Of a stretch of 50,534 bases of DNA, positions 1-50,534 are shown in pieces. The notes under the pieces were generated by a model. The model worked only from the letters and a program-made list of their open reading frames with translations. It was not told the origin of the DNA and did no database searches. Every line of letters begins with the position of its first letter. Position 1 is the first letter of the stretch. The stretch is from Candidatus Heimdallarchaeota archaeon (GTDB lineage: Archaea > Asgardarchaeota > Heimdallarchaeia > Heimdallarchaeales > Heimdallarchaeaceae): the NCBI GenBank assembly GCA_016840095.1, contig JAEOSZ010000009.1, forward strand, positions 1 through 50,534, given 5' to 3'. The position numbers and the translations under genes were made by a program.

Positions 1-2
1 CT

Positions 3-533
3 TTATACTTAGAACAAAAATTCCGTTCCGGAAAGAAGAAAATGACCAAAGATGAAGCTTTGCAACTTATCGATAGAAAGACTTCAAGCTTATTTGAAGC
101 AGCTTCTGTTATTGGTTTACTTCTTGGGAATAGCTCAAAAAAAGATAGAGAGGCTATGAAAAATTATGGTAAGTTATTCGGAAGAGCATTCCAACTAAGG
201 GATGATTATTTTTCTCTTACTTCAAAGCAAAATGAATTAGGAAAGTCAGGTGTGTGGACAGATATCTCAAATCGTATACAAACTTATATTGTGCTAGAAG
301 CAATGGATATTGTTAATCCCAAAGAAAAGAAGATTCTTGATAATTATTATATTGACAAGAGTGATTATCCAACAGAGGAAATTAAATCTATCTTAGTAGA
401 ATCTGGGGCTTTAGAAATTGTTAAGCATCAAATAGAGCTTTATACTGATGAAGCGAATGAAATTCTTTTTAATTTCCCAAGTAGTCCATCACGAGAAAAA
501 TTAATTGAAATTACTAATCTCTTAAAGGTATAA
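3..533 (+). CDS. Polyprenyl synthetase family protein (GGPP synthase/IdsA-like), 5'-truncated by the window edge
   Basis: Frame open from the window start (LYLEQKF...MTKDEAL). Contains KTSSLF and YGKLFGRAFQLRDDY, typical of the C-terminal half of trans-prenyltransferases. The second Asp-rich motif is degenerate (DDYFS). Confidence 0.8.
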   Translation, partial: LYLEQKFRSGKKKMTKDEALQLIDRKTSSLFEAASVIGLLLGNSSKKDREAMKNYGKLFGRAFQLRDDYFSLTSKQNELGKSGVWTDISNRIQTYIVLEAMDIVNPKEKKILDNYYIDKSDYPTEEIKSILVESGALEIVKHQIELYTDEANEILFNFPSSPSREKLIEITNLLKV

Positions 534-547
534 AAAAGAAAGAGGAA

Positions 548-1621
548 TTATTCTGATCTAATTCCTTGAATATATTCACTAAACCAAATATGTGCAGTGT
601 ATCTATCTGTTGTTACAGGAGGTGCTTTAAATCCATAAGCGCAAATTGAGCTTATAGGACCACTTCCTGCTCTATTAATTGCTACTTTTGTTGCTCTAAT
701 AACATCAACAAGAGTTCCAGCAGCATTAGGACCATCTAAAGTTTCCAATCGAATATCTATTTTTATAGGCATTTCCATGAAACCTTCACCACGAATCCAG
801 AAATGCCCCACACGTCTGTTTCCAAGGAACTCGAGATAATCTGAAGTACCACTTGCTAGATTTATATCACTCCCAAAAGATTCTTTTATGGTTCTTTCTT
901 TGACATCTCGTTTGTACTGCTTTCTATCATCATCTAGAGTATTGAGTGTTTCTAGACCTCCGGCAACATCTAATTGGTAAGTGTCTTTTATCATAACTCC
1001 TTGTTCTCTTAAAACATCTAGAAATCCTTTGTGCAGAACTGTTCCTCCAGATAAGGACTGTAGATCATCACCAAGTAAACAAACATTTGCTTTCTTGAAT
1101 TTCCTTCCCCATACAGGATTATTTGCTATACTTGTAGGTGTGCAATTTATGAATGCTACTTCAGCATCTAATGCTGCTTGAGCATAAGCTTCTACTGCTT
1201 CTTCTGCACCAGAGGGCAGAGCACAGATGAATATTTCAGCTTCAGATTCCTTTAAAACATCAACTACGTTGACTTCAGAACCCTCAGCTACAGTGATAAC
1301 TTCTTGTAAATGAACAGAAAGTCCATCTTTTACTGGACCTTTTAGCACATTGACTTCAGTTTTTTCAACACTCACGAACTGGGGAGTACTATTAATTGGT
1401 GCAAAAATAGCTTCAGCTAAATCTTTTCCAACTTTTTCTGAATCTACATCAAATGCTGCTACAAGTTTAATGTTCTTTGCTTCATAACTACTTATTTTAG
1501 GATAAAGTAATTTATCCTTCTTTTCTTCGTATATATTGTGATAAATAATACCTTGAAGTAAACCTGAGGCTATGTTTCCTATTCCTGCTATTGCGACTTT
1601 AATTACATCGTTTTTCATCAT
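548..1621 (-). CDS. myo-inositol-1-phosphate synthase paralog (divergent)
   Basis: VAIAGIGNIAS, VAAFDVD..KVGKDL, GDD, DGPNAAG and FKAPP are colinear with the upstream Ino1. Start moved to ATG 1621, which follows an SD-like AGGGTGA and avoids overlap with the upstream gene. Confidence 0.85.
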   Translation of the reverse strand: MMKNDVIKVAIAGIGNIASGLLQGIIYHNIYEEKKDKLLYPKISSYEAKNIKLVAAFDVDSEKVGKDLAEAIFAPINSTPQFVSVEKTEVNVLKGPVKDGLSVHLQEVITVAEGSEVNVVDVLKESEAEIFICALPSGAEEAVEAYAQAALDAEVAFINCTPTSIANNPVWGRKFKKANVCLLGDDLQSLSGGTVLHKGFLDVLREQGVMIKDTYQLDVAGGLETLNTLDDDRKQYKRDVKERTIKESFGSDINLASGTSDYLEFLGNRRVGHFWIRGEGFMEMPIKIDIRLETLDGPNAAGTLVDVIRATKVAINRAGSGPISSICAYGFKAPPVTTDRYTAHIWFSEYIQGIRSE

Positions 1622-1628
1622 AATCACC

Positions 1629-2711
1629 CTAATTCGATGTTTCTCCTCTAATGAATTTTTCAACTAGTTCTAAAGCTATAGAATCTCTAATCTGCTCAGG
1701 AGGATGTTTGAAGAAATAGCTTGATACTCCTATAAGAGGACCCCCAATATTTCTATCCTTTGCGATTTTTAGTGATCTAATAACATCAATCATCACACCA
1801 GCACTATTTGGGGAGTCTTGCACACTTAATTTTAATTGAGCAGTTATCGGTTGTTCTCCGAAATTTCTACCTTTTAACCACAGATAACAGATTTTTTCAT
1901 CATCTAAGAATGGAACGTAATCAGAAGGCCCGATTCTTGTAGGAACTTCATATGGAAGCATGCTTGTAACAGCTTCTGTTTTAGAGATTCTCTTCGTAGT
2001 TAATCTATGTTCTTTCTTCATGTTTTCGAAATCTGTATTTCCACCGATATTTAATTGAAAAGTTTCATCTAATTTTATACCTCTATCATGAGCTAGTGAA
2101 ACTAGAACTCGATGAAGAATGGTTGCACCTAATTGAGATTTGATATCATCTCCTGCAACAGGGACATTTTTATCTGTAAACTTCTGTGCCCATTCAGGGT
2201 TTGAAGCTATAAAAGCTGGAATACCATTTGCAAAACCAACGTTAGAATCTAATGCTGCTTGAGCATATACTCTTGTTGCTTCTTCACTTCCTACAGGAAG
2301 AAAATTCACCAACACATCAGCTTCTGTATCTTTTAAAACATCTGCAACATTCACTGGTTGTACTGTTGAAGAATCATAGCAGTGGAATGACTCCATCATA
2401 TGAGGAGCTACACCATCATTAATAGGACCTGGTAACACAGTTACTCCTTTGTTAGGAACATCAGAGAATTTATTACATACATTGGGACTTTCCCAAATTG
2501 CTTCAGAAATGTCCTTCCCTATTTTCTTTGTATTTACTTCAAAAGCAGCTACTATTTCAACATCTGAAATATGATAATCACCGAACTTAACATGCATTAC
2601 TCCAGGAACAAAATCTTTCTCATCTGCATTCTTATAGTATTCAAGACCTTGTACTAAAGCTGATGCACAGTTTCCAAGACCAGCAATTGCAACTTTAACT
2701 TTTTTCGACAT
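1629..2711 (-). CDS. ino1: myo-inositol-1-phosphate synthase
   Basis: GLGNCASALVQG, GDDIKSQLGATILHR, QLNIGGNTDF, SKTEAV, GPSDYVPFL, DSPNSAG and FKHPP are canonical motifs of the archaeal/actinobacterial type. Confidence 0.95.
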   Translation of the reverse strand: MSKKVKVAIAGLGNCASALVQGLEYYKNADEKDFVPGVMHVKFGDYHISDVEIVAAFEVNTKKIGKDISEAIWESPNVCNKFSDVPNKGVTVLPGPINDGVAPHMMESFHCYDSSTVQPVNVADVLKDTEADVLVNFLPVGSEEATRVYAQAALDSNVGFANGIPAFIASNPEWAQKFTDKNVPVAGDDIKSQLGATILHRVLVSLAHDRGIKLDETFQLNIGGNTDFENMKKEHRLTTKRISKTEAVTSMLPYEVPTRIGPSDYVPFLDDEKICYLWLKGRNFGEQPITAQLKLSVQDSPNSAGVMIDVIRSLKIAKDRNIGGPLIGVSSYFFKHPPEQIRDSIALELVEKFIRGETSN

Positions 2712-2717
2712 ATTTTC

Positions 2718-2723
2718 ACCTTT
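2718..2723 (-). promoter_or_regulatory. Shine-Dalgarno-like AGGTGA upstream of ino1
   Basis: Minus strand reads AAAGGTGAAAATATG. Similar GGTG(A) motifs precede the ino1 paralog, porG and the ArsR gene. Confidence 0.55.
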
Positions 2724-2792
2724 TTCTTGTAAAAGAAAATTGTTTAAGCTTTGAGCATAGGAACGTTATGCTTTTAAAAAGTTTTACCGTAT

Positions 2793-3716
2793 ATGTTGTA
2801 TATGGAATCAAAGAGAAAAACTGTCCTTGTAACAGGTGGACTTGGGCAAATTGGTTATTATCTTTATGAAGAACTAAGAAAAGATTATAATCTATGTATT
2901 CTGGATAATTTGTCAGCATCAAAGTTTGAACCACCTGAAGATGTTATTTTCATAGAAGGAGATATAAAAAACAATGATGTTTTCACCATTTTGCCAGAAC
3001 CTGACCTGATAATCCATCTTGCAGCACAAATAAGTATCGAAAAATCAACTCAATCCCCTCTCTTTGATGCAGAAATCAATATTTTAGGCACTTTAAACGT
3101 ATTAGAATATGCTTTACGACACAATGTCCATAAATTTGTATATATTAGCTCTGCTGCCACCTTTGGACATCCTGAATTCCTCCCTATTACAGAGAGACAT
3201 CCTAAAAATCCTCTCTCTCCTTATGGATTGAGTAAGACAGTAGCAGAGCACTATGTAAAGTTGTTTTCAGAATTATTTGACCTTAATACTGCTATTGTTG
3301 TCCCCTTCAATTTATACAGTCCAATTCAAGATGAAGATGATCTATATTCTGGTGTAATTTACAAGTTTATTAAACAGGTCAAAAATGGAAAATCGCCCAT
3401 TATTCAAGGCAAAGGCGATCAATCAAGAGACTTCGTGCATGCAAAGGATGCTGCCAAGGCAATTAAGCTTGTGCTTGAAGCTGAAACTACAGAAAATAAT
3501 GAATTTATTGTAGCTTCTGGAGAATCTATAACAATAAATAATTTAGCTAATCTTATAATAGAGATCAGTGGGAAAGACTTGCTTCCTCAATTTACAGAAG
3601 AGAGATTGGGTGATATTAAACATAGTTATGCTTCAATTGATCGAATTAATCGAGAACTTGGTTTTACTCCTAGTGTATCTCTAAGAGACGGGTTGAAAGA
3701 GCTTTACCAAAGTTAA
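2793..3716 (+). CDS. NAD-dependent epimerase/dehydratase (UDP-glucose 4-epimerase-like extended SDR)
   Basis: VTGGLGQIG, HLAA, SSAATFG, catalytic YGLSK and RDFVH motifs. Confidence 0.9.
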   Translation: MLYMESKRKTVLVTGGLGQIGYYLYEELRKDYNLCILDNLSASKFEPPEDVIFIEGDIKNNDVFTILPEPDLIIHLAAQISIEKSTQSPLFDAEINILGTLNVLEYALRHNVHKFVYISSAATFGHPEFLPITERHPKNPLSPYGLSKTVAEHYVKLFSELFDLNTAIVVPFNLYSPIQDEDDLYSGVIYKFIKQVKNGKSPIIQGKGDQSRDFVHAKDAAKAIKLVLEAETTENNEFIVASGESITINNLANLIIEISGKDLLPQFTEERLGDIKHSYASIDRINRELGFTPSVSLRDGLKELYQS

Positions 3717-3767
3717 ACCAACTTCTTCTATTACGCAAAGTAAAAATATAACTATTACTTATTAGCA

Positions 3768-5576
3768 TTGATGCCAGATTTCGTTATTGATACAAATTTC
3801 TATATTAGTGGGTTTCAGACATTACCCAATACTTTCTCAAAATTTGCTAAAGCTTTCAAAGCTATCAATTTTCAAATCCACATGCCTTTTTACATTAAGA
3901 ATGAGATGAGATTCTTCCTTCAGAGAGAAATTATCCCTCATGTTAAAACTTCTGAAGTGAATCAAAACGAATTCAATAAATTTCTACAGAAAATACATAA
4001 ACACACTTCAAACCTTCCACAGAAACCAGATCTATCAGTTATTTTTCTCGCTGACAAATTAAGTGCTACAATTGTGTCAAGTGACTTAAAACTACTTGAA
4101 ACAGCAGAATTAATTGGAATATCTACTCTCACAAATAGTGCTTTTATGAGTTTTGTACTTGAAGAAAATAAAGATCCTTCTTTAACTTCATTTCTGAAGG
4201 AACTGGAAAATAAATTAATAACAGCTGAAATCAGATATTCAATTGAAAGTACAAATAGATATGATCCTGTAAAAAGAATCAGGAAGATCATAGATTCAGC
4301 TATTTCTGTAATTCGAACTGAATACGAAGAGAAGATTTCTCAATTAGCTCAAAGCGATTTAACTGAAGCTGATGGATTCTCTATTGAATCTCTACAATTG
4401 AAGGAACTTCTAACTGAAGCACAAAGCGATTTACAAGGACTAGAAGTGGATTTTAAGACAGGTCATTATATGGAACTTGAAAGCGAACTATTGGCAAGAA
4501 TTAGTGAAATAACAGATCATTTAGTAGACTGGAAACTTGCAGTTGATGATATTGAAGATCACATAATCTATAATGAAGCAAATCTACTTCTAGGAAGACT
4601 ACATTATCTTGCTTGTATTGCATTAATTGAAAACAAAAAAGTAGAACTCTCTAGAGTTTATATGGACAAATTACTTATGATTTTGTTACAGAACTCTGAA
4701 GCCAATGAACAATATGGAATAGATACTCATTTCTTAAGAATGATTATTTTATTATTGTCTGGTCAGTTTCACAGATTGAATTCTTATTTTACACCTGCTT
4801 TTGAAGATGAGTGTAATCAATATCAAAGAGCTGACGTTGTAAACGTCTTGAAAGCTTTAATCCTTCTAACAGTTATTCTAGGAAGTGAAAAGGCAGTTGA
4901 ATCAGCAAAAGATTATGATTATGATAACATTGAATTCATAAATCAGTTAGGTTTCAAGTTCATGCAATTAGAGGATTTAGACAAAGCAGCTATGATGTTC
5001 GAACAAACTTTCTATCTCTCCTTGAATTCAAAGAATAGAGGTTTATGCATTGCTAGTCTAGAATATTTAGGTTGGCTCTATTTTTCAGGATTTCAACCAG
5101 CAAAAACCACTATTCAGCAGCTTTATCAATCAATGATTAAAAAATTCCCAGAGATAAAATCAAGTTATCAAGTTAGTTTAGATGTTTCTACCAAACCAAA
5201 AGAATTAGAGAAATTCGTCTCTTCTTCTTATCAAGCCTTATCATCACTAGCTGTTGATCTAAAGTCACCCTTATACTGTGTAGGAATATCTTACATAAAA
5301 GAGAAAAACAAAATCAAACCTCTGATCAGAGTAATGAACTGGGGAATGATGGCTAGAATAGGAATCATAGATGAAAACCAAGAATTGATCCAGAACTCTT
5401 CTCTCGGTAATACTATTCATCTTATCGATGGAAAATTCAAAATTGTACCAGCATCTTCACATTTTAGAAAACAACATGATGTTGAGTTAATTTTGCATAT
5501 AGATCATGTTTCTCAACCGACAATCCTTTGTAGATCACCTGGTGGCTGGGAATTAACAACAATAGCTGATAAGTAA
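3768..5576 (+). CDS. PIN-domain protein with long helical-repeat (TPR-like) region
   Basis: N-terminal FVIDTNF...NEM...PDLSV...IVSSD gives the four acidic PIN residues. About 350 aa of amphipathic helices follow (NQLGFKFMQLEDLDKAAMMFEQ is TPR-like), then a beta-rich C-terminus. Confidence 0.7.
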   Translation: MMPDFVIDTNFYISGFQTLPNTFSKFAKAFKAINFQIHMPFYIKNEMRFFLQREIIPHVKTSEVNQNEFNKFLQKIHKHTSNLPQKPDLSVIFLADKLSATIVSSDLKLLETAELIGISTLTNSAFMSFVLEENKDPSLTSFLKELENKLITAEIRYSIESTNRYDPVKRIRKIIDSAISVIRTEYEEKISQLAQSDLTEADGFSIESLQLKELLTEAQSDLQGLEVDFKTGHYMELESELLARISEITDHLVDWKLAVDDIEDHIIYNEANLLLGRLHYLACIALIENKKVELSRVYMDKLLMILLQNSEANEQYGIDTHFLRMIILLLSGQFHRLNSYFTPAFEDECNQYQRADVVNVLKALILLTVILGSEKAVESAKDYDYDNIEFINQLGFKFMQLEDLDKAAMMFEQTFYLSLNSKNRGLCIASLEYLGWLYFSGFQPAKTTIQQLYQSMIKKFPEIKSSYQVSLDVSTKPKELEKFVSSSYQALSSLAVDLKSPLYCVGISYIKEKNKIKPLIRVMNWGMMARIGIIDENQELIQNSSLGNTIHLIDGKFKIVPASSHFRKQHDVELILHIDHVSQPTILCRSPGGWELTTIADK

Positions 5577-5629
5577 TCTGACACTAATACTTCCGAAATT
5601 CTTTTTACTACTAGTGTAGAATTGAATGT

Positions 5630-6349
5630 ATGGAACTCGTAGAAACCGGGATAATTGGATTAGATGGAATCCTTGGAGGAGGATTGCCAAAAGGTAGAAC
5701 AATTCTTGTTTCTGGCCCTGCTGGCGCTGGAAAGTCCACTTTTGGAATGCAATTTCTTTACCATGGTATAGTTTCTGGTGGAGAAAGTGGAATTTTCGTG
5801 TCCTTTGATGAACATCCCGAACATGTACGTGAAGAAACACTGAATTTTGGATGGAACCTGAATGACATTGAGAAAGACAATCTGCTTGTGATTTTTGATG
5901 GTTTCAGTCCTAGAGCTGGAGTAGGCTCAGATGAGAAATATCAAACTCCTGTAGATGTAGATGAACTAATAACTCAACTGGTAGAAGTAATTGATAAAAC
6001 CTCAGCTGAAAGAGTTGTTATTGATAGTATTACTGCTTTAGCTCTTTCTATGGCTTCAGAACAGCAAATTAGAAGACAAATTCTGAAACTTAGTGCTGTT
6101 ATGTCTTCATTAGAATGTACAACAATTTTAACCAGCGAAATGAGAGATGGTGTAGTGAGTAGATTTGGTGTAGAAGAGTTCATGAGTCAAGGAGTTATTG
6201 TCCTAAATTATGAATATAGGAACAATGTCGCAATACGAAGTATGAACATTCGTAAAATGCGTGGGTTGAAACACGAAATGTCTGAAAGACCGTTTGCTAT
6301 CACTCCAAATGGAATAGAAGTTTTTTCAAGTGAACAATTTTATTTCTAA
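5630..6349 (+). CDS. KaiC/RAD55-family single-domain RecA-fold ATPase
   Basis: TGIIGLDGILGGGLP, Walker A GPAGAGKS, Walker B VVIDS, TSE, and the KMRG arginine-finger motif. Confidence 0.92.
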   Translation: MELVETGIIGLDGILGGGLPKGRTILVSGPAGAGKSTFGMQFLYHGIVSGGESGIFVSFDEHPEHVREETLNFGWNLNDIEKDNLLVIFDGFSPRAGVGSDEKYQTPVDVDELITQLVEVIDKTSAERVVIDSITALALSMASEQQIRRQILKLSAVMSSLECTTILTSEMRDGVVSRFGVEEFMSQGVIVLNYEYRNNVAIRSMNIRKMRGLKHEMSERPFAITPNGIEVFSSEQFYF

Positions 6350-6498
6350 TTTGATTGCTCTAAACATGCCTTTGATAGTAAGACTGTGTAACATGACACA
6401 TAAACCAATATGAATGAGTGTATTTTGTAGAAATTTGTGTATCATCCCATAGGAATCAATACAAATTCTACATGGATAGATCCTAGATGCACTAGATA

Positions 6499-6678
6499 GT
6501 GATATGGGGTTCAGGAATAGATAGAACATTTATAGCTCTTTACATAATGTTGGGATTGTGCTTAGTTGGATTAATATATGAAAGTACAATAACCAATTAC
6601 AATCAACAAAATACAATACTTACTCTACAAGAAAAGATTAAGGAATTTGAAAAGGTAGATTTAGGAATAAATAATTAA
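6499..6678 (+). CDS. Putative 59-aa single-TM small protein or gene remnant (below the ORF-track cutoff)
   Basis: GTG-start ORF reading (M)IWGSGIDRTFIALYIMLGLCLVGLIYESTITNYNQQNTILTLQEKIKEFEKVDLGINN, with one hydrophobic segment. Confidence 0.3.
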   Translation: MIWGSGIDRTFIALYIMLGLCLVGLIYESTITNYNQQNTILTLQEKIKEFEKVDLGINN

Positions 6679-6885
6679 AAAACAGAATATCCTGATATTA
6701 AATTTAATCATTATTCAAAAAGACTTTTAAAGTCGATTGTGCAGAATTTCGCATAATCGTTAGACAAGGAACGAAAGAATAGATGGACACTAAAACAAAC
6801 AGAGAGCACGATGTTGCTCAGGAGAGAGTAAGATTAAAGCGATTGATGGAGGAGAGAGCTGTAATCGAAGAGATGATGAGGGAAG

Positions 6886-7632
6886 ATGATGAAAGAGGAC
6901 GTTAAACTATATCTAATGTTCATATTTACAGTTATTATTGCAAGTTCTCCAAGCGTAATTTATGCTGAAAAAAAGACAGAAATAATAACAACAGATAATG
7001 AAACAGAATTGAATTTTTTAGTAGAAGTCGAGGAATTTCTGATAGAGGGATTAACTACAATAAATTTCACAGTGATTCTCAAAGCATTACAAGAGGGAGT
7101 ACACTCAATAGATGGGATGATTATTGTATTCCAAATTAAGAATAGTCAATCAGTCACGTATTTATTTGAAGATACTATCACTTCAGATAGTTTGAGTTTA
7201 AGTGAAGAGAATGATAGTAGAAGTGAAATAAGTCAATTCTACTATTATAGAGAATGGGGGAGAATTTCAAATGATTTATCCTTGATAATACATGAGAATG
7301 TCACTGGAAGTACATTGGAACTCAACGATCCAAATTGGATATCAACTAATTTCAACGACTTTCTAACACTTAAACCAGACTATTTTTTGAGAAAGCACTA
7401 CTATGTAGTAGTAATAGGAGCAGGAATAATAGGAATAACCTATAGTTTCATACGAATAAGAAAAAGAATTAGAAAAAGAGTAGTTACACAACCTCAGAAG
7501 ATTGTCAGTTATTGTACTCGTTGTGGAACTAAGGCCGAACACAAACTAGGTGATATGAAACAATTAGATGAATTAATGTCTTATTGTCCCAGTTGTGCTG
7601 AATATTATGTATATTATGGTGAGAAAAAATAG
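6886..7632 (+). CDS. Type I membrane protein with cytoplasmic C-terminal zinc ribbon
   Basis: Signal peptide-like N-terminus, ectodomain with NxS/T sequons, TM helix (YYVVVIGAGIIGITYSFI), basic stop-transfer stretch, then CTRC...CPSC. Confidence 0.75.
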   Translation: MMKEDVKLYLMFIFTVIIASSPSVIYAEKKTEIITTDNETELNFLVEVEEFLIEGLTTINFTVILKALQEGVHSIDGMIIVFQIKNSQSVTYLFEDTITSDSLSLSEENDSRSEISQFYYYREWGRISNDLSLIIHENVTGSTLELNDPNWISTNFNDFLTLKPDYFLRKHYYVVVIGAGIIGITYSFIRIRKRIRKRVVTQPQKIVSYCTRCGTKAEHKLGDMKQLDELMSYCPSCAEYYVYYGEKK

Positions 7633-7767
7633 AAATTATTTGTTACTTCAATAAGATTGGTTTCCTTTACTTCTATCCCTCTAAAATTACTTACAATTCT
7701 ATTGTCAGAAATTAGTAATCATCAACAAACTTTTAAAAAGTTAGTATAAAACTTGCTTCAGATTAAC

Positions 7768-7986
7768 ATGGGTAATATACGAACAAGCCAAGTAAAACGT
7801 TTATCCAAGCAAATAGTAAGAGATTTTCACGATCAATTAAACACAGAATTTGAAAACAACAAGCATGTTGTTGAAGAAGTATGTACCACAATGTCCAAGA
7901 AGATGCGAAATCAAATAGCAGGCTATGTTACTCGTATCATGAGACAATTCAAAGATCAGAAAATACAAGTTTTAGAAGAACTCTAA
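7768..7986 (+). CDS. rps17e: 30S ribosomal protein S17e
   Basis: MGNIRTSQVKR...FENNK...SKKMRNQIAGYVT signature. ATG 7768 is the likely start. Confidence 0.96.
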   Translation: MGNIRTSQVKRLSKQIVRDFHDQLNTEFENNKHVVEEVCTTMSKKMRNQIAGYVTRIMRQFKDQKIQVLEEL

Positions 7987-8073
7987 GTTCACTAAATACT
8001 CTTTTCATCCCTCTTTCTTAAATTTCGAATTAATCAAGTAAGATATTTATACATCTATATTAGAAAATATATA

Positions 8074-9816
8074 ATGAAAAAAGTATATTCCTACTCCATT
8101 TTTATTTCACTGTTTCTGAATATTTTCTGCATCTTTTCAGGAATAATTTATCTGATAGTACCTAGTAATTCTCATTACTGGAATTTTAATGGTGTTCTTT
8201 TTGTTATAGCTATCTTGTACAGCAGCATAGTTATTTTAATACAAGGGAGAATATTAAATCCACTTAACGAAAAAGTGAGTAAATATAGGATTGCTTCGTA
8301 TGGATTTTATGCTTTTATAGGATTTGCTTATCTTCTTATGTTTATATCCAATTTTGTAGGTTTTGGACCAAGACTTGCATCTAATATCGGATTAGGAATT
8401 ATGGTAGTTATAGGATATTTTGGCATCCTCATCTATTCTTCTGTATTGATGTTTTTCTTCTTAAGTAAATTCCAAAAAGATTCAGAATACTTTGAATTTG
8501 AAGTTAGTGCAGATAGAAATAGGACTATAAAAAATAAAATACTATTAGTTCTTCGACGGTTTGTAGTTGCATTTAGTTTCCTTGTGTTTTCATTTGGAGT
8601 TTTGATTGACATTGCAATTATTAACCCAAGAATTTTAAGAAGCCTAGGTTTTGGGTTAGGAGTTTTTGCTGCTCAAACAGGATTATTTATTGGTCTTGGA
8701 TGTATAACATGCACTTTTTTGATTTTATATACTTTGAGAAAACAGAACAAATTTCTTAAAACTAAACTTCTAACAATTTCATTTTTGGGTGTGGTTGTTT
8801 CTTCGATTTGCTTCATTCCTTTGTTATCCACACCATCTTTCAGTATAAATGCTTATAGAGATTTTTCAGATGCTTATAATCCGTATTTTGGAGGAAGTTG
8901 GGAAAATGAAATTGAAACATCTGGTTATTCTGAATTTTTCCTAAAGAATCCTTTCCAACTAACAGGTTATTTCCTTGGAAGTGGAGTACCTTCTTGCACA
9001 ATCATTTCAGATATTTTGTATTTTGATGGGAGTAGCAGTAATTATTCAGTAGATCAGAATATTAAACTCTACTTTGATGCCTATCTACCTCCAAACGAAG
9101 GGATTGGATTACCTGGAGAGAATTCTACTATAATTCGAATTCACGGAGGTGGTTGGGTTCTTGGAGATAAAGGTTTTATGAACATCAGAATGATGAATAG
9201 ATATCTAGCAGCTCAAGGATATTGTGTTTTTGATATTCAGTATGGATTGAATAATATCTCTGACATAATGGGAGGGTTTTCAGCAGGACCAGAAAATGTG
9301 TTTGGTAATTTTACTCTAGATGATATGATGAGACATATTGGAAATTTCACTCATTTCTTAGAAGCTCATTCTTCAGAATATGGGGCAAATCTTAACTCTG
9401 TATTTATTTCTGGAGGTTCTGCAGGTGGTCAGTTAACATGTGCAGTTGCTTTAGGTTTAGATTCAGGAAATTATACTGAAACTTTTTCGAATGCTTATAC
9501 AATTAAAGGATTGGTTCCCTATTATCCAGCAAATAACATATCTGCAGATTTTGCGAGTACTAGTAAATTGGAATGGAGAGATCCAAATTTATTAGTTAAA
9601 TCTGATTCTCCACCAAGTCTAGTTTTTCAAGGTGATAAGGATGGCTTAATTGAAGAATCATTGATATTTCAGAAAACATACAGCGATTTAGGAAGAACTG
9701 ATTGTGCAGTATTACTATTCTCTTTTGGGGGACATGGTTGTGATTTTTATTTTCCTGGTTACTATAACCAAGTGTTTCTCTATTACATGGAGCGATTCTT
9801 ATTCCTATATCATTAA
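8074..9816 (+). CDS. Multi-TM membrane-anchored alpha/beta hydrolase (HSL-type esterase/lipase)
   Basis: About 7 N-terminal TM segments, oxyanion HGGGW, nucleophile GGSAG, GDKD (Asp) and GGHG (His). Confidence 0.88.
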   Translation: MKKVYSYSIFISLFLNIFCIFSGIIYLIVPSNSHYWNFNGVLFVIAILYSSIVILIQGRILNPLNEKVSKYRIASYGFYAFIGFAYLLMFISNFVGFGPRLASNIGLGIMVVIGYFGILIYSSVLMFFFLSKFQKDSEYFEFEVSADRNRTIKNKILLVLRRFVVAFSFLVFSFGVLIDIAIINPRILRSLGFGLGVFAAQTGLFIGLGCITCTFLILYTLRKQNKFLKTKLLTISFLGVVVSSICFIPLLSTPSFSINAYRDFSDAYNPYFGGSWENEIETSGYSEFFLKNPFQLTGYFLGSGVPSCTIISDILYFDGSSSNYSVDQNIKLYFDAYLPPNEGIGLPGENSTIIRIHGGGWVLGDKGFMNIRMMNRYLAAQGYCVFDIQYGLNNISDIMGGFSAGPENVFGNFTLDDMMRHIGNFTHFLEAHSSEYGANLNSVFISGGSAGGQLTCAVALGLDSGNYTETFSNAYTIKGLVPYYPANNISADFASTSKLEWRDPNLLVKSDSPPSLVFQGDKDGLIEESLIFQKTYSDLGRTDCAVLLFSFGGHGCDFYFPGYYNQVFLYYMERFLFLYH

Positions 9817-9870
9817 TATTCCTTAAGATATTGGGAAAAAGATTTTAACGATGTAATAGAAAATCTAATC

Positions 9871-11118
9871 ATGCCTTTTAGTTCTCGGATTCCTAATTTC
9901 TATAATCTATCAACTGCAGAAAGACGAAAGAAAATTGTTGAAATGTGTGACCTTAGTGAAGATGAAATTGCTCTTTTGGATGGAAAAGGAGTTACTGATG
10001 AAACTCTTGATTATATGATAGAGAATGTAGTTGGTAGAGTTATTTTACCTCTAGGTATTGCTACTAATTTCATAGTAAATGGTAGAGAGCATCTTATACC
10101 GATGGCTGTGGAAGAATCTTCAATTGTTGCAGCTGCAAGTCATGCAGCTAAGATTGCTAGAAAGAAAGGAGGATTTTATGCTGATTACTCTGGTTCATAT
10201 GCAATTGGACAAATCCAGATTTTATGTGTAAAGAACTTCTCGGAAGCTAAAAGCAACTTATTGAAGAATAAAACTAAACTACTAGAACTAGCTAATTCAA
10301 CTAACAAAATACTTGTTAAACTAGGGGGAGGAGCTCAAGATATTGAGGTTAGAGAAATAGAAGGTAAAACTGGGAGATACCTTGTTCTTCATCTAATTGT
10401 AGATGTTAAAGATGCTATGGGAGCAAATGCTGTTAACACAATGCTTGAAAAAATTAAAACTGAAGTAGAAAAAATTACCTCTGGTGTAGTCCTGCTAAAA
10501 ATAATTTCTAACTATGCTGTTAAGAGAACAGTCAAAGTTAAAGCAATATTTGATAAAGAAGAACTAGGGGGAGAAGTTGTAGTTGATAAGATTCTTCTTG
10601 CTTATGATTTTGCTGACCACGATATTTACAGGTGTACAACTCATAATAAAGGAATAATGAATGGAATTACAGCTGTTCTATTAGCTACTGGAAATGATAC
10701 AAGAGCTGTAGAGGCAGGAGCTCATGCCTATGCTGTTAGAGATGGAAGATATAGATCTTTATCTAAATTTGAGAAGAATGAAGAAGGTGATCTCATTGGT
10801 TATCTTGAAGTTCCAGTTCTTGTAGGGATTTTAGGAGGAGCGATGAATGTTAACCCAATTTACAAATTATCCTTCAAAATTCTCAATGTGAAGAAAGCTA
10901 AGGAATTTGCAGAAATTTTAGGGGCTGTTGGTCTAGCACAAAATCTAGCAGCTTTGAGAGCCTTATCATCAGAAGGAATTCAAGAAGGTCATATGAATCT
11001 TCATGCCAGAAATATAGCTATTCAAGTAGGTGCTAAAGGAGAAAAAATAGATAAAATCGCTCAACAGATGATCAAAGAAAAGAATATTTCTTTTGATAGA
11101 GCAAAAGAATTGCTTTAG
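9871..11118 (+). CDS. mvaA: Class II (bacterial-type) HMG-CoA reductase
   Basis: IENVVG, EESSIVAA, DAMGAN, HNKGIMNG, GNDTRAVEAG and EGIQEGHMNLH motifs. Confidence 0.95.
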   Translation: MPFSSRIPNFYNLSTAERRKKIVEMCDLSEDEIALLDGKGVTDETLDYMIENVVGRVILPLGIATNFIVNGREHLIPMAVEESSIVAAASHAAKIARKKGGFYADYSGSYAIGQIQILCVKNFSEAKSNLLKNKTKLLELANSTNKILVKLGGGAQDIEVREIEGKTGRYLVLHLIVDVKDAMGANAVNTMLEKIKTEVEKITSGVVLLKIISNYAVKRTVKVKAIFDKEELGGEVVVDKILLAYDFADHDIYRCTTHNKGIMNGITAVLLATGNDTRAVEAGAHAYAVRDGRYRSLSKFEKNEEGDLIGYLEVPVLVGILGGAMNVNPIYKLSFKILNVKKAKEFAEILGAVGLAQNLAALRALSSEGIQEGHMNLHARNIAIQVGAKGEKIDKIAQQMIKEKNISFDRAKELL

Positions 11119-11188
11119 TTTCCAAAAGCTTAGAAAATTAACTCAAAAAATATGAAAAACTTTTATTCTAATTCACTAATTTAGAAAT

Positions 11189-12019
11189 ATGGATAAAGAA
11201 AAATCAAAGATAGAAGCAGATAAACCTGTCTTCGAGGAGGGAAAACAATATCATATAGAATGTAAGCCAGGAGATTTGAAAGGACCAGTTTTTCTTCCAG
11301 GAGACCCAGAAAGAGCTAAACGTATAGCAGAATCATGGGAAGAATTCAAAGAAATAGCTACTCATAGGCAATATTATTCCTATACAGGTAAAGTTCATGG
11401 TGTTCCAGTTAGTGTAACTTCAACAGGAATAGGTACTCCTGCTTGTGAAATAGCAATAACTGAGTTACTGAATATTGGATGTGACACTTTCATAAGAGTA
11501 GGTTCAACAGGAGCATTGCAACCAGGATTGGAGTTAGGAGATCTGATTATTAATACAGGAGCAGTGAAACTAGAAGGGTCAAGTGTGCATTATGTTCCAG
11601 AAACTTTTCCAGCAATAGCAAATTATGAAATTGTTCTCGCTTTGATAGAAGCATGTGAATCATTAGGATATACTTACCATGTGGGAATTGCAGCTTCATC
11701 ATCAAGTTTCTATTTAGGACAAGGAAGACCAGGATATAATGATTACAAAATTTCAAAAACAGATACAATTGTCCCAGATTTACAAAAAATGGGTGTATTG
11801 AATATGGAAATGGAAGCATCACATATCTTTACTTTAGGACAAATATTTGGAGCAAGAACTGGAGCAATATGTGCAGTATATGCCAATAGAGTAACAAATG
11901 AATTTGGAACCTTAGGTGAAAAAGAAGCTATAACAGCTGCTAATTATGCAGTAAAGATTCTAGCTGAAATGGATGAAGAAAAGAAGAATAAAGGCACAAA
12001 ATACTGGCATAGGATGTAA
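11189..12019 (+). CDS. udp: Uridine phosphorylase (NP-I family nucleoside phosphorylase)
   Basis: YHI, LPGDPERA, STGIG, IRVGSTGALQ, FYLGQGR and NMEMEAS motifs. Confidence 0.9.
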   Translation: MDKEKSKIEADKPVFEEGKQYHIECKPGDLKGPVFLPGDPERAKRIAESWEEFKEIATHRQYYSYTGKVHGVPVSVTSTGIGTPACEIAITELLNIGCDTFIRVGSTGALQPGLELGDLIINTGAVKLEGSSVHYVPETFPAIANYEIVLALIEACESLGYTYHVGIAASSSSFYLGQGRPGYNDYKISKTDTIVPDLQKMGVLNMEMEASHIFTLGQIFGARTGAICAVYANRVTNEFGTLGEKEAITAANYAVKILAEMDEEKKNKGTKYWHRM

Positions 12020-12046
12020 GAGCCTTTTATTATCACAAAACAGAAT

Positions 12047-12108
12047 GAGGGAGGGAGGGTGAATCCCCGCAAAACGAGTGTGGGGATTCACCAAGATACC
12101 TTCCTTTT
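12047..12108 (+). terminator. Strong GC-rich stem-loop followed by a T-tract between convergent genes
   Basis: 14-bp stem GGTGAATCCCCGCA(12058-12071)/TGTGGGGATTCACC(12079-12092) with one G:U and a 7-nt loop. Outer GAGGGAGG/CCTTCCTT pairing is possible, followed by T residues. Confidence 0.6.
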
Positions 12109-12191
12109 AAACTTTATAAATTCTTCGCAAAAGGCGATAAGAACCACTAAAACTTTATTTTGAACGAAGTTTCATCATTTTAATCATATTA

Positions 12192-12941
12192 CTAGGGTGT
12201 TATTCCTGGAAAGTAATAATCCCCAGATTCTTCGTCTAGAACGGTTAAATCCATCTTCATCATTAATGTTAGAGTACTTTGTGCTCGTTCAATTGACCAT
12301 CCAAGATGGCTTGCAACCTTATCAACTGATAATGATGGTAATCCTGTGGCTAACATTAGAATTTCTTGAATATCATTTGACATTTCTATTGGTTTGAATC
12401 TTATTAGCACTTCTTCTTCTCCGAGATCTACCTTGGGTGGTATGACTTCCTTTTCTTCCAATTTACGTACAACTTCAAGAATCTCTCCAGTTCTAACACT
12501 CCAATTAGGTCTTGTCTCTCTGAAATAATCTATTAAGTTGACAACTGTAATGGCATTACCTATTACTTCTAATTCTTCAATTCCGATTACTAATATTTCT
12601 TGAACAAGTTTCTGTTTGAATTCATCTTTACCAAACAAGATTGGTGCTTTTACTTTACCAGCTGTTCCAATCGTTTCTGTCATACCTGCTCTTTTTCTCA
12701 GTTCAAGTACCTTGCCAACTAGCATTTTTGATGCAAAAAGATCCTTACTTGATTTCTTCTCAATTCTTTCTACTCCCTCTTCAAAGACTTCTTTTCTTCT
12801 TTCTTCGTCTTCTCTTTGAGCATCCTTTAATCCTGCATCAAATGATTTGTAAGCATCAGATATATCGGCTCTTATATCCTTTTGTTTGCCTTTTTGCTTC
12901 TTTTCTTTATCATTATCTCTATCAGGTACCATTATTATCAA
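12192..12941 (-). CDS. ESCRT-II Vps22/Vps36-like (EAP30 domain) tandem winged-helix protein
   Basis: C-terminal LIRFKPIEMSNDIQEILMLA...SVDKVASHLGWSIERAQSTLTLMMKMDLTVLD...YYFP matches the Snf8/Vps22 pattern (P.EL..D...VL.LA...V...L.W...RA...L...LD...Y..P). The N-terminus is a charged coiled coil. Confidence 0.8.
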   Translation of the reverse strand: MIIMVPDRDNDKEKKQKGKQKDIRADISDAYKSFDAGLKDAQREDEERRKEVFEEGVERIEKKSSKDLFASKMLVGKVLELRKRAGMTETIGTAGKVKAPILFGKDEFKQKLVQEILVIGIEELEVIGNAITVVNLIDYFRETRPNWSVRTGEILEVVRKLEEKEVIPPKVDLGEEEVLIRFKPIEMSNDIQEILMLATGLPSLSVDKVASHLGWSIERAQSTLTLMMKMDLTVLDEESGDYYFPGITP

Positions 12942-13051
12942 TATGATTCTATTCTCCCTAATATAAAAAAATATGCAATTAAATACATCAAAACGTTTTT
13001 AGTTAGTGGAAAACTATGGGAATACTGACGAAGAACTTCAAGGCGTAGATA

Positions 13052-14410
13052 ATGAACGATATTAACATTACAGCTTACGGTGCTACTGATTACGTTGGAA
13101 GAAGCAGCTTTCTTCTACACAGCAGAGATCATAACATACTTCTCGATTGTGGTTTACAGCTGGTCCCCAAACAACTTTCTGTTGCGCCTAAAGGAGTTGA
13201 CAATATAGCACATAAAATTGACTCAGTGATTTTGAGTCACGCACACATCGACCATTCAGGATACATGCCATCTTTGGCTAAGAATGGATATAAAGGAAGT
13301 TTTCACATGACTCATCCAACAAAGGAGATTGTCTATAAACTCTGGCTGGATCATCTGAAAATAGAAGGGAGAAGACACTGGTCAGAATCTGATTTAGACA
13401 AGGTTTTTAGAAGAATAAAAACTACAGAATATAATAAACCAATTAAACTTGCTGATGGGATTACCGCACGTTTTATTAATGCAGGACACGTCCTTGGTGC
13501 AGCCCAAATTCTAATCGATTGGGAAGGTATACTTATTCTTTATACAGCTGATATTAATGATAGAATTACACCAATGTTCGATGGATATGATATTCCTGAT
13601 GAGGAAATTGATATTCTCCTAACAGAATCAACTAACGGAGATAGATATGTTCCAGAGAGATCAAAGATTGACGTTGGTCTTCGACTTATGGCTAAGCAAA
13701 TAGCTGATGAGAAAAACAAGATGATACTGCCATCATTTGCAGTTGGGAGATCTCAAGAAATGCTAATCACTTTAGCTTTGGATGATGATTTGAATGATGT
13801 ACCCATCTATATCGACGGTATGATTAATAATATGAATATGATAACTGAACACTTCTTAAGTGATAAATGGGTTTCTAAGCGCTTCCTTTCACAACTGAAA
13901 GATGCTGGTCTTTATTCTCCATTTGACAAACAAAATCTTATCCCTGTACCATCAATATCAAATAGACCTCACAATTCTAGAAAATACATTTCAAATACTG
14001 AGGAAGGTTCCATAATCGTAACTACTTCAGGAATGTTAGAGGGAGGTCCAATACACACATATTTAGAATTAATCGGAACAAACCCAAACAATGTTTTAGG
14101 ATTCACAGGTTACCAAGTAGATGGTACCACCGGAAGAGAAATTTTTGATGGAAACAAGAATGTTACTCTTCAGACAAGTTATGGAAAACCCAAAAAAGTT
14201 AATCTTAAACTAAAAGTAATGAAGTTTCCATATTCAGGTCACAGCTCAGTAGAGGGTTTGAAAGAATTAATGGTAAAAACAAAAGCATCTGACATAGTTT
14301 TGATGCATGGTGAGAGAAGGAACCAAGATTATATCTTAGATTTTGTTAAAGATGTTGCTAAGCCTAGATTACTTAAAGAAGAAGTTTCTACTAAGTTAGT
14401 GAGTATGTAA
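13052..14410 (+). CDS. beta-CASP metallo-beta-lactamase ribonuclease (aCPSF2-like, no KH domains)
   Basis: LLDCG, SHAHIDHSG, AGHVLGAA, ESTNG, FAVGRSQE, SGMLEGG, SGHS and MHGE motifs. Confidence 0.92.
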   Translation: MNDINITAYGATDYVGRSSFLLHSRDHNILLDCGLQLVPKQLSVAPKGVDNIAHKIDSVILSHAHIDHSGYMPSLAKNGYKGSFHMTHPTKEIVYKLWLDHLKIEGRRHWSESDLDKVFRRIKTTEYNKPIKLADGITARFINAGHVLGAAQILIDWEGILILYTADINDRITPMFDGYDIPDEEIDILLTESTNGDRYVPERSKIDVGLRLMAKQIADEKNKMILPSFAVGRSQEMLITLALDDDLNDVPIYIDGMINNMNMITEHFLSDKWVSKRFLSQLKDAGLYSPFDKQNLIPVPSISNRPHNSRKYISNTEEGSIIVTTSGMLEGGPIHTYLELIGTNPNNVLGFTGYQVDGTTGREIFDGNKNVTLQTSYGKPKKVNLKLKVMKFPYSGHSSVEGLKELMVKTKASDIVLMHGERRNQDYILDFVKDVAKPRLLKEEVSTKLVSM

Positions 14411-14412
14411 AA

Positions 14413-15054
14413 ATGACCATTAACAATCCACCTTATTTGCAAATTGCTTTAGACTTAGTTGATAAGGATGAATTAGAAAGAATTTTACTTGAAATTCCAG
14501 TTTCAACAAAGATTCTACTTGAAGCTGGGACTCCTCTCATTAAGAAATTTGGAATAGATATTGTAAAATTTATTCGTAAATACCATGCCAATTCATTCAT
14601 TATAGCTGATATGAAAACTCTTGATGTTGGGTGGTTAGAGGTTAAAATAGCTGCTGAAGCATCAGCTAATGCTGTTGTTATCAGTGGACTAGCTCCAACT
14701 GAGACAATTGTTTCATCTATCGATAAAGCAGAAAAGGAAAATGTTGAGATTATCCTAGATCTAATGAACGTTATCCAACCATCATCAATTCTAAAAAATC
14801 TGAAGAAGAATCCTGCAATAGTTCTTTTTCATAGAGGAATAGATCAAGAAGGAAAAGCAGATCATCCTTGGGCGCAAATCCATTCTATCAAGGAACATTG
14901 TCCAAGTTGTTTAACAGCTGTTGCTGGTGGTTTAAATCTCGAAACAAGTACTCGATCTATCGATAATGGAGCAGACGTTATTGTTATTGGTAGAGCTATT
15001 ACTCAAGCAGATGATGTCAAAGTCGCAGTCAATGAGTTCCTTGAGTTGCTGTAA
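14413..15054 (+). CDS. 3-hexulose-6-phosphate synthase-like protein (OMPDC/HUMPS family)
   Basis: LQIALD, EAGTPLIK, ADMKTLDVG, HRGID, AVAGG and GRAIT motifs. Resembles the HPS domain of Fae-Hps proteins. Confidence 0.85.
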   Translation: MTINNPPYLQIALDLVDKDELERILLEIPVSTKILLEAGTPLIKKFGIDIVKFIRKYHANSFIIADMKTLDVGWLEVKIAAEASANAVVISGLAPTETIVSSIDKAEKENVEIILDLMNVIQPSSILKNLKKNPAIVLFHRGIDQEGKADHPWAQIHSIKEHCPSCLTAVAGGLNLETSTRSIDNGADVIVIGRAITQADDVKVAVNEFLELL

Positions 15055-15076
15055 AACAATGTTTAACGCTATATTT

Positions 15077-15970
15077 TCAGTATTCATGTACAGTCCCCTT
15101 TTTTCTTATTTTTGAGTAAATTTTCTTGTAGGTCAGATTAAAAAGAAATAGCATTAATAGTGACATAATTATCAACATAACAACTGATCCCCATACGATA
15201 CTATCAGTTAGAGTTCCTTGACCAAACAAACAAAGTCTGAAGGATTGAACAGCTATTGTCATGGGTGAAAAATATGCTATTATTCTTAACCATTCAGGAA
15301 AGAGTGAGAGAGGAAAGAGACTTCCACTTAATAGATGCATAATACCTATTATGACCATGGAAATCTCTCTACCCCTCTTTACAAGGATGGTTATATTAGC
15401 AGCTACTAGAGATAGGGAAAAGAAAAATAAGATAATGCATAATATAACCAACATCAAGGATAGTATAGATGGAAAATTAAGTTTAAGCCCACTAAATACA
15501 GGGAATATAAGAAGTACTGGAATATAATATATGAAAGAAAAAATCATTCTGTATATAACTTCGAATGTAACTTCCGATACACAATATTTCTTCAATCCAT
15601 AAGGCTGAATAGCTAAAGTTTCAAAAGTACCTTGTTTCATCTCACTAGTAAAACTATTCATTGATTGTGAAAGAATGCGTGTTGAGATATCAACTAACAT
15701 ACTTCCAGCAAAGATATAAGATATGCTACTTACTACATATCCATCTTGACTAATAGTTTGGTTTGGAACAAGGTTTCCTATATAGAAGAATAAACTAGCA
15801 ACTGCAAATGTGTTTACAAATCCTAATAGCAGAGATAATTTATATTGCCAGATAATTTTTATGTTTCTCAAAAAAGTTGCTTTGAATCCCATTAAGAATT
15901 TAGATGAAAAATCGGAGTACTCAAATTTCTCCATTACTCTATTTATTTCTTCTGTCGCCATTAATACCAA
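15077..15970 (-). CDS. ABC-2 type exporter permease
   Basis: Six TM segments, EMKQGTFE, LSGSLFPLSLFPEWL and SPMT motifs. The real start is probably ATG 15961. Confidence 0.88.
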   Translation of the reverse strand: MVLMATEEINRVMEKFEYSDFSSKFLMGFKATFLRNIKIIWQYKLSLLLGFVNTFAVASLFFYIGNLVPNQTISQDGYVVSSISYIFAGSMLVDISTRILSQSMNSFTSEMKQGTFETLAIQPYGLKKYCVSEVTFEVIYRMIFSFIYYIPVLLIFPVFSGLKLNFPSILSLMLVILCIILFFFSLSLVAANITILVKRGREISMVIIGIMHLLSGSLFPLSLFPEWLRIIAYFSPMTIAVQSFRLCLFGQGTLTDSIVWGSVVMLIIMSLLMLFLFNLTYKKIYSKIRKKGTVHEY

Positions 15971-16722
15971 TCAACCTTATTGTGCTTTTTTGCATGTTTG
16001 ATGCTTTTAGAAGTTAAAAAAATGGCAAGAGCTCCAAAGATTAGAGAGGAAGTAAATAGAATTGCACTATTTATTGCAATGAGCTGCCAATTATACTGAT
16101 CCGTTAAAACAATGGAATGCAAAGCTTCAAGTCCATACGTTAGAGGAAGAGCCCTTGATATGATTAAAGGTAAGCCTTTAAGCAAGGAAATAGGAAAGAC
16201 AATACCTGTGAAAGTTTTCGTTAGTTGATATACCAATCGAACTAAACCACTGTCTTTCTGATAATAAATTGTGAATGAAGTAAAAATCATAGAAATAGAC
16301 ATGTGAGCAACTAATATCAGTAAAAACAAGAAAATCACTAACATCACTTTCTGGATGGAAATAACATAGAAACTTCCCATGAAAAGATATGCTAAAAACA
16401 ATGCTGCAAAAACAGAAATTGAAGATAAAAATACCCCTGCTAAAGTGCTTCCAATAGAATACTCTACAAAATTGAATTGAAACAGTAAGTAAGACCATGT
16501 TCCTGAGAGAATCTCGTTAAAAACACTTCCATTAACTGTCGCAAGTGATGTTCCTATGATCATCTGTAAACTTAATCCAAGAAAACAGAATTCAAGATAA
16601 GTTGAAGGAATCCCAAATAATGTCATATCAGGATTCATTTTTCCAAAAAAGAAATACATGACAATTGTGATCAGATTGAGAAGAAATGTCATCAGATAGC
16701 TACTCTTGTAACTGAAAGCCAT
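15961..16722 (-). CDS. ABC-2 type exporter permease (N-terminus probably extends to about 16830)
   Basis: EILSGTW, FTGIVFPISLL and LPLTY motifs. The upstream in-frame segment resembles the N-terminus of the paralogous permease. Confidence 0.85.
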   Translation of the reverse strand: MAFSYKSSYLMTFLLNLITIVMYFFFGKMNPDMTLFGIPSTYLEFCFLGLSLQMIIGTSLATVNGSVFNEILSGTWSYLLFQFNFVEYSIGSTLAGVFLSSISVFAALFLAYLFMGSFYVISIQKVMLVIFLFLLILVAHMSISMIFTSFTIYYQKDSGLVRLVYQLTKTFTGIVFPISLLKGLPLIISRALPLTYGLEALHSIVLTDQYNWQLIAINSAILFTSSLIFGALAIFLTSKSIKHAKKHNKVDWY

Positions 16723-16826
16723 TTTGACTCGAGATTTGAAAATAATACTAATTCTAGAGAAAGGATTGCTTTTCTTAGAAGCATAACTAAATGAATCAAG
16801 TACATTAACGAGTTGATGTGTAATTT

Positions 16827-17906
16827 CTATACATCCTCCTCTTGTATGGGAAAAGTTAACACACCCTCATTTAGTTCTTGTTCTTGAATTGTTTCCTTCT
16901 TATTCAAGGCTAAGAAAGCTAGAAAAGACTCTTTCAAACTAGGCATGTATGGAGCGATTTTGTATATCTCTCCACTAGCTCGTAAAATTAAGACTGTTAT
17001 TCGTGAAATAGTCTCATTAAGTGAGTATTCAATTGGTTTGATAGTTGCTTCATAAACAAAATTTAATCCATCATTTTCCTTAAGAGAAGTTATCTCTGCG
17101 CCAGCTGAATCTCTGACAAGTTTCCTGAAGATATCTGTTGGTAATTGAGACATTCTAAAACCATCTGTAGGTAGAGGTGGTAATGAGAAGATTAAATGGA
17201 CGTACTCTTGAACAGCCTTCTTCTTGAATACAGTAGGAGCACAATCCTGAACAATTTTTCCAGAATCTATCAATATCAATCTTGATGTTAACTCATCTAC
17301 TTCAGGAAAATTGTGACTTGTAAGAAGTATAGTGGTTCCAAATTCTCGGTTGAATTCATTAAGTAGATCTTTAGCTTTCTCTGAACTTTCAGCATCAAAA
17401 CCCAATGTAGGTTCATCTAGCAGAAGAACTTTGGGAAATGGAACCAAGGATCTGATAAGAAGGACTTTAGCTTTCATACCTGTAGATAGTTTCATTACAA
17501 GAGTATCTCTTTTATCTTCAAGGTCAAAATAATTTAGCAAAGACTGTATTCTCTTCTTTGCTACATTTTTACTTAATCCACTTAAAGTTCCATAAAACAT
17601 TAGATTATCATAAATTGAAAGCCTGTAGTATAGGCTTCTTCCACCTGATTCACCAAAAACAGCTCCAACTATCTGCCTAATCTTCTTGTCTTCGTTGATT
17701 GAAATACCATCAATGTAAGCTTCACCTGACGTAGGTATTAAGAGAGTTGTTAGGATTTTAGTGAGTGTAGTTTTGCCTGCCCCGTTTGGACCAAGAAGTC
17801 CTACAAATGATCCTTCCTTGATTTTTACTGATATGTCATTTAAAGCATCTATTTCTTTTCCCTTTTTTGTAAAACGTTTACATATCTCATCTATCTCTAT
17901 TGACAC
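16827..17906 (-). CDS. ABC exporter ATP-binding protein
   Basis: GPNGAGKT, signature LSTGMK, LLLDEPT and H-loop TSH. Confidence 0.95.
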   Translation of the reverse strand: MSIEIDEICKRFTKKGKEIDALNDISVKIKEGSFVGLLGPNGAGKTTLTKILTTLLIPTSGEAYIDGISINEDKKIRQIVGAVFGESGGRSLYYRLSIYDNLMFYGTLSGLSKNVAKKRIQSLLNYFDLEDKRDTLVMKLSTGMKAKVLLIRSLVPFPKVLLLDEPTLGFDAESSEKAKDLLNEFNREFGTTILLTSHNFPEVDELTSRLILIDSGKIVQDCAPTVFKKKAVQEYVHLIFSLPPLPTDGFRMSQLPTDIFRKLVRDSAGAEITSLKENDGLNFVYEATIKPIEYSLNETISRITVLILRASGEIYKIAPYMPSLKESFLAFLALNKKETIQEQELNEGVLTFPIQEEDV

Positions 17907-17956
17907 ATTAATTTACATAAACTGAAATATTTAAACGCCACAAAATGAAGATGAAA

Positions 17957-19333
17957 CTAGTTTTCTGATACATTGTCAATATTTTTCCAATCTGCTTTCT
18001 GGAAAATAACATAGAAAATGACTACTGCTATCAGTACAACACCTGTAATCCATGCAAATAACCAAGGATACACTGGAGAAATATTATACAAGAAAGTCGA
18101 CAAATATGTCGTTCCTGTAACTCCTAAGAAAAATCCTGTTGTTATCACAGAATAGATTACTGAGAAATGTGCTTTCGGTAATTCATACGTTAAAATCGTG
18201 AATACTACAGGGAAAAACAAGGCATGACCGATATTTTTGATGAATAATATGGCTGCATATGCAAAAGGATTATTTGGTACAAGATAAATTAACAAGTAAT
18301 TGAGCGTGATTATTATAGATGCAGCGACTAATAATGCTCTATTTGATTTTGGTTTATTTGAAATAATCCATCCTATGATAGGTGAAAGTAGAACAAAACT
18401 GAGCTGAGAAAGACCAATTATAGTACCAATCATTCTTTCTGAAAGGAAGAGGATATTTTTTCCATAAAGCGATATAACCGGATCTGTAATTCCTGATATA
18501 AATCCAAAAATTATAAAACTTAATGTAAAGAAAACAAAGGTTCTAGATTTGAATATCTTGAAATCTAGTTTTGTTTTTTGTCCTCTTTTAATATCAACTC
18601 TTCTAATGAAATGTATAGTTTCAGCTTTTCCTTTTATGAATAGAAGTTGAAACACACCTATTGCAAAAATAGCTACAATGAATCCACATAGAATCATTAC
18701 ATATCCTGGAAAGAAATCAAGAACGAATCCTAAACTTATTGCACCAACAAGAGTTCCTAATCTCCCAAAACTGGAAATCAGTGAGTTATACAATCCTTTG
18801 TATTTTGATTTCACATCAGATATCAGAGATCTACTACAGAGTCCAAAAACATTATTCGTTAATCTTAATATAACAAATAGTAACGCTAGCAAGGCAGTAT
18901 TATCTGTTATAATGAGCAGGCCTAAAGAACCAATCATAAAAATATACGATGTCATAATAGAAGGTTTTCTGCCGAATTTCTCCACTAACCATGCACTAGG
19001 GATTCTTCCTATTAAGCCAGCAAATGTATAAGCTGTAGCTATGATCCCCCACTTTACTAATACAGCTGATTCTATACCTGAAGTGAAATTTTCTAGATTA
19101 GCAGGAATAAAATCACTCATTGACATGAAGAAAGCATAATTTATCATTTGGTATGAGGTTCTTTCTTGCAGATAAAGTGGGAATAATTGTCTTATAGACA
19201 TATAGAGGGCAAAACTTAGAAACTGAGATGTGAAAAATGCTAATATTTCCTTTGTTTCAGGAGCTTTTAAGACGGCTCTGATATTCATTTGGACCTCAGA
19301 AGGTGGTGGAAGTTCAGCTTCTATAGGGGACAT
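17957..19333 (-). CDS. MFS transporter
   Basis: About 12 TM segments and motif A-like AWLVEKFGRK. Confidence 0.88.
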   Translation of the reverse strand: MSPIEAELPPPSEVQMNIRAVLKAPETKEILAFFTSQFLSFALYMSIRQLFPLYLQERTSYQMINYAFFMSMSDFIPANLENFTSGIESAVLVKWGIIATAYTFAGLIGRIPSAWLVEKFGRKPSIMTSYIFMIGSLGLLIITDNTALLALLFVILRLTNNVFGLCSRSLISDVKSKYKGLYNSLISSFGRLGTLVGAISLGFVLDFFPGYVMILCGFIVAIFAIGVFQLLFIKGKAETIHFIRRVDIKRGQKTKLDFKIFKSRTFVFFTLSFIIFGFISGITDPVISLYGKNILFLSERMIGTIIGLSQLSFVLLSPIIGWIISNKPKSNRALLVAASIIITLNYLLIYLVPNNPFAYAAILFIKNIGHALFFPVVFTILTYELPKAHFSVIYSVITTGFFLGVTGTTYLSTFLYNISPVYPWLFAWITGVVLIAVVIFYVIFQKADWKNIDNVSEN

Positions 19334-19409
19334 AGTTTCAACTCAGTTCTTTTTTGTAGTTTGTTTAACGGATAGAGAAGAATGTAGAAGTATAAAAAAT
19401 TCTTCATCT

Positions 19410-20303
19410 CTACAGTAATTTTTCATAGATTTTTTCAGTTAACTTATCAGCATCTTCTGAATTTGTTAAGATCTCAATTTCCTTAGCTGATTTAACGCCA
19501 AGATCAAGTTCTACTGCTCGTGCGATTTGTTCTTGTTCAAAGATTTTTCCTTCAGAAACTTCAGGAGTTGTTCCTAGGATTCTGAGTAAAGCTACTCCGA
19601 CTGCATCAATTGCAATTCTATCAGTTGACGCTAACATTACATTAGCTTCTTTCAATGTTCCCCTTGCAGGTCCTCCATCAACAAAAGCTGTGACACCATC
19701 TAAGACAATTAAATCAGGGTTAAATGCAGTATTTATTTCTGCCATCATTTTCCTAGCATTTGGAGAACTGTGCATTTCCCGCATGTAGGCATTTCCATTA
19801 AGATTCTTTTTTGGAACCAAACCTGTAGCATTTTTTATGCTTAAAGTGAAATGTCCCCCAAATTGATGTGTTTTCAAACAACAAGTTTCAACAATGCATT
19901 CAGCATTCTGATAGATTTTTGGGAATAAGAATCCGTCCTCCCAATGACTTTTTTCAGGTACAAATTTGATAAATTCTTCTAAGGGTAGTTCTGCTAAATT
20001 CACAACTTCAAAGTCTAATTCTTCTGCCATTTTGAAGATTCCTTTCTTCTCCATACATTCTCGAGAATCCTCTGGTCCACTTCTTTCTGCTAATATAATT
20101 GATTTAGCTCCCATTTCATAGATTCTGGTGATTAAAGCTTTTAGTACTATTTCAGAAGAGGAAGCTGGTGCAGGATCTGAAGTATTAAAATTAGGTTTCA
20201 GAACAACTTTCTTTCCCTTAACTGGGTTAATACCAAGTAAGTCTAAAACCTGATAGGTTCCTTTTTCCCTATCTTTAGTATACACTAGTGCAACTTGTGA
20301 CAT
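19410..20303 (-). CDS. DUF362 family protein
   Basis: VVLKPNF, LKTH...TLSIKN, VLDG and STDRIAIDAV motifs. The likely start is MSQV (20303). Confidence 0.85.
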   Translation of the reverse strand: MSQVALVYTKDREKGTYQVLDLLGINPVKGKKVVLKPNFNTSDPAPASSSEIVLKALITRIYEMGAKSIILAERSGPEDSRECMEKKGIFKMAEELDFEVVNLAELPLEEFIKFVPEKSHWEDGFLFPKIYQNAECIVETCCLKTHQFGGHFTLSIKNATGLVPKKNLNGNAYMREMHSSPNARKMMAEINTAFNPDLIVLDGVTAFVDGGPARGTLKEANVMLASTDRIAIDAVGVALLRILGTTPEVSEGKIFEQEQIARAVELDLGVKSAKEIEILTNSEDADKLTEKIYEKLL

Positions 20304-20406
20304 TGTTCTCTGAAGAGGTGAATATATTCCCATATATTAATTTCTTGGGTGTTAAGATTTTAGATTCCAACAACAAGATTAAAAAAAACCTCTCTAATTT
20401 TAATTC

Positions 20407-21984
20407 ATGAGTACAGAATTATTTGCAGATTTAGTCATCAAAAATGCTAATATCTGGACACTTGATGATAATAATCCAAGAGCAGAAGCTATTGCTATCT
20501 TTGCAGATACTATCTTAATAGTAACCACAACCAATGAAATAGAAAATTTAATTGGACCTTCTACTGAAGTATTAGATTTAAGTAATAATACAGTACTTCC
20601 AGGTTTCAATGATGCTCATACACACATTGCATGGAATGGAATGAATCGAGTGTATCTCGATTTGAGTAAGACCAAGAGCTTGAAAGAAGCTGTTAAACTT
20701 ATTGAAGATGAAATTAAGAAAAAGAATCCTGGAGAATGGATCATTGGTCGAGCTTGGGATCAAAGTAATTGGACTGAACAACGCTATATTACCGCTGCTG
20801 ATTTAGATCCAATTAGTCCGGAAAATCCTGTGAATTTACGTCATGTTTCAGGACACTTTGAAACTGTAAATAGTCTTGGTTATGAACGTTTAGGGTTATC
20901 TACAGATATGATGGGGGTCGATGTTGATGAAAATGGAGAACCCTTGGGAACTCTTAGGGATTTAGATCATTCTAAATTAGATCCAGAAAAAAGAAAAGAA
21001 CTTCGTCCTTCATTTGACGATTTTATTAAAGGTCTAAATTTTGGAATGGAAGAATGCTTAAGTCTAGGGATTACATCTGTTCATGATAATGTTACGTTCG
21101 AACTGTGGCCAGTATACAAACATCTAGCTAAGAATAACATGTTGAAAATTAGAATCTATGGAATAGTATACGAAGATATGATCGATGAAGTAATCAAGTT
21201 AGGTATTGATAGAAAGTATGGCAATAAATGGTTTAGAATTGGTGCTGTTAAACTAATGACTGATGGGGCTATCAGTTCTAGAACAGCATATCTTTACGAA
21301 GATTATTTTGATATGGAAGGAGAGAAAGGATTTGCTCTTTATGATGAAAATAGACTTGATGAGATGGTCATAAAAACTCATAACGCTAATCTCCAGCTAG
21401 CAGCTCATGCAATTGGTGATAAAGCAATTTCAAGGGTTATTTCAGCAATTGAGAAAAATATTGATCCAGAAGAATGCAAGCTTGCCTTACATAGAATTGA
21501 GCATGCTGAATTACTACTTGAAGAAGATGCTATTAGATCTAAGAAATATGGCTTAGTTATGTCTATGCAACCAAACTTCGTTTGGAGATGGGGAATGATT
21601 GATATTGGTGGGATGTATGAACAAAGACTTGGAAGAGAAAAAACTATGATTAACAATCCTTTCCGCTGGGTAGTAGACAATGACATGATAATAGCTTTTG
21701 GTAGTGATGGTATGCCCTTAGGTCCTCTATATGGTATAAAAGGTGCAATTTTCCATCCCAACGAAGAACAAAGATTAACACTTGAAGAAGCAATTAAAAG
21801 TTACACATACTATCCGGCTTTGGTTTCTGGAGAAGAGAGTATCAAAGGAAAACTAAAGAAAGGAATGTTAGCAGATTTAGTAATTCTAAATAAAAATTTG
21901 GATGAGATAGAATTAGAAGAATTTCATGATGTCGATGTTATGTACACAATTGTTGGAGGAAAAATAGCTTACAAAAAAGAGTGA
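20407..21984 (+). CDS. Amidohydrolase (YtcJ-like, amidohydrolase_3)
   Basis: PGFNDAHTH, KLMTDG, HAIGD, HRIEHA, QPNF, GSD and ADLVIL motifs. Confidence 0.92.
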   Translation: MSTELFADLVIKNANIWTLDDNNPRAEAIAIFADTILIVTTTNEIENLIGPSTEVLDLSNNTVLPGFNDAHTHIAWNGMNRVYLDLSKTKSLKEAVKLIEDEIKKKNPGEWIIGRAWDQSNWTEQRYITAADLDPISPENPVNLRHVSGHFETVNSLGYERLGLSTDMMGVDVDENGEPLGTLRDLDHSKLDPEKRKELRPSFDDFIKGLNFGMEECLSLGITSVHDNVTFELWPVYKHLAKNNMLKIRIYGIVYEDMIDEVIKLGIDRKYGNKWFRIGAVKLMTDGAISSRTAYLYEDYFDMEGEKGFALYDENRLDEMVIKTHNANLQLAAHAIGDKAISRVISAIEKNIDPEECKLALHRIEHAELLLEEDAIRSKKYGLVMSMQPNFVWRWGMIDIGGMYEQRLGREKTMINNPFRWVVDNDMIIAFGSDGMPLGPLYGIKGAIFHPNEEQRLTLEEAIKSYTYYPALVSGEESIKGKLKKGMLADLVILNKNLDEIELEEFHDVDVMYTIVGGKIAYKKE

Positions 21985-21992
21985 TAATTCAT

Positions 21993-23108
21993 TTAGAATT
22001 TCTTAACGATGATTGTTATAACATCACCATCTAGTACCACATGATCCAAACCTACACGCTGGTTTGGATGTTTTGCACTTTTGCCTGAAACAACTGCATA
22101 ACGAAACTGATTCTTAAAGCTTCTGTGGATTTTATCACAAACATCCCTAATAGTTGATTCTCTTTTAACAATGAGTGGTTCCTCATAATCTGTTTTGCTA
22201 CCTTGTTTCTTTAGGTAGATTTTGATCAACTCTAAACGTTCAATAATTTCATCTTTTAACTTCTCAATGTTTTCTCCAGTTAAAGCACTAATCATTATAA
22301 CGTCATCAATATTTTCTACTATCCTTCTCTTTTGTTTTTCAGATATGAGGTCGATTTTGTTGACTAAAATAAGCAATTTTGGATATACCCTGTTACCTTC
22401 TAAAACATCTATAAGTTCATCAATCGTTGGATCACATCTGACAGTTACAGCTGCATTCATGATTTTGTACTCTCGTAATATTCCAGTGAAAGTTTTTTCT
22501 GACATATGTGAAAGTTTGGCTAAAGTTGAGAGTGCGATCCCTCCTCGTTCCTTCTTCTTTATTCTAATATCTGGTTTCTTCTGACCAGGACGTATAGCTA
22601 CTTTGCGAAGTTCTGTCAAAACCTTATCAAGGTATTGAGTAGATTTGTTGGGATCTATCATAATAATGATCATATCCGCTCCTCTAGCTACTGCCAAAAT
22701 CTCCTTTCCTCTACCTTTACCCATACTGGCTTCTTCAATGATACCTGGAAGATCAATGATTTGTATTTGAGTTCCCTTGTGAAACAGTATACCTGGAATA
22801 GCAGTAGTTGTTGTAAATGCGTAATGACCAACTTTTGATTCTTTACTAGTAATACTAGAAATGAGAGTTGATTTACCCGTAGATGGAAAACCAATCAATA
22901 CAGCAGAACCATCACCAGCTTTCTTTACATCAAAACCATACCCTCCTCCTCCAGATTTAGAAGAAAATTGAAAATCCAACTTCTGTCGTCTGAGTTTTGC
23001 AAGCTTTGATTTCAGGATTCCAACATGATGTTCAGTAGACTTGTTCTTTTGAGTCCTTGATATTTGGTCTTCAATATCACGAATCTTCTCATCTATAGCG
23101 GAACTCAT
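21993..23108 (-). CDS. DRG/Rbg-family OBG GTPase with C-terminal TGS domain
   Basis: TQKNKSTEHH...KLAKLR, GFDVKK, GFPSTGKST, YAFTT, DLPGII, NKID and QRVGLDHVVLDGDV motifs. Confidence 0.95.
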   Translation of the reverse strand: MSSAIDEKIRDIEDQISRTQKNKSTEHHVGILKSKLAKLRRQKLDFQFSSKSGGGGYGFDVKKAGDGSAVLIGFPSTGKSTLISSITSKESKVGHYAFTTTTAIPGILFHKGTQIQIIDLPGIIEEASMGKGRGKEILAVARGADMIIIMIDPNKSTQYLDKVLTELRKVAIRPGQKKPDIRIKKKERGGIALSTLAKLSHMSEKTFTGILREYKIMNAAVTVRCDPTIDELIDVLEGNRVYPKLLILVNKIDLISEKQKRRIVENIDDVIMISALTGENIEKLKDEIIERLELIKIYLKKQGSKTDYEEPLIVKRESTIRDVCDKIHRSFKNQFRYAVVSGKSAKHPNQRVGLDHVVLDGDVITIIVKKF

Positions 23109-23360
23109 GTCTAAAACCTGATTTTAGGCTGTTTAATGATAATGAAACTGGAAAGTATTTAGATTTAACGATTAATGACGGCTTTTGTTTATATAGTGTA
23201 GATGTATGATTAATTCAGTAAAGAGATGAAAGAATAAGATGTTGTTAAAATGTAAATTTGTATTGATATATAAATGTTGTACTTATCTTTTCGTTAACCA
23301 AGCATTAAATTTAAATAATCTTTAATTTAGCTTATCTTGAAAATTAGGGGTGGTTTTCAT

Positions 23361-23642
23361 TTGACAGAAACACTTGAATTAAGTGAAGAAAAAGTAATAA
23401 TCGGATTAGCAAAAGCATTATCGTCTCCTACACGATTTAACATTGTTAAACTGCTACTTGATAAAGAAATGGATATATCAAGCATAGCTAAGAAAATGAA
23501 ACAAACTGAAGCAAATACTTCAGCTCAGATCAAGTATTTAGAGCGTGCGGGAGTATTAGATTCAAGATACGAACCAGGGGCTCATGGAGTTCGTAAAGTT
23601 TGTAAAACGAAAGTGAATAGAATTATACTAAATATAGTATAA
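23361..23642 (+). CDS. ArsR-family winged-helix transcriptional regulator
   Basis: KALSSPTRFNIVKLL...ISSIA...EANTSAQIKYLERAG. TTG 23361 follows an SD-like GGGGTGG. Confidence 0.85.
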   Translation: MTETLELSEEKVIIGLAKALSSPTRFNIVKLLLDKEMDISSIAKKMKQTEANTSAQIKYLERAGVLDSRYEPGAHGVRKVCKTKVNRIILNIV

Positions 23643-23656
23643 TTCCTTTATTCCCT

Positions 23657-24196
23657 TTATTTCTTTTCAGCTACAATCGCTATATCTTCTACTGAAAGTA
23701 ACCAAGTTTTATGTAGATTAAATCCTATTTTCTCTACAATCTCACTCAAGTTTTCAAGGTCAAATAATTTCTTTAATGCTGTTAAAACAACAAATTTCTT
23801 CTTTTTGATTATGAAGTAACATTCCTCGATTGTTTTTTGTGGGTTCTCTAGATTTTGTATAACCGATATACAAGTAACTAAATCACCACTTTTTTTTCTT
23901 AAAGGTAGATACTCGCTATCAGCACAGATAAAAAAACCATAATGATTTTTCTTTCTTCCTTCTTTCAGCATCTTGTATGATATATCTGTTATAATAGTTG
24001 TAAGATTTTTATTTTGTAAATAATCAAGAAGTAATCCTGTTCCTCCTCCAACGTCAATAATTGTTCCATTTTTCACCATTTCAATTTCTGAGAAAATTTC
24101 GAAATACTTCTGCTTCTGTATATCTCTATATCTTGCATCATAACGATTTGCAGTTGAATCGTATTTGTGCCTTACATCGTATTTCTTGTTACTCAT
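23657..24196 (-). CDS. Class I SAM-dependent methyltransferase
   Basis: IIDVGGGTG, DISYKML and ADSEYLP motifs. Confidence 0.85.
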   Translation of the reverse strand: MSNKKYDVRHKYDSTANRYDARYRDIQKQKYFEIFSEIEMVKNGTIIDVGGGTGLLLDYLQNKNLTTIITDISYKMLKEGRKKNHYGFFICADSEYLPLRKKSGDLVTCISVIQNLENPQKTIEECYFIIKKKKFVVLTALKKLFDLENLSEIVEKIGFNLHKTWLLSVEDIAIVAEKK

Positions 24197-24249
24197 TAAA
24201 TAGATATAAGAAAGAAAAGAATTTTAAGTCATACTCTTACAACATATTG

Positions 24250-25146
24250 ATGCCAATAAGTCTACGCGGAGCCAAAGTCCTGAAAGAACTCACTAATATG
24301 GATTTCAGGACATTGAATATGATTGAAACATTACTTCGTAAAGGAGAGTATGCTCCTGTAGACAAAATTGTCACTTATTCTGGCTATAGAGCTAAAGATG
24401 TTGAAATGATTCTATCGAAGTTAAACAAAATGAAATTAACTCGTAGATGGAAAGGTCAATTTATTGGTTATTCTCTAACTTTGTCAGGTTTTGATGCTCT
24501 TGCTCTAAATACTCTGTACAATAAGAAGATTGTTTATGGTGTAGGACAAGCAAGGGGAGTGGGTAAAGAAAGTGACATTTATCACGCTATTAATTTTGAA
24601 GAAATAGAAATTTTGCTTAAGATTAATAGAACAGGAAGGGCCAGTTTCCAACAAATTAAGAAAAGAAGAGACTTCTTAAAAAATAGATTTCATTATTCTA
24701 TGTTTTCTACAGCTGAAATTGCGGCAAAAAGAGAATATAAAATTTTGAAAGAATTACAGGATAAGGGCTTGCCTATCCCTGAAGTAAAAGGACACAATAG
24801 ACATATTATAGCTATGGAAAGTGTCGAAGGAAGAGAACTCGTTAATGTTCAATTTCTAAAGAAACCAATCAAAACCCTTGAGAGGATTATTGAATTTGCT
24901 AAGAGTCTATATCAGAAATACAACATAGTTCATGCGGATTTAACTGAATACAATATTCTTTATGACGAGGAAAATGGTGATATAACAATAATTGATTTTC
25001 CTCAAGCTGTTCAGATTGATCATCCAGAAGCTATCAACCTTCTAACAAGAGACTTTACTCATCTTCTAGATTACTTTGGCAAAAAATGGGGAATTACAAC
25101 CGATGAGGTTGATACCGTTATTGAATATATAGTAGGTAAAAAATAA
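24250..25146 (+). CDS. rio2: RIO2 serine/threonine kinase
   Basis: N-terminal wHTH (GYSLTLSGFDALAL), GVGKESDIY, HADLTEYNI and IIDFPQ. Start moved to ATG 24250 because the longer ORF overlaps the methyltransferase. Confidence 0.93.
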   Translation: MPISLRGAKVLKELTNMDFRTLNMIETLLRKGEYAPVDKIVTYSGYRAKDVEMILSKLNKMKLTRRWKGQFIGYSLTLSGFDALALNTLYNKKIVYGVGQARGVGKESDIYHAINFEEIEILLKINRTGRASFQQIKKRRDFLKNRFHYSMFSTAEIAAKREYKILKELQDKGLPIPEVKGHNRHIIAMESVEGRELVNVQFLKKPIKTLERIIEFAKSLYQKYNIVHADLTEYNILYDEENGDITIIDFPQAVQIDHPEAINLLTRDFTHLLDYFGKKWGITTDEVDTVIEYIVGKK

Positions 25147-25148
25147 AG

Positions 25149-27278
25149 GTGATAGAGATTTCAGATTCTGAGATAATAACTGTTGGTGTTGATATCTTAC
25201 CTCAAGCCTCAGCATCTAAGATAGCAAAGTATTCTGTCTGTGTTTATGATGTAACAAATGCTACTATTATTCAAAAGTACGAAAAAGTAAATCTACAAAA
25301 ATTGATAGGAATTGCAAGAAGTTCCCAAGCACATTATCTTGCAAGCGATAATATCTTTGAACTTGTAAAGAATCCATCTCAGATCCCTCATTTGTGTCTA
25401 CAACTACTCCCTAATACGAAATTAGTTCAAGTTACAGGTTCACCAATGCATGGGTTTACTCCACTAACCAAATTGATGAAACAACATGGACTAGATGTAT
25501 CTGGTAAGCTTTTTCCCTTAGCTGCTGCTGAAGCTTGTGCAATTCTAGCAGGTAAGAAATTGGGGTATATTATCGAACCATTTGAAAATGAAACCAAAGT
25601 TATTGTATCTCGATCTCGATCTAAAGGTTCTGGTGGTTGGTCTCAGAAACGTTACAGCAGATTATATGATACTACAGTTCATCAAGAAGCAAAGAAGATT
25701 GAGAGTATTTTGGTCGAAAAAAGACTTGATTTTGATAAGAGTGTTACAAGAAGTAAATTTGGTTCTCAGAAAGTTGTTTTTAGTATTTACTCTCCTATTT
25801 CAGAAATAACTAAGTTTGTGAAGAAGCAAAGAGGGGAGCTCTGTCAGGTAAAAATATTTCCTGTAAATAAGGAGAGAGTAGAATTCATACCTTTGTCACA
25901 GCAAGTGCAGTTGAAATCGTCATTAAGAAGGCTGATTGTAGGCATTGATCCAGGTTTGACAGTTGGGCTTTCAATCATGGATTTGAATGGCAGAATACTG
26001 AAAATTGGAAGCTATAGAGAAGCAAGTAGAGGTCAAATTATTCGTGAAATCACCAATTACGGAAAGCCTTCACTTATTTGTGTTGATGTATATCCTTATC
26101 CTTCTTATGTAGAAAAAATTTCTTCAACTTTAAATTCAAAATTATACACTCCTAGAAGTGTAATGACAGTTTCTGAAAAGAATGAAATCTCTAGAAAACT
26201 AGCTATGCAGCAAGGAGTCAATGTCAAGAATGCTCATCAAAGAGACTCACTTGCTTCTGCGTATAAGGGATATGTGAAATATAGAGCAGAATTTGAAAAA
26301 ATAGAACAAAAATATTATGACCAATATGATAGATCTTTAAGAGATGAAATTAAAGATCTAATGATTAAAGGAAGATCCCTTATTGATGCTGTTGAGGAAA
26401 TAAACAAATCACTTACTACCGAAATAGAAATCAAAAAAGATGCAACCAAACCAGTATCAGTGAAAAAACCAGCACCAGATATAGCTGAGATTAAAAGGGA
26501 AATTGATATTATTCAAGAACAATTGGACTGGGAGAGAAGAAAAAATACTGAGCTTTACTCTGAAATACAAGGATTGGAAGAAAAACTAGAGTATCTTCAA
26601 TTTAGACTTGATGAAGATAAAACTGAATATATTGAAAGGATTCAGAAAGAAAAAGCTTACATTATCCAGGAGAATCAAATCTCTCATTCTCAAGAAAGAA
26701 TCAGTCAACTAGAAAATGAAATTGAAAGATACATTGATCGGATTGATGAATTGAAAAAAGTTGTTTGGCTCAGAGGTCATAAAGGTTGGATTCCACTAAA
26801 AGTCATAAGAAAATTCACACAAGATGAGATAGAAAGAACTGCAGAAAACTATGGTTTAGGACCAGGAGATATAGTTCTTATTCTCGATACTACAGGTGGA
26901 GGAGGACAAACAGCTGAGAAGTTATTTTCATACAAGATTAAAGCAGTTATTGGAAATGTAGATCATCTTTCATATAATGCTAAGAAAAAATTCAGTGAAT
27001 CTCAAATACCCATGGCAGATTCCAAAGATGTTGAAATTATAAGAATTGATGAAATTGCTATTATAAAAGAAGATGATCTCAATACTTTAGTTACAGAAGC
27101 TCAAAAAGAAATTGATATAATAGTCACTGAAAAGAAGAAGAGTTTCTTAGATGGTTTAGTTGATGAGTACAGAAAAGAACGAGAAATAGAAATTCGTGAA
27201 CATGAAGAAGCTATTAGTCGTGAAAGAAGAAAGAGAGATTCATCTCATTTGGAAGATGAAAATGATGAGTCAGAGTAA
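25149..27278 (+). CDS. DUF460 / COG2433-like RNase H-fold and coiled-coil protein
   Basis: GVDI, LASDNIFEL, VQVTG, GGWSQKRY, IVGIDPGLTVG and HQRDSLA motifs, then a long coiled coil. Confidence 0.88.
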   Translation: MIEISDSEIITVGVDILPQASASKIAKYSVCVYDVTNATIIQKYEKVNLQKLIGIARSSQAHYLASDNIFELVKNPSQIPHLCLQLLPNTKLVQVTGSPMHGFTPLTKLMKQHGLDVSGKLFPLAAAEACAILAGKKLGYIIEPFENETKVIVSRSRSKGSGGWSQKRYSRLYDTTVHQEAKKIESILVEKRLDFDKSVTRSKFGSQKVVFSIYSPISEITKFVKKQRGELCQVKIFPVNKERVEFIPLSQQVQLKSSLRRLIVGIDPGLTVGLSIMDLNGRILKIGSYREASRGQIIREITNYGKPSLICVDVYPYPSYVEKISSTLNSKLYTPRSVMTVSEKNEISRKLAMQQGVNVKNAHQRDSLASAYKGYVKYRAEFEKIEQKYYDQYDRSLRDEIKDLMIKGRSLIDAVEEINKSLTTEIEIKKDATKPVSVKKPAPDIAEIKREIDIIQEQLDWERRKNTELYSEIQGLEEKLEYLQFRLDEDKTEYIERIQKEKAYIIQENQISHSQERISQLENEIERYIDRIDELKKVVWLRGHKGWIPLKVIRKFTQDEIERTAENYGLGPGDIVLILDTTGGGGQTAEKLFSYKIKAVIGNVDHLSYNAKKKFSESQIPMADSKDVEIIRIDEIAIIKEDDLNTLVTEAQKEIDIIVTEKKKSFLDGLVDEYRKEREIEIREHEEAISRERRKRDSSHLEDENDESE

Positions 27279-27281
27279 TTT

Positions 27282-27518
27282 TTATAGCTCATCAACTGCT
27301 AATTGTACTAAAAGGATGTTATTACCTCTAACAAAGATATTCCCATATCTTGAGACTTCTTCATCTGCAATTATTTCAATAGCGTCACTTAAGTGACAGT
27401 TCATATATTGATCAAAACTTTCCAGTTTTCCTTTGTATTTCACGTTGTCTTTTAGTCGAATGACTATGTATTGGCCAATTGCCTTTCTTAGAGAGTTAAT
27501 GGGAATGCTTCCGCTCAT
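27282..27518 (-). CDS. Sm-like archaeal protein (SmAP/LSm)
   Basis: Sm1 (GKLESFDQYMN) and Sm2 (IFVRGNNI) motifs. Confidence 0.93.
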   Translation of the reverse strand: MSGSIPINSLRKAIGQYIVIRLKDNVKYKGKLESFDQYMNCHLSDAIEIIADEEVSRYGNIFVRGNNILLVQLAVDEL

Positions 27519-27605
27519 AATATCCACAAACTTATTTTGCTATATCTCGACACGAGGATTGTAATTTAAAAAGCTTGCGTTTAATAATTTAACAAGCTCC
27601 GTTTA

Positions 27606-29108
27606 TCAAGAATCAAAGTTCTTAGCTGATTCTTCTAAAGTTTGAGTTTCTAGTGTTGAAGTTTTACGTTTTCTCACTTTAACAAATATAGGATGATTCA
27701 CAGCGTTTCCAACTATAATTGCTTCTCCTACTCCTAGAGATGTTATTGAGTTCATAGTTGACCTATCAATTCCTTCCGAAGATCTTCCAATATAATCTAA
27801 ATCATATGGATTAAGAATTCTCATAATAACATGTGTGTTACATTGACTAAGAACCGTCGTAGATAATTTCACTGGACGTTGACTTACAAGAACTAAAGAA
27901 GTGAAGAATTTCCTGCCTTCTCTGGCTATTGTTTCTATTATTGATCTGGATATTGCTTGATCTAACCTAGCTTCTGGAACAAATTGATGAGCTTCCTCCA
28001 AGATTATAGTTGTAGGTGGTACTTCATTCTTCTTTCTCATATCGAATATTCTGAAAAGAATGTAGCTAACTAACATCTGTTTCAATTTTATACTTGTAAA
28101 ATCACTTAGGTCAAATATCGTTATTTTACCTGGTTTTAAAATGCTTTTTAGATCAGGATTTTCAGCTGACCCAAATAATCTAGTATTATTTAAAGTATAT
28201 AACCATCCAATCAAAGCTTCTCTACTTCTAGGATTAAGTTGTTCATCTTTTTCGAGAGCTTCTATAATGTCTCCAATAACATATGTCTCTCCTTGCTTAA
28301 CTTTATCTTTATAAAATTGAGACAATATTTTTGATAAATCTCTTGTTTGTACAGTAGTAATTTGTGGCTCATATATTGAAAATTGACGAGCTGACATAGA
28401 TGAAGTTGCGAATTGAATTAAACCACCTGGAAATACATTTACATATTTTTTATAAGGTGATTTGTCATCTCCCATACCTTTGTATTCACCATGAACATCA
28501 AAGAGAACAATAGCTACTCTACCTTGTTCTGCTTTTCGAGAAAGTAACTCTTCAAGAAGAACAGAAACCGTATAAGATTTCCCTGCACCAGAAATAGCAA
28601 GTATTGCAGCATGTTTTTGTAGGAACTTTGTAAGATTTAATTTAACTGTAAGATCATGTTGTTCAATCATTCCTAAGTTCAAACCATTATCTTTCTCCAA
28701 ACCCAAGAATTGTATTAATGTATCATTATCAGGAATTGACACATTTTCTCCAGGAGAAACTGGGAAAAGTAATCTTTGAATACCAATTTCTGTGATAATA
28801 CCAAGAGGTTTAGCCTTAGCAATTATATGTTCCCATCTATCTGCAGGAAAAATAGAAGCTAATGTTTTACCACTTGTTTCATAAGCTCTTACTGCAGAAG
28901 GTGAAGAGAAATATCTGTTAGTTTTGAAAAGTTCAATAACACTTGCAAGAACTTCTCCATCTTCAGTTGGGACGACTACATACATCCCTTTTTGTAATTG
29001 GAATTCTTCTTCTGTTTTTGTGAGAACAAAACTAAATTGCTCTGGATTTGGTGAATTATCTTCATCAACAATGACTGTACCTATATTCTTTTTTGACATT
29101 TTAACCAC
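27606..29108 (-). CDS. herA: HerA DNA translocase/helicase
   Basis: N-terminal HAS-barrel-like region, HAAILAISGAGKS, FDVHGEY, EEAHQF, REGRKF and SQRP. Adjacent to nurA. Confidence 0.92.
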   Translation of the reverse strand: MVKMSKKNIGTVIVDEDNSPNPEQFSFVLTKTEEEFQLQKGMYVVVPTEDGEVLASVIELFKTNRYFSSPSAVRAYETSGKTLASIFPADRWEHIIAKAKPLGIITEIGIQRLLFPVSPGENVSIPDNDTLIQFLGLEKDNGLNLGMIEQHDLTVKLNLTKFLQKHAAILAISGAGKSYTVSVLLEELLSRKAEQGRVAIVLFDVHGEYKGMGDDKSPYKKYVNVFPGGLIQFATSSMSARQFSIYEPQITTVQTRDLSKILSQFYKDKVKQGETYVIGDIIEALEKDEQLNPRSREALIGWLYTLNNTRLFGSAENPDLKSILKPGKITIFDLSDFTSIKLKQMLVSYILFRIFDMRKKNEVPPTTIILEEAHQFVPEARLDQAISRSIIETIAREGRKFFTSLVLVSQRPVKLSTTVLSQCNTHVIMRILNPYDLDYIGRSSEGIDRSTMNSITSLGVGEAIIVGNAVNHPIFVKVRKRKTSTLETQTLEESAKNFDS

Positions 29109-30254
29109 TCACTTAAATGGAAGCCTATTCCTCCTCTTTTGAAGAGAAAAGCTTGTGTAACCTATTTTTGACGCAATTTCATCTACAAGGATATCTGCAT
29201 CGGTTTCATTCAATTTTGCTCTAGCGTCAGCTTCAATGATGACACTTGGTAATCCATATTCAGGATTGTATTTGGAAACAGCATTCACAAGAGATGAAAT
29301 AGTTTGTGCATGTTCATGTACTGTTGAAAAAAGCAGAGGAAATTCTACTCGTAAAGGTGTATCAAATTCTGCAGTTTTCATATAGAAACAATGAATATTA
29401 AAATCGGGGAGATCCTTATCTAACTCATCATTAAAATTTGTTAAAAGAAATTCAAACGTTCTTTCGTTTGTATCTAAAACCTGATAGAGCAGATCTGTAT
29501 CTCTTAATTGTTTTACAATGGGTCTATAATCAATTTCTACTAATTTATCAAATTCTGGCAATTTGCTCAAATGAGGTAATAAAGCTGATAGTTTACTCGT
29601 TAATATAGCAGAACGAGAGTCTTTAACCACACCGCATAAAGCTGTTCTGTTATTCTGACAAAGAGTGTAAAGTCTTCTATATTGAGCTTTTAATTTTCTA
29701 TATTGACTGACAAGAAAATCACTTTGACTTATTTGACGATAATCAATGTTAGGAATTACTGAACCATCTAGAATAATAATATCTGGTAAATCTTCTTCAA
29801 GGAGTGTTATACCACATTTTATCTCCTTCTGCATTCTCCAAATAGATATTAAGCTTTCAATTTCATTTTGTGTTAAAGGTTCAATACTTGTCAGAATATC
29901 AGGAAATGGTTGTTCCTCAGGAATGTATCGAACTATAGGTTTTGTATCTTTTATATGATAAAATAGAACTCCAACCGCTCTAATCAAAGCAATATCAAAA
30001 TAATTGAGAGATCGATGAATCACACCACCATCAATTCCAGCAATCTTTAATCCATCAATATTGGTTTTAGGAACCTTTAGAGAGAAAAGGTTGTCAGATG
30101 TTTGAATATCAAAAGCTTCAGGAAACTCAGCTGGATTAAGTGTATGCTTTACTTGTCTGAACAAATCTTGGAATAATTTTCTGTGTTCATTGTATGTTCT
30201 GATGCGTTTGGAAATCTCATCAATGGCTTTGTCTACCTTGTGTTGTACTGCCAT
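29109..30254 (-). CDS. nurA: NurA 5'-3' nuclease
   Basis: IAGIDGG, IILDGS, GVVKDS, RVEF and YGLPSVIIEAD motifs. Abuts herA. Confidence 0.9.
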   Translation of the reverse strand: MAVQHKVDKAIDEISKRIRTYNEHRKLFQDLFRQVKHTLNPAEFPEAFDIQTSDNLFSLKVPKTNIDGLKIAGIDGGVIHRSLNYFDIALIRAVGVLFYHIKDTKPIVRYIPEEQPFPDILTSIEPLTQNEIESLISIWRMQKEIKCGITLLEEDLPDIIILDGSVIPNIDYRQISQSDFLVSQYRKLKAQYRRLYTLCQNNRTALCGVVKDSRSAILTSKLSALLPHLSKLPEFDKLVEIDYRPIVKQLRDTDLLYQVLDTNERTFEFLLTNFNDELDKDLPDFNIHCFYMKTAEFDTPLRVEFPLLFSTVHEHAQTISSLVNAVSKYNPEYGLPSVIIEADARAKLNETDADILVDEIASKIGYTSFSLQKRRNRLPFK

Positions 30255-30327
30255 CTATATACCCACTATACTATAATCTATGTTTTCATTTATAAAGGGC
30301 GTATAAAAAGAGGTTTCTAAGTCTAAT

Positions 30328-31938
30328 TTATTTCCTTTTGCTAGCAGATCTTATGAATTCGAAGAATGGTGGTGAAGGTTTTATGGGTCGAGATTGAAAT
30401 TCAGGATGATATTGAACCCCTATAAAACAAGGATGATCTAGTAATTCAAGAGTTTCCATACGGATACCATCTTCAGATTTTCCTGAAAAGATAAGACCAT
30501 TGCTTTTTAAAATTTCAATATATTCAGGATTAACTTCATACCTGTGTCGATGTCTTTCAGAAATGATAGTTTCACCGTAAATTTTCTCAAATTTTGAATC
30601 TTGCTCTAGCAGTATTTTGTGTTGTCCTAACCTCATAGTTCCACCCATATCAGTGATTAGTTTTTGTTCAGGAAGTATATCAATTACTGGATGGGGTGTC
30701 TTAGGATCTATTTCAGTAGAATTAGCATCAGTTAGATTACAAACATTTCTAGCAAATTCGATTGTAGCTAATTGAAAACCATAACAGATTCCTAGAAAAG
30801 GAACATTGTTCTCCCGTAAGTATTTAATTACGGATATCTTACCTTCTGCTCCTCTGGTACCAAAACCTCCAGGAACAATTACACCATCATATTTGTTTAG
30901 TTCAGATATTTTTTCTGGATTTTCTTCATATTCTTCTGTAGCTATGAAACTGATGTCAATTTTGACTTTATTGTGAGCAGCTGCATGACTCAAAGCTTCT
31001 TTAACACTGATATATGAATCAGATAACTCGGTATATTTTCCTGTTAAAGCGATATTTACTGTCTTTTCAGCTTTAGTATGTATCTCTACTAAACTTTCGT
31101 CTTCAGACCAATCAGCACCAACATCTTCATGTCTCAGCATAAGATTTAGTGTTGAACCAAAACCTTGTTTATCTAGATAGACTGGAGCTTCTAGAACTGA
31201 ACCAAGATCAGGAAGTGAAAATACAGCATTTGCAGGAACATCACAAAACATAACAATCTTTTGCTTAGCACTTTCAGTTAAATCTTGAGGTCCTCTTGTA
31301 ACTATTATATCTGGACTTAATCCCAATGATTGAAGTTCACGAACTGCATGTTGAGTTGGTTTAGTCTTTTGTTCATTCAGGTTTGGAGGTTTCATAATAT
31401 ATGTAACTAAAACTATGAGAGAATCAGCTTTGGGCATTTCACGTCTTAGTTGTCTAATTGCTTCAAGAAATGGTTGGCTTTCAATATCTCCGATAGTTCC
31501 CCCAACTTCTATGATTAATGAATCTAATTTTTCATCTCTTTCAGCTATAATTTTTATTCGCTTCTTAATTTCATCAGTAATATGTGGGATAACTTGAACA
31601 GTTTTTCCTAGATAATCCCCTCTTCTCTCTCTCTCAATAACACTGTGATAAACTTGACCTGTTGTGATATTTTGATCTCCGCACATCTCCAAATTGAGTA
31701 TTCTTTCATATGTTCCCATATCTAAATCTAATTCAAAACCATCAGCTGTAACAAATGTTTCACCATGCTCATAAGGGTTCATAGTTCCAGCATCAATATT
31801 CAAATATGGATCAATTTTAATTACATTAATTTTCTTTCCTCTAACTTGGAGATTTCTACCTATTGCTGAAGTTACTACTCCCTTACCTAAACCAGAAATT
31901 AAAGCTCCACAAACAAAAATATATTTCGGCACATTCAT
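30328..31938 (-). CDS. pyrG: CTP synthase
   Basis: SGLGKG, KIDPYLNIDAGTMNPYEHGE, KTKPTQH, GICYG, RHRHRYE and QYHPEF motifs. Confidence 0.98.
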   Translation of the reverse strand: MNVPKYIFVCGALISGLGKGVVTSAIGRNLQVRGKKINVIKIDPYLNIDAGTMNPYEHGETFVTADGFELDLDMGTYERILNLEMCGDQNITTGQVYHSVIERERRGDYLGKTVQVIPHITDEIKKRIKIIAERDEKLDSLIIEVGGTIGDIESQPFLEAIRQLRREMPKADSLIVLVTYIMKPPNLNEQKTKPTQHAVRELQSLGLSPDIIVTRGPQDLTESAKQKIVMFCDVPANAVFSLPDLGSVLEAPVYLDKQGFGSTLNLMLRHEDVGADWSEDESLVEIHTKAEKTVNIALTGKYTELSDSYISVKEALSHAAAHNKVKIDISFIATEEYEENPEKISELNKYDGVIVPGGFGTRGAEGKISVIKYLRENNVPFLGICYGFQLATIEFARNVCNLTDANSTEIDPKTPHPVIDILPEQKLITDMGGTMRLGQHKILLEQDSKFEKIYGETIISERHRHRYEVNPEYIEILKSNGLIFSGKSEDGIRMETLELLDHPCFIGVQYHPEFQSRPIKPSPPFFEFIRSASKRK

Positions 31939-31981
31939 TAAATCGTGATAATTATTATAAGTTTTATCTCATGTAAGAGTT

Positions 31982-32542
31982 TTATTCTTCTGAAGATACT
32001 CTCACCATATCTTTCCATTTTTCGATGATTTCTGAAATTGAGTTGTAAAGCCATTTCTCTTCAGGGGTCATGTTTCTAATTTGAGTTGTGATATTCTTTC
32101 CCTTAGTTGCGATATGATAGATTTTTGATAGTCTCATTGTCATTAATTCACGCATTTTAATCTCTAAAGACTCTTTTTGTCGATATGGTATAACCTTGCC
32201 TTTTTTCTCAAATTCTTCAAATGTCCGTTTCATTAGAACATAAAAGAATTTATTGATTTTTTGTAAGTTTGTTTCCCCTTCCTTTAGTGCTATTCTGTAG
32301 AGTTCTGGAAAATCTAGTTTTTCGATCTCTTCTAACTCAACTAGACCTTCTTCTTCAAGTAGAATTGCTAACCAGAAAGGTATTTTTGTCTTCAAATTCT
32401 TTGTAAGTTTTATCTTTCTATCCCCTACGTCGAATTCTTCAATAGTTTTCAAACACTTAACAGGAATATCCATATCTTCAAAATCATATTGAATTCTTTC
32501 TAATTCTGTTATACTTCGGTTCTCAGAAATCAATGCTATCAC
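31982..32542 (-). CDS. GINS subunit, Gins23/Psf2-type (B-A domain order)
   Basis: N-terminal beta domain with IPFWLAILL..EG, LQKINKFFY, RLSKI and NMTPEEKWLY motifs. Located near mcm. Confidence 0.8.
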   Translation of the reverse strand: MIALISENRSITELERIQYDFEDMDIPVKCLKTIEEFDVGDRKIKLTKNLKTKIPFWLAILLEEEGLVELEEIEKLDFPELYRIALKEGETNLQKINKFFYVLMKRTFEEFEKKGKVIPYRQKESLEIKMRELMTMRLSKIYHIATKGKNITTQIRNMTPEEKWLYNSISEIIEKWKDMVRVSSEE

Positions 32543-32579
32543 TAGTAATCTTTATTCTATCTTTTTAAATTATTGTACT

Positions 32580-34829
32580 TTAGGAGAAAAAATCATCTAA
32601 TAATTTTTGTGGAGGTGCTGAGTCAAACCCTTCTTCAATTTTTTCTTCATGTTTTGAATCTTCTGCAAGAGATGTATCTGAAAAACTATCTCCTAGAAGA
32701 TGAGTAAATATATTCTTGACAAGTTCTTTGCCAAACCCAGATATCTTCATTATATCATTTGGATTGACTTCCTTTAAAATTTCTTGTGTCTTAAAACCTT
32801 TATCGTAAAGAGCTCTAGCTCTAACTCGTCCTATTCCCGGAATCTGGACTAAATCAAGTAATTCTTGTTTTATTCCGTTAACCACCCTATTATGAACAGC
32901 AGCAATCTGAGTAGCCATATCTTTATATCCCAATAATTGAGATAATTCAGAAGATGCATACAATAACCATTCAGCATTGGACACAACCATGTAAACGTCT
33001 CCACTGCCTATTTTATATCTATCAAGTATGATATCTTCTGGAAGTTCTTTTATCCAATCCTGCAAAACTAATGAAGTCTTTAATTGACTCATAAACAGCT
33101 CCAAATCAAAAGATGTTTCAGGTAAGTTGGTTAAAAATTCCTCCTCATGTTCACTGATGAAATTAATAAGATTGATTTGTTCATCTTTTTTAATTGTTAG
33201 AAATCTGACATCAGGTGTAGAACAAACTAATTGGAGAAAACTTAAATCTGTTAGATAATGTTTAGATTTTACATTTCCTCTGATTAATCCTTCTCGTATT
33301 ACTATTGCACTTAATGGATCTATGTAGAGTTGACTTACTCTTTTTCCAAAGCTTGTTGGGATAAGATAATCTGGATCATTTATAATCAAAGCTTCTTCTT
33401 GTAGAAACTTTACAACTTTTTTGAGGATAGAACTTAAGTTAGAAGAATCTTGTTGAAATCCATAGAATGTTTGACCAAAGAACTCTTGAAGTTCTTCCAT
33501 AGTTTGCGTATTCTCAGTAGAAATTTGTCCTAAAACAATTTTACGAAGTGCAGGTTCTGCAGCTATTCTAGATTCTATATCTTCTGCTTCCCCTGTGATA
33601 TAGGTCTGATAGAGACTAGTAGCATCAAATTCGTTCTTGGCAATAACTATTGCATCGCCTTCCTTATCATACTGAGGTCGTCCTGCTCTACCTGATTGTT
33701 GTTTAAATTCAAGCACAGGTATTGGATAACTTCCCAAAGTAACATCATATCTGTAGATGCTCTTAATTATGACATATCTAGCAGGGAGATTCACTCCAGC
33801 TGCCAAAGTTGGAGTTGCACTTATGAACTTGATATTTCCTTGTTTGAAGTTGTGTTCAATTATTCTCCTTTGAGCTGTATTCAACCCAGCATGATGATAG
33901 GAAACTCCACTTTTTACTAGTTGAGCTAAACCTCTGGATTGTTTTGTTTGTTCTCCGGTGTTAAGTATTTCAGCTGATGCGGCATTAAGTTTCTCTCTAT
34001 TTTCATTAGAGAGTGTTCTTGCAACTCTTGAAGAAAGATTTCTTGCTGTAGATTCAGCCATATTTCTTGTAGTAACAAAGACCAAGGCCTGGTTCTTCTT
34101 ACTCAATATGAAATCTGCAAGGTTATTGAAACTATCTTTGATTTTTGAAGGGATTGTAACTTCACTCCCATCACCATAAACTATGGTTTTGTCATAAAGA
34201 ACTCCTTCATTTAACTTAACTGGTCTCCAATTACTTGATACAAGTTCAGCTTCTAACCATCTAGCTATTTGATCTGCATTTCTAATGGTTGCGCTTAAAG
34301 CTAAAATTTGGGCATTACAAACTTGCCTTAGTTGAGCAATAACTACTTCTAATGTTGGTCCTCTTGAGGAGTCATTGATGAGATGTACTTCATCTGAAAC
34401 AATCAATCCAATTTTGTTTAACCAACGAGCTTGATGTCTAATAGCTGAATCAATTTTTTCATTAGTTGCAATAATTACATCAGCATATTGAGCCCTTGTA
34501 TCCTCTTCGTCATAGTCTCCTGTTAGAAGAATTGTCCTTCGGTTAAGAGGATCTAAATATGATTTGAATTCCATGTATTTTTCAAAAGCTAATGCTCGTA
34601 AAGGAGAGAGATAAAGTGTTTTCAATCCTGTTTCAGTAAGTTTCTTGATACAAGCAAACAATGCAAGTAGAGTTTTTCCTGAAGCTGTTGGGATAGCTAC
34701 AACAAGATTGGTGTCATCAAAAAGTCCTTTCTTAATTGCTTCTTCTTGAGGTGGATATAAAGAGTATATTCCATCTTCTTTTAATTTCTCTTTAACAAGA
34801 TCTGGTAATGGAAGATCCTCAATTTTCAT
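32580..34829 (-). CDS. hel308: Hel308/Hjm Ski2-like SF2 helicase
   Basis: LYPPQ, PTASGKT, DEVH, LSAT, HHAGL, TPTLAAGVNLPA, GRAGRP and HhH IPGIGRVRAR. Ends in a PIP box (QKLLDDFF). Confidence 0.95.
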   Translation of the reverse strand: MKIEDLPLPDLVKEKLKEDGIYSLYPPQEEAIKKGLFDDTNLVVAIPTASGKTLLALFACIKKLTETGLKTLYLSPLRALAFEKYMEFKSYLDPLNRRTILLTGDYDEEDTRAQYADVIIATNEKIDSAIRHQARWLNKIGLIVSDEVHLINDSSRGPTLEVVIAQLRQVCNAQILALSATIRNADQIARWLEAELVSSNWRPVKLNEGVLYDKTIVYGDGSEVTIPSKIKDSFNNLADFILSKKNQALVFVTTRNMAESTARNLSSRVARTLSNENREKLNAASAEILNTGEQTKQSRGLAQLVKSGVSYHHAGLNTAQRRIIEHNFKQGNIKFISATPTLAAGVNLPARYVIIKSIYRYDVTLGSYPIPVLEFKQQSGRAGRPQYDKEGDAIVIAKNEFDATSLYQTYITGEAEDIESRIAAEPALRKIVLGQISTENTQTMEELQEFFGQTFYGFQQDSSNLSSILKKVVKFLQEEALIINDPDYLIPTSFGKRVSQLYIDPLSAIVIREGLIRGNVKSKHYLTDLSFLQLVCSTPDVRFLTIKKDEQINLINFISEHEEEFLTNLPETSFDLELFMSQLKTSLVLQDWIKELPEDIILDRYKIGSGDVYMVVSNAEWLLYASSELSQLLGYKDMATQIAAVHNRVVNGIKQELLDLVQIPGIGRVRARALYDKGFKTQEILKEVNPNDIMKISGFGKELVKNIFTHLLGDSFSDTSLAEDSKHEEKIEEGFDSAPPQKLLDDFFS

Positions 34830-34846
34830 TCTTCAACCACGTACTA

Positions 34847-36916
34847 TTATGCCAATTTCACGAAGCCATCACTTGGAGAATATATCTCCCCATTACTGCG
34901 AAGTTGAGTTATTACACGATCTACAAACTCTTCATCAATATTTTGTTCTTTTGCTAACTCTTTGATTCGTCTTATTGAGACTACATCAGAGCTTCCAACT
35001 CTGGATTCTTCTTTCATAATATCAATGATTATTTGCATTTTAGAACGAGAAGTTTTGGTTGTTCCAGATAATAAGAAATCAATATCAACACGACCAGTTA
35101 CAGGATCTCTACCAACTTGCTCTAATGAAGCTCTTAGCAAATTAATAGCTGCTTCTACATGGTCAATAGTAACATCTTCTTTGAGAGCCATTCTAGCTTG
35201 TGATTCTGAGAGACGAATTATAGCCTCCAAGTATCTGGGTGTAATAGCAATTGCAGAAGATTCATCTGATTCTTTTCTGAGATTTAGATAAAATTGTTCT
35301 ATTCTCTCCATAGCTTCGTCTGTAAGTGCAGGTTGAACATGTTGTTTGGCAAAACTTATGTATTTTCTTAATAAATCCATTTCAATAGTTGGTTCAGTAT
35401 CCTCTATAACATGACCCCTTCTTAACTCTAATATGTGTCTTGCCATTCGTCTGTCAGTGTCTGGATCTGGTTCATCTTTAATAACATAAATCAGATCAAA
35501 TCGAGATAAAATTGTAGCAGGAAGATTTATGTTTTCAACTGGTGGTCTTGATTCTTCATACCTTCCAAATCTAGGATTAGCAGCTGCTATTATAGCAGTT
35601 CTAGCATTTAATTGAGCAACTATACCAGCTTTTGCTATACTTACCGTTTGTTGTTCCATCGATTCATGAATTGAAGATCTATCTGTTGGGTTCATCTTAT
35701 CGAATTCGTCAATCATGCAAACACCTCTATCTGCTAACACTAGAGCTCCTGCTTCTAAACCAAAGTCCCCAGTTTCAGAATCTCTTATAACAGCTGCTGT
35801 AAGTCCTGCAGCAGAACTAGCCTTTCCTGAGGTAAGTAATCCCCTTGGTGCAAGTCGATGAACATATTGAAGTAATTGTGATTTTGCAACACCAGGATCT
35901 CCAATCATAAGTAGATTAGATTCTCCTCTTTGTTTCATTCCATCGGGTGCAACTCTTGAAACACCACCAAAAAGCACTGTTGCTAATGCTTCTTTGATTG
36001 TTTCCATTCCATAGATAGAAGGAGCAATAGATCTGACTATTCTTCTATGAATATTAATGTCAGTAGATAGAGCTAAAATTTGTTGTTCTGTATCTGGATC
36101 AATATCGATCTCTTCAAATTCCTTCTCTCTTGAAGAAACAAAATTAACGTCTAGCCATGGGTCAAATGTTGCCATTCTTCCTTTTTGCATTCCTTTTATT
36201 TTCATTCTTAGAATTCCGGCAACAACAGCCCTATCTCCAGCTCTAACAGTATCAACTAAATCTCCTACTAGTCTTGCGGGTACAGATCTGGGGATCTGAC
36301 CAGGAGGTAGATTTTCTGGTCTCTCTTGAACTGTAATTGATTGATGATCTGTGTATGTAGATTGTTCTGTGATAAGATTAAATGGTCCATTCTTCCCGCA
36401 ATTTGGGTTTACACATTTAGCGGGTTCTGTATAATACCCTCCTTCTTGGCGAACATAATGAACTTGGGAGCATCGAACACATTGGAAAACACCCTCGATT
36501 AGTAATGGTTTGACAACAGTCTGTCTAATAACAATCCCTTCAACAGCAATCAAGTTACCTAAATGTACAGATCTTAGTCTTCTGAGATCTACTAAATCAG
36601 GTAAATTTGAAAATCTTACATGAAAAAGTCCTTTTGTTTCTTCACTAGCAGCATAAATGGGATCCTCAATTTTTAGAACCTCAACCAAAGCATCGTCAGC
36701 AATTTTTATCGTCTCTTCAGGTTCTTCACCTAATAATCTAGCTAATTCCGGATCAAAACGCAATAAATCGTCATAATTAACATAGAGTGATAAAAGACCC
36801 TCTAAGGACATTTTCTGTACTTGTTCAACATATGTATGTCTTCCATTTTCATCTTGATATGCTTGAAAGAACTCCTTGAATCTTTCATTTGTACTAGATG
36901 GCATATCTACAACCAT
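34847..36916 (-). CDS. mcm: MCM replicative helicase (intein-free)
   Basis: C4 zinc finger, GDPGVAKSQ, AGLTAAV, IDEFDKM, SRFD and C-terminal wHTH. Confidence 0.98.
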   Translation of the reverse strand: MVVDMPSSTNERFKEFFQAYQDENGRHTYVEQVQKMSLEGLLSLYVNYDDLLRFDPELARLLGEEPEETIKIADDALVEVLKIEDPIYAASEETKGLFHVRFSNLPDLVDLRRLRSVHLGNLIAVEGIVIRQTVVKPLLIEGVFQCVRCSQVHYVRQEGGYYTEPAKCVNPNCGKNGPFNLITEQSTYTDHQSITVQERPENLPPGQIPRSVPARLVGDLVDTVRAGDRAVVAGILRMKIKGMQKGRMATFDPWLDVNFVSSREKEFEEIDIDPDTEQQILALSTDINIHRRIVRSIAPSIYGMETIKEALATVLFGGVSRVAPDGMKQRGESNLLMIGDPGVAKSQLLQYVHRLAPRGLLTSGKASSAAGLTAAVIRDSETGDFGLEAGALVLADRGVCMIDEFDKMNPTDRSSIHESMEQQTVSIAKAGIVAQLNARTAIIAAANPRFGRYEESRPPVENINLPATILSRFDLIYVIKDEPDPDTDRRMARHILELRRGHVIEDTEPTIEMDLLRKYISFAKQHVQPALTDEAMERIEQFYLNLRKESDESSAIAITPRYLEAIIRLSESQARMALKEDVTIDHVEAAINLLRASLEQVGRDPVTGRVDIDFLLSGTTKTSRSKMQIIIDIMKEESRVGSSDVVSIRRIKELAKEQNIDEEFVDRVITQLRSNGEIYSPSDGFVKLA

Positions 36917-37085
36917 ATTGACTCTACCCTATCGCTATAAACTTCATTTTATAATCAAAGTAATAAGTCTTACTTAGTCTTAGTCTTAGATTTATATTCA
37001 ATAGATATTATAATTTATTAGTATAAAAACTTACAATAACAATAAGTAAGTGTAAACTTAACATAACTATCAATAAGTGAAGTAA

Positions 37086-38429
37086 ATGACATACACACCA
37101 ACACATCTAGCTGTTCAAGGTCTCATTGTTTGGTTGTTATTATCCAAGAACAATAAAGCATATTATAAAGAACATAGATGGGAATTTATAATTATCAATC
37201 TTGTAGCAATTTTCCCAGATATTGATTTACTTTTTGGATATCATAGAACTTATACGCATAGTCTGATTATTCCAACTTTTACTCTGCTAAGTATGTTAGT
37301 CATCGATATGATCCATAAAAATGCAAGTCCAATAGAAGATGCAACACAAAAAACAGTTAGATTTGTTAAACTTGCTTCATTAATGTGGTTAATACACATC
37401 TTTCTAGATCTTAGTTGGGGACCATTACTATTATTCTGGCCAATTGACAATAATCTATATGATCTTTCTGTTTTTCTTAGATTTAGGAATGAAGCATGGT
37501 TATTCTTTCCTTTAACTTTTGTAGGTTTAATTCCTGATTGGTCTATATACTCTATGACGGAAGGACAGAGGATATTTTTCATAAATCTGACTCAAGAAGA
37601 ACTACAATCGATCTATGGAGAATTTCTCGATCTTTACATTGCACAATTTACTTTCCATGTTCTCTTGTTTGTAGTTTGGGCAGTAGTAATTTTGTTCCCT
37701 GCATTCAAAAGAAAAAAACGAAAATCTGAGGAAGAGCGGAAGAAATATGCTAAAAGCTTTCAGACGTTTTGGACCTTACTAAAAAGGCAATTAACGCTTT
37801 TTGGAATCTTCATGATTTTCCTAGGATTAATGCTAGGACCTATAATTGGGTTGAATCGAGCGATGAATTATGAGGTTTCATATGAATATAGAAGCACTCA
37901 ATCTTACTTTGATCCAACACTAGGAATTGCTTTTGTAAACAAACCTCAAGCAACAACTACAATTGATTTTCATAGTGAAATAGGTGTAGTAGATTATAAT
38001 GCAACTATGCTATTAACAAATAATGATACATTCATCAATTTCTTTGAAAATTTTGATAATGTAACGAGTAACTACTATGATGATAATATAACATTCGAAC
38101 AAATGCTTTCTTCGTATGCAACACTGACTGATCAAGCTGAAAACGAAAGTATCTATGAATCCAGACTTATCGGAGGTAATGTTGAGAATGGTACTCAAAT
38201 AACTATGAATACAACAGAAGTAGAAGAAACAGTTTACTTAATCACTTTCGTAAAAGACTGGAATACTTCAGAGTCTTTCATTTACGAAGCTACTATAGGA
38301 GTTAACTATATTATTCATAGAAAAACAGCTGTCATAGAAGGTAGTATTTTGAGTGGAATTGGTTTAGTACTAATAGTTGTAGATCAAATTATAGCTATTC
38401 GACAAAAGAGAAGAATATCAAGAAATTAG
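37086..38429 (+). CDS. Membrane metal-dependent hydrolase (YdjM-like) fused to a sequon-rich ectodomain
   Basis: H...FPDID...HRTYTHSL...HIFLD motifs, several TM segments and a C-terminal TM anchor. Confidence 0.75.
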   Translation: MTYTPTHLAVQGLIVWLLLSKNNKAYYKEHRWEFIIINLVAIFPDIDLLFGYHRTYTHSLIIPTFTLLSMLVIDMIHKNASPIEDATQKTVRFVKLASLMWLIHIFLDLSWGPLLLFWPIDNNLYDLSVFLRFRNEAWLFFPLTFVGLIPDWSIYSMTEGQRIFFINLTQEELQSIYGEFLDLYIAQFTFHVLLFVVWAVVILFPAFKRKKRKSEEERKKYAKSFQTFWTLLKRQLTLFGIFMIFLGLMLGPIIGLNRAMNYEVSYEYRSTQSYFDPTLGIAFVNKPQATTTIDFHSEIGVVDYNATMLLTNNDTFINFFENFDNVTSNYYDDNITFEQMLSSYATLTDQAENESIYESRLIGGNVENGTQITMNTTEVEETVYLITFVKDWNTSESFIYEATIGVNYIIHRKTAVIEGSILSGIGLVLIVVDQIIAIRQKRRISRN

Positions 38430-39374
38430 TTTAGTTGTTAGTTCAACTAAATCTGAGTTCTGATTCAGCTCAACCATCTTTACATTTCGTAAGGAAGCAA
38501 CTTCATCAACAAAAGACACACGTCTGTATGTTCTAGCATAAACAATCCTTAAATCAGGAATTCGCTGCATAGTAGGAAGTGGATTTCTTCCAACTGTTCT
38601 CTCAAGATCACTAATTATATAGATTATTTTTTCTCTAGAAGAGCTGTCTTTGAGCTGTTTGGTTGCTAATTGTAAAACTTCATCAAGATCAGTTTTTCCT
38701 CCACTTTCAATATTCAGAATCAATTCAACTAATTCTTCAGGAGGAATTCTCTTAGACATAGGTTTTAGCAGATGAGCTTCAGAATCAAATTCAATAACTG
38801 CAAAGTTATCTCGTTTAACTGATAGAGATAAAACAGATGCCATCAGAACAATTTGATGTATTAACTGTAGAACGCTTAAGCTTTTATCAATACAAATTAC
38901 AATGCTTTTTTTTCTTTTTGATGGCTCTTTAACTACAATACTATCATAATCAGGGACTAACTTACCCATACTTAGCATCTTCTCAAAGGTCATTTCTATT
39001 TCCCAGGTATCTCCAGGTTCATAATTGACATATCTGGAAACAGTAGATGAAATCCCTCTTCTGAAAATATCTTTTGCTTTTTCAGTGATGAATGGTATAA
39101 GTTTCTCAAGGAATTTTTTACGAAGATCATAGTTGATGTGCTTCTTTGTTCTGGAATAAAGTTGAATTAAATCCTCACTAGCAAGACTATCTAGCATTTG
39201 ATCTGTTGGTTGTATCTTATCTAGTAATTTAGCTGCTATCATAGGATAGTTTGTTGCTATTAACTTGAGTCCCTCCAAATTACTTTCCTCAGCTGCTTTT
39301 TCAGCTAATTCAATAATACGATCTATATTATCATCTCTTTTACCGAGTTCAAGATAAATCTCATTTATTGTCAT
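38418..39374 (-). CDS. VWA-domain protein (MoxR partner, CoxE-like)
   Basis: MIDAS motif DKSLS...GGKTD...ISD. The frame stays open upstream to 39464. Confidence 0.88.
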   Translation of the reverse strand: MTINEIYLELGKRDDNIDRIIELAEKAAEESNLEGLKLIATNYPMIAAKLLDKIQPTDQMLDSLASEDLIQLYSRTKKHINYDLRKKFLEKLIPFITEKAKDIFRRGISSTVSRYVNYEPGDTWEIEMTFEKMLSMGKLVPDYDSIVVKEPSKRKKSIVICIDKSLSVLQLIHQIVLMASVLSLSVKRDNFAVIEFDSEAHLLKPMSKRIPPEELVELILNIESGGKTDLDEVLQLATKQLKDSSSREKIIYIISDLERTVGRNPLPTMQRIPDLRIVYARTYRRVSFVDEVASLRNVKMVELNQNSDLVELTTKLIS

Positions 39375-39405
39375 TCTGCCTGCATTTGATGGGAAAGTAT
39401 GAAAC

Positions 39406-39455
39406 GGTTCATCCCCTACAACAGATAGTGTAGGATCACCTAATCTTCTTTTTTT
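39406..39455 (-). other. Candidate -1 frameshift cassette (slippery A7 plus 3' stem-loop)
   Basis: Minus strand reads CGA_AAA_AAA_GAA_GAT_TAG, then GGTGATCCTACA-CTATCTGT-TGTAGGGGATGAACC. The -1 frame runs without a stop into the VWA ORF. Confidence 0.6.
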
Positions 39456-40330
39456 CGTAGAATCCTACTATCATCATATCTTGATAAGACTTTGGAGATA
39501 ATTTCTTCAATAATCCTTTCTTCAGTTTTCCTACTAGAGGTTTTACATCTGATTTTTCTGGAATGAACCGAAATTGCTCTATCTAAGAGATCTATTTCAT
39601 CTATTTTTTCGTCCATTTTGTAGAGATTTACTAACTGAATTGCTCCACGAACTGTTGAACCATATTCCAGTTCAGAATGATTCAGAGTTACTTCAACAAT
39701 TTCACAGGATATTCGGATAAGGAATTCATCTGTACTTTGAGTACGGAGCTTAACAATCTCAATCATCTCATCTAAAGATTGGTGTGTAACATTTATCCAA
39801 ATGCATCTATCATAGAATGCTTTTGGTAAGGGATTAGTTGCTACTGTATCTTGAGGGTTATATGTAAAAACAGGGATGAATCCTTGTTGTGCTTGTATTT
39901 CTCCAAGTTGTGGAATCGTAATTAGTTTCTCATCTAATGCAGTTAATACAGCATTGATAGTTTCTGATGGAGCACGATTAACCTCATTGTAGAAAAAGAG
40001 ACCTCCTTCCTCCATTGCTTCAGTTAATGGACCAGCAATGAAAGTATCTCTTGAAAATCCTTTTTCCAAAACAAGAGGGGGATCATACCAACCTTTCAAT
40101 TTAATTGATGTTAAACTATCATCTCCATCAACTCTTATGAAAGGTCTCTCTAAGCTGACTGCTAATGCTTTAGCCATTTCAGTTTTTCCAGTTCCAACAG
40201 GACCCTCAATAATTATAGGTAAGTCTTTTTCAATAGCTCTAACAATCAACTCAAGTTCTTTTCTTCGTCCAACTATTAATTTTGACATCTTTTCAAGAAC
40301 TTCTTTTGAAACTTGATTTCCTTTAGACAT
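39440..40330 (-). CDS. MoxR-family AAA+ ATPase
   Basis: IVGR, GPVGTGKT, GPLTEAM, Walker B variant YNEVNRA and LPKAFYDR. Confidence 0.92.
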   Translation of the reverse strand: MSKGNQVSKEVLEKMSKLIVGRRKELELIVRAIEKDLPIIIEGPVGTGKTEMAKALAVSLERPFIRVDGDDSLTSIKLKGWYDPPLVLEKGFSRDTFIAGPLTEAMEEGGLFFYNEVNRAPSETINAVLTALDEKLITIPQLGEIQAQQGFIPVFTYNPQDTVATNPLPKAFYDRCIWINVTHQSLDEMIEIVKLRTQSTDEFLIRISCEIVEVTLNHSELEYGSTVRGAIQLVNLYKMDEKIDEIDLLDRAISVHSRKIRCKTSSRKTEERIIEEIISKVLSRYDDSRILRKKED

Positions 40331-40450
40331 TAAAATAATATTACGAAGGAGAAATTAAAACTCTTGTTGTTCGTATTTTATAGTTTGATTACTTATCCTG
40401 CTTGTACTAAGATAGTTAATTTTCAGCAAAAAAATAGAAATCGATGAAAA

Positions 40451-41830
40451 TCATTTGAACTTGTGAAATCGATTTCTTTCTATAAATACATCAATTTGAT
40501 TATTTTCACTTTCCTCGAAAAGTACAGGAGTTTTACTACCAAAAATGTAGATATAAAACCTATTATTTGATAATTTCATGTCTTCTGGTATAAGTGGGTA
40601 CCTACTGGGTATATCTCTGTATTTTGTTTCAAGTATTAACATACCATTTTCTAATAAGATTTTGATTTTAGTCAATCCCTTATAATTCTTATAATCTCCA
40701 GCGAACTTCTCCATCTTTGCTTCTATCTTGAAGAATGGAATTTCTTCTTCAGGATTCTTACCTAAAAGTTTACACAGGATTGTTTTTCCTATTTGAATGC
40801 CAAAACCAGAGCCAACATTTGCTTCAGTTACCATTCCAACATTTAATTCAGGAATAAATGAAAATTGAGCACTTGATAAGCCAGTTGACCCCCCGTGAGA
40901 TATTAACTTATATCCAAGAAAATCTTCTGAAATTGCTACTCCAAATCCATATCCACTTCTCCCGAGAAAACTAACTGGTGTTTCTATTTGAATGGTGTAA
41001 ATTTCTTCTAAAGATTTTGGACTAATAATTTGCTTTTCTCCAAATTTACCTTGATTCATAAGCATAAAAAGGAAATTGGACATTTCAGTTACTGAACTAA
41101 TCAAACCTCCAGCAGCATGAATATTTTCATCAAAAGGATGTTTCTTTACTTCAGGTTTATCTTTTTCTACCAAATAAGCTGTCATTCTATTGTTATCTTT
41201 CTCAAAATCTTCTTCATAAAATGTTGACCTACTCATCTCAAGAGGAGTTAAAATATATTCCTTTACATAATCTGCAAAACTTAAACCACTAATTGCTTCA
41301 ACAATTTCACCTAACATAGTAAAACCTGTATTAAAATAGAAGTATCTTTTTTCAGGTTCATCTGCTATTTCATCTTGAGCACCATTTAAGAAAGTATAAA
41401 GATCATCTTTGCAAGCAAGAGGAACCCACGTCTCTTCTATAGGAGCGTGACGCAAAATTTGAACACTTGCTGCTCCTAAATTTGGAATCCCTGATGAATG
41501 AGACATAAGATGGCGTATCCTAATAGGTTTATTTTCCAATCCTATTTTGAGAGGAATATGTTTTTTTACCGGATCATCAATTGATAATTTTCCTTGTTCA
41601 GCTAATTGCATAATAGCTAAACATGTGAATAATTTAGTACATGATCCTATACCAAAAAGAGTGTCTGGATTAGCAGGAAGATTTTTTGTATAATCTCTAT
41701 GTCCAAAACCTTTGGAGTAGATAACTTCTTGATCCTTGATGATCGCAACGCTTAATCCTGGTATTTTCATTTTTTGCATTCTTTCAGCAATTAACTGTTC
41801 TAAATCTTCCCAATTATTTTTATTATTCAT
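40451..41830 (-). CDS. Serine hydrolase, beta-lactamase/penicillin-binding-protein family (Pab87-like peptidase)
   Basis: SxxK (GSCTK), LMSHSSG, YxN (YFN) and HGG motifs, plus a C-terminal beta domain. Confidence 0.9.
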   Translation of the reverse strand: MNNKNNWEDLEQLIAERMQKMKIPGLSVAIIKDQEVIYSKGFGHRDYTKNLPANPDTLFGIGSCTKLFTCLAIMQLAEQGKLSIDDPVKKHIPLKIGLENKPIRIRHLMSHSSGIPNLGAASVQILRHAPIEETWVPLACKDDLYTFLNGAQDEIADEPEKRYFYFNTGFTMLGEIVEAISGLSFADYVKEYILTPLEMSRSTFYEEDFEKDNNRMTAYLVEKDKPEVKKHPFDENIHAAGGLISSVTEMSNFLFMLMNQGKFGEKQIISPKSLEEIYTIQIETPVSFLGRSGYGFGVAISEDFLGYKLISHGGSTGLSSAQFSFIPELNVGMVTEANVGSGFGIQIGKTILCKLLGKNPEEEIPFFKIEAKMEKFAGDYKNYKGLTKIKILLENGMLILETKYRDIPSRYPLIPEDMKLSNNRFYIYIFGSKTPVLFEESENNQIDVFIERNRFHKFK

Positions 41831-41995
41831 ATTATTACTTCCTAATTCTATGGATTCATGAACTAAAATCCTTTATTAGTTTTTTTCAACTCTTCATGTA
41901 TTCCAAGTAGATTATTTTCAGTTTAATTATCGAAAAATTCCTAAATTATTGTCAGAATAAATAATGGAAAAAAAGAGAAGTTAGGTGAGTAATAG

Positions 41996-43429
41996 CTACT
42001 TAGTAGCTATCATCCCATCTTCTTTTAGAATGCTTTTAGAAGGTTTAACAAAGAGAATTATTACTAAGCCAGCTATCATAATTAGTCCCATAATAGCAAC
42101 AGCTAATGATATAGCTGCATTTGTAGACCAATTAGCTCCGTCAACTTCACTTAAGGCAATAACTGCTGCCCAGATTAGTGGACCTAATGAAGCTGATATT
42201 TTTCCAGATAATTTGCTGAATCCCATATACTCACCAAATTTCTCTTTTGGAGCAAGTTCTATTATCATATATCTCTGTGCTACCCAAGTTCCTCCTAAGG
42301 CAGGACCTGCTAGAATACCCATAATCAGAACCATGATGAATGGAAATGACCATCCATTACCTGTATCTCCTCCTAGTAATTCTGGTACAGCTATTGGAGA
42401 CCAAACTAATGAGGCTACTATAGCAATAATAAGTGCTATAACCCAGAGACTACAAATAAGTATGAATGTCCTTTTAGCTCCTTGTTTATCTGCAAACATT
42501 CCAACCGGGTATGTGAATAGAACTGCTGATATTGTAGCTATTATTATGAAGTAGTTTCCGAAAGCATAATCCATTCCCATTCCATCTGTAACAATAAGTA
42601 TCATTTTTATGATAACTACATTAGCTACTTCAACGACCAAGAAATATCCAATAATGAATATGAACATATCTCGGTGTCCTCTAATGTCCCTAAAAGTAGC
42701 ACCTAATTGTTTAAATGAACCTTTCACAATTTCCTTTGTAGGTGGAGTTTCACCTTTTTTCTTTCTTTCTTTAACAAAAATGAAAGGAAGAGCAAAAGCT
42801 AAGAAAATTCCCATCGCAATGACATACGTCCACCATTTATCTAGATATCCATATTTAACCCAACCTGTTTTAGGATCACTATGTGGAGATCCCCAAATGC
42901 TAGAAAGTACTAACATTGCTGCTATGCCTATTATTGTTCCTAGATAACCGAAAGCAACCCCGAAACCTCCAACTTTTCCCGCATGTCGCGGAGCCGCAAT
43001 AAAGGGTAGCATAGAATCATAGAATGCTAAACTCCATTGATAAGCCATATTTGCAATAACATAGAATAACAGAACCAACCAAAGGCTTTGAAATATTCCA
43101 AGTAAGCTAGCAAAAATGAGGATTATTCCAGTCAGAACTAAAACAAATGGTTTTCTTTTACCAGCGTAGTCACTCAATGCACCAGCTATCGGCATCCCGA
43201 CAGCAATTAGTATTTGCATGACCATTACCACAGTACCATAAATGAACTCTGATCTAGCATAAGTTAAACCATTTTCTCTTTGACCAATAATGAGAATATA
43301 TTGGTTGATAATCAAAGAAACAATTACCATAGAATAAACAGTGTTTGCAAGGTCATACAGAGACCAAAGAAAAACATTCCAGTAAGAAGTCTTTGTCTCT
43401 AATTCAACTTCTGATGAAATTTCAGACAT
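41996..43429 (-). CDS. MFS transporter, UMF1/Atg22-like
   Basis: WSLYDLANT, GALSDYAGKRK, FYDSML, GYLG and GEYMGF...GK motifs. Confidence 0.88.
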   Translation of the reverse strand: MSEISSEVELETKTSYWNVFLWSLYDLANTVYSMVIVSLIINQYILIIGQRENGLTYARSEFIYGTVVMVMQILIAVGMPIAGALSDYAGKRKPFVLVLTGIILIFASLLGIFQSLWLVLLFYVIANMAYQWSLAFYDSMLPFIAAPRHAGKVGGFGVAFGYLGTIIGIAAMLVLSSIWGSPHSDPKTGWVKYGYLDKWWTYVIAMGIFLAFALPFIFVKERKKKGETPPTKEIVKGSFKQLGATFRDIRGHRDMFIFIIGYFLVVEVANVVIIKMILIVTDGMGMDYAFGNYFIIIATISAVLFTYPVGMFADKQGAKRTFILICSLWVIALIIAIVASLVWSPIAVPELLGGDTGNGWSFPFIMVLIMGILAGPALGGTWVAQRYMIIELAPKEKFGEYMGFSKLSGKISASLGPLIWAAVIALSEVDGANWSTNAAISLAVAIMGLIMIAGLVIILFVKPSKSILKEDGMIATK

Positions 43430-43484
43430 AACTTCGAATTAGAATTAGCTATTTAAAAAATTATTCCCTAACTTTTAAAGTGTT

Positions 43485-44537
43485 TTAGAATCTCCAATGC
43501 GCAATAAGTGACTTTCTGACTTGTTTTAGCATACTAGTTGTGTGTTCAGACGTTCCAAATTCTTCCAACTGATCCAATATATATGGTTTGTTTCCTAGCA
43601 ATCCTAAAAGGAATTTTGAACTTACATCTTCCAATTGGTCCAGTTTGTAACCACCCTCTAAAGTACATGCAACCTTACCTTCACAACATTCTTGAGCTAT
43701 TTCATGAAGAAGGTAACCAGCAGCATAAAATGCATTGGAACCAACACTCATAACTCCAACAGGATCTCCAGCTAAGGAATCAAATCCTACAGAAACAAGA
43801 ATCATCTCTGGTTTATATTGTCTAACAATATTAAGTGAAAATTGGAGAGCTTTCAACCAATCCATACTTTTTACTCCAGGTAATAGTGCAACATTTACAT
43901 TGTACCCCTTCCCCTCAACAACACCAATTTCATTAGGAAATCCTGTACCGGGGTATGAGTACATAGGATGTGCATGTAAAGATAGATAAAAAACATCTTT
44001 CCTATGGTAGAAAATATGTGATGTTCCATTACCAAAGTGATGATCTATATCAATGATTGCTATTCTATTATAGCCTTTGTATTGAACTAGCCATTCAGCA
44101 GCTATTGCAATATTATTGAAGTAGCAGAAACCACCAGCTGAATTATATTCTGCATGGTGTCCTGGAGGTCTAACGACTGCAAAACTCTTCTTAGCTTTAT
44201 TTTGATCTACTAAATCAGCTGCTTGCTTAGTGGCACCAGCAGAAAGTTTTGCAATTTCAAACGTATGTTCATTGAGTGTTGTATCAATGGTAACCATTCC
44301 TCCTCCAGCTTGAGAGATTGCTCGAATTTTAGCAAGATGATCCGGAACATGAACTGAAAGAATATTTTCTTCTTCTATGGGTTCAGGATCAAAAAAACCT
44401 ATTGTATACTCAGATTCCTTTTGTATCTTCTTGATAGATTTAATTATTTCATCCAATCTTAATGGGGATTCAGGATGAGCTCTATCCATAGAGTGTTTCT
44501 TGAATAAATCTGAATATATTACTGCTAAATCGAGCAT
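43485..44537 (-). CDS. Zn-dependent histone deacetylase family protein
   Basis: HPESP.RL, RPPGHHA, GFCYFNN, DIDHHFGNGT, GFD...DP and LEGGY motifs. Confidence 0.95.
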   Translation of the reverse strand: MLDLAVIYSDLFKKHSMDRAHPESPLRLDEIIKSIKKIQKESEYTIGFFDPEPIEEENILSVHVPDHLAKIRAISQAGGGMVTIDTTLNEHTFEIAKLSAGATKQAADLVDQNKAKKSFAVVRPPGHHAEYNSAGGFCYFNNIAIAAEWLVQYKGYNRIAIIDIDHHFGNGTSHIFYHRKDVFYLSLHAHPMYSYPGTGFPNEIGVVEGKGYNVNVALLPGVKSMDWLKALQFSLNIVRQYKPEMILVSVGFDSLAGDPVGVMSVGSNAFYAAGYLLHEIAQECCEGKVACTLEGGYKLDQLEDVSSKFLLGLLGNKPYILDQLEEFGTSEHTTSMLKQVRKSLIAHWRF

Positions 44538-44657
44538 CTAAATTGTTATTCAATTACTATAAATTAAGACTTTTGTATGACATATTCAAGATACTTCTGT
44601 TTGTTATTCTTTCGTATATTTTATATAGCATAAGTAAAGTTCAAGTGATGTTACCAT

Positions 44658-45203
44658 ATGACCTTTGTTGATTTTCTTCTAGATGTCGGTCTAGCATTTC
44701 TGTTTTCTGCTCCAATTCTTGTATCTAACGCCGCTCCTGCATTACTTGGAGGAGGATTTCCTGTAGATTTCTATAAGAATTTCTTTGATGGAAAGAGAAT
44801 TTTGGGAGATCATAAAACAATCCAAGGCTTAATTATGGGTATTTTAGCAGGCATAGTCTCTAGTATAATAGTTTTCTATCTTGTAGGTGATCTTATGATT
44901 TTAAGATATGGACATCTTGGTTTCAAATTTCCAATGTGGATTGGTTTAGTTATGGGATGGGGATGTAATTTTGGAGATATGTTTGGTTCTTTTGTAAAGA
45001 GAAGACTAAATATCCAATCTGGAGGAAGTTTTCCAGTATTTGACCAAACTGGATATATTCTATTTGGTTTATTATGGAGTTGGCCAGTCTTCAGAGTAAT
45101 TCCATGGCAATTTATAGTTACACTATTAGTTATTGCTCCTTTGCTTCATTTTGGTGCCAATGTTTTTGCATACGCAGTTGGAGCAAAAGACGTTCCATGG
45201 TAG
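44658..45203 (+). CDS. carS: CDP-archaeol synthase
   Basis: SNAAP, PVD...DGKRILGDHKT and GDMFGSFVKRR...DQ motifs. Confidence 0.93.
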   Translation: MTFVDFLLDVGLAFLFSAPILVSNAAPALLGGGFPVDFYKNFFDGKRILGDHKTIQGLIMGILAGIVSSIIVFYLVGDLMILRYGHLGFKFPMWIGLVMGWGCNFGDMFGSFVKRRLNIQSGGSFPVFDQTGYILFGLLWSWPVFRVIPWQFIVTLLVIAPLLHFGANVFAYAVGAKDVPW

Positions 45204-45287
45204 TTAACAGCACTTTGTATAGTAATGAAGTAAGATTTATAAACAATTTAGAAAAACTATATTCATAAAATTGGCAAGTCGTTTTAC

Positions 45288-45620
45288 ATGAGTTCCAGTT
45301 CTAGAAATCGCGAATGTACTCTGTCGTGTAGATCCTTCTTTTGTAGTAAAAAAATGTTGAAAATTGTCAGTAAAAATGATGTTAAATCATTTCTCTGTAA
45401 AATGGATGATGATGCTGAGTGTTTTGGGTATATGTGTAATTATGCTGAGTGCAGAGAAAGAAAAATGAATGATTCAGGTTTGTGTCTCAGACCAGTAAAA
45501 ATTCAACCTCAGGTTCAACATCAGAAACTAGCTCAGGAACAGCTTTCTAAATTTGATTATGTAACTCCACAAGATTTGGATGATAGACTGAGGAAGAAGC
45601 TAGCAAAAAACTACAAGTAA
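45288..45620 (+). CDS. Small Cys-rich hypothetical protein (probable metal-binding)
   Basis: Eight Cys in the first 66 aa, and co-oriented between carS and the KaiC-like gene. Confidence 0.7.
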   Translation: MSSSSRNRECTLSCRSFFCSKKMLKIVSKNDVKSFLCKMDDDAECFGYMCNYAECRERKMNDSGLCLRPVKIQPQVQHQKLAQEQLSKFDYVTPQDLDDRLRKKLAKNYK

Positions 45621-45682
45621 CTTGGATAGCAGCAGTAGATTTTAATATTTGAATAATCACATATTGGATTAGACTAAATGAG

Positions 45683-46474
45683 ATGAATTTTATGTTTTCA
45701 CCAAGTTCAAACACTGGAGAAAAGAAGTTATTTACTTTTGGAATACCAACCCTAGATGAAATTTTAGGAGGAGGAGTTCCAGCAGGTTCAAATGTTCTTA
45801 TTGAAGATGAAATTGGAGCAGAAGCTGATCCATTTGTTCTGAATTTTCTAGCAGAAGGTCTAAAATCAGGTGAGTATGGATACATTTTCTCAACTGAACA
45901 TCCCTATGAATATTATGAAGAGATTATGACAGGTATTGGCGTAAATCCAGATATGCTAGAAGCTACAGGACGGCTGAAATTTATTGATGCTTTCAGCAAT
46001 CCTTTTGGTTATACTGATATCAAAACAAGTCATGAATATGCAGTTAATGATTTAGGAAAACCAAGAGAAATTAATGAGACCATAAGAAGATCATTCTTAC
46101 ATGTACAGAATCAACAAGTACTAAAAAGAGGAATAGTTATTTCTCTGTCTTCAATTATCTATGCTGCAGATGAAAGTAAAAACGTGATATTTTCTTTCTT
46201 ACAAAACAGACTAGCTGCTAATAAAAAGGAAGGTTCTGTTACAGTATTTGCATTGCATTATGATGCTCATGATCCTTTATTAGTTAGAGCTATAGAGCAT
46301 AACTGTGATGTAACAATTAGAGTTACAAAATCTAAAACAAAAGCTGATAGACCAATTACAGAAGTTAGAGTAATCAATGTAAAAGGGAAACCCGAGTTAG
46401 CTGGAGAACCAATTCTGTTTGAGTTTATTAGTGGTAAAATACTTCCATATTATGAAGAAGAAGAGATGTTCTAA
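45683..46474 (+). CDS. KaiC/RecA-fold protein with degenerate Walker motifs (pseudo-ATPase)
   Basis: GIPTLDEILGGGVP and FIDAF are retained. Walker A is replaced by EDEIGAEADP, and the Walker B Asp is absent (GIVISLS). Confidence 0.85.
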   Translation: MNFMFSPSSNTGEKKLFTFGIPTLDEILGGGVPAGSNVLIEDEIGAEADPFVLNFLAEGLKSGEYGYIFSTEHPYEYYEEIMTGIGVNPDMLEATGRLKFIDAFSNPFGYTDIKTSHEYAVNDLGKPREINETIRRSFLHVQNQQVLKRGIVISLSSIIYAADESKNVIFSFLQNRLAANKKEGSVTVFALHYDAHDPLLVRAIEHNCDVTIRVTKSKTKADRPITEVRVINVKGKPELAGEPILFEFISGKILPYYEEEEMF

Positions 46475-47034
46475 ACTAGATTAAATTCATCTCTTATTAT
46501 TTTTGCAACTATATCTGCTTCTAATTTTGTGTTATCTATTTTGATGTAGTTTTCTTTGTAGTAAAAGTCATTATTGGTATTCATCACATGTTTTTCTTCT
46601 ATTTGCAATAATCTTTTTTCTGAAAGTAACAGATCTTGTTTTGAAGGTTTTTCAGAGATTCGTTCCAATGTTTTGTTTCTTCTTAATCTCTCCTCTAGAT
46701 CACAAAAGATTTCAACAAAGTAAATCTCTCTCCCCTGTTCTCTAAAAATATCACAGAATTTCTCAACATATGGTTTGTCTTGATCCTGTTTGAAATCCCA
46801 AACATAAGTGAATATTAAGCCAGGTAGATCACTTCCTGCAACCTCTTCCATAATCTTCTTGCGGAAGAACTCATTTAAATTACTAAAACCTGTTGACCCA
46901 TGTTCAAAAAATTGTAGGGCAAGTTCAATAGAGATGTGATTGTGAAGAAGCTTGAAATCAGTTATCTCTGCAAGCTTCTTTCCAATAGTCATTTTTCCAG
47001 ATGCTGGGGGACCGAAAATAATTATTAAACTCAC
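46471..47034 (-). CDS. P-loop kinase-like protein (AAA_33/shikimate kinase-like)
   Basis: IIFGPPASGKMT, HNH, LIFTYVW and ERLRRN motifs. Confidence 0.8.
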   Translation of the reverse strand: MSLIIIFGPPASGKMTIGKKLAEITDFKLLHNHISIELALQFFEHGSTGFSNLNEFFRKKIMEEVAGSDLPGLIFTYVWDFKQDQDKPYVEKFCDIFREQGREIYFVEIFCDLEERLRRNKTLERISEKPSKQDLLLSEKRLLQIEEKHVMNTNNDFYYKENYIKIDNTKLEADIVAKIIRDEFNLV

Positions 47035-47132
47035 AAAATTAGTTTTTCTAGGCTTGTTAAATACCTTTTGTATAAAATCTACTAGCTACAACTTTCGGTA
47101 GATTTAAGTAAGAACTGAGTTGTGTTAAAGTA

Positions 47133-47693
47133 GTGATGACAGTGCTATTTGATTATCTCTTCAAGACTATAATTGTTGGTAATCCAGGTGTTGGAAAAAC
47201 ATCTATTACACTTAGATTCGCAACTGGAACCTTTAGAGAAAGATATCTACCAACAATAGGTGTAGAATTTTCTGTCAAGGACATCGAAGTCCAAGGAAAA
47301 CAAGTAAAACTACAAACATGGGATACAGGAAGTCATGATAGATTTTCATATGTCAGACCTCTCTACTACAAAGGAAGCTATGGTGTGCTTGTTGTCTATG
47401 ATATTGCTAGCAGAGAATCTTTTGATAATCTCGATAAATGGTATGAGGAAGTATATTCAAATTGTGAAGAAATTATTCCTGCAATTTTGATCGGTAACAA
47501 AGCAGACATAGAGGAAGAACGTCAAGTTAGCAAAGAAGAAGCCTTAGCATATGCAGAGAAAAAGAGAGCACACTATGAATTGCATGAACTCCCATACTAT
47601 GAAGTATCTGCAAAATCTGGTCAGAATATTGATGAGATTTACTATCATCTAACAGATATGATGATAGAGAAGTCAATAGAAAACGAAGGGTAA
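47133..47693 (+). CDS. Rab-like small GTPase
   Basis: FDYLFK, G1 GNPGVGKT, G2 PTIGVEF, G3 WDTGSH, G4 NKAD and G5 SAK. RabF-like motifs present. No C-terminal Cys. Confidence 0.93.
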   Translation: MMTVLFDYLFKTIIVGNPGVGKTSITLRFATGTFRERYLPTIGVEFSVKDIEVQGKQVKLQTWDTGSHDRFSYVRPLYYKGSYGVLVVYDIASRESFDNLDKWYEEVYSNCEEIIPAILIGNKADIEEERQVSKEEALAYAEKKRAHYELHELPYYEVSAKSGQNIDEIYYHLTDMMIEKSIENEG

Positions 47694-47889
47694 ATGAGAA
47701 CCTTATCTATGATTTTTTTTGATGTTTTTACAAGTATACTATTGTTATTTTTTCATATAACAAAAGAGTGTTTATATAAATGTCAAAGTATCAGTTGTTT
47801 TAGGTTATTTACTGGAAGGATACATATCATAAACTTTAATTTACCCGTATTGGCCGTCCAGCATAGAAAGGAAAATATATGATTCAAAG

Positions 47890-48453
47890 GTGAAGATTTT
47901 GGCTGAAATCACTGATGTAAGAATTAATGGTAGAGGTGGACAAGGAGCGGTTACAGCTTCCAGATTACTAGCTGAAGCTGCTATTCAAGAGGGGCAATAT
48001 GTACATGCTTTTCCAAATTTTGGTCCAGAAAGAGCAGGTGCTCCTGTAACTTCATATGCTCGAATATCTCCTGAGCCATTTTATGAAAAAACTGAGGTTT
48101 ATGAACCTCATATTGTAGTTGTTATTGATCCAACGCTACTTGATGATGTCCCAGTTTCAGAAGGACTAAGAGATGGTGGAATTATTGTTGTTAATTATGA
48201 TGGAGAAAAAGATTCACTGATTAAATATTTTGAAGGGGTTCATGCCAATATCTACAAGGTTGCAGGATCAAAAATAGCTCAGGAAGAAATAGGAAGAAAT
48301 GTTCCTAATTTAGTAATGTTAGGGGCACTGATTAAGGTTACAAAAATAGTTGAAATCGAGAGTCTAAATAAAGTGACTCTAAATAGATTTAGAGGAGTCT
48401 TAGGTGAGAAAAATGTTGCTGCAATTACTAGAGCTTTTGAAGAGGTGGAATGA
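47890..48453 (+). CDS. porG: Pyruvate/2-oxoacid:ferredoxin oxidoreductase gamma subunit
   Basis: GRGGQGAVTA, FGPERAGAPV and NLVMLGA motifs. The real start may be TTG 47899, after the GGTGA SD. Confidence 0.93.
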   Translation: MKILAEITDVRINGRGGQGAVTASRLLAEAAIQEGQYVHAFPNFGPERAGAPVTSYARISPEPFYEKTEVYEPHIVVVIDPTLLDDVPVSEGLRDGGIIVVNYDGEKDSLIKYFEGVHANIYKVAGSKIAQEEIGRNVPNLVMLGALIKVTKIVEIESLNKVTLNRFRGVLGEKNVAAITRAFEEVE

Positions 48454-48770
48454 TGACTAAAGAAGCACCAGATGAATTTTTAAGATGGACAAAGGAAAAG
48501 TGGGGAACATCTCAACTCCCAATTGGGGGAACAGTGCCTTATCATACAGCTTATGGATACAAAACTGGAGATTGGTCCGCATTCAAAGCTATAATTGATA
48601 AGGACAAGTGTATCAGCTGTATGAACTGTTACTATTACTGCCCTGATGCAGCAATCATCATGGATGATGATATGAAAGCTGTGTGCGACATGGCATTCTG
48701 CAAAGGATGCGGAATTTGTAGCAAACATTGCCCATCTGATGCAATAGAAATGAGGAGGGTAACAAGATGA
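48450..48770 (+). CDS. porD: Pyruvate/2-oxoacid:ferredoxin oxidoreductase delta subunit
   Basis: KTGDW, CISCMNC...CP and CKGCGIC...CP (two [4Fe-4S] clusters). Confidence 0.93.
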   Translation: MMTKEAPDEFLRWTKEKWGTSQLPIGGTVPYHTAYGYKTGDWSAFKAIIDKDKCISCMNCYYYCPDAAIIMDDDMKAVCDMAFCKGCGICSKHCPSDAIEMRRVTR

Positions 48771-49954
48771 GTGGTGTGAGACAAGTAGTAGGAATGACAG
48801 GGGATGAAGCTGTAGCTCATGCAGCTAAACTAGTCAATCCGGATGTTGTGGCAGCGTACCCCATAACTCCCCAGACTATCATCGTTGAAAGATACAGCGA
48901 TTTTGTTAATAACGGAGAAGTAGATACAAGTTTCATACCTGTAGAATCAGAACATAGTGCAATGTCAGCATGTGTTGGAGCTTCTTTAACTGGTGCAAGA
49001 GTGTTTACAGCAAGTGCTTCAGCAGGATTAGCTTTGATGTATGAAATTTTGTATGTTGCTTCTGGAATGAGATGTCCAATAGTTCTTGCCGTTGCAAATA
49101 GAGCTTTTTCAGCTCCAATTAACATACACGGAGAATGTACTGATCAACTTGTTTGTAGAGATGCTTCATGGGTTTCCTTATTTGGTGAATCAGCTCAAGA
49201 AGCATACGATGAAACAATACTTTCTTTCAAAATTGCTGAGCATCCAGATGTAATGTTGCCAGCAATGTTTGGAATTGAAGGATTTATTGTTACACATGCA
49301 CTCGAAAGAGTTGAAACATTAAGTAAACAACAAGTGGAAGACTTTATTCCAGCAACAAGAATTGCAAGAGATCGATTTTGCCCGGATGAAAGCAAAACCT
49401 TTGGTTCATTAGTACTCCAAGATTATTATATGGAAATCAAAAGACAACAAGAAGAAGCAATGCAGAATGCTTACAAAGTCACAAAGGATGCAATGCAAGA
49501 ATTCACAGAACTTTCAGGAAGAAAAATGGAAATTATAGAAAAATATCAACTTGAAGATGCTGATCACGCTATAGTTGCTTATGGAGCTACAGCTGGAAAT
49601 GCAAAAGCTGTAGTAGATCGATTACGGGCAAAAGGAGAAAAAGTTGGTGCTTTGAAGATTAGATTGTTTAGACCATTTCCAACAATAGATATTGTTCAAG
49701 CACTAAGTGGAATAAAAACTGCAACTATCTTAGATCGTTCAGCAACTTTTGGTTCTCCAGGAACAATAGTTCAAACAGATATAGCTTCAGCATTATATGG
49801 AAGAGAAAATGTTCCATCACTTCATGGTTATATTAATGGTCTTGGTGGAAGAGTTTTGACACTACCTGAAATTGAAGAAATTTACCAAAAATCAAAAGAT
49901 TACAATGATGTAGGAATGAACTCAACTACAGATTGGGTAGGATATAGGAGCTGA
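48767..49954 (+). CDS. porA: Pyruvate/2-oxoacid:ferredoxin oxidoreductase alpha subunit
   Basis: AAYPITPQT, VESEHSA, NRA, RLFRPFP and GLGGR motifs. Confidence 0.95.
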   Translation: MSGVRQVVGMTGDEAVAHAAKLVNPDVVAAYPITPQTIIVERYSDFVNNGEVDTSFIPVESEHSAMSACVGASLTGARVFTASASAGLALMYEILYVASGMRCPIVLAVANRAFSAPINIHGECTDQLVCRDASWVSLFGESAQEAYDETILSFKIAEHPDVMLPAMFGIEGFIVTHALERVETLSKQQVEDFIPATRIARDRFCPDESKTFGSLVLQDYYMEIKRQQEEAMQNAYKVTKDAMQEFTELSGRKMEIIEKYQLEDADHAIVAYGATAGNAKAVVDRLRAKGEKVGALKIRLFRPFPTIDIVQALSGIKTATILDRSATFGSPGTIVQTDIASALYGRENVPSLHGYINGLGGRVLTLPEIEEIYQKSKDYNDVGMNSTTDWVGYRS

Positions 49955-49960
49955 TAGAAG

Positions 49961-50534
49961 ATGACAATAGAACTACCTAAAGTTTCAGTAAAAGATCTAC
50001 AAGAGTGGTCAAAATTAGGTGAAGTTTTTACATCAGGTCATAGATTATGTGCTGGATGTGGAGCAGGTTCAATGGCACGACAAGTTACATTAGCTGTAAA
50101 AGCGATGGGTGATCCCTACATGTTCGTTAATGCAACAGGTTGTTTAGAAGTGGCTTCAACTATCTATCCTTATACAGCATGGGATGCTCCTTGGTTGCAT
50201 AACGCATTTGAAAATGCTGCAGCAACTGCATCTGGAGCAATAGAAGCCATGAAATCTATGCAAAAGAAAGGTTTAATGCGAGAAAGAAATGTCAACATGA
50301 TTGTATTTGGAGGAGACGGAGGTACATATGATATTGGTTTACAGAGTCTTTCTGGAGCAATTGAAAGAGGGCATGATTTCTTATATGTATGTTATAACAA
50401 TGGAGCTTACATGAACTGTCTAAGCCTAGACACTCATGTATTGACTAAAGAAGGACTAAAACGTATTACTGATCTCAAACTTGGTGAATTAGTTTATGCA
50501 ATGGATCAAGAAACAGGTGATTTAGTTCTCAAAG
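49961..50534 (+). CDS. porB: Pyruvate/2-oxoacid:ferredoxin oxidoreductase beta subunit, intein-containing, 3'-truncated by the window edge
   Basis: Own translation from ATG 49961 gives [23 protein letters not shown] and the TPP motif [10 protein letters not shown]...YNNGAYMN. Absent from the ORF track because there is no stop codon in the window. Confidence 0.93.
50417..50534 (+). mobile_element. Intein N-terminal splicing region within porB
   Basis: After YMN the sequence reads [30 protein letters not shown] instead of the expected TG. This is a typical Hint block A/N2 pattern (CL..DT.V....G...I.DL..G..V). Confidence 0.88.

Follow-up and report, generated by a model that had tools for sequence, protein, structure and literature searches.

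A probable programmed −1 frameshift linking an AAA_5-type MoxR ATPase to its VWA domain in Heimdallarchaeota, with candidate counterparts in other archaea and in bacteria

The locus lies on the reverse strand of a 50,534-nt stretch of contig JAEOSZ010000009.1 (the window, by which we mean the whole stretch of DNA that was analyzed), taken from a metagenome-assembled genome (MAG) of Candidatus Heimdallarchaeota archaeon that is 89% complete with 7.8% contamination. It carries what appear to be two genes, a moxR ORF and, downstream of it, an ORF encoding a VWA domain (Table 1). Read directly, the 3' end of moxR is CTA CGA AAA AAA GAA GAT TAG, and the A_AAA_AAA heptamer in it is phased as a tandem −1 slip requires. 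In the −1 frame, a TAG at 39467-39465 is followed by an open stretch that begins at 39464 and runs through the ATG of the VWA ORF (39374) to 38418; upstream of this ATG, the frame reads KKRRLGDPTLSVVGDEPFHTFPSNAGRM. Counted from the ATG, the VWA ORF encodes 318 aa. Slippage at the heptamer is predicted to give a product of 637 aa (~72 kDa), made up of residues 1-294 of P0001 and residues 6-348 of P0002, with KKRRLGDPTLSVVGDEPFHTFPSNAGR as the predicted junction peptide of the fusion and (R)RLGDPTLSVVGDEPFHTFPSNAGR as the predicted peptide that follows the arginine across the junction. A7 runs were depleted in the window, with 21 observed vs 65 expected.

A previous reading of this DNA, made from the letters and their open reading frames (the sequence-only reading), had placed the heptamer in frame at 39455-39449 with the stop two codons on, had the −1 frame open after the TAG and continuing through the linker peptide into the VWA ATG, and had put the products at 296 aa and approximately 637 aa; all of these positions, the peptide and both sizes were correct. 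It had also remarked on the missing Shine-Dalgarno (SD) sequence at the VWA ATG, which is true but uninformative, since an SD match of at least 5 nt was found for only ~4 of the 39 ORFs in the window.

Table 1. Coordinates of the features at the moxR-VWA junction, numbered along the window
Feature	Position	Strand	Remarks
moxR ORF (0 frame), short product	39440..40330	−	296 aa, AAA_5-type MoxR ATPase; Pfam AAA_5 8e-20
Candidate slippery heptamer A_AAA_AAA	39449..39455	−	Phase CG[A AAA AAA]; invariant and in phase in 26 orthologues and in 24/24 distinct Heimdall junctions
0-frame stop TAG	39440..39442	−	Two codons past the heptamer; terminates the short product
Spacer, heptamer to hairpin base	39441..39448	−	8 nt; constant in 24/24 Heimdall junctions
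Linker, −1 frame (RRLGDPTLSVVGDEPFHTFPSNAGR)	39375..39449	−	Annotated as intergenic; open in all orthologues
Helical domain and VWA/MIDAS domain, −1 frame	38418..39374	−	Pfam VWA_2 2.6e-11; C-terminal part of the predicted 637-aa trans-frame product
Putative stimulatory hairpin with kink-turn-like internal loop	39406..39440	−	Folding, covariation, alignment A1
Hairpin, NC (outer) stem	GGU 39440-39438 with ACC 39408-39406	−	
Hairpin, first GA	39437-36	−	
Hairpin, C (inner) stem	UCCUACA 39435-29 with UGUAGGG 39420-14	−	Loop 39428-21
Hairpin, 3-nt bulge GAU	39413-11	−	
Hairpin, second GA	39410-09	−	

The VWA part was used to search 60 related genomes, and another 27 genomes from the family and order of the source genome had orthologues, whose junctions were extracted by script. 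The compared genomes are related, so the counts that follow overstate independence: the VWA frame was −1 relative to moxR in 26 of 26 family orthologues, with VWA identity down to 38%, the 0-frame stop lay 1-2 codons past the heptamer in every one of them (n=26), and the −1 frame opened 22-31 nt ahead of their moxR stop. An assembly error in a single fused gene, with a true A8 read as A7, is excluded by the 24 distinct Heimdall junctions, which come from independent assemblies and studies and which all have exactly A7, in phase, and never a longer run. The linker peptide KKRxxGDxxxxIVGDEPF was conserved among orthologues, with synonymous changes in the DNA. Mean pairwise variability upstream of the heptamer was highest at the 0-frame wobble position (0.56), and downstream of it the peak was at the −1-frame wobble position (0.44 vs 0.29 and 0.25); codon periodicity is that of the 0 frame up to the heptamer and that of the −1 frame beyond it. 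Purifying selection acted on both halves over the range of 38-88% identity. Orthologues did not conserve the window's Met codon: L016 has TTG at that position, and L017 and L021 have TTA, while the first possible start codon in L032 and L033 was 194-218 nt downstream of the position of the window's ATG.

Compared with its own shuffles, the hairpin downstream of the heptamer (MFE of −12.5 kcal/mol) was unremarkable (z −1.26, 23/200), and it ranked in the top ~1% of 42-nt segments of its own locus. The 42 nt past the heptamer formed the same two-tier hairpin in nearly every orthologue, at −8 to −15 kcal/mol, and most of these hairpins were among the best 0-6% of segments from their own locus. 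Because thermodynamics alone was unremarkable, the case for the hairpin is built on its conservation. In the alignment of the junctions (A1), 79% of hairpin cells were paired, vs 25-53% when the partners were slid, and double-sided changes were seen in 10 of the 13 pairs, including all seven pairs of the inner helix; none of 500 shuffles reached the observed score. As an example of such compensation, CCUACA/UGUAGG in the window is replaced by CUCUAUCA/UGAUAGAG in L030.

The internal loop of this hairpin followed the kink-turn pattern GGU-GA-[stem]...[stem]-(G/A)AU-GA-(A/G)CC in 24 of 24 distinct Heimdall junctions, matching at the sequence level the canonical helix, the 3-nt bulge, the tandem G.A/A.G pairs and the short non-canonical helix. 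G49, A50, A74, U75, G76 and A77 were invariant in A1. U75 is a synonymous site (GAY/AAY) yet was U in 26 of 26 sequences, in contrast to the Asp codon at columns 49-51, with 21 GAC and 5 GAU. One strand of the hairpin, GAUGA, is identical to the core of a box C motif. An Rfam search with the hairpin returned no significant match, with a weak hit to the C-box-type SNORD57 (E 4.4). The loop fits the kink-turn consensus and is hence a possible L7Ae site; L7Ae-family genes, among them that at L135, occur in the source genome. The kink-turn bases overlap the Gly-Asp and Asp-Glu codons, and coding constraint could mimic part of the pattern. An SD-like AGGTGATCC, which occurs once vs 0.27 expected and was matched in 24 of 100 shuffles, was considered as a signal and dropped, because SD sequences are rare in the window and because the GGU-GA side of the kink-turn explains it better.

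A naturally fused form of the gene was found in Kariarchaeaceae. There, a moxR of 277 aa precedes one uninterrupted ORF for a 638-aa AAA_5-VWA protein (P0003) with its own Shine-Dalgarno sequence, AGGTGAT. P0003 aligned with the predicted fusion over residues 19-636 (31% identity, E 5e-117), unbroken across the junction, and its linker aligned with the −1-frame linker of the window. At the former slip site it reads CCG AAA AAA CGC, one A shorter, and the hairpin is absent. The Walker A motif of P0003 is degenerate (GSGKR); the AAA+ module of ChlD, which works beside ChlI, is similarly degenerate in Walker A. Against a purely coding constraint on the kink-turn bases, the fused gene has lost the Gly-Asp side together with the hairpin and has kept Glu-Pro-x-Phe. 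A homologue search with P0003 gave only four close relatives and is uninformative on how common fusions are. Each comparison with relatives that the sequence-only reading had proposed spoke for its interpretation: the A-run and the −1 phase were conserved in all orthologues, the linker was maintained as a −1-frame coding sequence, as seen from the wobble signal and from a frame open in all of them, the relatively GC-rich hairpin 8 nt past the heptamer was present and backed by covariation, and there are naturally fused relatives that are colinear through the junction. Its alternative ATGAA/TTCAT stem was not conserved in the orthologues of A1.

Beyond the Heimdall relatives, the −1 phase was seen in 19 of 19 Hodarchaeales loci, with A_AAA_AAC, A7 or runs of A9-A13 as sites, and 17 of the 19 had a different, GC-rich hairpin after a spacer of 6-8 nt. 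By eye, this hairpin (GGCGGGA-N6-UCCCGCC) did not fit a K-turn or a K-loop. When the ATPase alignment was run more widely, against species-representative genomes, 80 loci were obtained, 76 of them with both halves. Their archaeal sources were Heimdall- and Hod-labelled MAGs, Methanomethylicia, Bathyarchaeia and Thermoproteota, and the bacterial ones included Nitrospirota, Nitrospinota, Spirochaetota, Actinomycetota and Desulfobacterota. The phase was −1 in 70 of the 76 loci, and in 69 of these 70 an in-phase X_XXY_YYZ site lay in the overlap. The heptamers of these 69 loci were mainly A7 (40), A6G (15), A6C (7) and A6U (3), with A_AAU_UUU, A_AAU_UUC, C_CCA_AAA and A_AAC_CCU found once each; the two Methanomethylicia loci with non-A sites (L109 and L134) had strong GC hairpins downstream. 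True fusions without an A-run made up five of the 76 related loci. In a FastTree phylogeny of the ATPase domains, a quick tree with branch support unassessed, the frameshifted state was found throughout and fused forms at scattered tips. Judging from these sites and phases, the predicted recoding extends beyond Asgard archaea and runs through the whole AAA_5-VWA family of bacteria and archaea.

The domain composition places this family apart from the chelatases. The AAA_5 domain has intact Walker A and B motifs, with the GPVGTGKT and FFYNEVNRAP blocks conserved, and in the VWA part the MIDAS motif DxSxS...T...D is invariant (D193, S195, S197, T258 and D286). The NCBIfam model nearest to moxR was GvpN, with 74.6 bits under its 266.8-bit cut-off, and the BchD-ChlD model (TIGR02031) scored 22 bits vs a cut-off of 499. 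AAA_5 was the best Pfam match of the ATPase, with no hit to Mg_chelatase (PF01078) at E<=0.01. CobN/ChlH (PF02514) was not found in the source genome (89% complete) or in any of the 24 genus genomes (0/24), and the sole PF02514 hit in the family came from a genus without the recoded gene. We rejected identity with the chlD chelatase on these grounds, namely the AAA_5 type of the ATPase, its TIGR02031 score and the fact that no CobN was found in the 24 genus genomes. Against the PDB, the top match of the ATPase profile was to the AAA modules of midasin (191 bits over three modules), followed by NorQ (52 bits) and CbbQ, with CobS matching weakly. We did not take the midasin match as a sign of special ancestry, because the score is mostly a sum over three AAA modules. 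An AF2 model of the VWA part (20-sequence alignment, pLDDT of 83.8) had residues 1-24 disordered and its first helix starting from N27, four residues ahead of Met31, and its best fold matches were NorD (9qhe_G, E 2e-8) and the MIDAS domain of MDN1/Rea1.

The junction could be that of a fused gene broken by a homopolymer error (true A8 or A6) or of a recent pseudogene, given that homopolymers are error-prone and that the source is a MAG of the completeness and contamination stated above. Such an artefact or decay is scarcely credible in view of the 24 distinct junctions, assembled independently and in different studies, that share this A7 and its phase, the 0-frame stop conserved directly past the site, the purifying selection on both halves and the true fusions that lack an A-run entirely. 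It is also very improbable, in our judgment, that the locus holds two ordinary genes. In that case, translation of the VWA protein would begin on its own at the 39374 ATG, or ribosomes would reinitiate once past the moxR stop, the A-run would just encode a conserved Lys-Lys and the open frame would be incidental. In favor of this reading, the window and its nearest relatives do have that ATG, the lack of an SD sequence means little where most genes of the window have none, and NorQD and CbbQO have MoxR and VWA as separate chains. However, orthologues do not conserve the start codon, with TTA in its place or no start for up to 218 nt, and the 65-nt "spacer" changes in the manner of −1-frame coding sequence. 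The −1 phase of 70 of the 76 loci compares with about one third expected if the phase were free, and the fused relatives keep colinearity across the linker, with the hairpin lost in the fused gene.

The fusion could instead be made by transcriptional slippage, in which the polymerase adds one A at A7 and a minority of A8 mRNAs encode the long product for an unshifted ribosome. The shift site is indeed a homopolymer, and some relatives have runs of A9-A13, lengths that are typical for polymerase slippage. That efficiency grows with the length of the A-run in chelatase cassettes, where the −1 frameshift at the chlD poly-A in E. coli reached 10% (A7), 40% (A9) and 63% (A11) (PMC3711429), fits both mechanisms. 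Slippage by the polymerase finds no homopolymer in the family sites A_AAU_UUU/C, C_CCA_AAA and A_AAC_CCU, and the Heimdall clade holds exactly A7 with no longer run. Furthermore, the covarying structure lies downstream of the run, at a spacing that is typical of ribosomal frameshifting, whereas hairpin-assisted polymerase slippage has the hairpin upstream of the run. We favor ribosomal over polymerase slippage because of the non-A sites, with their strong GC hairpins in L109 and L134, and we consider the transcriptional route quite unlikely.

Chance or artefact is made untenable by the comparison among relatives, that is by the conserved A7, the phase, the hairpin, the coding linker and the existence of fused forms. 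With good confidence, although from sequence comparison, we propose that what look like two genes form a single recoded gene, in which a programmed −1 ribosomal frameshift yields both MoxR and MoxR-VWA from one mRNA. Most ribosomes would stop at the moxR TAG and release the 296-aa AAA_5 ATPase. A minority would move one base back on A_AAA_AAA, aided by the RNA structure 8 nt downstream, and would continue through a flexible linker of ~25 residues and the helical domain into the MIDAS-bearing VWA domain, giving the 637-aa ATPase-VWA protein. If NorQ-NorD, CbbQ-CbbO, ChlI-ChlD and midasin are a guide, the long form would join the ATPase hexamer via its identical AAA+ module, so that the frameshift efficiency would set the number of VWA domains per ring, and an efficiency near the ~10% of A7 chelatase cassettes in E. 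coli would mean roughly one VWA per ring. The subunit ratio in a mixed ring, which the sequence-only reading had also envisaged, is something we infer from NorQD, CbbQO and ChlI/D. The "VWA partner" is probably never a free protein in these organisms; the ATG at 39374 could nonetheless serve to some extent as a separate start for a VWA protein of 318 aa.

A more tentative proposal concerns the hairpin in the Heimdall clade, which might be a genuine L7Ae-binding kink-turn, in which case free L7Ae would set how often ribosomes shift and thereby what share of the rings bears a VWA arm. We regard this as possible but somewhat doubtful. If it holds, a cellular archaeal gene would have a natural −1 frameshift that depends on a protein, and this would be the first natural L7Ae-type frameshift switch; we found no natural kink-turn frameshift stimulator in the searched literature on kink-turns, frameshifting and L7Ae.

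Very few cellular cases of frameshifting have been counted in archaea, and the 2021 review of archaeal recoding lists fucA1 as demonstrated and the chelatase as inferred, next to some viruses (PMC8211752). The locus would add a deeply conserved case from Asgard archaea. In the searched literature on MoxR, von Willebrand domains and frameshifting, we found no description of recoding in the AAA_5-VWA family, and the accessible part of the supplements of PMC3711429 mentions none of AAA_5, VWA, MoxR, chelatase or ATPase. If our explanation is true, frameshift efficiency would be a natural control of the composition of MoxR rings, the principle of chlD, by which one gene gives an ATPase and an ATPase-VWA protein, would also be used by a second, non-chelatase AAA_5 family in many phyla, and genome annotation would be splitting the recoded AAA_5-VWA genes wrongly.

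The closest known system is the frameshifted chlD. That archaeal and bacterial "magnesium chelatase"/chlD genes use a −1 frameshift to make a short and a long subunit, the premise from which the sequence-only reading had argued, is published (PMC3711429, PMC9227772, PMC5009743). Under our explanation, the features shared with chlD are a −1 shift at an A-rich heptamer or poly-A run between the AAA+ and linker-VWA modules, a short ATPase and a long ATPase-VWA product from one gene, a C-terminal VWA with MIDAS that is reached via the −1 shift past the AAA+ module, downstream stems, and the occurrence of both fused and split relatives. The systems differ in the ATPase, which is of the ChlI type there and AAA_5 (MoxR/NorQ-like) here, in the CobN/ChlH partner, which was not found in the 24 genus genomes here, and in the putative stimulator, which here has a kink-turn-like loop.

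With dnaX, the locus shares a poly-A heptamer (A_AAA_AAG in dnaX) with a downstream hairpin; by this means the dnaX gene provides two AAA+ subunits of the clamp loader, tau and gamma, in a set ratio. In E. coli dnaX the shift leads to the short product, whereas here it would lead to the long one, and nothing here corresponds to the SD-like element that stimulates the dnaX shift from upstream. The kink-turn of the SECIS element, which is bound by SBP2 of the L7Ae family, is an mRNA recoding signal for selenocysteine. Should L7Ae bind the hairpin described here, this kink-turn would be its nearest precedent, with the difference that SECIS recodes UGA and sits in the 3'UTR.

At the protein level, eukaryotic midasin (Rea1) likewise has AAA_5 and MIDAS in one polypeptide, connected via a flexible tether. 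It differs in having six AAA modules per chain and a role in ribosome biogenesis, and its similarity per module (~60 bits) was little above that of NorQ. NorQ-NorD and CbbQ-CbbO consist of a MoxR-type AAA_5 hexamer and one VWA partner (PMC13036017, PMC4660213), and they share with the locus an AAA_5 ATPase with a MIDAS-bearing VWA partner encoded alongside. Their subunits are separate polypeptides from separate genes, whereas the VWA here apparently occurs only as an extension of the ATPase. By this analogy, the function should resemble that of NorQD and CbbQO, with a VWA arm docked on the AAA_5 ring (PMC13036017), except that the arm here would be tethered to one protomer, like in ChlD and midasin.

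At the Hodarchaeales loci (L040-L054 and L088-L107), the A-run can be as short as A6C or as long as A13, yet the VWA frame stays in -1 phase relative to moxR. Despite this variation in the A-run, the loci retain a GGCGGGA-N6-UCCCGCC hairpin, which encodes R-D-x-x-P-A; L041 and L045, with A-runs of A10/A11, are without this hairpin. In a Kariarchaeaceae contig (L037), a short moxR is accompanied by a naturally fused AAA_5-VWA gene whose Walker A motif is degenerate (GSGKR) and which retains an A6 relic at the former slip site. This arrangement has the appearance of a duplication, with the loss of one A then producing the fusion.

A paralogous MoxR-VWA pair of the genome under study (L002) also has its VWA frame in -1 relative to moxR. 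Its moxR ends GA[T TTT TTC] TAG, placing U_UUU_UUC in phase, at the stop. Here the VWA half could also be made by ordinary initiation, because a GGAGGAG Shine-Dalgarno (SD) sequence and a TTG start lie immediately 3' of the moxR stop. At L132, from a Thermoleophilia MAG, both halves are in one frame around position 3344, with a single TGA between them that comes after C_CCA_AAA GCC; this TGA could be a sequencing error, a readthrough site or a second shift.

Features of the Kariarchaeaceae and paralogous loci and of the window
Feature	Location	Strand	Remark
L037, single-ORF AAA_5-VWA gene and the short moxR before it	Kariarchaeaceae contig, 1895-3811 and 3820-4653	-	
L002 moxR	G000 contig C3, 1483-2364	-	VWA frame below
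Second A-run, A8	window, 38906-38913	-	inside VWA ORF, at KRKK
SD-like AGGTGATCC, 9 nt	window, 39433-39441	-	starts 7 nt past the A_AAA_AAA heptamer

Within the window, A7 is three-fold depleted (21 observed versus 65 expected), and the A8 in the VWA ORF, which immediately precedes the first strand of the VWA domain, is among the few runs of such kind. The SD-like stretch just past the proposed slip site is a 9-nt match to the complement of the 16S rRNA 3' end. It occurs once in the window against 0.27 expected, is matched in 24 of 100 shuffles, and overlies the GGU-GA side of the kink-turn-like element in the hairpin 3' of the heptamer; its likeness to an SD sequence may be incidental.

The neighbourhood of the recoded gene was also compared. 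At bacterial and Thermoproteota loci (L081-L087, L106, L108 and L110-L126), MtmB-family, URO-D (MtaA-like) or B12-binding radical-SAM genes lie directly upstream, which may point to a connection with corrinoid-dependent methyltransferase systems. The Heimdall loci are different: their upstream genes encode a Pab87-type beta-lactamase-fold peptidase together with an MFS transporter, and the downstream product is a YdjM-like membrane protein. Directly upstream at the Hodarchaeales loci is a conserved protein of ~700 aa with a MarR-type domain at its C-terminus.

Among solved structures, the best sequence match of the ATPase profile (P0001, the MoxR ATPase at 39440-40330; alignment A3) is eukaryotic midasin/Rea1, with three AAA modules (E 2e-55), which outranks NorQ and CbbQ. 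The VWA model also matches the MIDAS domain of MDN1/Rea1. The short moxR and fused AAA_5-VWA gene of the Kariarchaeaceae contig would parallel chlI plus chlD.
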